Assembly: GCA_026023565.1 (NCBI GenBank)
Contig: JAPETS010000056.1
Coordinates: forward strand, 1-64,000
DNA length: 64,000 nt
Reading direction: 5' to 3'
Source of the DNA: Cirrosporium novae-zelandiae
Lineage: Eukaryota
Positions 1 to 64,000 of this stretch are shown in pieces (within the stretch, counting starts at the first letter, position 1; each line of letters starts with the position of its first letter). The notes below the pieces were generated by a model, which saw only the letters and a program-made list of their open reading frames with translations, made no database searches and was not told where the DNA came from. The translations under genes and the position numbers were made by a program.

Positions 1-148
1 GTTGGTACCTTGGTTGGTACCTTGGTTGGTACCTTGGTTGGTACCTTGGTTGGTACCTTGGTTGGTACCTTGGTTGGTACCTTGGTTGGTACCTTGGTTG
101 GTACCTTGGTTGGTACCTTGGTTGGTACCTTGGTTGGTAACTTGGTTG
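1..148. repeat. 12-bp minisatellite (GTTGGTACCTTG)n, about 12 copies, probably continuing left of the window
   Basis: 11 perfect units at 1-132, then a variant unit GTTGGTAACTTG. This repeat generates the VPWL/VGTL ORFs. Confidence 0.95.
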
Positions 149-998
149 TTATGCAGTGGCGCAGCAGACGAGTCGGACGAATCAGACGGATCAGACGAAG
201 ATGAAGACGAGCCAAGTGCCAAAGATGGAAACGGTCAAGGTAGATTTAACCAAATTGAGTAAACTAGGTCTCAATTAATTAAGCATTTTGGATTATTTAC
301 ACAGTCGGTGGCTAGTTGGTTGTTTTTTTGATATAAGAAGTTAGAAGTTGTCTGAGATGGTTCTATTATTATTATATGATTCAGACAGATGTATACCACA
401 GTGTAGTATAGTATAGTATAGGCATAGTATAGTATAGTATAGTAGAAACCACACTAATAGACTCCCAGGGAAACATGACATGCCTGGAGAGCATTATGTG
501 TGTGGTTTGGTTTGGCATGCAATGGCTTTCAACATGTTGTGTCCTTGCAGCAGGAAAAGTATACAAGACAGGACTTCAAAGGTCCTTGAATTTCCCAGAG
601 ATGGCAGGAGAGCAACCAAGTAATCTGTACTTGTAGATAATGCCGTGCCTCGCTAATGCAGCCCCCATGTAAACAGATGTTCACAGCCAAGAAAAACGTC
701 CGAACTAAGTGGGAAAAGGCTGAGATCCCAAAAGTCCCCCAATCCCGCATTGGTTCAAACAATCCACAATATCTTACCAGCTGTTTATTGCTCTCCCAGC
801 TAACTTACTTCAAATAGTCCTTCCATTCCTCCAAAAATCTTCCTACTTCTCTTCTCTTCTTCTCTAGATCTTCATTCAGTACCTTCGTTTCGTCTCTGTC
901 AACCTGTCGCTTCCCTTCAGGATTCATTTCATAACACCCCAATCTAATCTGATACCCCTCCACTTATCGAGCTGTCTCACCGCTCCAGCTAAACAAAC

Positions 999-3338
<2,340 letters not shown>

Positions 3339-4147
3339 AAGCACACACCACGGGCGTTGTTGCAGTTGGTTGTGGGAATTTGTGATCCCGGTTTTCGCTG
3401 GTGTTTTGCTGTGTGGTGGTGTGGGTATGACAAAAAAACGGACATTCATGAAATCTCACGGTTGGTTTGCAAAGCATGTTTGGAGGATATGGATGGATGG
3501 ATGGATGCTGGAATGAATGGATGGAGAATAGGGGTGGGGGGTTCCTTTTTTTTATTAAGCGATATATTTTTTTAAGAAATCGCTCTTCTTTTAGTTTACT
3601 GTTACTGGTACTGGTACTGTTCCACTAGGCGTGGGCAGCGAGCGCTCTTCCGATAGGCATTTATGTTAACGACTGTAACTACACTTAAAACGAGTAGAGT
3701 AGAAGTATGAACCAAGAAGACAAAAAATCTCAAAATGCCGACCCAGACCTAAAATCTCCTTTGGTCAACTTTTCGGAGGTAAGAAAGATAATCGGCGTTC
3801 CTATCATATACCTAAATCTTAAAACCAAGTAAGATCATCTTATGTATTTGATATTATCCTTAGAATTTGTAATATAGATAGATATACTACCATTCCATCA
3901 GATCTATCGAATCTTTCTTCTTCCTCAAAATCAAATTTTTATTCTATTCATATCATATCATATCGTTGTCATCATCGTCGTTATCACCCTCTCTCCCTTC
4001 TCTCTCCTCACTTTCACTCTTAGCTCTATCCTCCCAAAACTAATAACAACCTTCTAAACATCACCATCGCCATCGCCATCATCAAACCAAGCTAAGTTTC
4101 CCACCAGTCGAGTACCGTACGTACATACGTACGTATCAAGCCGTCTT

Positions 4148-4236
4148 CTTCTTCCTCGTATCTTTTTCTTCCTCGTATCTTTTTCTTCCTCGTATCTTTT
4201 TCTTTCTCGTATCTTTTTCTTCTCGGACTCTTTTTT
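4148..4236. repeat. Degenerate tandem repeat of about 17 nt (CTTCCTCGTATCTTTTT), 4-5 copies
   Basis: Directly visible between the convergent GFA1 and histidine kinase genes. Confidence 0.8.
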
Positions 4237-4487
4237 CTATCTATCTCCTTCCTTCTCTATCCTAAGCCCGAAATCTTAAAAAAATAATTTCATGCATCGA
4301 TTCGCAATGATGTGATGTGGTGGTAATAATAATTGTGGTAATAATTGCAATAATATTAGCCTTATTTTGAACGCCACGCTCGATAGATTGAATTCAGTTG
4401 AGGGGTATTAAGTATAGTTGGTACGTAAGTAGAACGACGGTCAGTCATGAACCTTAGTAAGGCTCCCGAACGGACCGTCACGCCGCG

Positions 4488-7284
4488 TCATGGGGGTTCG
4501 GGCTCCACAGCTATCGCCGTCGCCGTCGCTTGCCTCTCCTTCTCCTCGTGAAACCTTACGATAAAGTCCCTCAGTGCTTCTTTATTATAAGGTTTGGTTA
4601 GAAACCCTTTTGCCCCTTTTTCTCGGGCCTTGTTCATAGCCTCCAATGTCGCGTCCGCACTTACAGCTAACACCGTGACAGATTTTCCCTCCCGCCGCGC
4701 AATCTCCAGTACCTCGGTCGTGGCGTCGTAGCCATCCATTTCTGGCATCCATAGATCCATCAACACGACGTCGATGGTGCGTTGACCAGGGAGGAATGAC
4801 TTTTCCATTTGTGCCACAGCTTCTGTTCCGTTGAAGGCTTCGTACATATGTGCGTAGCCAAGGGACTTAAGCATTTGAGAGAGGATGCGTCGGAGGAGGT
4901 AGTCATCTTCGGCAATGAGGAAGGTGAGAGGGTATTTACTTGCAAGGGTGGTGTCGGTAGGGTTTAAAGCGGAAGTAGGGTTGGTACGGGAAACTGGGGA
5001 CGGTTGCCGAATAGTTAGGGAGGTAGTGGGATGGGGATGGATTGAAGTTGCTGAAGCGATATTTGAGGGAGCAAAAATACTTCTGGTGTTGTATTTTTCA
5101 TCTGAAAATATTGAGATTCTGCTTTGAGGTGAAAATTTCGTGGTGGAGTAGAGTTTTGGTCCGGAAAGAGATGTTTCAGGAGGGCCAGGGGAGTTGGATC
5201 TGGTACTCGACGAGTCTGGCGGCAATATTGGTACGCGAGCCTCAAATACAGAACCGTGGTTGGGACCATGAATTTCGGAATGCAATAACTTTAAGTCTCC
5301 ACCTAGTTTCCTTGCCAACCTTTTCGCAACCATCAAACCTAGACCAAGTCCTTCCTTTGAGCGTGTGATGGATATATCTCCTTGGATAATGGAATTAAAG
5401 AGCTTCGGACGGAGACTATCAGAAATGCCTGCACCGGTATCTTTTATTGTGATGATGATATTTTCCGCCTGGGAGCTTTTCCGAGCCGAAAGAATGATTG
5501 TACCGCCTTCTGTAAACTTGACTGCATTGCGAAATATGCGATCAATGATCCTGGTTAAGGCATCCTCATCGACTACCTCACAGTTAGCCAAGACCAAAAA
5601 GATATAGGGTTTCGATGCCCATACTTGAGAAGGTTATAGGAACCGAAGGATCCACAGACCATTCGATTATTTTGTCAAAAGCTTGTCCATTTTTGCCCTT
5701 CGATCGGACTTTGATACTCTGACCTAAAGGCGTATCCCGAGGATCCACTGAATCAGGACGTCCACCAACCATCAAAGCTTCGTGAACAATTATAGGCAAT
5801 AGATTTCGCAGATTTGTATAATCCGCTCCACGACTTGACGATGGTTCGGTTATATAAGAGGACGACCGCTCTGCAATAACTGGTCGTTCAGTTGGCTTTG
5901 CTGGAGTGGATCTCTCCTCCGACTTCCTTCTCAAAGATACTTTGGGACCGTGGCTGTCTCGGACAATGGATCTTAAAACTTCATGGTGATGGGACCCAGT
6001 GCTTTGGAGTGATGACTGGATTGCACGGTGCTTAAAAGGAGGTCTAATTGATCTCTCTCCAGAGCTGCTTCGGCGTCTTTTATGTGGATTATCGATAGGT
6101 TGCTTGCCCTCGAGCAGAATGTTTTGTCTCTTGTTTCCTAGAGAACTGGGGAAATAGCCTTCTGTAGATTCATCATCTTTCATCCCATCTGGCGTATCAG
6201 GTATTTGCATGCCAAGATCACACGCGTGAACTACATTATCAGCTGCTTCAACCACTCGTCTAGAGCTGTCTAGATACAATTGAATCAGTATTTACAATTC
6301 TCTAATTCTCTTTGAGCCGGCATACGACATACCTTCCATGGCTTCAAGACCTTCTCGAAATGTCTCAGCAACCTCTCGCAGATATGTATCTGGACTATCT
6401 TTGACCTTCTCGTGGAAATGTTGAACCGTAGCTTGCAACACGCTCAACATGCCTACTATGCCTTGCATTGGTGTACGTAGTTCATGATACAAACTGCGTG
6501 CATATGGCTTGATGGTCTGCAAGGTAGTAACGGCTTCCTGGGGAATCACATACGGTGATTTTACTAGTGATGTAGGCCTTGCGAACCCTTGGCCTTGTAC
6601 CAACCGTTCGAGGATGAGATCTTCCAAAGAATGTAACATCATCTCCAGAAATCCCCAGCCAAAAGTTAGTTGCTCCAAACCTTTGGCACCCCACATTATA
6701 CCAAAGTGAGACAAACACTTTCCTTCGGAGAAAAGCGGCACACCAAGATAAGCCTCACCAGCAATGGGAAGCTTATTTGGATTGTCCATGATGAACGAGT
6801 TCAGTTTTTCTGGGATGAGAAAGGTCTTGTCGTGGCGCATATGAGCACATGGACACCCCCAGGCGAGATACTTATAATCCCGGTGCATGTCCTTGATCTC
6901 TCCTCCGTCGTTGTAGTAGAATGCAACGCCCATCAAGCACGATCCCTCCTGGCCAATCGGTGGCATCTCCACTGCTGCATTCTGATTATCCACCAGAATT
7001 CTTTTGGCAACAAAACCATATTGCGCTGATGTAATTGTCGTCATGCCTTCCATAAGTAATTTCCAGAATTCCTCGGCCTCGGCACCCTTCAACTTAGCCT
7101 TCAGTGTGATCAACTGTTCAAGAGCACTGCTTTCATCCGCAGGAAAGTGGCGAGCGAGCTTTTCTCCGAAGCCATCGTCTCCCTTGTGGAGTGTGATACC
7201 TGGCTGGTCACTGGCAAGGCATATAGTGGCCCTATCAACTAACTGGGGCAGCGGCCGAGGCGAGCTAGAACTTCTCCCGACCAT
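4488..7284 (-). CDS. Hybrid sensor histidine kinase (GAF-like, HisKA, HATPase_c, receiver)
   Basis: Exons 7284-6333, 6269-5625, 5572-4488. H-box HELRTPMQG, N-box FRNAVKFT, G1 DTGAGI, G2 GLGLGL, receiver AEDD..MDLWMPEMDG..TKP. Confidence 0.93.
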
Positions 7285-8300
7285 GGTGTTTGATTTGATT
7301 TGATGTTTTGCAAGTTCATGGCATCGAATGGGGCGAGACGGTCTAGCAGACTTATAAAGGCAAATTTTCAAGTTGGCAACAATATCAAAGGCTGATCAAG
7401 GCCCAAAGAGGATTGACGATCCCAGTCAGTGGAAAGACTGGGGGAGGGGGGGCAAATACTGGGAGTGATTTTCCCGAGGACAAGTTAGAATTGTGGTCAC
7501 GGCGGCGCCGTTGACGGACCGGGTCTCACGCAATTGATGCAAATCAAAAAGAGAGATGGATGATGAAGACGGTTAATTTGCTAATTTAGAGAGAAAGAAT
7601 GGCGGGAAGGTGCAGGACTGATGTCAGTTGAGATATGGTCATGGCTCAACAAGCTTAACTGGTCGAGGATGACTCGCTTGGCGACTGGGGGAACAAAACG
7701 GGATAATCAAAAAGAGAGAGAGAGGAGAGTGCAGACGAAAGGATTTTTTTGGCTTAGGGTCCCCTTCTCGGCGGTCAATGGGTTATTGGTGTGAACAAAG
7801 TAGGAGGAGGAGGGGAAGAAGCAGGAGGAGAGCTGAGAAGTTGATGGCGGCCAGAAATCCAGAAATGGTAAGAAATGATGATCAGCGAATTAGCGACCTT
7901 AAAGCTCCGTGGGCTCCTTTGGATTTTTTAAACATAGGCGATCAGTTACCACATCTGATAAATGTATAAGTTGGTTTTTTTTTAATACTTTGAGTACCTT
8001 TTTTTTGACCCTGAGGATCTTGACTTATACCATCTAAAAAAAAGAGCTTTTGTCCAGCACTAGATTAAGTGTAAGATTTCCTTTCTCCACCACCATGCAC
8101 TTGCACCTTTCTGGTCTGGGCTATTTACGGAAAAGATAGATAATAGGAATAGATCTGCTAACAAGAAGAGAACAGAGTTGAGCTGCTAAAGCTAAGAGAA
8201 AGAAGAGGATGTTTCGGGGAATAACGAAAGATGAAATCGGGGATTAACGTATAGATTATTGTGGAGTTTAGAGTATTTGGGGGTGTAATTGGGGGTATTT

Positions 8301-8340
8301 GGGGTAATTGGGTAATTGGGTAATTGGGTAATTGGGTATT
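8301..8340. repeat. 8-bp tandem repeat (GGGTAATT)n
   Basis: About 4-5 copies directly visible. Confidence 0.8.
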
Positions 8341-8819
8341 TGTCAGAAGACACACACAAGACAGAAGAGACGTGAGAGGGTGGTCATGACTGTAACTGGA
8401 CCTGTACCGGTAGCCGTGACCACAACCATCCATGACTATCCATGACCATGACCGTGATCATTTTTCTTATTTTCTTTAGGGCAAGCACCAAACAGCGGCA
8501 AGGAAGCCGAAAATGCTTAAGCTTTAGGGGTGTTACTTTCCAGCCTGGACCCTCCAAGCCACCTTTTGTGCAGGCTTGTCAGGGCACGTTCAAATTAATT
8601 GAATGGAGATGCCGATAAGACACACACATACACTAATTATCTGGAATATCTGGAATACTCTGAACAATGTATACAGTGCATCGGTAGAGTGATGTCAATG
8701 GAATGTGGTTTCTGTGGAAAAAATAAAAAAGGGGGGATAGAGGTAAAAAAAAAAGGGAAAACACATGGTCAGAACCAGACTGGAAATGGATGAAGCGATC
8801 GATCAATGTACAGTACAGT

Positions 8820-8914
8820 TAATAATAATAATAATAATAATAATGATGTATGGAAGCGGATCAGACCAGGAACCCAGTAAAGTCCTAATAGTTACCAAGT
8901 ACTAAAATAATATG

Positions 8915-8942
<28 letters not shown>
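8820..8942. repeat. Microsatellites (TAA)8 at 8820-8843 and about (CT)14 at 8915-8942
   Basis: Directly visible. Confidence 0.85.
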
Positions 8943-8945
<3 letters not shown>

Positions 8946-9971
8946 ACTGTCTCTGTTTCCATTTCCATCTCTGTCTCTCTCGACAACTCTACCTTGATTG
9001 ATAGCTTGTCAACACGAGGCCGAGGATGAAAAGAATGCGAATCCATTGGTGTGGTACATACGATGTACGGGTATTGAAGATGTTGGTACTTGTTATTTGG
9101 AAATCATCGTTAGTAGGTGAGAGTTGAAATACGGTTATTTGTGTACACAGTACCTGGGTGTAATTCTCTGTATGGGTATTCGCGGTATCCACAATCCACA
9201 GTTATCCACCATAGATAGATCAATGGGAAATACTTTCTTGGATCACTACTTGGCTCATGCTTGATAGAATAACAATCTAGAACATCTAGATTCCTATAGA
9301 ATCCAAAAAGCCAAGCCAGACGTCTCAATCCTGTTATCCGCTTTCGAAAGTCCCGCATTCTTTGATTCTTTGGCTGCCGTGTATTATTTCTAGGAAAATC
9401 TTCTAGGAAATCATCTCCGTAACCCGTTACACACTCAACATGTAGAGTTAGTTGGGGAACTCAAATAGGAGCCATCTGGGACATTCCATCAGATATCTAT
9501 CGAAATGAGAAGGGCATGTTTCCACGTTACACATGACATTCATCCACCATGAATCATTATTTGCCTAAAGGTTACAGCTATGATGCACATTTGTTTCACG
9601 CCTCTTAGGGAAGCCTCCTACGTCGAGACCCTTCATTCTCCACCCTGCCCAGTTATCTTCATCAGATCCCTGGAGGCCCCGAGGGACACTTTCGTAATCC
9701 CGCAAATTTCCACCGTCGATCCACTTTCCTCCCCCCATAATCTAGAACAACGCCACAAATGACAACCTACAACCAGTTCCATTGTGTCTCGACCAGCTTT
9801 TATTCCTTCCTGACCCAACCTGTCGGGTTATACTCTACATCATCATACATTCTTCCTTCACCTTCCATGTCCACTATTACGCACAATTACGCAAAGCAAA
9901 GAAAAAAAATAAAAAATAAAAATAAAACTACATCAATGGCGAATTGAGAAACCCCATTCACCTACTCAACC

Positions 9972-11898
9972 TCATCTAGGTTGTTTCTCCCATATTAATA
10001 ATATGGTAAGGAACCCTGCAATGGTGAAGTATAGCATAGTTTTCATCTCTTTATTATACCCAGCCCCGAAAACACATCTTACTTCTTGTTGTATCCCTTG
10101 GTCTAGATCGAGGATTGCACTGGTGGACTCAAAAACATCTTGGATTTGCGCCCGTGTTAAGATGGGTCCTATATCAGATTTGAGATGATTGTTGAGAATC
10201 GTGGAGCAAATGGCCAGGCTGACAGTCCCCCCAAGCACTCGAATCTGAGTTAAAGCGCCCATAGTAACCGCTAAACAAAATCCACATCAGCACACGCATA
10301 TACAATCGAATGTTCTCAGTACGTACCCAGATCCCTCTTTTCGGCAACCAAGGGCGCCATTATCAGTAATGTGCCTAACCCTAACCCAAACCCGACCCCT
10401 AAAATAATTTCGTAGCCATACTGGGCGGCTTGAATGCTCTCGCTTGTGGACAGCGTACCTATCAAGCCCACTCCAACGACCTGAAGTGAACATGCAATGA
10501 GCAAAGGGAGGAAAGGAGGGACCCTGAACTTGGTGACAACTAAACCAGATAAAGCTGACGCAAACGGCGAACACAGAAGGATAGGAAGCAATCGGAACCC
10601 TGCACCTGATGGGGACGTGCGATTTACGGCTTGAAAACGTTGGGGTAGATTGATGATAGCAGCCATGAAGGGGAACCCTGTGAAGAATCCATTCAGAAGC
10701 ATTCCAGCAAGGATGCGGTGACGCAAGAGGCGCCAGGGGAAGATAGGTTCTTGAACGCCCTTTTCCAATATTCTCTCCCAGGCCAAAAAAGCAACCCAGA
10801 GAACTCCTGAAAGAACCAAGGAGCAAACAATGACTGCACTGCTCCAGCCATACTTGGTGCCTCCTTGCTCTAATGCGAAAACCGATAAAATGGAGGCAGC
10901 AAGGCTAAGAAATGCGCCAAGAAGATCTAGCCTTTTCAACGCGTCTCTAGAAAATATTTGTCTAAATTTCCGGCGACGAGGTAGTGATCCATAAGGAAAA
11001 TTCGATGGTAAGCCAAAAGTGAGAAGGGAAATTGTAACTACCCCAGCAGGTGCGCTGTTGAAAATTTGTTATTCAAAAAGATTTCAATGCAAAGTGTGGA
11101 AACATATTTGAGCAGAAACACCCATCTCCATGTTGAATGATCGTTAATTGCACCACCAAGGATTGGTCCCAGACATGAACTGATGACAAATACCGATGAA
11201 ACTACCCCCATATAAAGAGCGTACTTTTCCATTGGGACCATGTCGGGTGCGATAACTGTTACCTGAAAGTTAATCAGACTATGCGATACGCCAGGGGATC
11301 AAATACCGACAATTGAATATATTCCAGAACCACCGATACCTTGAAAGGATCGAAAAATGATTAGTTGTAACATCGTCTGCGATACCCCGCATATAATTGA
11401 AAAAGCAGTAAAGGTAGCGATTGCTAACAGGATCAATAGTTTGCGACCAAATATGTCACTGAATTTGGCATAGATGATTAGAAAGCCAGTATACGTGAGT
11501 AAATATGAAGTGACAATCCATCCGCTCTGCTCGAAATTTCTCAAAGAGTTGGAGATAGACGTCAACGAGGTGCTGACAATTGTTGTTTCCAATGTGGAGA
11601 GCAGAAGACTCAAACACAAAGCGAACGTAAGAAGATGTAGTCGCCAGCCGGTCATATAGACCTTTGGTGGCCCTTCGTTCTGGTCACGGTTTACTTCTTC
11701 AGATTCCATCTGAGAAGTGGATATCTGCATCTCGTTATTGGTTTCTTTAGCTGGTTTCCTATCCATTTCTCTATCCTGGGATTCATGTTTGGGTACTATG
11801 GATATGTCTATGGCTGGAGTTGGTATACCATTATTTATTGTTTTTGGCGCTTCTTCATGGATAGTCACTAGCGCGGTTGCGCTGTGTTCTGTTTCCAT
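9972..11898 (-). CDS. MFS drug:H+ antiporter (DHA2-like); intron 2 has a non-canonical AT donor, so the allele may be non-functional
   Basis: Exons 11898-11311, 11262-11108, 11054-10327, 10270-9972. Motifs LETTIVSTSL, FSDIFGRK, FRSFQGIGGSG, GPILGGAI..WRWVFLLN, LPQRFQAVN. Confidence 0.88.
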
Positions 11899-12453
11899 AT
11901 CTATAAATTCCTTAGAAGTCTCATACAAACGTTCAAGAAGTTACTATCGGAAAACTTTTGCTAAATCAATTGAGGATCTAGGCTAGAGGGGAGACGTGGA
12001 GTTCTAAAATATAAATTTTAAGAAGTTGTACTAGAAAAGGACGGTGAAGTTGAAGATATACCTTAAAATGAGCATCAGCGGACGAATAAATAACTGGATA
12101 CAAAATAACAATAGCGAAAACATTGAATACTTCTAATCCCAAGGGGATTGAATCTAGAGCTAATTTTAACAAAAATGATAGCTGTCCTTTTGGCAACCTG
12201 GCAGAATACTTGTAGGAACATTAGAAAACTGTCTCTTGGGGGGCCACCGGATTTAAGCCGGATTTGACTGGACGGCACGAGACAGGAAGATTCACCAACG
12301 GAAAAACTTAACTCCCCACCAGAAAGAAAGGAAAGTGTTCGTCATAGACAAGCACACAAGGCATCACTTTGAACCCTCAGGATTATTCGACACCCATTTT
12401 TTTGACTTTGTGACTGATATACGTCGCAATCTCCTCATCATGAGTTGGAAAAC

Positions 12454-14726
12454 ATGAGCCTGCAAATATGGCGCTCAGGACGCGCTAGCTCCTTGTTACC
12501 TGCCAGTCGACTCTTTGCTGGCACCGCTTTGCGGCATTCAAATGTGCTTGAAATGCTAATTACCACTTCGATAAAAAGGACTATATTGCAAACAGCTTCG
12601 AGCTCTAGGTATTTGAGCACTGCCAGTCGAACTCGGCTCTTTTCCCAGCAAACCGGTCCCTCGTCTTTCTTGACTGGATCAAATATTCTGTTTAGAGGAG
12701 GGCCTCGGCTATCCATATTCAACTTTTCACAATCGAGTCGGTGTGGAAATGAAAGATTTTTGGTATATGGCAAACACACAATACACCAAGATTTCGGATC
12801 TTTGGCTAGATTTACTCAGATACAAAATGCATACTTTACGTCCCAAGCACGGGGAGAGATTAGAATAAACAAGAGAAACTACTCTACATCTAAGAATCGG
12901 AATACCGGAAAGACTACAAACAAGAAGCGTCAAGACGATGAGAACGCATTATCTCAAAAGGTGCAAGATCAAGCACCTAAAGCCGTTCCACAACTCCTTG
13001 CCAATAAACAATTGATAGATCGCCTATCTAAAGTACCCCATCTACATCGACCAACCAAGGAAGAGCTTTTAGTAGCTGCATCTGGATTCTGGTCAAGACT
13101 GATAGTTCGGTTTAAATGGTTCTCCATTCGAAGCGCTCGACCATTCAACGTAGATGAGATATGGGCATTGATTTCCTGGGTTCTGTTGGGTCATGTTATA
13201 TGGATTATCGTTGGGACTACAACATTCGTCTCTATCATTATTTTTGCTGTAAATACTGTTCTCGCTCAAGGTAAGCCATCAGGTCTCTGCTCATGAGCTG
13301 CGACTGACTGGTACTCAGAATCCCTAGCCAAGTGGGTGGGAAATTATCTTACAAAAAGTTCTGGTGTTAAGGTTGTTTTTGAATCTGCCGTTGTTCCAAA
13401 GTGGAAGGATGGAGTGATAACCCTCAGCAATGTCTTCGTGTCTCGGAGACCCGGTCAAGGCCAGCCTCATGTAACAAAAGGCTCACCTGAAATTGCAGCA
13501 GCTGTAGCAGCAGCCGCCAAACACTCGGAAAAGCCGGTTCAAACAGGAGACAGCCAAGAAGAGGAAGATGACTTGAATTATACTCAGTTCGACCTGTCGA
13601 TTCACACGGTCAATGTCACTCTTTCCTTCGCTAAATGGTTTAATGGCCATGGATTGCTGCGAGAGGTCGAAGTTAAGGGCGTTAGAGGTGTGGTTGATAG
13701 AACGAATGTGCACAGCACGAACGATGACCCGAAGAGCTTTCGTCATGAGTATAATCCAGGGGACTTTGAGATTGAGTCGTTCAAGCTCGAGGACCTTCTG
13801 GTGACAGTACATCAACCAAACAATTTCCGACCTTTTTCGGTCAGCATTTTCTCTTGCGACCTTCCACAGCTACGGAAGCAATGGCTATTCTACGATTTCC
13901 TTTCTGCTAATACCATGTCTGGTTCATTCGACAATTCATTGTTTACTATCCATCCCCGCCAGACCCACAGCTTTACTGGCGAGCAATTAGGTGAGAATGG
14001 GCAACCTAACCCATGGAAGAAACAGACCCGCCTTCGCATCGATAGCCTCAACGTTGACCATCTTAACACTGGCGTAGAAGGGCCATTCTCATGGATCCAC
14101 GAAGGCAATGTTGACATTGTGGCTGACGTTATGTTCCCCACGGATAATGACGAAAGTATTGTCAAACTAGTGGCCGATTTCTACGATCGACTTGAAACGA
14201 CCGTTGCATCTGCGGCTAGACGTAGATACCTCCAAAAAGAAACTATTAACAAGGAAGTGGAGTTGCCCGAAAACATTCAACCTGTGGCAAATGTGCCGGA
14301 AGAAGACAAGAAATTTGTTATCATGGACCTAAGAGTTCATCTCAATGACGTTCGCGCCGCAGTACCTATTTTCACCAGGGACATATCATATGTGAATAAT
14401 GCCCTTATCCGACCCATCGTTGCATATATCAACTCGAGAAGGACTTTTATCCCAATAAATTGTCGGATCGTTAAGCGACTAAGTGAGTTTGACGGTAGCT
14501 GGACCCTTTATGATAGTGGCTTGATGGATGATCTTTCGGCCGAGGTATAACTTCCCCTATGCTACTTTTAGAATTTCCACTAACCCTTTCCAAGACATAT
14601 GAGGCATTCGCGAAAGATGTCCTGGATGACCAAGCGCGAAGACGTCGCATTAAGAAGGTCGGACTATGGTCTTTGCAACTCGCTATCCACGCCTTTTTTC
14701 TCGGACTGGCAGGGAATTTTGCTTAG
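12454..14726 (+). CDS. MDM31: Mitochondrial distribution and morphology protein Mdm31/32 family (inner membrane)
   Basis: Exons 12454-13270, 13319-14544, 14595-14726. Arg/Ser-rich presequence, RFKWFSIRSARPF, GVKVVFESAVVPKW, YTQFDLSI, DLPQLRKQWLFYDF, ALIRPIVAYIN. Start codon uncertain. Confidence 0.92.
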
Positions 14727-16571
14727 ATCGATCGGACATTGAACCTGGATGGTTCATGTAATATCAACAACATGACACGGGGTAGTGGTTATTCAATAGT
14801 GACGGCTGAAAAAAAAGGGATTGGCGTCATGGAAATGGTTATCATGTGAGACGAACCTCTTTCTTACGGTATGAGCACTCGTCTCCTTTATATATGATTC
14901 CCAATGTATTTTAGAAATATCTACTTAGAGCCGAGGCGCTAGTGGTAGCAGAGGTTTATCGCATACGGTTTTATGACCATTAGCACATACATGGTGCTTC
15001 AGGGTAGATATGCATGGGCTGTGATCAATAAACAGAGATGTAGCTATTTGCATGTAGGGGGTTTATGAAATGTGCACAGTAAAAGGCATCTGACGCCAAG
15101 TGGTTCTGCTATGTCGAAATGGGGCAGTGCTTGTTACAGCAAAAGACATGCGGTTAGAGAAGAATAATTTGGATTGTGCAGTGGGCAGTGAACGGCGACA
15201 CCGGCAGTGATGCTCAGCTGAAGGAAGCTTATATCCACAGGCAGTGTCTGGATTTCGAGTACATGGAATTTCCTCGACCAATGGAATAGTGGCGCAAGAT
15301 ACCTTGAAGAAATTGTTGAAGAGATTTCTGTAGGTGTCGCGAGTCAAGAGGTTATTCGCAATAAAGCTCGAGCCACCAGAGATTTGTAGGTGAATGAAGC
15401 AAGTATAGCCCCATGGGAAGTTGGGGTTTTCAGACAGTTGACAGTCAAGACTCAAGAGTCAAGCCCCCCCTGAGATGTGAAACGCTCCCTTGGCGGGCCG
15501 ACAAGGTTCCCTCGTCTTTTTGGCCGACGCCGATCAAAGAACGCTTTGGCCATGACTTGAATGAGGAATGGTGCTTTCTCAGAAGATTTCGTTATTGTGA
15601 TTACTAGGATTCAAGTTTTACTGTTCGACTAGTTACCACTAGTAGCGAGTAATGTTGCTTGTGCAAGGTTGCTCAGAGATGTAATACTACGGCACATGGA
15701 GATTGGAATGGTCCCAAGTGCAAGAGTTGACAGGACGGATAATCACATCCAGCATGCGCGTGTTTATGGGCTTGGGGAATTCCCAAGTAACCTTTTTCGA
15801 AGCAAAAAGAGAAAGAAAAGAAGCAAAAGGGAAAAGAAAAACAAGGAAAAGGGAAAAAAGCCTTCTTTTCCCCAGATATTCCAACTTTAAGATGCATCCC
15901 GAGACAAGATAGATGAATCTTATATTAATCATGATTTATTTGGAAATTGGGGAAGGTCAGTTTTTGCTATCGACTGTTGAAGGTTTTATTTGAATGAAGA
16001 AGAAAATCAAATGGGTAGCTAAGCCATCCATTGATACTCAATTATTGGCCTGGAAGGGGTAGCAAGGCCGGCGCAAGGACGGAGCGGAGAAGCCTCGGAT
16101 GGCTCGTGCATTAAAGACTAGAGGGTGCCTTGCAGTAACTTCTCGGCACCGTCGGTTATGGTGTCTTTGGTGTCTATTGGTGGTCCCTTTGGTCTTTTGC
16201 TGAGCGTCAAGTGTGGAGTGCCAAAGGGAATGGGGGCTTCAAGATGTGTATGAGATGCACCAATCAAGGATGGACTATCGATTCTATGTTGCCAAAGATA
16301 AACAACTATCAGTCTTGACTGCCCAAGATGGAAAACCCTCCATTTACATAGTAGTATTATATTCTTGACCCTTGCTGGAAGAGGAGATACCGGCGACCTG
16401 AGTCTTTCTTGTTTGTGTGCGTTTGTGTGTGCATTTGTGCATTTGTGTGCATCATGCAGTTTCAAGGAGTCAAGAACAGTAATTTGTCATTACAGAAGTG
16501 TGCCACTTTTTGTGGGCTTTGTTGGATCGAACTAAGCCCCTGGAAGCGAATTAAGCAAATAATTAATTAAA

Positions 16572-16695
16572 GCCAGTGAGGAGTGGGCGAGGAGTCAGTT
16601 GAGGACCAGTTGAGAACCAGTTGAGGACCAGTGAAGAGCCAGTGGAGAGCCAGGTAGAGTCAGGTAAAGCCAGGTAGAGCCAGTAAGAAGTCAGT
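16572..16695. repeat. Degenerate 10-11 bp tandem repeat (CCAGTTGAGGA / CCAGGTAGAG)
   Basis: About 10 diverged units visible in intergenic DNA. Confidence 0.65.
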
Positions 16696-17319
16696 ATCTA
16701 GGTAGTTCAGGAAGAACCTTCGAACTGCACGTGGAGGAAGTCAAGCACCAAAGTAGCCACTGGTGACTCTTTCAAAGCTTCTTGTGATACGACGATAGTC
16801 CATCGAATGAGGGAGGATGGATACCTAGAGGGATACCTAGAGAGATACCTAAGAGGGATTACCTAGAAAGCATCAAATAATATCTACTGAGTATGTAGAT
16901 ACATAACATATTAGATGAGATAAAAAATAATTATTATTTTGTAGTTACATTTGACTTGTGGTCTTTCTAATCAATTCCAACATCCGTGCCTCCGAATCTC
17001 TCTTCTTTCTCCCTCTCTCCCTCTCTCCCTCTCTTTAGAGTCCTGTGTGTGTGTGCCGTACCCTTAATCGACCTTACCTTACCTTACCTTACTCAATTAC
17101 CTTGTTATTTACCTTGCCGTGTGCTCGTCTACCTTAATTATTCCCATCCCTCAAATTCATCTACCCTTTCTACTAAAACTAACTGCAGCCGCAATATTAC
17201 AATTGCTTCTCATCTTAGCATATCTATCTATTAATCTTTTTTTTACCCCCCCTCTCCAAAAAAAAATAATTCTTATTGTAGATACTTAATTCTATCCCTT
17301 CCACCTTCCTGTTTTTCTT

Positions 17320-17370
17320 CCCCCCCCCCCCCCCCACCACCACCACCACCACCACCACCACCACCACCAC
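17320..17370. repeat. Poly-C tract followed by a (CAC)n microsatellite
   Basis: Directly visible upstream of the RhoGAP gene. Confidence 0.85.
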
Positions 17371-17894
17371 TACTACCCGCCTTCATCCTTACTCAAACTT
17401 CCAAATAATAGTTGATGAAACGATTTCACGTATTAATTTATGCACTTTGTTACTTATGTGAGCTTTGAGCTTTGAGCTTTGAACTTGTAAGTTATTCCTC
17501 CTAATCATCTTCTAATCCACACCCCCCCGTTATTCCTTTCTAACTGGTGGCTTACTTCGCCCATTAACAAAAGTGTTCCAAATTATAAATTATACCCCCC
17601 AAGTCCCGCTAAGCTGACGTTGGGTGTGAAGAAGGGGAGAGAGACTTTCCATTTCTCAGACCAATGATGCGACAGTAACTCGCTCTTGCCTCTTCAAATC
17701 CGATCCCCCCGGTCGATACTTCCTACCTCAGCGCTTATTGCTCGACTCAAGCCGTCAGACCATTTGATTGTCACGCTGCCCGTTGCAGGTCTGCAGGCAT
17801 CTAGCCTTAATTTCTACTTGCTACAACCTTCTTGCAATCTGTTCCGCCTGAGAGTTAAGGTGGAACTGGATGTGGGCGGGCCCTTAACCCCAAT

Positions 17895-20800
17895 ATGTCG
17901 CAGCTACCACGACACAATTCCAGTCCCAGTGATGTCCATTATGTGCCTTATCGACCGCAGCCGTCATCACTACCTTCAAATGGCATCTTTCCTCGCGACT
18001 ATCTAGGTCCTCGATCTGACCCCCCGCCGCGCCCTGGAGGTGACTTCCGTCCTGCTCCTCGAAAACCTATACCAAGCCCACTGCAGTCCACACAGTTCCC
18101 TTTACCAAGCCCCCAGTTACCTGACGAGAAAACTCCCAAGAACACTACTTTCGGCGACACCGGTCATACGTATTCACAGTCAGATGTTGGTGCGAGGTCA
18201 AGAGCAGAATCCGTTCACTCTCCAAAGTCTCCTAGGAGGCCTTTTGGTAGCTTGTCAGCCGCAGAGGGACATAATCTGACCCCAGCTGAAAAACAAGTGG
18301 CTGAAGCATCATCACCTGGCGAACAGAGTCATAGGAAGGAATCTAAATCTGGACGTGAGACGCCTTCGAGTGGTACCTTATTTCAATCACGCAAATCTTC
18401 CGACTCGTTTCCAACTCCTCGCGCTGGGGAGAGCTCATATCCCGACATACCCTTAGCCAAAGGCATAATCGACGAGCTTTCGCAACAGAAAATCATGCCT
18501 CGAACTTCGTCCATCGATTCTGCCATATCCTCCATCTCATCTACACACTCTCACAAGTCCTCTATGGACTCGATCGCTTCAAGTCCAGCCGACATTGCTA
18601 GTTTAATATCCGCGGCAGGGTCGGCAGAGAATCTTATACAACACTTGCTGAAGGAGAAGCAGCATGCAGCCCACCAAAATACACAGCTGTGGAGGCTGGT
18701 AGAGAAACAAAGAACCCTGATATTAGGTCTCAACAAAGATTTGGAGAGGACAGTAGCTCAAAAGGAAAGGTACCGCAAGAAGTTAAAGGAAGTTACAGGT
18801 GGTCAGGGTTCAGCGCCTCCCGTCCCGACTCCTCCTATGGCTTTGCGACCAGAGGCTGTACCGGAACATCCAGCACACCACGCAAGTGATTCGCAGGATG
18901 AATCAGCTATCGATTTACCAATTCAAAGGCATAGTGTTCAAGTTGGCTCCCAGATGAAAGAGGCTCTCGCCTCTGCGCTTGGAAATCATCCCGCTGCAAA
19001 AGATCGATCTTTCACCGACCCTACCATGTCGTCCTCAATGGAAAGAGGAGAGGGTATTAGCGGCAAAGGCAAAAAACATTCAGACACCATTGATTCTCTA
19101 CAGTCATTGGGATCATCGCAATCAGAAGAAAGCCGTCGCCCATCTGAGGCATTGTCCGAAAATTTAACGAACATCATTACAGATCGAGAGGCGATGACCA
19201 GTAGTCCTCCTAATATTAGCCCGCCCTACCATATAACAACCTCGCCACAGAATAGCTTTACCGCCAAGCGCTCACTCCCAAAACCTTCGGATGGGCCTAC
19301 AGCTACCATTGACGAAATGTCAGCGACCGAGAAGAATGGGAAAGTAGTTCTGCCATTCAGAAAAGCTCCACCTGCGCCGCTTGATCTTAGCCAACCTAAT
19401 ATCGTGAGCAAACATTTGAAGCAAGCTAGCAATGATGACGATGGACAGTCTGAATCCGAGTACGACGAGATATCAGAAGTAGAAGAAATTCCCCATTTTG
19501 AACGTGGGAGAAGAAAAACAAGAGAAGAAGATGATAGGTTACGGGAAGAAATAGCCTTGAGGGAACAAGAATTGCGGAGTCGCTCGAAGAAGGAAAAAAG
19601 AAGCAAGTCCAAGACCGAAAAACTTTCACCAACCACCGACCCGGCAGCCATATCCCCGGCCAGTCCAAAACAGATGGTCCCCCAATCACCTCCGTCGTCC
19701 GCCGCCGGTATGCTTCAAGCCCCAGGGTCCTTGGCATCAGTACTAGATTCCAACAACAATACCACGACCTTGAAGCATTCTGTGTCAGCTCCCTTGAAGA
19801 GTCCTGGATTACCTCTCAGCCCACGACCAGTAGATCGCCCAATGAATTCTCCACTTCCTCGAATGCCTCGGCCAGGCGCAGGAGTTACAATATCCTCCCC
19901 ACCTCAGTCTCCCGGGATACCAACCTCACCTAAAGCACTCCGAATCCTCGGCCAAGAACCACTGATGCCGTACACTCCATCTTCCATGATGTCTCCCAAT
20001 CCTCCAAAAGACGAGTCAACTCAGCCATCATCTCCAGAGGAGCAAGAACATTTGGTTCCGGCCCCCCACGAAATGAATCCGAATGCTGAAGGCAAGACAA
20101 CAGGACGAATCTCACCTGGAGGTGAGATTTTCCGAGGCTTAATCTCAGAAAAATATCCAGGGCTTCTTTTGCCACCGACTTCTCTCTCATCTGTCCATAT
20201 CAAAGTTTCATCTTCTCGTATGAGACCTTCTCGCATGAGTTTGTTAATGGATAAGCCGCAAGACGAGGAACCGGTGTTCTGGCTAGGAATTCGGAGAAAA
20301 CTAGATAACGTAGAGTTGTGGAGAGTCGAGAAGGGCGCATTGTCATTGTCGCAGCTTCACCAAACGCTAAAACAATCGGCAAAATTTACAGCACAGCTTC
20401 CCGATAGAAGCCTGTTTAGTGGTCATGCTCCAGCAAAGATAGATGCACGACGGAAAGCTTTGAATAGATACTTTACCGATGTCTTGCAGACTCCTATGGA
20501 AGAAAGGACTGCAATCATGGTTTGCAAGTACCTCAGCGCTGGTGCAATCCGACCAAGCGAGGATGACACGAATCCGGACGGGGTATCACTTAATACGAGC
20601 TCGAGTACTGGCACGGATGCAAAACCGCGTAAGGAAGGTTACTTGACGAAACAGGGCAAAAAATTCGGTGGATGGAAAGCGAGGTATTTCATTTTGGATG
20701 GCCCTGAATTGAAATACTACGAATCACAAAATGGACCTCACCTTGGTAATATCAAACTTCAGCATGCGCAAGTCGGTCGCAAAACTCAAACGACGAATGC

Positions 20801-22566
20801 TTCACCTTCCCGGTGTGAGGATGATATTGAAAGCGATTTCCGTCATGCCTTTGTAATCCTTGAACCTAAGCGCAAAGACTCCACCGCCATTGTCCGCCAT
20901 CTTCTTTGTGCCGAGAGTGATGCAGAGCGTGATCAATGGGTTGAGGCGTTATTGAAATACGTTGAACATGACAACAGCAGCCTCGATGCGTCTCGGTCCG
21001 ATGAAACTATCAAGAAATCCAATTCGACGGAGAAGAAGCGGAACCACTCACCATTGAATCATGATAATAGCAACATTGGAAAAGACGGACTGGTTACTGT
21101 TAGTTATGATGATACGGTCCCCGCAGAAGCTCCGGTACTGGGCCTACGTCAAGATGAAACTCCCATGGCCGGACAAGAGGCTGCGATGGCGGCATTAACC
21201 TATGGCTCTGCGCCGAAGAGTATTTCTGGTCCTACAAATGGATCCGTAATACAGGACTTATCGGCCTGGGGCAACAGAGTTCCCCAAAAAGAGAAAGAAC
21301 AAAGGAAAAGGAGTATTTGGGGTTTCAAGAGCAGGTCTTCCGGGGACTTGATGACAAACCAACAACATAATGGATCGACTTCGAGCTTAACACAAATTCC
21401 CGAGAAAAGGGCTACCGTTCGACCAGTGTTTGGCATGCCTCTAGCAGAAGCCGTCGAGTTTTGTGGACCTATAGGAGTTGATAGCAATCTACCTGCTGTC
21501 GTTTATCGTTGTATCGAATATCTGGAAGCCAAACATGCAGCAAGTGAAGAGGGTATTTTCCGTCTAAGCGGATCTAATATCCTCATTAAGAGCTTGAAAG
21601 AGCGGTTCAATGTTGAAGGTGACGTCGATCTTCTTGCTGAGGAGACTTATTATGATGTTCATGCTATTGCTTCGTTGTTGAAGTTGTATTTGCGCGAGCT
21701 ACCGTCTTCTGTCCTAACAAGAGAACTTCACCTTGACTTTTTGGAGGTTCTTGGTAGGTTACGATTCCTTCAACCCAGTTCCCCCCATAACTAATTTTAG
21801 CAGGGCAAGAACAAGAGGAAAACAAGGTTCCTATCTTTAATCGATTGGTTCATCGATTACCACAAGCAAACTTTTCCATTCTAAAGGCACTTTCGACATT
21901 CTTGATTTCGATTGTCAGTAATTCCGATGTGAATAAAATGACAATTCGCAATGGTAAGCCTTTTCTCTTTTATGTTTTGAGCTGTACTGACGTGGCCAGT
22001 CGGTATTGTATTCTCGCCATCCTTGAACATTCCGGCGCCCTTAGTTTCGTTCTTCCTTACTCGGTTCGATGCCATATTCATCCAAGAGCCGACCCAAGAG
22101 GAGAAACTCGCTGTAAATGAACCAGTGCGTACTGATGAAGTTCGTTCTCCTCGTCGCCAAATCTTCTCGGAGATTCCCACCCCTTCTTTCAGCCAAGATA
22201 CGTTTAACAGAGGAGGAAAGCTACAAAGTCCAATGACCCCGGAGCTACGGGCTGCATATGACACGGGTTTTACATCAGTACACCCTTCTTACGACCAGTA
22301 TTCTCTTGCATCAAACTCTTATCATCGCGCCACTGGAAGTGATCCGGAGAGTTCAGGCATACATCGTACAATTCAAGGTCCGGCAAAATCCGAGAAGTCA
22401 AAGAGACGTGAAAGCTCTATGCTTCTCATGGGATTTGGCATGGGAAAGAAAAATTCAATGCCAAAAGTCAAAGAAGATCCAAGTTAGTATAACTGATTTT
22501 GAAGCAATGCATTCGTTATACTAACATGATGCAGCTATGGTCGAAGAGGACAGTGCTTTCGAGTGA
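17895..22566 (+). CDS. Rho GTPase-activating protein with PX-like and PH domains (Bem3/Rga2-like)
   Basis: Exons 17895-21753, 21804-21953, 22000-22482, 22535-22566. PH domain KEGYLTKQGKKFGGWKARYFIL; RhoGAP VFGMPL..EEGIFRLSG..SLLKLYLRELP..NKMTIRNVGIVFSP; FSGHAPAKIDARR. Confidence 0.93.
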
Positions 22567-23654
22567 TTGTCTCTAGCCAACACCCATCTGGGCGCTACTC
22601 TGGGATGCCACCTCCATTCAGGGGTATAACCGCCGCCCGATTTTATTCCACTTCATATCCGCCTGTGTATAATTCTAATGACCCTTCTCCAATCGTTACT
22701 ATCAATTCGCGGAAGCACAATTCGAGCGTTTTTTAAGCTCTTCTCCCTTAAGGCGTATTTCTCTTATTTCATTTTTTGATGATTCCCCGGGGCAGGCCCT
22801 TCGTTTCGTGACTTTAAGTTTTGATATCCCCAAGTTTTCCCGGTTTCCCTTGTTTTAGCGGATTTGGCTTGTTTCCTTCACAAATACCTGGCACTCTGGT
22901 GGATCTGGTGGTGATCAGGTAGTCCGGGTAAAGGTGAATTCTTCAGATGGTCGATTGTGTTATTTAGCGACCTCATTTGTTGAAAACGGACAAAGGGAAA
23001 CGGATGGAATTTTATGTTGCTATTAAGATGATAGCAACGGTGTTTCCCATCTCTGATGGGGAAAGGAAAAGGAATAGGAAATTTCCTTAGAACTGTAATT
23101 AGTCGTTAGCTGAAAAAAACAGAAGTATACATGTTACAGCAAGATGTTGCTAATTAAACTGATGCTTGGGCCATGTGCCATTGTTGGATATTAAGAAGTA
23201 AAGTATATATGGGTGTAGCTGCAGATGATAACCGGGGAGATGCGGATGAGTGAGAGGAAGACATTTTCTCAGTTGATGGGCAAGATGAGTTTTGCCTTGG
23301 TTGATATTAAGGTCGGCTCGGTGATGAACATGGTATTGGGTTGACTATCTCGGTCCTTTGAATTATTTTCGCTTTGATTTTGTATTTTGTACAGCAAGAG
23401 TGCCCATGTCCACCCGAGACGGACAAAGCGATGTATCCAGGATGCCCCCCTGGGGCTCCCATCTCATTCCATCTCATTTCATGCCATATCCCTCCCATCC
23501 CAACCGAAACACCCAAAAAAATGCGACCATCCATCCCATCCCATTCCATTCATCTTTTGCAGAAAAGCCCTCGAGATTCCCCACCGAAATCGCCATCAAC
23601 ATAGCTCAGCTACTCGGGACAAAACAAGAAAACAAACCTAAACCCTGCCAAAAA

Positions 23655-24493
23655 TTACAAATCCCTCCTCAGCCTCCTCGGTTGCGTCCACCCCATCCCC
23701 ACTCCAATTTCCCCAACCCATTCCTTCGCTCCCCCCGCCACCGCCTTGATCAACCCCTGCCTCCCACCTTTTCTCATCCCCGCCGTCGAGCCCGGCAGCA
23801 TGCTGCCTGCATCACCACCGATGCCGACACCGTCCGGGCCTCCTCCTCCGGTCATCGTGGGAAGTACGTTGTCGCCGGCACTCAGGGATACGAATAGCGC
23901 GAATGGGACCAGCCAGACGCAGATTCCGAAGTAGGAGGCGATTTCTGTAAAGGTGGGTAGGGAGCTTGACGGGTAGCCGGCTGGGTTGTGCGAAGGGAAG
24001 GAGGGCGGGTGCGAGAAGTGGCGGAACCAGAGGTAGTGGTTTAGGAGTACGAGGACTGTAGTTGAGAGGGGTGGTTAGCTGGTTTCGTGGGATTGATGGG
24101 TGTAGGAGAGTGTGAGGGGATTAGGGTTCTTGGGTGTATTGGATTGAATGAATCAACTGGAATCAGAAAAGAAGAAAAAAAGAACTCACCACAACTACAA
24201 ATAAACAACGGATCCCCCAGCTGCACAAACGGAAACCGTCGCAGGTTCCCCGCATACACCACATGGCTCCCGATGCTGAGCGCGCTCAGCAGGAATGGAA
24301 ACCCGTCGACGACCACCAGCAGCACCTGGATGACGATGACGGCGTAGATCAACCGCAGCAGCGCGCGCTTGGCCAGCACTGTGTGCTCTTCAACCAGTTC
24401 GGAAAGGTAGTAGAGTCCCGAGGCGATGGCGAGGGTTAGGAAGGCGAAGCCCAGGCCTAGGCCTAGGTAGCCTAGGAGGGAGAGGATTATCAT
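23655..24493 (-). CDS. SVP26: ER-Golgi cargo adaptor Svp26/Tex261
   Basis: Exons 24493-24190 and 24055-23655. FLTLAIASGLYYLSELVEEH, NHYLWFRHF, EIASYFGICVWLVPFALFVSLSAGDNVLP. Confidence 0.93.
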
Positions 24494-25179
24494 TCTTTTT
24501 TTCTTTTTCTTTTTTCTTTATGTTGGGGGGGAGGTTTAAAAGGAGTGTGGATGTAGATGTAGATATGGATGTGTTGATGGGTGGTTGTGGTGGTTGTAGT
24601 GGTTGTAGTGGTGGTGGTGGTGTTATAATATAATTCTGGTTATTGTTTAGGACATTATTTGTGTGGATGGTGATGTTGTTTTAATTAAAAGCAAGAGACT
24701 GGACTTCTCTTTAAGCTTTAAATGCGGGATGATGATGATTGACTGAATTGAATTGCTTGATTAAGTTGGCCGTTGAATGAACACGGCCGGAGGTAGCCAT
24801 GTCCGAAGATCTGTCTATGGTGTCAAGTTTGCCATGTTTGTCAGGTTTGCCTTGCCCGGGCCGGGGGAAGGAGGATCCTTTTTCCCCGACCTCCGCACAA
24901 AATTTATCCTTATCGACAGACAGGACATTTACAAATCTAAATCTACCTTTTTTTCCAGCTATCAATTCACCACCACCACTACTAGAGCACTTTCAATATC
25001 AGGGCTAAGGGGAGCAGAAAATATAATATCAAGTAGAGAAGAGACTGTACTCTCAGTCCTAGTTTGGAGAAAATATCATTTGGAATTTGAATTGAGCTGT
25101 TGACTTGACCTCCACATCGATACCTCACCGAATACGTTTCCGCCATCTCGAACCCTCAAACTCGAAACCCACTGCAACC

Positions 25180-26134
25180 ATGTCCCGACCAGAAGACCAA
25201 CTGTGTGTACCCCCCCCCCCCATATCCATCTCCCATATCCATCCATTCATTCCGTCAAAAAATACTAACCCCCACCCCCCACCACAGCCCCCCGGACCTC
25301 TTCTACAATGATACCGAATCACGTAAATACACCACCTCATCACGAATGCAAACGATCCAAACCCAAATGACCCACCGAGCCCTAGAACTGCTCTCCCTCC
25401 CCCACCCCTCTCTAATCCTCGACATCGGATGCGGATCCGGGCTATCAGGCGAAATCCTCACCTCAATCCCCGCCCCCCTAGGCCCGCACACCTGGATCGG
25501 CATGGACATTTCCGCAAGCATGCTCTCCGTAGCGCTCTCGCGCGACGTCGACGGCGACCTGCTCCTCGCCGACATCGGCCAGGGCGTGCCCTTCCGCCCG
25601 GGGACCTTCGACGCCGCAATCTCAATCTCCGCCATCCAGTGGCTCTGCAACGCTGAAACAACCGACGAGCACGATACCCCCTCGCAGCGTCTAGCCCGCT
25701 TCTTCAACACCCTCTATGCCTCCCTCCGACGCGGCGGCCGCGCCGTGTGCCAGTTCTATCCTAAGAATATAGACCAGAGAACCATGATCGCGCAGGCGGC
25801 CATCAAAGCCGGGTTCGGCGCGGGGATTCTAGAGGATGAGCCCGGGACGAAGAACTGTAAGGTTTTTCTAGTGTTGACGGTGGGTGGGGGGGAAGTGTCG
25901 GGCGGGGATATCACGGGCGTGGTCAGGGGTATGGAGGGTGTGGATGTGGTGGATGGGAGGAGGAGGGTTAGGGAGAGGGAGAGGAGGGAGCGCGACAAGA
26001 AGAACGCTGAGGGTAGGGAGGGCAGCAGGCAGTGGATCCTGAGGAGGAAGGAACGGCTTGAGAGGAAGGGTATGGTGGTTAAGAAGAAGTCGAGTAAGTA
26101 TACCGGGAGGAGTAGGGGACCGAAATTTAATTAA
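25180..26134 (+). CDS. BUD23: 18S rRNA m7G methyltransferase Bud23/WBSCR22
   Basis: Exons 25180-25202 and 25288-26134. MSRPEDQLPPDLFYN, SAM motif LDIGCGSGLSG, AISISAIQWLCNA, C-terminal SKYTGR. Confidence 0.96.
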
Positions 26135-26919
26135 TTGAAGAGTGTGGGTTGGTAGGTTAGGATGTGAACTAACTCTTTTTCTCTTTTCTTTTTTTTTTCT
26201 TTTTTTTGATACCCAAAGGTTCGCTACTTTCCATACATGCGTGTCGTGTCGTGTATCTATCGGGCTCAGGGGGAAATCATAAAGGATTCGAAATGGCGTT
26301 TTTTCTTAACAATAAGGGGGGAACCAAAAAAAGGGAGGAGACGGTTATATCACGTATATGTATGTATGTACATGATGATACATGATACATGATGCACGAT
26401 ATGTATCCTATACTATATCCTATAGTCTATAGACGACACAAAAAGTCTCATTTATTTCAAGAGTCCTTTTTTTTATATACTTTGCTTGCCTATCTAACTT
26501 ACCTGCCTATGTATGTATATATGTGAGCTTGCATCTTATCTCCGGTCTGGTACTGTACTGTACATACTCCGCAAAACCTTTCCCTCAAATTGACGACGAT
26601 GATTTTAGTGGTTGGATCATACCATCACTTTATTGGTTTCGCTATCTACTCGATATTGTGAATATCCACGGCGAAACCACTCATTTACATATAGTATATC
26701 GGATAACGAATAGCCCCCCCTCCAAAAAAGTGTTAGCTATAGAGATAGGCAGCCTCTCTTTTTTTCCATGTTTTCAGACTGCATTGCACTGTAGACGTCG
26801 TATGCAGCAAATATGCCAGCAGGCCCCCAGCCCATATCGAGTTTTTATTTAGTTTCTTTTATTTATTTTTGGCTTTAGTCCAGAAGGAATATATATCAAG
26901 CTGAGTGATCTATGAGGCT

Positions 26920-29900
26920 TCAAAGAGAGGATGAGGACCCGTAGTATCCGTTACTCTTCAACCAATTCTCAACATCGGTCGAATCCCGTTCGATCCACTT
27001 GGCTTTGGCATATACCGAATCCAGGCTTTGTGATAAAGACATATCGAATCCCTAAGAGTAGATTCATTAGCATTCAATCGTCATTTATATGAGGCCCATA
27101 GGAGCCCCCACAAATAAAAAAATCTACGTACCTTGGTATCTTTGTCTTTGAAAAAAGCTCGAATTTCTTTAATTTGCTTTTCATGTGTGAACCCGCTGGT
27201 GCAGACAGCAACAATGGTGCTCAGCATATTCAGACTTGGTGGGAACCTCTTGGTGAAGGTTTCCCAGTTCTCCTGCAAGGCTTGCCAAAGAGCTTCGATA
27301 CCCTTTGGATGGGACCGAAGACCTCCGATCGGCATGTAGATATCTTGACTCTTGACTTCAGGGCTCAAAGCAAATTCCAAGGTTCTTTTGATCAGCTTGG
27401 GATCTTCAGCTCGGCCTAATGCACGGAGAGCGGTGTTCTTTTCGTCCGAGTTTGAGGACTCGCGGTAGGTCTTGACAATAATATCGTATTCCTTCTCTCC
27501 ACCATTCTTTAGGGCAATTGCAAACACGCTCGCTCTAATGTTAGGATGAATGGCCGTCTTATTCCCTGCAGCAAAATCTTTGAACATAGTCATTGCAGCA
27601 TCAACAACCTTCTGATCATCGGCCATCCCCGAAAAGCCGAAGAGAAGAGCTTTGAATTGCTGTTCTATATGATCATCTCCATCCTTGAAGGTCCATCCCA
27701 TCTCATGACACTTTTCGCTAACCAAAAATCTTGCGAATGATTTGAGGCCATCTCTAAGCTTCTTGTCCTCAAAAATCCAAGTGCTTCGGACCGACCCCAA
27801 TCGGCTGAGAATCTCATTCCAGACAATGAACTCCGTTTCAGTATTGAAGCTCTTGAGTAATGACAAAAGACCGGAAGTCTTCTGTTGTCCAGCACCTGCC
27901 AAAGCCCCGGCATCTGCAATCATACCTGCACGGTCTTCAACAGAAAGGAGACCTTTCTTGGCGGCCTGACCAAGTTTTTCCATCCGCTCAGGAGTATACG
28001 ACGTTCGATATATACCTGAATGGTCGGCGTTGAGCTTGTAGAAATCCAAAGGTACTTTGAACTCTTCCTCACGCTTGGAAAGCGTCAAACTTCCTTGAAT
28101 GCCATCTTTAGTCCTCAAGCCAAGGAAAACAGGATATATAGTCTCATCTTCTTCTGGCTTAACGTCTCCGGTTCGTAAAAATCGGTTTTGCTTAACCTTG
28201 ATACTACCAGTGCTTTCATTCTCGGAGACAGAGACTATGGGGAACCCAATTTTCTTCGTCCAGACATTCATGATATCCTCAACAGGTTTTCCGCTAGCAT
28301 CACTCAAAGCTGCCCACAGGTCCTCTGTTTGCGTATTACCATAAGCGTGTTTCTTCAGATATCTTCGAATGCCCTCCATAAAAATCTCTTCGCCCAGGTA
28401 CTTCGATATCATTCGAATGACACAGGAGCCTTTTGAGTAGGAAATAGCATCAAAGATCTGATTGATCTCATCAGCGCGCTTGACAGGAACCTCGATTGGG
28501 TGACTACTCCTTAATGAGTCAAGTCCAAGGGCACTCTGCAAATTATCTATAACATAGGTCTCCCACACTTTCCATTCAGGGTAGAATTTGTTGCAAGAAT
28601 ACCATGACATCCAGGTTGCAAACCCTTCGTTCAGCCAAAGGCCATCCCAGAAATCCATCGTGACCAAGTTTCCGAACCATTGATGAGCAAGTTCATGCTG
28701 AACAACCTCAGCGACTCGTTCCTTGGTTGAAGCTCCACTGGTCTTCTCGTCGAACATTACGTCCACAACCCGATAGGTGATGAGACCCCAGTTCTCCATA
28801 GCTCCAGCACTGAAATCAGGTACCGCAACCATGTCCATCTTTGGCAATGGAAATTTACTGTCAAAGGTTTTCTCATAGAAAGCCAAGGTCTTGGCAGCGA
28901 GCTCAATAGAGAACTTTCCATGCTCGATATCTTGGTCAGGAGTAGCATATATTCGAACAGGTACCCTGAAGTCATTGTTTTCAAGGCATTTTAGGTCCCC
29001 AACAATGAACGCTAGTAAGTACGTAGACATCAACGGAGATCTGTTGAATGTCACTGCCTTTCTCTTTCCACCAGTTATTTTAGAATCTACTTCTTTCTCA
29101 GATGCAACATCCATGTTACTTAAACATGTTTTATCTTTGTCGGCTATCAATGTAACAGTAAACTCAGCTTTTAGAGCTGGCTCATCGAAACAAGGAAGTG
29201 CCCGTCTAGCGTCAGTCGGTTCCATCTGGGTGCCTACAATATATTTCTTTTCGCCATTGGGACCCTTATAAGAAGATCGGTAGAATCCTGCCATCTGATC
29301 ATTGTGTTGACCGGTGAAGGTAAAGGTTACTTGAGCCTTTGAACCAGCAGGAATGGTCTTGTCAAAGGAAACTGTGGTTGTCTGACTGTCCTGGTTGTAC
29401 TTTAGGTCCGGTGAAGATGCGATTTCCACACCCCCAGCGGAGACCTTGGTAGAATGAATATCGATTTCAAAGGTATTGAGGGAAACGGAAGTAGTATCTT
29501 CAACGACATCAAGACTATGCGGAAAATGCGGCGGTTAGCAAAGTCATTTTCACATAAAGCTGAGGGGCCATACTCAATTGTGACCTTTCCTTCATAAGTG
29601 AACTTGCCAAAGTCTGGTTCGAGGGTCAAATCGTAGTGGACTGGCTTCACATTCTTTGGCAGAACCTGCCTTCCCTTGGCCACATCCAAGTGACCTCCGG
29701 GGAGATCAGTCATTGCGTGACGACACATTCTCCTCTGGGAACAGGAGCGGGTCTGTTGTCTCTGCACTCTCTGGCTACAGAGGACTCGAGATCGAAAAGG
29801 TCGTGGCGGGGCAACAGAATATAAACGTCTAGAAGAAAGGACAAAGGATGGTGGTTGTAGTCTAGAACTTGGTAATATAGGCTTGAATATGGACAATGAG

Positions 29901-29965
29901 TTTGATTTCGAAGAAGACAATATGAAGGAACGCAGGCGAAGCGTCCTTGATGCGGTGGATAACAT
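26920..29965 (-). CDS. APE2: M1 zinc aminopeptidase (Ape2/Aap1 type) with N-terminal presequence-like extension
   Basis: Exons 29965-29574, 29514-27132, 27051-26920. GAMENWG, HELAH(X18)E, PCFDEP, YSKG. Confidence 0.95.
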
Positions 29966-31100
29966 TTAGCTCTGATTCGGACAGCGGGGCTGCAAGAGGC
30001 TACTCGTGACTTTACAGCTTTCCAAAGGCAACCAAAGGCAACCAAGGACCTGGAATATCTTCTGCCCTTTTTCCATTATCCATCAGTCTCATCGGCTTAT
30101 CGGTCTATCGGACTATTGGTCTATCAGATTATTGAAGCCAATCCCAAACAAGAAAAGCGCCAAGCCAATCCACTACATAACGAAATCTTCCTTCTCTTCT
30201 TTTCCCATCCTTTTCCTTTTCTTTTGTTACAATAAAACTTTGCGCAAGTATATATAGTTGTCTTACTGCCCAGAAATGAATGACAGTAATGTCTGGTATT
30301 TTCACTTGCAATATTAGTAATCCGTCAGTTTGAGGCTACCATTGCAAATCCTTGGTCAATGGATGCTATAAAAAGATGGGGACATCACCTTGTAACCACC
30401 AGCCAGATTAACGTGTCCACGTGAATACAATAACTGCATCAAAATTTCCGAGGAACTACGTACTCCAAGTCAGATGCCAGCCAAACTTCAGATATCTATA
30501 GATGTTTGTTATCATTCCTGGGTTCATGAGACGGTCGTGAAACAACACTTCTACAACCATCGTTATACTACGACTGTTACTTCCATCAATATATGCCCTC
30601 TATGTCGCGTAGTTACATTCTGCCCATATCATCTGACCACCTGAAAAGCCGGATATCACATAAACCTTGACATATAAGAGGAGCCTCTCCATATATAGTC
30701 TTAACATTTCTGTTCTGTTATGTTTTTGCAAATATCCAACGGTGAATAAATAATATAATCATAAAACCACTCCACGGCGCCATACGCTTTTCATCACGCC
30801 CCCTAATGTTAAATCACCAACCCAACAACGCAAGAATCCACACCCATCTCACGAGAAAATCAAATAGGGAATTAGAAGATATTGTATGTGCAGAAGCCCG
30901 ATAGATGGACGGACTAGGTCGATAGATACTGAGTAAAGATAAGTAGCAAATCCCAAAACCCCAACCCCGCTACCTCAATTTCATGAGCTCTTTTACACGT
31001 TCGGAATCTCGTAAGTCGCTTCTAAAACGTTTCTGTTGATCTTGCGAAAGAAATAAAAAATGCAGGAGGTTGTCATGCCAACGAATACACGAGAATGTCG

Positions 31101-32604
31101 TTATAGTCCGTGTTCGCTTCCGCTCGAGCGAAGCGCGCTGGGGCTTGAACTTGAACTCGGTGTATTTACATTGTTGTCACTTGTAGGACTGCTTTCTTCA
31201 TGCTCTCTCAAAGGCGACGAAGGCGCAGAGGCCGTTGGACTATTCTTTTTATTGCCAATGGCCTCGACGTCCTCGTCGTTGCTTTTTTGAGGAGTTGGTG
31301 GTACCGAATTTGAAGGAGTCGCACTTTCGATCTCAATACTTGGGAGCACATTTAACTCTGGTAGCCGAGGTGGTTGCGTCTCCATCGTACTCTCATATGG
31401 TGGTGCTTCTTCATCAGGTATAGACGGATGAGCGGATCGGAAATCTTCTCTTGAGAATGTTTCCTCATACTCCGGCGGCTCCGTGGACGGAATGGTAGCT
31501 CCGTTGTCATCACTGCCTGTGCTGGGTGTATTTTGACCAATTGACGGTGTTGCAAGTGGACTGCTATTGCTGCGTTCGTGGCTTGTGGTGGGAGTTGCGA
31601 CATGGTCATCTGAGAAGTTAGAAGATATAGTAAGGGCAGAAGATGTGGACTCGTGGCGACCATGGGCAAAGAGGGAGGTAGGCCTGGAAAGGCTTCCTCC
31701 CATCGAGGCGGCAGAATCAAGTAAAGGTCGGTCGTCAGAGGAATCTATTGAATCCGGTCGAACCCTTGTACCATCGTGTCTTGCAAGACCAATATCAGCG
31801 TAGCTGACTTGTGAAATTCGACGATCTCGGCCACGAGACTGGTGCTCTGCCAAAAGAACAGCGGAATCCACAGCATTACTATCAGCACGAAGGCGACTCT
31901 GTTGCCGCAGCTCTTCTAGTCTAGCCCAATCATGATTTTCTCGAGCTTCGCGCCGTTGTCGCCGCCGTTCCTCTCGTTCCGCTATTTCCCTCCTCCGAGC
32001 AAGTCGGATTTGGTATAATGACTCCATTTCTTCCTCTCTTCGTACCTCCTCTTCACCCACAGTTTCTGGGAACTCCACAACCATATCCATTCCGGCCCTT
32101 TCCCCTTCGCGTGCAATTATTTGTTCTGTTTCACGGGGAACGGGGGCATATGCTGGTAAGGTCATGACCGATCGGACTGATGTATGCCTGTCGACTTGCG
32201 CTGTACTCTGAGTATTTGCAGGATGGGGATTATAGGATGTGTCTACTTGGGTAGAGTTGCGTTGTTCGAGATTGGTGCCGCCGTTGACTTGATTATAGGA
32301 TACATTTCTAGGACTCCATTTTCGCCATCTCTGTTTTAGATACTCTGTGGGAATAAACTTGGGAGGAACATCGGTCTTTGCTCGTAGCTTGCGCAAGTAG
32401 GTCCGGACCCCGAGGGTTATGGCAAGAACTATAAGGAGAATTAAAGAGACCTAGCAAGCCATTAGTGCATTTCTTCTTTGTTTATATTCCGTTTTCTGGA
32501 ATTCATTGCAGGCATACTATTAGAACCCACACAAGCGTGTGCAAGGCGCTTCCGCTGCCATTATCTCTTTTATTGAGCACTTGGGGATGGGCCGGTAGCC
32601 ACAT
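31101..32604 (-). CDS. Single-pass membrane protein with an Arg/Glu-rich helix and PY (L/PPxY) motifs; function unknown
   Basis: Exons 32604-32518 and 32450-31101. Splicing builds the TM helix LVWVLIVSLILLIVLAITLGV; the tail contains LPAY, PPEY and APPY. Confidence 0.8.
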
Positions 32605-35077
32605 GACGATAGTCGGACACCGAGTCGATTCTTTTGTGGTTGCATACAGATCGGTTCAATGTCAACGATGAAACGGAAAGAAGGTGCGGTAAATCCAGAA
32701 GCAACTATCTCTATCTCGTATTCGAAGTGGGTTTCGCTAAGGTTGCAGGATACGGAAGCAAAGAGCTACCTATCGGGGCGTGCAATAGAATACATGAGAT
32801 TTGATACTTGCCAACGTCAAGCCAGGAGGCGAGAAGTTGGAGTAAGCAGGATATCCGATATTGTCTAATGGTACTTTAGTATGTATGACAACAAGTGTAA
32901 GGAATAGCTAGGGCCTGGGCCGTCTGGAGTTGGATTGGTGAGCGTTTGGGTGGTGGCTTAAGGTGACGAAATTGGTGACCACTGATAGGCCTTGAGGATC
33001 ATTAATGAGCCGGCTTAGGTAGGTTTGTTTTTTGACAATGAACTGATGGGAGAACTATTGGAGGGGTCTTGGCAGGATACAAGTGGAAATATCTTAAAAA
33101 TCTGGTATAACTTCTTTCACGACCTATTTGAGATTCATAAGTAAGTAGACAAGGGGAACCTGGAATTGGAGGGAATGAAGATTCGGGACTTTGGGGGACT
33201 TTTGTTTGGGGTTGTTTGGGTTGATTTGGGTTAAGATTTGTGGCTCCGAGGCTGGGCAAGGCTGGTGAAGTTGGAAGCTAAATAGACGCCAACGGGTTTC
33301 TTGTTTATTACATGTATCTCCAGTACTTTCTGCCTCAGGATTCAGGAACCAATCCCACTGATGAGATGATTTGTTACTCTGTAATTATTCTGTTGTTGTT
33401 CAACATATCAGCCTCTCAGCCCTGTAATGAATCCATTGGGGATTGGGGCTATATTTCCAAGTCGAGTGAATTCGTAGGGCTTCCTAAAAGCCCGCATCCC
33501 CTCCCCACCATCATTATGGTATGACAGGCTTGTCCAGTCAAGGACCATGCGGTAAATCAAACACATATTTTTCATATATTAATCATCGTATCCCGTATCC
33601 CGTGAGTCCGGATGCCTTAAGATACTCGGATCGGAAGCAGATGTTTATTTCTCCCTTCACCTAAAGCAAGCAGCTAAAGAAGAGATAAGAAATAATAATC
33701 CATTGATAGGTACAGAATGTTGGTTCATCTGCTAGAATATGAATTCTGGTGGATAGTTGACCCAGACCCCCGAGTTTCTTTATTGGCAATGTTCTAAAGC
33801 TCGTATTCTGATGGCCCACGCATCCTTTCCATATGCTTATCTTTCATAACCATTGCTCTGGCCATTCTTATCCATCACTATATTTTAATTTGTGCTTACC
33901 ACCTTCTCGTGTTCTACTCTTTGCACTGTCGCTTTTACTAAGATTAGCACTTCAGATATGAACATGTTCAATACTATCACCACTAAAATTTCTATGACGA
34001 TATTTGGAGCTATGGTTTTCTGTCATGTGTACAACTTCATCACGACATGTTTCGAATAGTCCGGGGCGACAATTCGATAGACTGCTTCTCTAAAAAAGTT
34101 AGTAAGGGGTCGCTTTTATAGGAATACTGAACGTCTGCCATCTAGATTCTATTGTGTAACAAGACTGGGTGGGGCCACCAAGTTTGGTAGAGTTGTTATT
34201 GAAGTTCCCATTTTTCTGTCAGTTTCCTGCAGGTTTGTTCTTGAACCAGCCAAAGGAGACCAACATCTAAGGACCTTTGTTCGGGACTATGATTGATATC
34301 AGGTGAAGAATGGATTAAACCACAGAAGTCACTTCAATATAACCTGTGGTATCTGATGAGCATCCCCAACACTCACTCTACTAACCATGTGAAAAGGGCG
34401 ATGATCATATGGGTACCTGCAGATATACAACAAACAGGATAGGATTATCCATGATATTATATTTCAAGACTATGATAACTAAACAATAATTAATCTCAAT
34501 TTTGTCTATCGTAAGCTACCTAAATATAATCCAATCCCCATGACAACGAGAATCAATGCAGGAACGGAGAAAAGGAAAGTAAGCTTTTGGGGGGATATTA
34601 CATACATACATTTACTGGTGACCCCCTGGGCTATAAAAAAAATTAAAAAAAAATCACTTGGAAGCGGGGAAGAGGGAGAGAGAAAAAAAGAAAAAAGGTA
34701 AAATAAAATCTATAATTCAATTCTCTTCTTTACTTTTGAGGAGGAGAGAGGGAAAAGCGTAAGTGGCCTGTTTCGTAGTGAATTAATCCCATATTCCCCA
34801 TCAGGCTGTTCTCAATTGTGATTTATGGTTGGATGATTTCGGTCAAGCCAAAACGCGCTCCTTGCGGGCTTTCACATTTCTCCCTGATTTCGGTAGATCG
34901 CGTCTTAGCGGCCTAAGCTGCCTCAACATTGAACCTCTCCGTTTGTTCTGAGACAACTAACCCAGGATGACTTCACAAAGTTGACTAGGTTTTAAATCAC
35001 ATCTGTCATCTATTTACCCTATCCTTTTCTTTTCTATGAATGATATTCACTAATATCCTTTTCCATCCGTAACAGCT

Positions 35078-37009
35078 ATGTTCAATAATCCTTCCTCTGG
35101 AGCCGGAAACGGTGTCCGCAACTTGCGGGCTATGTTTGAAAACAACAACAACAATGCAAACAACGATGCCCCACCCTCACGAGGTCGCTCGCCAGCTGAT
35201 TCTGACACTTCTGGCACCAATAGGCCATTGTCCAAGGTTCGAACAAGTTTCATCGCCGTTGAAAGAAGTAGTTCCAAGGGCCCCCAAATTGGCCTGAGAA
35301 GAGCTGGTGACGTTAGCGAGAGGTCATCCGATTCAGGAGGTGCGAAGGACACAAGCCCATTGCAAGAGAAGGCAGGAATGAGCCATGATACTGTTGAAAA
35401 ACCTCCCTCTGAACATTCGACCGAACACTCCGACAAAGCATCAACACCGACACCGCTAGAAGTAAGGGGGGAGAATTTCTCAAATAGAATTAATAATGCA
35501 TTTGGCTCAGCTTTGAATGGTGGAAAGATTGAAAATCAAGAGCCTTTGCGGCCAACATCAGACAAGATGAATGGAGGCGGTAACTTTCAGGAAAACCAAC
35601 AACAGCCAAATCGAGGAAGTATTGGGGCTATTCTGAAAGGATCAGCATTTGATAAAACACCACCAAAAGAGGCTGATATCTCCAGTCCCGCTGCTAGCCC
35701 CGAGCAGATATCGCCATCCAAACCTGAGCCACAGAAGGAGTCACCAGCGCCTTCAGAAACAGCAGAACCAGGTGATGATGCCAAACCGGCTGAACGACCT
35801 ATTACTCCCGCTGCGCAGACGACAGAACCTCAGCCAGCGGAAAATACTAAATCTGCTACTGAAGTCGCACCAGCAAAAGCCACAGCTACGGAAAAAGCCC
35901 TAGCCAAGGTTGCACCTGCCAAAGGTTCTCCGAAGAAAGTAGCATCTGCATCCTCGCGAAAAGCTCCAGTATCTTCAAAAGGCCCGAAGACTCCTACGAA
36001 GCCACAGTCGCGTCAGCCATCAAAAGCTACTTCGCCAAAGGCGCATACTATGTCCAAAGACACAAAACCATCTCCTAAAACAACAAAGGCTGTTCAGAAT
36101 GCAAGCCCAGCGACTTCTACAGGATCTACCCAACGCAAAATATCTGCAACCTCTCCTAATAATAAAGTTAAACCTAGATCACCTACTCGCCCAATCCGTC
36201 TTCCAACAAATCTAACCGCGCCAACTGCGGCTTCTGCTGCCAAAACGGCTTCTGCTGCATCAGCTCCTGCTGCGGCTCCTCGTGCGCCCAGCCGCACTCG
36301 TGGAGCTAACACTGAGCTTAGACGCAAGCCCTCGACCAATCTTCACAAAAGCGGAGCACCTGTATCTAGCAAAACTGCCACACATGCTCCAGCGACCAGT
36401 GTTCGCAACAAAACTTCTCGTCAGAGCCTAGCCTCTCAACCTCCACCAGTTTTGCATCGTAGCTCCATGGATCGTCCACGGTCGCGAGTCAGCATGACAG
36501 CTACGACAAAGCTAGCAGATGAGGGATTCTTGGCTCGCATGATGCGTCCGACGGCCAGTTCTGCAAGCAAGGTTCATGACAAAACAGATGCTGTATCGCC
36601 TCCACAAAAGGCGAAACGTATGCCAAGCTTGAAAGGTCTGAGACCTAAGCATCTTCTTTCTTCTAAAAAGGCGGCAAACTCAAACACTGGAGACAAGGAG
36701 AATGAGAAACAGGGCGAAGAAAAATCTAAGGGAAAAGAGCCGGAGAAAGCCGCAGAACCAGAGCCAGCAGCAGAGCCCACAACGGAGCCTGAGATTCAAG
36801 CAGAGCGTCCAACTTCCGCGGAGCTTCATATTGAGGAAACAATACCAGAAGAGCCGGCGACAGAACAACAAGAACCTACTGTGGAGAAGACTGAGGAAAC
36901 CATTGCGGAAACAACCGAAGAGCCCAGTGGAGAGACTAAAGTCGAACCAGAAACTGCAGCTCCTCTAGACACTACCACCAGTGCAGAAGAACAGGTTACA
37001 GCTCAGTAG
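35078..37009 (+). CDS. Intrinsically disordered Ser/Pro/Lys/Ala-rich hypothetical protein, 643 aa
   Basis: Intronless 1.9-kb ORF with conserved-looking islands VRNLRAMFE, RPLSKVRTSFIAVE, LTAPTAAS and FLARMMRPTASSASK. Confidence 0.85.
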   Translation: MFNNPSSGAGNGVRNLRAMFENNNNNANNDAPPSRGRSPADSDTSGTNRPLSKVRTSFIAVERSSSKGPQIGLRRAGDVSERSSDSGGAKDTSPLQEKAGMSHDTVEKPPSEHSTEHSDKASTPTPLEVRGENFSNRINNAFGSALNGGKIENQEPLRPTSDKMNGGGNFQENQQQPNRGSIGAILKGSAFDKTPPKEADISSPAASPEQISPSKPEPQKESPAPSETAEPGDDAKPAERPITPAAQTTEPQPAENTKSATEVAPAKATATEKALAKVAPAKGSPKKVASASSRKAPVSSKGPKTPTKPQSRQPSKATSPKAHTMSKDTKPSPKTTKAVQNASPATSTGSTQRKISATSPNNKVKPRSPTRPIRLPTNLTAPTAASAAKTASAASAPAAAPRAPSRTRGANTELRRKPSTNLHKSGAPVSSKTATHAPATSVRNKTSRQSLASQPPPVLHRSSMDRPRSRVSMTATTKLADEGFLARMMRPTASSASKVHDKTDAVSPPQKAKRMPSLKGLRPKHLLSSKKAANSNTGDKENEKQGEEKSKGKEPEKAAEPEPAAEPTTEPEIQAERPTSAELHIEETIPEEPATEQQEPTVEKTEETIAETTEEPSGETKVEPETAAPLDTTTSAEEQVTAQ

Positions 37010-39024
37010 ATTGGATAGGTCTACAAGGGATCCTCCACTCTATACGATACGGTATAACTATTGAATTACGGCATGAAATATACAGTCCCTCCTCTGTGTT
37101 GTGTGCTGTTATTGGTTACTACCATGGAGAAGGATGTTGCCCTATTGTATCAACCGTCGGTCTTGTTATTCTAGTGGAATCATTTTTCGGGTTTCGATCG
37201 GGTTCAGGCTCAGGAGCGTTTAGCGTGGGGTTGCGTGGTTTAAAGTTCCCTGTTTTCCTTATTTTATCCAAACCTTTAGTTCGATTCCTGTGATATACCT
37301 TATTATCGTCGACTTTCGTCCACAACAACCTACCGAGAGAAGAATGGCTTCCTGATATGCATATCTGCGATGGGATGGAGTGGATGAAAAAAGAGGCTGT
37401 GTGAGCGCTGAAGTGGGATCAGATGAATGTCAAGGGTCAATCAATCAGCCAGTCATAAATTAAGGGTAAAAATGTGTCCGTCTGTCTCTGGTTCCTCTGT
37501 ATCTATGCAAGCATGTCAAGCAAAGGGCACCAGGATTCATTCCCATGGATCGAGTGTGTGCGTGTATGGGGTTTTTAGTCTGTCAATTCTTCATACCAAA
37601 GCAAACCAAAAACAAAAACAAAAACAAAGTCAAGCAGACAGAAAACAAGCAAGTTAAGCAATACGATCTTATCCTTGTTGTTCTCATCCCTTCATCCTCG
37701 CCGTCTCCTGTTCTTCTCTCTCTCTCTCCTTTCAACAAAGCATGGAGTTTGAGTGGGTGAGTGAGTGTATTCATTCTCGGTTGTTGTTGTTGTTGTTTTA
37801 TTTTATTTTTAGGACTTTTAATAAGTTTCTAGGTTTTAGGTATAGGTTAGGTTAGGTTTTAAAGTCTTATAAGTGCTTTTTTATAGTATGGACGTGTGTA
37901 TGGTTTTTGTTGATCGTTGGTGTTCTTGGTGAAGAAGGGGAAGAAGAAAAAGCGGAATATATATATATTAGGCTTTTGTTAGTAAAAAAGAGAGGATGGG
38001 AAGGAAAGGGGGGGCGGGAGCTTGTAACTTTGATAATTTGATCAAATATCTAAGTATATATGTATGTTTGTATGTATGTATGTGGTATAGGGGGTATTAG
38101 TATTAGTGTTTTTTGGAATATATTATAGGGAAATTGTCTAAATATATTTATGTGTGTGTGCGAGAATGAGATCTAGATATATGGTAGAGAAATATTTTTT
38201 TTTAATGGATGATGGGGAGTTTATAGTTATGGTCATGATTGTGGTTGTGAGTTTCTCTGTTTCTGTTTTTTTTTTTTAGTCCGAGAAATTGGTTCTTTTT
38301 CCTTATTTTTTCGTCCGTACATATGGGGTTTTGGTGGGGGTATGGTATGGCACAGGGATGTATGACAGGTATCTATATCTATATCTATATGTCTTGGAAA
38401 CTATACTATGGGGAATTGAAACGTACGTACGTGAGCGGGTAAAACTCAAACTCAAATGTCCTTTTCTTTTTTTTTGTTTTTTGTCTAGATGGGAGAGGAT
38501 ATCGGAGTTGCTGTATCTAATTACTTTGTTCCTTGCAGTAAGTAGGTTTAGAGTGGGTGTATGCGTATGTATTCATATGTCCACGGATAAAAGAATAGAA
38601 AGTATCCCCCCCCCACGAGTTCTATTGCATTGATGTATTTCAGCCAATGATAGAAAAGAAGTTTCTTGGTAGGAATTAAATAATAGATAAGTGGTTAGTT
38701 TAGAAGGAATTACAAGCAATTACTTTTCCATATTTGGTTTCCCTCTTAAGCCCGATATCCGAATCTCCGAGTTATAGACGACGACCGAGGGAGGGAAATG
38801 AATAGATAAACTGCGTCAGCCCCAGGTCACTTGGTTCCTTTTTTTATTTGATTGTCTTTTGTTTGAAAAAATCTCTGCTCTGGTATTTGGAAATCCCATT
38901 GTTGGCGTGTTTTTATGCAACGTAACTTGAGTGTTTAGTTGTTTGTTTGTGAGATTGACTCTGCTCTGCTCTGAGACTTCTGTGGATACTTTAGGCTGCC
39001 ACAATAGATATCGAGATTGTGACT

Positions 39025-39982
39025 ATGATACGAAACCTTTGCCGTGTTGTCGGCCTCCCTGTAGCCTCCTCGCAGCAATACTTCGTGCCCCCAGTCGACC
39101 CGAAGGAGGATGGCGAGGATTGCGAGAACGACTGCGAAAGCTGTGTCGAGAAGCTTCCGAGCAGATTCCATGTCGACGAGAAGAGGGAGCTGTATGGGAT
39201 GGTCAAGCCGTGGGGTGTGCATGTATTGGTTGCTACTGGAAAGAGCGATTGGGTTAGAAAAGTTGAGCGGGAGAGTGGTACGCTCACGGAGGCTTTAGCT
39301 AGGGAGGACCATGGTGGGAAGGAGGTGAGTTTTGATGGGAAGAAATGGGCAAGAAAGATGTGCCTAACTAATGTGACATGCATAGCGTCTCATGATCTTG
39401 GCTTCGAATATTGAACCCCCAGAGGAATATTATACCGATTCGAAAAAACCCACAACCGTGCTCTTGCTTCCGGCTTTCATATTCGTCAATCATGTCACCA
39501 ATTCTGATGTCCCAGAGCTGATGCGCCGATTCATTGATACCAGCCCCTCGGTCACTACGCCGCTATCCTCGAAACCAGCGTTATATCCGTCGGGAGACCT
39601 CTCCTACCGTGATTGTCCTCACGACTACGTCGTCCTTCTCTGTTCCCACAAGCATCGCGATGCCAGATGTGGTATCTCTGCCCCTCTTATCAAACGCGAA
39701 CTGGAGCGACATCTCCGTCCACGGGGCCTCTACCGTGATTCCAATGATGAGCGCCCAGGCGGCGTAGGAATTTATTACGTGAGCCATGTTGGGGGCCACA
39801 AATTTGCGGCAAATGTGTTAGTGTATAGAAAGAAAGAGGGACAGATGATATGGTTAGCGAGAATTAGACCAGAGCATTGCGAGGGGTTGGTGAAATGGAC
39901 CATACTGGAGGGGAAGGTGGTGGATCCAGATCGGAGATTGAGGGGCGGATGGGATCGGGGAAAGGGGGTGGGAAGTTGGTAG
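39025..39982 (+). CDS. APD1: Sucrase/ferredoxin-like (thioredoxin-like ferredoxin) 2Fe-2S protein, Apd1/Aim32 family
   Basis: Exons 39025-39324 and 39386-39982. CSHKHRDARCG (C-X8-C), SHVGGHKFAAN (HxGGH), N-terminal CENDCESC, VATGKSDW. Confidence 0.88.
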
Positions 39983-40507
39983 TTGGTCCGCAAAGATACT
40001 GCATAGTGAGTGTTAATAACAATATGTGAATAGAGATATCCTCGATGCTAACTTTTGCGAAAATGGATAAAAACCTTAACATGAATTAGTTAAATTATGC
40101 CACAAGGCGTTTTCCCCAAGCAAAGTTCAGCTATATTCATCATGGTGATTTCTAATGAAAGAAGGTTTTATCTTTTTATGTATTTATGTAAATGCCGTTA
40201 AATCCTTTCCTTCAACCACCAGAAGCTCGGAAAGGAGCTCCTCGGAAGCCGATGACTACGAGGAATAAGACAGAAATGTATTGGCTATGACGTGGATTGT
40301 GTCAGCGGAAGGGGAAGAAAAGCTGCATCAACCTTGATTGATCTTATATAGATATGGTCAATAGCTAGAAACGGAGAAGCCATGTAATGGGATTGTTTCC
40401 GGTTCGATTTTCATTAATTACCTAGGTAGGTATTCATCCAAGTTAATGAGGTGGTCAAGATCTTTCAGGTTCCACCAAACCTGCCGCGGAGATTTTCGGC
40501 GATCAAA

Positions 40508-40521
40508 TCGGCCAGGACCGA
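40508..40521. promoter_or_regulatory. TCGG-N6-CCGA inverted CGG site (Ppr1/UaY-type Zn2Cys6 consensus)
   Basis: TCGGCCAGGACCGA lies 160 bp upstream of the Zn2Cys6 TF ATG, within a CGG-rich patch. Confidence 0.4.
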
Positions 40522-40680
40522 GGCCCCAAATTATCAAACTACAGATAGCAAAGTCAAGCATCTCTGAATTCTTCTCCAAATCAAATATCAAATGCTAAGG
40601 CATGTATTTGGTATCCATACACCATTGAATCAGGATTTTTTTTATCCAAAAAACAAAGCTGGAAAAGCTTCGTCGCCAAC

Positions 40681-43325
40681 ATGGCTACAGAATCACAGCC
40701 CGAATCCAAAGTCCCAGTGCAGTCTTTCGGCCGTCCCGGAATTACGAGTATCGAAGCCCGGAAAACGTCGATGATCGAGAATAATGCGAACAATGCGAAC
40801 GCGCCTGACAGCAGTATAAATGCCACTCCAAGCACAACCCCAGCTGCCACTCCAAAGCCTCCCCCATCTACAGCGTCTATCCAACCTGAGAGACATACCC
40901 CTTACTCATACCAAGAGGCATTAAACCAGCCAGTCAGAAAGCGAAGACGAGTAGCTCTGTCTTGCGCGCCATGCAGGAACAGAAAACTCAAATGCGACCG
41001 TGGTGTTCCTTCTTGCGAGCGCTGTATCAAGAGTGGATACCCCGAGGACTGTATTTACTCCAACAACATACCGGAACATACGAGCTTTGATAGAAGAGAG
41101 CATGAGAATGGAGCCGTCGTTGGAGTACGGCAAAGCTCCTCGGCGGGTTGGAGCCCCCAGGTTTCCAGGGTGAGCTATGGAGGAGACCTACCGCATGCAG
41201 GGGAAAGTACAAATTACAGAAGACTCGAAGGCCTTTTGCTTGGTTCTGAGCATCCAAGGGCACCTGGCTACCCTACACCACTTTCTCTTGTTGATGGCCT
41301 TCCTTTTACACACGAAAATGATCCTCATAGAAATGATGGAGCAAGTCGAGTCCTGCCAGAGATGAGCTTATGCCGGGGCAAAAATTCAAAGACGAAATTC
41401 TATGGATGCAGCCATCCCTCTGGCTTGATGTCTCCTGTAAGTATTCTTTACCCTTTATGGGGGTTCATTGCTTTTACTAATTATACATTTTAGTTCACCG
41501 AGCTCCGTTCACTTATCCATGAGTTAAAAGCTAAGAGTCCGTTATTAGATCGGGTTCGATATGATATCGCTGCATTGAAGAAGCATCGTCCTCAAGTTGA
41601 TGCAGAACGAGGGGGATTCCCTACGGACAAAGCGTCTATGATAAATCTGGTACCTCCACGTGAAACCGCCGACGAGCTCATCGCGTTATACTTTGATAGA
41701 TTCGAGTCAACTCACCGAATCTTACATATACCAACATTTCATACAGAGTACAACAGGTTCTGGCAAAACCCTGAGAGTTCCCAGGCTTCATATGTGGTTC
41801 AGCTGCTACTCATGATGGCATGTGTAATAACACTTCACGGTTCTGGAGGAACTAGTTTCATTGGGACCAGCTCTCCTGCTCGTGACACTGCGATGAGATG
41901 GATCAAGGCAAGCGAGCAATGGGTTAATCTCTCTGGTCTTAAACGCCCCGACCTATCTATCTTGCAGATATATTGTCTGTTGGTGCGAGCTAGGCAGGCC
42001 AATAACGTTGGTCTCAATCAGATCTGGACTTTTACCGGTATACTGCTTCGGTTAGCTATGTCTTCTGGGTATCATTGCGAACCAAGCGGTTTAGCAAAGA
42101 TATCGCCTTTTTACCAGGAGATGCGAAGACGAATTTGGGCCACGGCCGTAGAGTTGGATTTAGAGGCATCGTTGGACAGAGGAATGCCGCCTTCAATCTC
42201 TCAAAGCGATTATGATTGTCAAGCGCCACTTAACATCAACGACAATGATCTTGTCGAGTCAGCCATAGAGCTTCCGGCATCCCGTCCAGATGATATTCTA
42301 ACAGATACATCGTATCAAGTTACTCTGTTCCGATCAATGCCATTGAGATTACAGGTTGTGTCGGTGGTGAATAGTTTGCACATACAGTTACCATACGAAG
42401 ACTTACTTCTTCTGGACGAAAAGGTTGCTAAATGCATCTCTAATATCCCGGATTGGGTTGGGGAAGGTGGTTCCCGATTTAAACACGAGTTTCGCTTGCA
42501 TCAACAAAGAATACTCGAGATCACTCTTCGCCGTTATCTTTTAGCTCTTCATACACCTTTTGCTCTCCAATCCCAGAAATATTTCAAATTCGTACATTCA
42601 AGGAGAGCTTGTCTTGAGACATCAACAATCATTATCTCATTGCAAAGGGCCCTGGTGGATGCAGGCGATGTTTCATTCTTCCTCTATAGAAATGAAGCCA
42701 TTCTAGCAGCAACTAGCATCTGCTGTCATCTGTACATTACTCCAGCCGGCAACACAACAGTGCCTTCCAAGGACATACTCCCCGAATATATCGAGACCCT
42801 ACTGCGCCTCGTGGAAAAGGTGTTATTTATGATTGAAACTAGGATTGCTGCCGTAGGAAAGGGATTAAAGGAATTCTGGTTTCTCTCCATGATTATTGCC
42901 TTGGTGAAGTCGAGACTATGGCCCGAAGGATCCGAACGTTACAAAGCAGAGGGTCTTGACCGTGGTGCCAAGATAGCGTATAATCTTCTTTCGTGGCAAC
43001 AACATTATCATCATACTACTGAATCGGAAACTGATACTCGAAGAGATGTATGTCCAGTTATGTCCTACTCGATACGATAGGCGAAATTGAATGCTAACAT
43101 TTGCAGCAACCTATTCAACAACCAACACCTAATTCAGATCATGCTAGCAGTCAAACGTATATTCCCCAGGTTGGTGTTGACCTACCGGTACGTATATTCT
43201 GCATCCTCGTTATTTCATTTGCTGACTGATTATGATAGAATCCCGACGACTTCAGTTTTCTTGCGGATAACTTTGGATTTGACATGTATGGGTTCTGGGA
43301 TCCGGGAGAGTTGTTCGACCTTTGA
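40681..43325 (+). CDS. Zn(II)2Cys6 transcription factor with fungal-specific TF (middle homology) domain
   Basis: Exons 40681-41436, 41494-43047, 43107-43187, 43239-43325. CAPCRNRKLKCDRGVPSCERCIKSGYPEDCIY; EMRRRIWAT; acidic/aromatic C-terminal tail. Confidence 0.94.
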
Positions 43326-44513
43326 TCATGCGTGTGGATATTCAGCAGATTACTGGTCGTTTGACCCATTCAATTTACCTATGAATCACCAATATTAAGC
43401 AAGATATGGGATATTAGGGGCTTTTTATTGCTCCGAGGGTATTCAACGATTATTACTTCTGGTAGCTTACACAATCTAGCTTCTATAACGCAATGAGGTG
43501 GCTATCCGTGCTCTATGAAAGAGTATGTGCTGTGGTCGTTGGTGCTTTAGGCGAATTTGCTTCCGTTAGCGCCAGCAAACGTGTCTGCCCTACCCGTGGT
43601 CCTGGAAAGAGACGGAAACGCCTTCATTAATCTTCACTTTACCGGGTAAATTGACCTGCATGATGGCGTTCAGCCACGCCTGCCAAGATGTAGATCATCT
43701 TTGCTTAAACTGTGTAGTTTTGAAAATGGGCTTGAAGCAAGCATTTCCGTCTCGCCCTTATGTACAACACCGAAAGTGGATCGCAGACGGCTTTATTGAG
43801 GTCGGCAAGGTAGTTAATGGAAGCAGCAAGTCCAGGGCCAAGGATCAATAGACGTATCTCGGGTATTGAAGAGCTGGAAAGAGAGGAAGACCCCGGGTTG
43901 ATCCATCACCACGGCATAGGAGCTGACAGCTTAGGCTTCCCGTTGGGATGTGAGATCAAAGGCCGAAGGGGCTAACATGGAGCAACGATTAGCTTTCGTT
44001 TGTTGAGAAAATACAACGAGGATGCGATATGGTTTTCATCGTGACTCTTCTCGGTGCGTTAGCTATACCTTTTGTTTAGATATGAAAAGGGGCTTCAAAA
44101 CCATAGGGGAGATGTTGGGCACCTTCATTTTCGTATTCGGGTTTGGAGCTGTCCCCCTGTGATGTAGACCTTCCTTTTCTAGACTGATTCTTAACAACAG
44201 AATGACAGGATGGAATAGACATAGATAAAAACTGTAGGTGTGTTGAAGATGATTAAAGATCAGGCCATAGAGGGATTGTTGTCAGCTGGATGGAAAAAGA
44301 CTGGAGGATTCTGTTATTTCCATGACAGTATTATCCATTGGCAAAAGTACTTTTGGGGGGGGGGGGTTGTATAACGTAGGTATTAGACTCGTTCGAGTCT
44401 TTTAGGCTTTATGGGATATTGACGGATCTGGTCACAATCGACGTCTTTTGGTCGGTTAACTAAGGAACAGCAACTTAATTTCCCAAGGCAAAGTTCTCTT
44501 CCCCCTTCCTCTT

Positions 44514-44537
44514 CCCCGGGTCCCCGCAATTCCCCAG
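44514..44537 (-). promoter_or_regulatory. Three tandem CreA/Mig1 consensus sites (SYGGRG)
   Basis: CCCCGG, CCCCGC and CCCCAG within 24 bp, about 690 bp upstream of the sugar porter ATG; another CCCCGG at about 45094 next to a TATA-like TATATAA. Confidence 0.5.
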
Positions 44538-45218
44538 GCCTTGGAATTAGCCTAAAATTTAAGATGACTGGACCTCTCCAGATTTAACCGGAAACCCGTA
44601 GACGCTATCAGCCCCATCAACCATTAACCATCATCCATCATCCATCATCCATCATCCATCACCCATCCCATCAACCCAATCGCCTAGCGACTAGGTAGTC
44701 GAAATACATACTACACCTGAATCAAGCCCTTGAAACAAGTCAGGTTATAATTCTGAATCGAAACTGATATTTGCTCTTCCCACCTTGCGTATCCCTTCAG
44801 GCAAATCAACACCTCCCCTAACATGTAATCCTCTCAAGAAAAAACCCCTACAGGCTCAACAGCCCTGTCATCTAGTACTCCACTACAGCCAACCATGGAT
44901 CTAGATAACCTCAATTTACCCGCCATATCATCCTCCAACGCGCAGACATGTCCATCTATCTTTATCTTGGTATCCCGACCACCACACCGGTTGTTAACCC
45001 CCCTGTCGTAGAATTATCCTGAAGAGAAATGGCGTGTAATAATTGATTGCCTCACATTAACCGTATGGTATGTCCTACGGTTATATAATGAGCCCCGGAT
45101 CATGGCTCCAAGGACTCTCATTCTTTCATCATCTACTCATCTGCCCAGCTTGTCTACTCTCCAATTGTATCTTGAAACCATCAAGATTCAGATAAAACAG
45201 ACCTGACAATCTTCCAAA

Positions 45219-47305
45219 ATGGCAGCAAAGAACACGGAGCTCGATGCTGCCGCCCAGCGCCATAAGGAACTAATTGGCGTGTCCGGCCCGCAAGCATTAT
45301 TCCAGAATTTGAGGGTGTTTTCTATAGCAGCCTTTGCTTGTCTAGGTGGTCTGCTATATGGGTACAATCAAGGTGTTTTCAGTGGTGTTCTGACCATGTA
45401 CACATTTGAAGAGAGTACGTATCAAAGTTAACAAAGAAATATTCCATGATCGCTAATTGCGTTGACAGAGATGGGAGAATGGACTGCCGACACAAACAAA
45501 AAAGGCTGGCTCACTTCTATTCTGGAGCTTGGAGCTTGGGTAGGAACATTATATTCCGGGTTTTTGGCCGAAGTTATTAGCAGAAAATATGCCATCCTCG
45601 TCAATACGGGAATCTTTGTTATTGGTGTCATTATCCAAGCTACCGCTATCGATGCTGGCCATTCAGCTATTCTCGGCGGTCGGTTTGTTACTGGTAGGTA
45701 TTCTTACTTGCTGTCATTTATGTCTCTTACTTCATATTGCCTTTCTACGACCAACTCTTGACAATTCTAATTGGCTATTAGGTCTGGGAGTGGGATCTCT
45801 CTCTATGATTGTTCCAATGTACAATGCCGAGTGTGCACCGCCTGAAGGTCAGTTAGAGACTATGATATACCCTTGGTAACCAGAACGAAAAATGAGCTGA
45901 TATTCTTTCGTGATTGAAGTCCGAGGTCTTCTAGTCGGATTACAGCAAGTTGCTATCGAGTTTGGTATCATGACCTCATACTGGATCGATTATGGGACAG
46001 TATGTGCTCTGGAAGCTTTCTCATATGTTTCTATATTGACAGGTTCTTAGAACTACATTGGAGGAACAAGCGCAGGCCAGAGCAATGCCGCCTGGGTATT
46101 GCCCCTTTGTCTGCAACTTATTCCTGCTCTTATCTTGGGTATTGGTATGATATTCATGCCGTTTAGCCCTCGATGGCTAATGAACCATGGCCATGAGGAT
46201 GATGCTCGCCAAGTTCTTGCTAGGCTTCGAGACCTCCCTCCAGAAAATGAGCTTATCGAAGTTGAGTTCCTAGAAATTAAAGCACAGTGTTTGTTTGAGA
46301 AACGCACCACTGCAGAGAACTTCCCTCATCTTGCAGCACCCACAAAGACAAACCTTGCAAAACTTCAATTCGTGGCTATTGGTTCCCTCTTCAAGACAAA
46401 GCCCATGTTCCGCCGTGTCATCGTTGCAGCTGTTTGCATGTTCTTCCAACAATGGACCGGTGTTAATGCGGTACTATATTACGCACCTTCTATTTTCCAA
46501 GGGCTTGGGATGAATAATAATACCACCAATCTTCTTGCTACTGGTGTGGTGGGTATTGTGATGTTCGTTGCAAGCTTTCCGGCCGTGTTGTACATTGATA
46601 AGGTCGGTCGTAAGCCAGTGCTCATTCTCGGGGCCTTGGGTATGGCATCTTGTCATATCATCATTGCTATCATCATGGCCATGTATGAAGATTCGTGGCC
46701 CGACCATCGCGCCGCTGGCTGGGCTTGCGTGGCTATGGTTTGGCTCTTTGCCATCCATTTTGGCTGGTCCTGGGGTCCTTGCTCGTGGATTCTAATCTCA
46801 GAAGTAAGCAACTTTCGCCCGGCATCTTTCAAATCTTTGCTAACTTGTTTCCTTAAAAAAAGGTATGGCCTCTATCTTCTCGAGCTTATGGTATTGCTAT
46901 TGCTTCCAGCTCAAAGTAAGCCCCTCAAGAACCCATTTATATACCATATTATACTGACCTCCCAAACGTTGGATGAATAACTTTATCGTGGGTCAAGTTA
47001 CACCGACGATGATTAGCAATCTTAGATATGGCACCTACGTGTTCTTCGGAGTCATCACTTTCATCGGTTCGCTGTTTGTTTGGCGTTTTGTTCCCGAGAC
47101 CAAACGTCTCACCCTCGAAGAAATGGACACCATTTTCGGAAGCCAAGGTGTTGCCGCAAGGGACCAAGAACGTATGGCCGAGATAAATCACGAAATCGGC
47201 TTGGACCGGCTGTTTGGCCATATGAGTGAGGAAAGTTTGGGAGAGAAGAATATCGATGCCGGCGAGGTACCCAAAGGTGAACATACTGAAGAAATTACTG
47301 CTTGA
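45219..47305 (+). CDS. MFS sugar porter; last intron requires a non-canonical CG acceptor
   Basis: Exons 45219-45414, 45469-45693, 45782-45847, 45920-45999, 46051-46803, 46863-46915, 46969-47305. GGLLYGYNQG, PFSPRWL, FQQWTGVNAVLYY, IDKVGRK, VPETK. Confidence 0.93.
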
Positions 47306-47538
47306 GAGGTATGAATAACTTAGAAGAGAGGGATGGGACAATATGAAGACCCGTGCACAATATTTTTCTTGCTATGCTGTGCTCCGATTTTTTAATTTAA
47401 ATAACAAAGTGACAACCAAATGCATTTGTTGTTTCATACGAAAAAGCTTACTTTACTTAACCTGGAGGCCCGAGTGTGGTTCGCATGTTTAAAGGTGCAG
47501 TGGCTTAAAAATGAAAGCGACTATCTAGAAAAGTGACC

Positions 47539-47629
47539 TTGGGAAAGCCTTCAAACAAAAACCGACTTTTAAAAAAATTTCGATTTGAAGGCTTTCCCAA
47601 AGTCTAAAAAACTGATTTTGTTTGAAGGC
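47539..47629. repeat. 17-bp perfect inverted repeat with a third, competing arm
   Basis: TTGGGAAAGCCTTCAAA (47539-47555) pairs with TTTGAAGGCTTTCCCAA (47584-47600); 47547-47560 also pairs with 47616-47629. Confidence 0.9.
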
Positions 47630-48606
47630 CTCCTTGTTACGAGCGGAAGGAACGAGCGAAATGGGGAAAGTGCAAAGCAAATGTAAGAATAGTATAAGTA
47701 GCCCCGAAGGATACACCGAGAAATGAAAACCAAGCAAGTTTTTACCATTGAAACCGGAACACTCCTTAAGGTTATATTATTTTAATTTTATTTTTGGGTC
47801 TGGTTGCTTTTATTTCTACCTGTTAAAAGTATATATATATGAGAAACCCCAAAAATGAAAGAAAAAAAGATGGCAGGAAAGAAAAAAAAGAGGGAAGAAA
47901 AAAGGCAGGAAAGAAAGGAATAAAGAGATAAGGGAATATATTTCCAGAACGCACCTACTACTCTACTACCTACTAGCTACTAACTAAGACGACTGACTGA
48001 CTGGAAGGCTGGAATGCTGGAAAGCAATGCAAGGGTAGGAGGGGGTTGGTGGATATATGAATTATAAATTATGAATTAAGAGGATGTTGCTATGAGTTAT
48101 TGTAGTTCATGGTAGTTCATGGTAGGTAGGTAGGGGCAACAGTGAATAAGATGGGTAGAAGAAAGTAGAAGAAAGTAGATAGATGATGGATTAACTCTAC
48201 CTAGGTAACTTGTTAAATAATACATACAACAATAACCGTACGTACGCGGAACTCTAAATAGAAATGCTTTATAAGTGGTCATTTATTTCACTCTACCTAG
48301 CCATAACAGACAGTTCATCATTACTTACTTGCCTACCTGCACAGATATCAATATTCCAGATTTTCAGGAGCGCACCTTCAAGAGGGGGGGGGAGACTCAA
48401 CTGGTGTAGTAGCGTACCTTCTACAATCATCTCCTTTCTTCATCCTACTTCGCTTTTCAAGTTCTTTGAACTGTGGGATTTTTAAAAAACACAAATCTTG
48501 GATCTTACTTTGAGAAACACACCTATCTATCTGCATATATATATGCATAAAACATCCTTCATCCCTCACCACCTTGCTCATTCGTCTATTCTCCCCACCA
48601 CCAGCC

Positions 48607-50320
48607 ATGTTTTTTTGTCGTGATCATCATGGTCGTCCTCGTCTCAACCCATTTCAGCGTGGTCTTGCCTTCTTCCATGAGCTACAACAGAGGGATGAAA
48701 TGAATCGAATTCTCCTAACAGATTTCGAGTACGATCCCTCGGCTTCCACAATCTCGCCTGAGTTCTACAGAATTTTTCCAGTAGGTGAAGAATGTGCAGA
48801 CCAGATGCATAGGCATGATAACCATGATGGGGGAGAGAAGAGCGATGAGTCTGCGGTGGAGCCGAGGATGGATGTTGATGAGGACAGGTCTTCACTTCAG
48901 GGTGCTATTGATGATGGCAGTGTTGGCGGAGGTAGGCTAACTGGTTAGGTGTTTTGTGTTACGATTGCTTTTTCATACATCTTTAGCAGTGGGATGTAAA
49001 CACTGACTAAAGGTTGCATCAGAAAATATTTCGTCGGAAGAGCTGTATTCAATGGCCAGCCTGGATCATCAGCTACCAGGTCCTTCTTTGAAAAGTAAAG
49101 AAACCACAGAAGCTAGCGCATCCCAGGAAGTTCCTTCAGAAGTTAGGAGTCCTGCAGTCAACACGTTGAGAGAATCCCGAAGGGCATCAAGGAAAAGGTA
49201 CGAACCTCCAGAACTGGAAATTAATGATAATGGCAAAAGACCGTGCGACTGCTGCACGAAACATAAATTTGATAAGGACCTTGTGCATCTTCAGTGCAGG
49301 GATATGCCGCTTTCGGAACAAAAATTTATTCTTCAACACAGGCGCTTTTGTTACGATAACGAAAAGCTGTCGCATAGCTCCTCCCTCGATTCATTCCCCA
49401 GGAGGAACCATGACTACTGCAAGCAATGCCTCAAGGTAATGTTCTGCATTGGAATCAATAACGAGTCGGTGTTTCCGCCAAAATGCTGTGGGAAGGTCAT
49501 CTCCCTTGAACAAGTGGCATCTTTCCTTCCTTATGACATGGTGCAAAGTTACAAGGAAAAAGAATGCGAGTACTCATCCGCTAAAAGACTATATTGTTCC
49601 ATTCCGGAGTGCTCCAAGTTCATTCTACCCAAGGCCATTTCTAACGGGACTGGGGCTTGCGAGGCTTGCGGAACAAAGACTTGCACTATCTGTAGGTTTG
49701 GTGCACATGAAGGAGAATGCCCTAAAGACCTGGAGAAGGAAAAGCTATTTGCAACTGCTTTTGTTGAAGGATGGCAATCCTGCAAGAAATGCGGGAGAGT
49801 GATTGAACGTTACGCTGGCAGTAACAAAATTGCTTGCTACTGCGGATATCAATTTTGTTACATTTGCGGGCAAGAGTGGCGAAACTGCACATGTGAAACT
49901 TGGGAAGAGCGGCTTCTTCACCAAAGGGCTGAGCGACTTGTCTCGAAGGCCATAGACGGTGAGAAGACACCAGCTGCTCCACTGTCGGCACATATACTTG
50001 GCATTCGAGACTACCTTCGAGAGCAGCAACTCTGTGATGAGAAGACGCACAATTGGATTGGGAGCGTTGGGTTAAAGAACAGGAATAAGAAGAAAGCTAA
50101 TGGAGAAGTATGCGAACTTTGCGGGCACCACTGTTCTATTTATTATTTCATCTGCGGGGACTGTGGTGTGGTTATGTGCGATGGGTGCCATTACGGCATG
50201 AAAATCCTCAGTCTCTATGACCAAATCACTTTTCGTCACCGTAAAGCTCGGAGGTCGACAAGACGTCTTGCCGATTTCAGGCAGAAAGATGGACTAATGG
50301 AGAAACTCGACAAGATATAG
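48607..50320 (+). CDS. IBR-domain (RING-between-RING family) protein with degenerate RING2 active site
   Basis: Exons 48607-48931 and 49023-50320. HDYCKQCL..FPPKCC, IBR YCSIPECSKFI..CEACGTKTCTICRFGAHEGECP, RING2 WQSCKKCGRVIERYAGSNKIACYCGYQFCYICG. Confidence 0.88.
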
Positions 50321-51461
50321 GTAATAGGAGGAAAGAGACGAATTCATAAAGAGAAGCCCAGCGGCAGCTACTACTCGGATGAATGATGTACCCAGAGAAA
50401 AGCTATCATCTTGGGCTGTTCTCGCTTCTGGAGCGACAGGCTGAAAGGAAATGGAAAAAGAAATAGAAGAATAAAAGAATTAAGTTAGTTAGCAATAGAC
50501 GATCAAGGAAATGTTGTTTCAGTAGTGAAGGTTTGTTTTTAGTGGAGGGAAAAAAAGTCAATTGCAGAATCTCTGGGCAGATAACTATTGTTGTAGATGC
50601 TGTGGTAATGAAAGCGAAGAAGATGTGGTCATTAATTACCTACCTAGGTAATCAGGAGCGGGTCTATAATTGGGGCTGAGTAGGTTGAGTGGGTTGAGAC
50701 ATTGTGGAGACGGTAGAGTACCTAGGTAGATAGCAAATGATTCGATGCCTTGAGAACTGGGTGTCAAGGTATCAAGGTAGGCAAAGGGAACATGTTTCCA
50801 TGGCAATGTCGTCATGATGTCTGAGCCTGAGGCTTCTTTGTGGTTCGGGCATTATCCCGAAGTTGATCGGTTCCTACTCTGAAGTACCCAGCTGTTTAGG
50901 TGCCCCAGATGCCTATCACAGGAGGTGTGTGCCTGGGTGTCTGAGTGTCTTCTGTGGTACCAAGGAATCAAAAGTGCCAGGCTTGCCAGGTAATTAATTC
51001 ACTCGCTTCTAGAGTACTCTCTAAGAATCTTCCTTGCTTGGCCCCCCGCCGCCGGATTTTCTGTCATTCACTTGGTTCTTGGTTTCGTGAACCTAGATTA
51101 CGGATACCTACCAGCCTCCCAGTTAGCTACCTTACTTAGGTACAATGCTTGTCCCAGTACTACAAAGTCTTCCTCTTTTCTTTTCTTTTCTTTTCTTCTT
51201 TTCTTCTTTTATTCTTTTCCCTTCATCATTCTACTCTCGAGGTCTCTCGCATTTCCCTCCCATACTTGTTTGTCCTCATAACAAGAGTACCTATCTACCT
51301 ACCTATTGAGCATCCTCAACCCTTAGCTGAGCTTGAGACCTTGCTACACACCTATCCACCTCTCATCCAATCCACCCCGCCATTATTTGCTGAAGCTTCA
51401 TATCTTCAACCTTTTGCATATTTACCAGCTTGACATCTCGACTCGGAATAAATCAATCAAA

Positions 51462-52104
51462 ATGTTTCTCTGGGTAACCCTTTTCATGTTTTGGCGCATG
51501 GCTGAGCTTGTAACGCTCATTCCCATTGTTGGCATGCTGGTAAGTTGTTTTAGATTTCATTTTGATAGAATCAAGACGTGCTGATCATCTTAAGGCTTAT
51601 TTCGTCAACATCTACGTCAATGCGTCCCGCCTAACTCCCAATGCCATCCTCGTCCTGTTCATCGTTTCTGTCCTGGCGGCTGCATGGGCCCTTGCGACTG
51701 TTATTCGTCTCCAATCATCCAGAAGAAGCGCACATTTTGTGGCATTCATTGACCTTTGCTTCGTGGGTGCTTTTATCGGTAGTGTTTATGAACTCCGACG
51801 GATCGCAAATGCCCATTGTCCCAACTTTGGTAACAACGGGTTCTATATCGCACTCGGTATCTTCAGTGTCAATCCGAACAAAGAATGTGGAATGCTCAAG
51901 GCCTGCTTTGCTTTTGGAATCATGAACTGCATCTTCTTCTTTGCGTCGGCAATACTTGCATATTTGATGAAAATCCATGAGCATGATGTCGTAATCAGGG
52001 AAACCTATACTACACGAAGGAGGAGCCACGGTAGCCGGAGGGGACATTCTGCTAGTGGAAGTCACCGTCGAAGCCACAGCAGCTCTCGTCGCTATTATGT
52101 CTAA
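51462..52104 (+). CDS. Small four-TM MARVEL-like membrane protein with Arg/Ser/His-rich tail
   Basis: Exons 51462-51539 and 51595-52104. Four hydrophobic helices, FIDLCFVGAFI, CGMLKACFAFGIMN. Confidence 0.82.
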
Positions 52105-52703
52105 GATGGAATGAATAACGGAGGTATCCATGGACGGTTTATACGATATGAATTGGAGAAAGTTGGAGGATGACGAATTTCTTTATTCTCTCTATTTGTA
52201 TCTTATGAAATGACTTCTTGACGAGGAAATGTTATGACGATGACTACTAGGCTACGTCTGAATCATGAATCTTTACACATTTTCGGCTAATAATTTAGAT
52301 GATAAATCTAATATAGATATAAGGATGACCTTTTTTGTCCATATCAATCACCTATTCTCCTATACATGTCATCACGATTAACAAATTCCTATATATTTCA
52401 TATTGCTAGGTACTTAAAAAATTCCACTAGAGGAACAGCCATTAACCCCAAAACAAATACAGCTTAAATCCCACTTTTATTTCCGCAACTCGCTCCTGAT
52501 CTTATTTTGGATATTAGGAGATACCGTTTAGCTCTCGATAATTAGCCAACAAATAAATCAATCATATCCACCAAAAAAAGGAATGCCTACATTCTGCTTC
52601 CCCCATTCCACCAAGACTCTACCTTCCTACCCAAAAAAATGAAGCGTTTTTTGTTTTTATTTATAAATGTTTATTTCTTTATTTTCTTTACTAATATGAT
52701 ATG

Positions 52704-53404
52704 TGTTACGGAAGGTGGATCACGGAGACCAGTTACGAGGAAGGAACAAGGGAGCAAGGGGATAGCCAGTACATAAAAAGGGGCTTTGGGCCCCAGAAAG
52801 GGCAGCTAGTTTTAAAATGAGAGCATCTTGTACCAATATGTGTTTATAAATGTTTAGTTGGACTATTATAATATATATATGGCTGACTACTCTTGGAAAA
52901 AGAGGGGTGATGGATGGACCATTTGAAGAAGATGAATTGCACAGAAATGTTACTGAGCAAGAGAATTAAGCTGCTATAATGGAAGCTGCTTCTCAAATAA
53001 AACATAAGGCCCGCAAAAATAGCCTGAAAGTGAAAACTTTCTTAGGAACAAGAGGAAAAAGGGCTGGTATTTGGGCCTTGTCTCAACGAGACGGCGAGAA
53101 GTAAGCGACAAGAGGGCCGGAGGCGTACGGTCAAAGGCTGGATAAAGGCAATAAGAAACTGGCGACCAAATTGGTTGATATAAAGCCAAGAACCGGGCGA
53201 TGCGGGAGGGATAAGGCGAACAAGGGGGCAAGAAAGAGGTATGCGGATAGAAAGGCGAACGACTCGTGCGTATCGAAACAAAAGGCTGTAGCAGATAAAG
53301 AGGAAAGAAACAAGCTCATAAGCACATCGAGTATCGTTAGATAAAACCAACACGAAGGTCAATAAAAGCATCTGCTGCTTCATACGGCGATCACAGTGAT
53401 GACA
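52704..53404. mobile_element. Possible degenerate solo-LTR relic(s) of a Ty3/gypsy-like element
   Basis: TGTTACGG start at 52704; a second segment 52948-53404 is bounded by TGTTA...TGACA with internal TATAAA and AATAAA; purine-rich tracts nearby. No coding remnant, and no TSD for the larger segment. Confidence 0.3.
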
Positions 53405-54003
53405 TGGATCGGAATCTTATAGAAGGGAGAGAGTCTGCCCTCTTATAAACGAGAGGCAATAAGTAAAAGCCAACATTCCATCCAATTCACCATCTTCATG
53501 AAGAATCGATAGAGAGATTGGAATTCCTAAGCGGAGATGTTTCGTTAGAGAGGTCAATGGTTAGAAGTTGCAGTTGAAGAAATCTGGCTCTGTAGTTGAG
53601 GGGTTAGGATAAAAGAATAATGATGAATTGAAGACTTAGTAATTATAATATTCTATACTTTTGATGAGTAGATATAAAAAGTGATCGGACGTTCGAGAAA
53701 TCTCGAAACAAAATCAAGGGTCTTATCAGCCGCTAGGTTTGTTTGCTTATCGAGCAATGACGCTAAGTACCTAGATACCTAATTGTACGATTTCCCCCCG
53801 GCCTTTGAACCTTTTCCTATCCTTTAAGAACCCCGCAAGTGGGTGCTTGTCCTAAGGTGGAGGACTTCTAAGTAGCAGACTGAGTAGCTACTTAAATACT
53901 TTCATCCTTTTAATATTTGAATTATTCTCTCTTCTCTAATTTCAATGGGATCTTTTAATTCAGCTCTCCATTGTTGCTGTTTACTGGAACCTCTCCTCTC
54001 ATC

Positions 54004-56601
54004 ATGATCGGTGGCAATGCAATCACCGACTCCCATTGTCCTCAAGATTTGGTACATTCCCCATCTTTGGACCACGCTGAGTTAGAATATGATGCTCGTA
54101 TTGCGGAGCTTAGGAGCAGGGAGTATCCCATGCTTTCGGGTGAAGTGTTTCCATCCCATGTTACTTTTTTTTACGTACGTACACTCACAGCTTGAACAGA
54201 AACAACTTATCTTGACCATGCCGGAAGTGCGCTATGTGCCAAGTCTCTTATGGACCGCTTCGGTGCTGAGATGATGAGCAATGTTTTTGGAAATCCACAC
54301 TCTGGTTCTGTCTCTTCGCAGCTGTCCACCCGCCGCGTCGAGGATATTCGACTGCGTGTCCTTCGCTTCTTTAATGCCGACCCAGATGACTTTGACGTTG
54401 TATTTGTTGCCAATGCTACAGCTGGGATAAAGCTAGTCCAGGAATGTATGAGAGATATTGATGATGGTTTCTGGTATGGACATCATGGAGATGCTCATAC
54501 TAGCATTATTGGTGTACGAGAAGTTGCTATTTGCGGGCATAGGTGCTTCGTGAAAGATTCGGATGTCGAAGATTGGCTGAACAATCCATATCAAGTCCTG
54601 GAGCAACATTCCATACAGGCTCCGGGGTTGTTCGCATATCCTGCGCAGTCTAATATGGATGGACGCCGGCTACCCTTGGACTGGTGTAGAAGACTCCGGA
54701 AATCTGCATCAAAAGATAGCCGGCAATTCTATTCTTTACTCGATGCGTCGGCACTAGTGTCCACTTCGCCATTAGACCTCGGGAAGGCTGAAGACGCCCC
54801 GGATTTTACGGTTCTCAGTTTCTATAAAATTTTTGGGTTCCCTGATCTTGGCGCGTTGATTGTACGGAATGCCTCTGGCCATGTTCTCACCCATAGGAAA
54901 TATTTCGGCGGCGGAACAGTTGATATGGTTGCCTGTAACGGATCATCGTGGTTTTCGAGGAAGAAAAACACCCTCCACGACCAGCTTGAAGATGGGTCAC
55001 TCCCATTCCATAATATTATAGCACTGGGCTGTGCAATTGATGTGCATAAAGAGCTCTTTGGGAGCATGAAACAAATTTCTGAACATACGCATTTTTTGGC
55101 TAGGCGGCTTTATGGACAACTGATATCGTTGCAACATGGAAACGGTCGACATGTCTGTGAGATTTATGATGACCCACTGGAGCGACAGAAACACCCTTGT
55201 AGTTATGGGGCAATACTTGCATTCAATCTTCGGGATAGTCAAGGGAGAGTAATTGGCAAAACGGAGATCGAAAAACTTTCCAATATCAGAAACATCCATG
55301 TTCGGACAGGAGGCCTTTGCAACCCAGGAGGTATACAAAATCATCTGAACTGGGACGGCGATGATATCAAGGCAAATTTTGATTCTGGTGTGCGGTGCGG
55401 TGATGAACATGACCTGGTGAGGGGCAAGCCAACTGGCGCTATTCGAGTTAGTCTTGGTGCGATGAGTACATTGCTGGATGTTACAACCTTTGTGGATTTT
55501 GTTCAAGAATTTTATGTCGAGTCCAAGGTCATTCCAGAAGAGGATGAGAATATCTCGAATAAGGCACGCTCTTTTTGCCCTGGGTTCCACATTGAGAGTA
55601 TTACGGTATATCCTATTAAGAGCTGTGGTGGATGGAAGATTCCACCTCGAGTACCTTGGGAAGTCAAACCTGAGGGATTGGCTTGGGACCGTGAATGGTC
55701 ACTTGTCCATCAAGGGACTGGTGTAGTGTTAAGTCAAAAGCGTTATCCGCGTATGGCCTTACTGCGACCAAGTGTTGATCTAGATTACAAGCTTCTTCGG
55801 GTTGTCTATCGAAATCCTGAAGGCTTATCGCACTCTATTGCAATACCTCTTGATAACGTCTCGGAGGAAAGGAACATTGGAGGCCTTTGCCAAATATCTT
55901 CAATCAAAAAATCAACAGTATGTGGAGATTCAATATTGGCCGAGGTCTACACACAGGATTATATTTCCCAGTTCTTCTCTGAAATTCTGGATGTGCCTTG
56001 CCTACTCGCAAGATTTCCTAGCGGAAACTCTGGGTCATCAGTCCGGCACTCAAAGGTTGATCTCCAACCTCACCAGCTACAGGCAAATCCATCTGAACGT
56101 ATGCCTGGATTATTTCCAGAACAAACTCCGAATCCGGAAAACCGGCCACTCCTCTTTTCGAATGAAAGCCCGATACTTTTGGTATCAAGGTCTAGCATTA
56201 ATAGCCTCAATGAGCACATTAAATCTAAAGGTGGGAAAGCTGCATCCGCAGAAGTTTTCAGGGCCAACATCGTGATAGCAGAGGATCCAACCAAGCCGCC
56301 TGGTGGAGAACAGCCATATGTTGAGGACGCTTGGCGCTTCCTCCAGATCGGTAACCAACATTTCCAGATGTTAGGATCTTGCAGACGTTGCAATATGATC
56401 TGTATCGACCAGAAAACGGCTGAAAGGAATGCCGAGCCTTTTGTAACGCTTGCAAAGACAAGACGCTTCAACAACAAAGTATACTTTGGAGAGCACATGG
56501 CTCTTCTATATGCTGATGAGAAAGACCCAGATCAAGAAAAACTAGAAATTTGTATAGGAGACCTGATAACCGCATTTCTTTCTAGTCCAACACAGCCTTG
56601 A
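54004..56601 (+). CDS. hxB: Molybdenum cofactor sulfurase (NifS-like domain plus MOSC)
   Basis: Exons 54004-54139 and 54200-56601. YLDHAG, GNPHS, PLP-lysine SFYKIFGFPDLG, RTGGLCNPG, YPIKSC, FRANIV, CRRC. Confidence 0.95.
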
Positions 56602-57095
56602 ATTCCGCATACATGGATACTTGGTAGAAAAGTTTATGGTTGATAGTGTAAAATTCTCAATATTGCGTTAGAGGTGAAGCTGAGTTTCATATCGCATTGG
56701 TTCACTGATACCTTCCTGCACTAGCTTGCCATAACTATCAATACTTGTGTTATTTACTTGCCTTGTGAATATTGGAAATCAAATTGGAAACTTGGCTTGC
56801 ATTGGGCAGGTTCCATTGGATACATAGGTAAGAAAGGGGACGGTGTGGACGAAAAAAAAATTGCATCAATATACTTGCATTGGATTTGGAGTAGGATATT
56901 TCCTTGCAATGGCACAGTATTTTTGGGGGGTTAAACGTTGGAAATGTAAATTAGGCTTGGTCGGTGCAATAGCTATGGGAATCAAACATGCAGAGTTTGA
57001 ACACATTCGCTAAAGGCTTGAGATATCATCTTATGTTCGACAATGGTAATTTGATACTGTACAAAGGAGCATGAAGTTCCAAGTTGGTTGGCCTA

Positions 57096-57693
57096 TTATT
57101 TTGGCCATTTCTTCCACCGACGCCCATGACCAGACTGGATTGTTCAAATTAGTCTTCCCCTCAGCCTTAAAAGTAGTAGGACAATAACATACTTCTCTCC
57201 ATTTCTGGATCAATTCCGGCATCTCCATCATAGCCTTTTTCCTCACCTCCAGCCTTGGTCTCATGGTCCTCTCCCACTTATGACCCTTGACTTTCTGTCC
57301 TTCACCCGTACCCTTGACCCTTAATCCGTACTCGGCTAGCCGTTGTTCCTTATAAGCCGTTGATTTCTTAGAGAATGGCATCAACGATTCGACGCCATAT
57401 TCCTCGGCTATCTTGCATAGTTGCCGTTGATGCCGGAGACCTATCCTTGGATCTAGCCAAAAACCGGTGATAGGATGTTTTGAGGGGAGAAAAGGGTTTG
57501 GTACGGAAGCAGCAGGTGTAGTGCTAATAGCTTTTGCAGCTGGGGCATCTGGATTGGAGGGAGGTGTTGCGGGGGGCGGAGCGGGCTTTGCGGAGGTAGG
57601 GAGGATGGATGGGGGTGGATATTTTGCGAAGAAGCGTTGAAGACGAGGAGGAAGAGTGCGAGCCAATTGGATGCACTCTGCTCGGGTAGCCAT
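57096..57693 (-). CDS. MRPL25: Mitochondrial large ribosomal subunit protein mL59
   Basis: Exon 1 from 57693 to about 57193, short intron, last exon SGHGRRWKKWPK*. LPPRLQRFFAKYPP, NPFLP, VKGHKWER. Confidence 0.88.
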
Positions 57694-58036
57694 ATTGGAT
57701 AGAGAGAGAGGAGAGAGGAGATATAATTCCAAAGATGCAAAGGCAATTAATCAAAGGGCAATCAAGCAATCAAGGCTGATTGATTACTTGTGCCTCGGTA
57801 GGGCTGAGGAAGAAAAAAAGTGGAACTAATATCACTGGCTTGGCTTCTTTAACATTAGTCGATCATTGCCCTTCACTCCGGCTCTCTCTCCCTCTCTCTC
57901 ATTCTCGACCGTATCTTTACACACATTTATTCTCACCACATCTTCTCACCCCCCCAACCATAATTTTCATTCCCAAATCCACCCACTATATCATATCCCG
58001 AATTTCTAATCAATTTCCAAAATACCTCGAGGTATT

Positions 58037-60753
58037 ATGGCGGACTTTAACTTCGTCGGAGGGAGTGATGAGGATGGTATGGCTGAGCTCAAGAAGCTCA
58101 ATGTTGAAGTGGTAAGTGATACAATACATGATCATGTCCACCTTTATGCGCCATCAGTCATGCATACACCCAGCAGTAAGACTATGGGAGCTACATAGTG
58201 GCGTTCTTGAGAGGACTCGACCGTAATGAAGCTGCTATTTGATTCTTGGAATTTCTGATTTTCATGGGATTGTCGCGATTGTCGCAATCCCCATGGCCGA
58301 AAAGGCTGAGCATGACGGTTATGCCTATTGGCTCAGACAATAGCTCTTATTCAATCAAAATATCTTGCTTAAACATTTCGTCTATGACCATTCCGCTAAC
58401 ATAAATAATAGCTTGAGGATACCGATAACTTTGACAACTGGGAAAAGCTTGTGCGGGCTGCCGAATCCCTTGAAGGTGGTTTAAATCGAAACTCCAGCCC
58501 ACAATCCATCACCGTTACGAGGCAAATCTACGACCGCTTTTTGGCAAAGTTCCCTTTGCTGTTCGGGTATTGGAAAAAATATGCAGACTTGGAATTCTCT
58601 ATTGCTGGGACTGAGGCTGCTGAAATGGTGCGTTAAAACCGATCTTATACTTGAGTCCACTTTGTATAAAGCTTTCTCCAACTACGACGAGCCGATGATA
58701 GTTTCCAACGTGGGTTTGGACTTGATAGCAGAGGGAAGGGCTATCAGGAACTTGGGAGGCTCGCTGAACCAGCTGAAGTTTGGCTATCATAAGAATGATT
58801 ACTAATACGATTATAGGTTTATGAACGAGGTGTGGCCAGCATCACCAACTCTGTCGACTTATGGACAAATTATTGCTCCTTCAAAGTCGAAACAAGTCAC
58901 GACCCAGACGTGATCAGAGAGTAAGTATTGAAATACTGTTTCCTTCCCCATAACAGTATTCCTCCAGCAGGAGCACATCGGCACAGTCCCAAAGAACGAG
59001 AGTAGTCCTTATAGATCAAGGTCGTTCACGGGTGAGAGTGGCACCAGAAAAAATTTCTCCCCTTCAGAATTTTGTCTCACCTCTAGCACTCAGGCACTTT
59101 CTTTTCCTTCATTCAATCACACAACACATGATACCGTTTCGAGATGATATTGTCTCTTCTACGCGAAACACCCCGACCGTAGTTGGATTTGCCGACGATT
59201 TTTGAAGATTCGATCACACCTGTCTGTCATGTTTGCTGTCCTCTCCACCCTTCCTGATCTCTAGCTTCCCCTTTCCTTTATATATATCTGTTATACTTAC
59301 TTGTCGAATTACCAGGTTATACGAAAGAGGCGCCGTTTCTGTTGGTCTTGACTTTCTGGCCCATCCTTTCTGGGATAAGTATCTTGAATTCGAGGAAAGA
59401 TTAGAGGCGTACGACAAGATTTTTGCTATACTAGATCGTATCGTTCATATACCAATGCATCAGTATGCCCGATATTTTGAGCGATTTCGACAACTGGCAC
59501 AATCCCGCCCCCTTGAAGAATTGATGCCTGCCGACATGCTAGGTCAATGGCGTTCGGAAATTCAGATGGAACCTGTAGCCCCTGCTCAACCCGGAATGCC
59601 CCCAATGAAGGCCGAGAAGAGCGAACCTGAAATTGAGCGGGAATTGAGGACTCGTATTGATAATTTCCACCTTGAGATCTTCTCTAGGACACAAACCGAG
59701 ACTACAAAGCGCTGGACTTATGAGTCGGAAATCAAGCGACCTTATTTCCACATTACAGAATTGGATGAAGCGCAAATGGTCAATTGGAGAAAGTACCTCG
59801 ATTTCGAGGAGATTGAAGGTGACTATACTAGGACTGCCTTTCTCTACGAAAGATGCCTAGTTACGTGCGCCCTGTATGATGAATTCTGGTTACGATATGC
59901 TCGATGGATGCTCGCACAAATAGGAAAAGAGGAAGAAGTTCGGAACATATATCAACGGGCTAGTACTGTATATGTCCCTATCTCTCGGCCGGCTGTTCGA
60001 CTACAATATGCATATTTCGAGGAAATGTCAGGAAGGGTTGATATCGCAAAAGAAATCCACAATGCTATTCTTGTTAACCTACCAGGACATATTGAGACAA
60101 TTGTATCTTTAGCAAATCTCTCCCGAAGGGATGGTGGTCTTGATGCAGCTATCGAGGTGTACAAAGCACAAATTGATTCTCCGTTATGCGACCTCTACGC
60201 CAAAGCTGCTTTGGTTGCAGAGTGGGCAAGATTGCTGTGGAAGGTCAAGGGTTCGGCTGAAGAAGCTCGCCAGGTATTCCAGAAACAGCAACACTGGTAT
60301 CTAGATAGCCGCCAGTTCTGGATCAACTATCTCACGTTCGAGCTTGAGCAGCCCACCAGTGCTGAACTTGAAGCCACCAACCATGCTAGAATTAAGCAAA
60401 TTGTCAATGACATCCGACAAAAGAGCCGACTTTCCCCCTTGATCATCAAAGATTTATGCCATTACTATATGGTTTATTTGCTCGAGCGTGGCCCTAAAGA
60501 TGCCGCCAAGGAATACATGGACTTGGATCGGGAAGTCAACGGGCCTTTCTCTGTGCAGAGTACTATGAAGACTAAGGTGGCCGAGGACGGAAAAGAGAGT
60601 AGCACAAACCGACGGTTGGTGTTAGAAAATGGCCACCCAGGTGTTGAGGTGGATGAAGCGGCGATTCGAAGGGGAGAAAATCCTTACACGAAATATTACC
60701 AACAACAAGGCGACCATCCTTTGGCAGCTAACGGGGTGAGTGCTTCTACATGA
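58037..60753 (+). CDS. PRP39: U1 snRNP HAT-repeat protein Prp39
   Basis: Exons 58037-58111, 58412-58627, 58817-58920, 59316-60753. FPLLFGYWKKYA, VGLDFLAHPFWDKY, IKRPYFH, LYERCLVTCALYDEFW. Confidence 0.94.
58688..58763 (+). ncRNA. Candidate structured intronic RNA element (multi-stem junction) in PRP39 intron 2
   Basis: Closing stem CGAGCC/GGCTCG, inner AGTT/AACT, hairpins TCCAA/TTGGA and TGATAGC/GCTATCA. Pairings were read by eye only. Confidence 0.4.
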
Positions 60754-61340
60754 GCATTCACCTAGGATTGGGTTGACAGTGTTTTTACAACCATAGCAAC
60801 CAATCCATTATCCATAATGTGTTGTTAGAGTATACAATCATGGTGTGGTGTGGGCTATATTCCCTTTTTTTATTTCTTTTTTGGCGATGGATGGTAAATG
60901 GCTGGGTAGCGATTGAGCTATTGTTGTATTCTACTTGGTAGAAAATAAGCCACAAATAGGGATCGAAGCCATTTGGTCGATTAAACATAATGACTTCTTC
61001 GGAAGGGTTTGATAGGAAATGAAAATGGTATGTTTTTATAAAGGTTCACGGTCAGTGTAGGAAGTAGATGGTGACATTGATGACATTACTTTCAATTGAA
61101 GAATGGAAGAGTTAAGAGTTGAATGTTGCGATGTCGGAGAGTCAAGGGAGCCATCATACGGTCCAGGGCCCAAGCTCCCCACCCTCACCTTTCTCCGCCT
61201 TTCAAAAAATACAAATATATTTCTGCCAGCTTGTAAGTCTGACTCTTAACTGAGATTTTGAACAAGTCGATAATTAGGAATACATCAATTGGATATTTTC
61301 TAAAAGCTTAAAAGCTTGGAAACTTGTCTCGTCCTTCATC

Positions 61341-62627
<1,287 letters not shown>

Positions 62628-63185
62628 AAGTTAGGGAAAGGGGAGAGGGGGGGTGAAATGTGAAATGTATATGTATATGTGTGTGGGAATCAGATCAGAC
62701 ATATGGACATATGGGGAACAACAACAACAACCACAACAACAACAATAACAAAAAAGGGGAAATAAAATAAAAGGGGATTAAATAAAAAACCGAAGGTACG
62801 GAATTACAGACTCTCTCTCGCTTGCTGTTTAGGTTTTTTATATATAAAGTTGCAAGCGCATATCTATCCCTCCTTTCAAACAGTACAGTACAGTACGGGT
62901 ATCAGTTCCCAGTTCCACGAAGTTCGTTTAGACTATAGTATTAGGAATGAACTAACGGTGTGTAGACCATGCCTGTTTATTTATGGTAGTTATGTTATTA
63001 TGTTCACCTAATTCTCATAATGAATAAATGAATGTACATGTACAGCTGAACTGAAAGCTCTGTGAGGCTAGCTATGGTAAGGCGTTTTATTCATACTTCG
63101 CCTCTCATCCCAACATGTCCCGACCCATCGCATGATTTATCTGATCCGCAGGACAAAAAAGAAAAAAGAAAGTTATAAACTATCA

Positions 63186-64000
63186 CTACCACCCCCCTTT
63201 CCCCCCGAACCCGCTCGACTCTTCAATCTTCTTCTGCCCACCACCCTTCTGCGGTTTCTGCTGCGCCGCTTCATGTTTCCTTAACTCTTCAGGAACTCTA
63301 GAAATGGACGACTTCATTAACATCTGCTTAAGATCGTACATGACGTCCACGTCTTCATTGCCCAAAAATGTAATAGCGACACCGCTTTTGCCCGCACGAC
63401 CTGTACGACCGATTCGGTGGGTGTAGCTTTCGATGTTGGTTGCCATGTTGAAGTTGACGACGAGACTGACATCCTGGACGTCGATACCACGGCCGGCGAG
63501 ATCGGTGGCGACAAGTACGTCGACAGTGCCGTTTCGGACGGATGCCAGGGCCGCCTCTCGCTGTTCCTGGGTCTTGCTTCCGTGCAGCGTGACTGAGTCG
63601 AAGCCCATGCGTTTGATTTCGCGAGCGATGGCGTCGCAGTTGCGTTTGATGTTGACGAAGACGATGATGGGCGGGTGGAATTCTTTTGATGAGAGGATTT
63701 CTTGTAGCCGCTTTTTGCGTTTGTCTTCTCCTGATACTAATTCTACCCGCTGCTCGACGGTTTCAACTGCTTCGCCTATGTTGCCGATGGTGACGATGGC
63801 GGGCCGTCGGAGGTATTTTCGTGCTATTCGTTCGACAGCCGCTGGCATAGTGGCTGTGTACATCATTGTTTGGCGGTAGCGGTCTTTGCCACCTAGAGGC
63901 TGGCTCATGGCTTTCCAGTCTTCTGCTTCCTCTGTGTCCGGTTTCTCATTGGCGACGGGGAGAGCATCGAGGATCTTGTTGACGGGTTCCTCGAAACCTA
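63186..64000 (-). CDS. PRP28: DEAD-box RNA helicase Prp28 (3' part; gene continues beyond the window)
   Basis: [53 protein letters not shown]. Confidence 0.9.

Follow-up and report, generated by a model that had tools for sequence, protein, structure and literature searches.

A conserved long intron with internal splice-like motifs in the PRP39 gene of filamentous ascomycetes: a candidate unproductive-splicing module

The PRP39 gene in the window, the whole 64,000-nucleotide stretch of DNA analysed here, contains three long introns that are two different things. The position, the unusual length and the internal motifs of intron 3 are all conserved. Introns 1 and 2 are ordinary introns that have grown in this lineage, with no conserved or structured content detected. 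We consider it somewhat better than an even chance that intron 3 has an ancient regulatory role in the PRP39 gene of filamentous ascomycetes, and we lean to the same slight degree towards its being a conserved unproductive-splicing module, analogous to the poison exon of human PRPF39. In the preliminary description all three introns were proposed to carry cis elements for self-limiting splicing. This proposal survives for intron 3, through linear weak-splice motifs and an RNA joint in an orthologue, and falls for introns 1 and 2 and for RNA stems in general.

In animals and plants, much work has been done on splicing factors that limit themselves through unproductive splicing. To our knowledge, few such cases are on record for filamentous fungi, in which retained introns are usually regarded as noise. 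A full-text literature search, with subscription journals outside its range, found no paper on a long intron or a poison exon in fungal PRP39. The candidate cis module in intron 3 spans about 350 nt, has three or four short invariant motifs, lies in the gene of a U1 protein that helps weak donors and is kept from truffle relatives to lichen fungi and moulds. With it, U1 snRNP homeostasis in fungi could be tested directly by changing a few bases in Aspergillus or Neurospora, and it offers a parallel, apparently of independent origin, to the poison-exon feedback of human PRPF39 that was published in 2026. For gene predictors, the long PRP39 intron is to be treated as real.

Splicing-factor genes, including those of fungi, limit their own output via conserved alternative splicing that produces substrates of nonsense-mediated decay (NMD; Lareau & Brenner, 2015, PMC4379411); that article concerns SR proteins. 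One alternative exon of human PRPF39 is conserved, contains a stop and is targeted by NMD (De Bortoli et al., 2019, PMC6582350). According to PMC13408128, PRPF39 is required for inclusion of its own alternative exon, its overexpression lowers the endogenous mRNA, and self-regulation is accompanied by cross-regulation with TRNAU1AP. The use of weak 5′ splice sites is promoted by PRPF39 (PMC9808567).

The features of the locus are collected in Table 1. Splicing out the three introns yields a 610-residue protein that is the same in every letter as P0001, a public protein from a Cirrosporium novae-zelandiae MAG. The protein is colinear with 15 orthologues in an alignment, and the N- and C-terminal PRP39 HAT repeats of Pfam continue across the exons. 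Each intron runs from GT to AG and has a branch-like motif. With the spliced product matching P0001 and the Pfam repeats spanning the exons, the intron lengths of 300, 189 and 395 nt claimed earlier are correct.

Table 1. Coordinates of the PRP39 gene and of the intron 3 features in the window
Feature	Position	Strand	Remarks
PRP39 gene	58037-60753	+	610 aa; coordinates in the preliminary description correct
Exon 1	58037..58111	+	Codons 1-25; spliced translation matches P0001
Intron 1	58112..58411	+	300 nt, phase 0; GTAAGT..branch CTAAC..TAG
Exon 2	58412..58627	+	Codons 26-97; Pfam HAT_PRP39_N profile positions 9-68
Intron 2	58628..58816	+	189 nt, phase 0; GTGCGT..CTAAT..TAG
Exon 3	58817..58920	+	Codons 98-131 and two bases of codon 132; Pfam HAT_PRP39_N profile positions 70-98
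Intron 3	58921..59315	+	395 nt, phase 2 in codon 132
Pyrimidine tract ending TAAC	58939..58954	+	Conserved; 18 nt past the 5′ splice site
Pseudo-5′ splice site GG|GTGAGA	59030..59037	+	GT at 59032-59033
Non-consensus branch-like block	59073..59081	+	TCTCAC core within TTCTCAC
Acceptor-like TCAG|GC	59087..59095	+	Conserved; AG at 59092-59093, 11-13 nt past the branch-like block
Putative internal poison exon	59094..59230	+	137 nt, not a multiple of 3; in-frame TGA 59203-59205
Weak alternative 5′ site CAT|GTTTGC	59228..59236	+	GT at 59231-59232; followed by pyrimidine tract 59237-59254
Exon 4	59316..60753	+	Codons 132c-610 and stop; Pfam HAT_PRP39_C, E 4.6e-63; 100% identity to P0001

The two classes of intron separate clearly on comparison with orthologues. 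A metagenome scan gave 80 PRP39 loci, and in 73 of them intron 3 could be tested. It is present in 71 of the 73, in the same phase, with GT..AG boundaries and a length of 317-538 nt; the remaining two loci (L001 and L002) are cDNA-like and lack it. Inspection of locus L054 by eye found intron 3 there with all of its blocks. Judged from the best named protein, the loci cover relatives of Pleopsidium, Rasamsonia/Paecilomyces, Trichophaea and Tuber, and the carriers of intron 3 range from lichen fungi to relatives of Tuber and Pyronema. Orthologous intron 1 measures 48-96 nt compared with 300 nt here, and orthologous intron 2 measures 0-116 nt compared with 189 nt here; no sequence similarity to either was found in the 80 orthologous PRP39 loci. 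At least 80% identity is reached in 51 of the 377 alignment columns of intron 3, 39 of them internal, as against 5 of 60 columns in intron 1 and 8 of 50 in intron 2. Conservation beyond the splice signals thus amounts to 39 internal columns in intron 3 and to none in introns 1 and 2, where the splice signals alone account for the conserved columns. An origin of introns 1 and 2 as transposon remnants was rejected, the window being free of repeats and the 80 loci giving no match.

The preliminary description had ascribed several Watson-Crick stems to each intron and had suggested that the introns host noncoding RNAs. If all three introns were stem-rich structured RNAs or hosts of noncoding RNAs such as snoRNAs, stable folding and covariation might be looked for, and stems can indeed be drawn in each. 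The minimum free energies, however, equal those of dinucleotide shuffles: -69.1 against -69.9 +/- 5.3 for intron 1 (z +0.14), -41.8 against -43.1 +/- 4.0 for intron 2 (z +0.32) and -76.6 against -76.2 +/- 4.9 for intron 3 (z -0.07). Rfam 15 gave no match in the introns at E values up to 10 and none at the gathering score in the whole window, and a box C/D scan found no combination of C box, D box and terminal stem in the introns on either strand. For 32 of the 59 unique intron 3 sequences, RNAalifold returned a consensus of -0.9 kcal/mol with 0 compensatory pairs; its sole helix is a 4-bp GAGA/TCTC pairing within GTGAGA/TCTCAC. Conserved structure and covariation being absent from these tests, and introns 1 and 2 lacking any conservation, this explanation is largely refuted and we regard it as very improbable. 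What is conserved in the intron 3 orthologues is a set of short linear motifs.

These motifs resemble splice signals. The outer signals of intron 3 are sound: the donor, GTAAGTA, is nearly perfect, and both branch site and acceptor are normal. Motifs were counted over the 59 unique intron 3 sequences, and the expectation was taken from dinucleotide shuffles. GGTGAG, at the pseudo-5′ splice site, occurs in 58 of the 59 (2.5 expected), and the ordered pattern of GGTGAG, TCT[CT]A[CT] 32-55 nt later and then AG occurs in 57 (0.3 expected), the exceptions being L038 and L076. The GT..AG span of this internal unit is 49-72 nt, the size of a normal fungal intron. The weak donor block, 60-110 nt ahead of the intron end, was found in 54 of the 59 sequences (1.7 expected); C|GTATTTGC is a possible alternative to CAT|GTTTGC. 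Nearer the 5′ end, a loose pattern for the pyrimidine tract with TAAC matches 44 of the 59 sequences (1.2 expected). AG dinucleotides lie just past this tract, at 58955-58970, and the tract may either supply a mini-intron with its branch site and acceptor or, close to the donor, act as a U-rich binding site. Two loci, L063 and L065, suggest that the intron position is older than the motifs.

Between the acceptor-like and the weak donor blocks lies the putative internal exon, which measures 89-186 nt across the orthologues. All 56 sequences evaluated acquire a premature stop, 48 of them in frame inside the exon and eight by a frameshift that reaches a stop within 48-90 codons. Since a premature stop is normal for any non-coding insert, the count excludes a coding role and nothing more.

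RNA evidence comes from contigs of four runs (X1, X2, X6 and X7) from three studies, all matched to the orthologue L024, a Eurotiales-like locus with 67% protein identity to that of the window and not from the window's species. One contig of the metatranscriptome run X7 has the joints 6068>6144, 6359>6424 and 6528>6968, the canonical removal of all three introns. A second contig of the same run has a GT..AG joint, 6887>6968, whose donor side coincides exactly with the conserved CAT|GTTTGC block; position 6887 of L024 is homologous to the 3′ edge of the putative exon in Table 1, which is taken from this joint. The joint was found in one run of one study, on a 57-nt contig whose shorter side measures 27 nt, and joint sides of less than 30 nt in metagenomes can be spurious. 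The contigs of X1, X2 and X6 (two studies) are all unspliced through the introns and could stem from DNA or from pre-mRNA. The L024 contigs of the four runs show neither a joint into the TCAG|G acceptor nor one from the GGTGAGA site. The 5′ edge given for the internal exon is therefore unproven; we infer it from the conserved motifs. An X7 gap at L024 positions 6529-6736, with about 6737-6890 covered, was rejected as a mark of that edge: positions 6734-6778 are masked, and a gap in contig coverage proves nothing.

That the only internal joint of X7 leads from the late donor to exon 4, with none from exon 3 inward, would also fit a promoter, an alternative first exon or an enhancer acting at the DNA level within intron 3. 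The CT-rich blocks would then be promoter or transcription-factor sites, and a transcript beginning inside intron 3, with CAT|GTTTGC spliced to exon 4, would yield either a protein truncated at its N-terminus or a regulatory RNA. The conservation of short linear motifs rather than of structure, and the pyrimidine-rich tracts on both sides of the blocks, are consistent with this explanation. However, the blocks match donor, branch and acceptor signals in sequence, order and spacing, the branch-to-AG distances are splice-like, and the contigs are incapable of showing transcript starts. We judge a promoter or enhancer role to be unlikely.

The preferred reading is that intron 3 is an unproductive-splicing module. 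Its internal signals, namely the pseudo-5′ site GGTGAGA, the branch TTCTCAC with CAG and the donor CAT|GTTTGC, are conserved in weak form. When they are used, the internal exon (here about 59094-59230) would be kept in the mRNA and would introduce the premature stop. Such a transcript would therefore be unproductive and is probably removed by nonsense-mediated decay. Since Prp39 aids U1 at weak donors, high Prp39/U1 activity should favour the weak sites and reduce the output of PRP39, a negative feedback. This dose sensing is proposed by analogy with the work on human PRPF39 (PMC9808567; PMC13408128).

The same signals could instead be constitutive and free of feedback, serving, for example, as U1/U2 landing pads by which a fungal spliceosome working by intron definition removes an unusually long intron, or in intron-mediated enhancement of expression. 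Conservation of the mini-intron geometry agrees with this, as does the greater depth in X7 of the canonical fully spliced contig (47.7, against 9.5 for the contig with the alternative joint). Yet a constitutive role leaves unexplained the long-lasting length of an intron whose neighbours measure 45-100 nt, and the internal sites are kept in weak form. Moreover, removal of the mini-intron regenerates no splice site, and recursive removal would leave internal exons in the mRNA. We hold constitutive function to be quite unlikely, and stwintron or recursive splicing of intron 3 was rejected because excision of the internal unit restores no splice signal. Complex introns and stwintrons of Pezizomycotina (for example PMC6616335) likewise have an intron-like unit nested in a larger intron; unlike them, the internal unit of intron 3 interrupts no outer donor, branch or acceptor.

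A more specific form of the feedback model treats intron 3 as a direct RNA sensor of U1 snRNP activity, a two-input switch dating from the common ancestor of Pezizomycotina. The TCTCAC core of the branch-like block is the reverse complement of GTGAGA. GGTGAGA could pair with TTCTCAC, the branch site of the intron upstream of the poison exon, and hide it; abundant U1 (with Prp39) would occupy the pseudo-5′ site and free the branch site. If U1/Prp39 also activated CAT|GTTTGC, the poison exon would be included and PRP39 output would fall. At the variable branch position of the block most sequences have C and a few have U, with no case of the usual A or G; C and U are the two bases able to pair with the opposite G in GTGAGA. 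On average the helix extends by 1.5 pairs inward, a conserved A-T pair included, and by 0.78 outward, which is about chance, except in the Eurotiales-like group, where the helix reaches 10-11 bp. A compensatory change at the next position beyond GTGAGA/TCTCAC was rejected, as it is broken by L014 and L015. With no compensatory changes and an extension at chance level, the pairing is possible and unproven, and we consider the sensor model doubtful.

Among known systems, the poison exon of mammalian PRPF39 stands closest. The gene family is the same, and the protein of this group of fungi is of the PRPF39 type, with no Prp42 (PMC6582350). In both, an intron contains a conserved alternative exon (putative in the fungi) that carries a premature stop, and both would follow a logic by which a helper of weak donors promotes an exon that shuts the helper down. 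In human PRPF39 the exon is located between exons 8 and 9 (PMC13408128), whereas the fungal module lies at codon 132 of 610, near the N-terminus; this comparison of the positions as described suggests an independent origin. The fungal module also differs in that its weak signals form two nested sets, accompanied by a pseudo-5′ site. Two further reports describe an SF3B3 poison exon controlled by a stem that conceals its branch site (PMC11162794) and a pseudo-5′ splice site in ENOX1 that is ultraconserved and acts through U1 (PMC13100119). Compared with these, in intron 3 an invariant pseudo-5′ GTGAGA exactly complements the TCTCAC upstream of the putative poison exon; this pairing has no compensatory changes, and extension beyond its 6-bp core is near chance.

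The length of the PRP39 introns had been set against short introns elsewhere in the window, and this contrast holds roughly. Introns were sought heuristically as GT..AG joins flanked on either side by an open frame of 90 codons or more, and 15 candidates were obtained; looser and stricter variants of the finder (305 and 12 candidates) were discarded and the flank-based version alone was used. Ten of the 15 measure 44-134 nt, including the 134-nt intron named previously as the longest, and the five longer ones are doubtful. Four of the latter (221, 538, 713 and 771 nt) start at poor donors and probably represent false joins. The fifth, of 430 nt at 38565-38994, was rejected: it is probably intergenic, because the Pfam domain begins only downstream of it.

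Removal of three introns from PRP39 leaves an open frame whose 610-residue product is identical to P0001, the public protein of a Cirrosporium novae-zelandiae MAG. In Pfam comparisons the N-terminal HAT repeat runs through consecutive profile positions over exons 2, 3 and 4 and the C-terminal HAT repeat lies inside exon 4, and the three exon junctions are gap-free in an alignment with fifteen PRP39 orthologues. Therefore, the intron coordinates and lengths of the preliminary description are exact; its assumed Eurotiomycetes placement of the host is replaced by the class Xylobotryomycetes of the taxonomy record. PRP39 has a head-to-head neighbour, a gene for the mitochondrial ribosomal protein mL59 (57034-57696, minus strand; Pfam E 4e-43), and the CT-rich sequence of ~340 bp between the two start codons (57700-58036) presumably carries a divergent promoter.

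PRP39 and its introns in the window
Feature	Position	Strand	Remark
PRP39	58037-60753	+	open 1833-nt frame after removal of three introns
Intron 1	58112-58411	+	300 nt
Intron 2	58628-58816	+	189 nt
Intron 3	58921-59315	+	395 nt

Metagenome contigs were scanned with a PRP39 alignment; 521 stretches matched, 276 encode relatives and the best 80 loci were kept. Classified by their best named protein, these cover much of Pezizomycotina, with relatives of Pleopsidium (Lecanoromycetes), Rasamsonia/Paecilomyces (Eurotiales), an Onygenales-like group, Trichophaea (98.8%) and Tuber (about 85%). The four exons were located by ungapped tblastn and introns were read from the gaps between them. Among these sampled relatives intron 3 is long wherever it is found: in 71 of 73 testable loci it is a GT..AG intron of 317-538 nt whose phase is unchanged, two bases into codon 132. 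The two loci without it, L001 and L002, are both cDNA-like contigs, and in locus L054 its presence was seen on inspection by eye. L001 (405-485) also lacks intron 1 but keeps a 48-nt intron 2 (GT..AG, branch motif present), and is either a transcript with retained intron 2 or a genome that has lost introns 1 and 3. Introns 1 and 2 measure 48-96 and 0-116 nt in the same loci and have their longest copies in the window. The window copies share no sequence with the rest of the window or the best 80 loci, and neither intron has a column at least 80% identical outside its splice signals. Given these short orthologous introns and the lack of shared sequence, introns 1 and 2 are, as judged from sequence, lineage-specific growth with no detectable content.

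Intron 3 was aligned with MAFFT (59 unique sequences, 58 from the loci plus the window). At least 80% identity is reached in 51 of 377 consensus columns, 39 of them away from the outer splice signals. At the 5′ end stands a near-perfect donor, GTAAGTA; the conserved blocks after it are a pyrimidine tract that ends in TAAC and then AG, GGTGAGA (a pseudo-5′ site), branch-like TTCTCAC, TCAGG, AGCAC, CATGTTTGC or CGTATTTGC with a pyrimidine tract behind it, and the normal branch site and acceptor. GGTGAG followed at 32-55 nt by TCT[CT]A[CT] and then AG occurs in 57/59 sequences (0.3 expected from dinucleotide shuffles), and the late donor block lies 60-110 nt upstream of the intron end in 54/59 (1.7 expected). 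From GT to AG the internal unit measures 49-72 nt, the length of an ordinary fungal intron. With this block order, spacing and span, intron 3 resembles a chain of short, intron-like units with non-coding pseudo-exons between them, its internal signals all kept in weak form. It is unlikely that the conserved interior instead holds an internal promoter or enhancer. Locus L076 (6428-6945), the sole orthologue to have lost GGTGAG, has lost TCTCAC as well, in an intron 3 of 518 nt, among the longest copies; this joint loss fits blocks that act as a pair. Two distant PRP39 genes (L063:1377-1800 and L065; 46-49% identity), probably from outside Pezizomycotina, carry a 172-nt intron that splits the same codon in the same phase and has neither block; the position of the intron thus seems to predate its motifs.

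A putative internal exon is delimited by the conserved acceptor-like AG on its 5′ side and the late donor on its 3′ side. It spans 89-186 nt across the sequences and 137 nt in the window (59094-59230). Of the 56 evaluated copies, 48 contain an in-frame stop, and the remaining eight shift the frame and soon reach a stop. Given these interruptions, it encodes nothing conserved and would cut Prp39 short after about 132 residues. We propose that intron 3 is a regulated unproductive-splicing module: its strong outer sites would yield productive mRNA, whereas use of the weak inner sites would keep the stop-bearing exon in a message then lost by nonsense-mediated decay. Work on human PRPF39 is the basis for a presumed link to Prp39 dose. 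In the human gene a conserved stop-containing exon is a weak NMD target (PMC6582350), knockout leads to exclusion of the exon from the gene's own mRNA while overexpression lowers the endogenous mRNA (PMC13408128), and the use of weak 5′ splice sites is promoted by PRPF39 (PMC9808567). In the human gene the exon sits between exons 8 and 9, apparently a different place, and the fungal module may therefore have arisen independently. That the pseudo-5′ site masks the branch site until U1 binds is a doubtful variant, with precedents in the concealed branch site of SF3B3 (PMC11162794) and the pseudo-5′ site of ENOX1 (PMC13100119). Full-text literature searches found no paper on the fungal PRP39 long intron; in a Neurospora study prp39 (NCU10810) appears only in a list of spliceosome genes that are up-regulated (PMC4549623).

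RNA was available for the orthologue L024 (67% protein identity to the window; intron 3 at 6529-6967). Its stretch, or part of it, is contained in 15 runs from seven studies, and Logan contigs of four runs (X1, X2, X6 and X7; three studies) were compared; such contigs cannot quantify isoforms. An X7 contig of depth 47.7 carries the joints 6068>6144, 6359>6424 and 6528>6968, which confirm that all three introns are spliced out, including the entire 439-nt intron 3. A second X7 contig (57 nt, depth 9.5) has the GT..AG joint 6887>6968, seen in this one run with a shorter side of 27 nt, below the 30-nt comfort line; the GT at position 6888 belongs to the conserved late donor CAT/GTTTGC. Joints into TCAG/G or out of GGTGAGA were absent from the contigs of the four runs. 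X1, X2 and X6 gave solely contigs reading unspliced through the introns, possibly DNA or pre-mRNA. In L024, a Eurotiales-like orthologue, the putative internal exon starts with a low-complexity insert (A-run and CCA repeat, 6727-6778) that was masked in the comparison, and because of this the 5′ edge of the exon is not visible. That the internal signals are constitutive splicing aids without feedback is a rather improbable explanation.

The introns had also been called stem-rich and possible hosts of ncRNA. Their minimum free energies do not differ from those of dinucleotide shuffles (z = +0.14, +0.32 and -0.07 for introns 1, 2 and 3), so stems are no more frequent than by chance. RNAalifold of intron 3 (32 of the 59 sequences) predicted a helix of just four pairs (GAGA/TCTC; -0.9 kcal/mol) with no compensatory change, which speaks against a conserved structure. 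In Rfam 15 the PRP39 introns have no match, even with E allowed up to 10, and no family reaches gathering score across the whole window; a C box paired with a D box and terminal stem is absent from both strands of the introns. A structured or hosted ncRNA is thus very improbable. Notable repeats are absent. In intron 1 a short imperfect palindrome (58263-58298), which includes a duplicated 6-mer, dominates the centroid fold and has no counterpart in the rest of the window or in the PRP39 loci. Base pairing between GTGAGA and its exact complement TCTCAC is possible: the variable branch position is mostly C, U in a few copies and never the usual A or G, and either base can form a pair or a wobble with the facing G. 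Extension of the helix past this core is close to chance, except for a 10-11-bp helix in the Eurotiales-like group.

A heuristic scan for GT..AG joins linking two open frames, each 90 codons or longer, gave 15 candidate introns in the window. Ten measure 44-134 nt, and four long candidates with poor donors are probably false joins. A GTATGT..TAG interval of 430 nt (38565-38994, plus strand) with open frames on either side resembled a further long intron; it is more likely intergenic or 5′ UTR, because the Suc_Fer-like domain begins only in the downstream frame. The short intron at 39325-39385 (61 nt) is independently confirmed by continuity of the Pfam profile; therefore, the shortness ascribed to the other introns of the window is roughly borne out.
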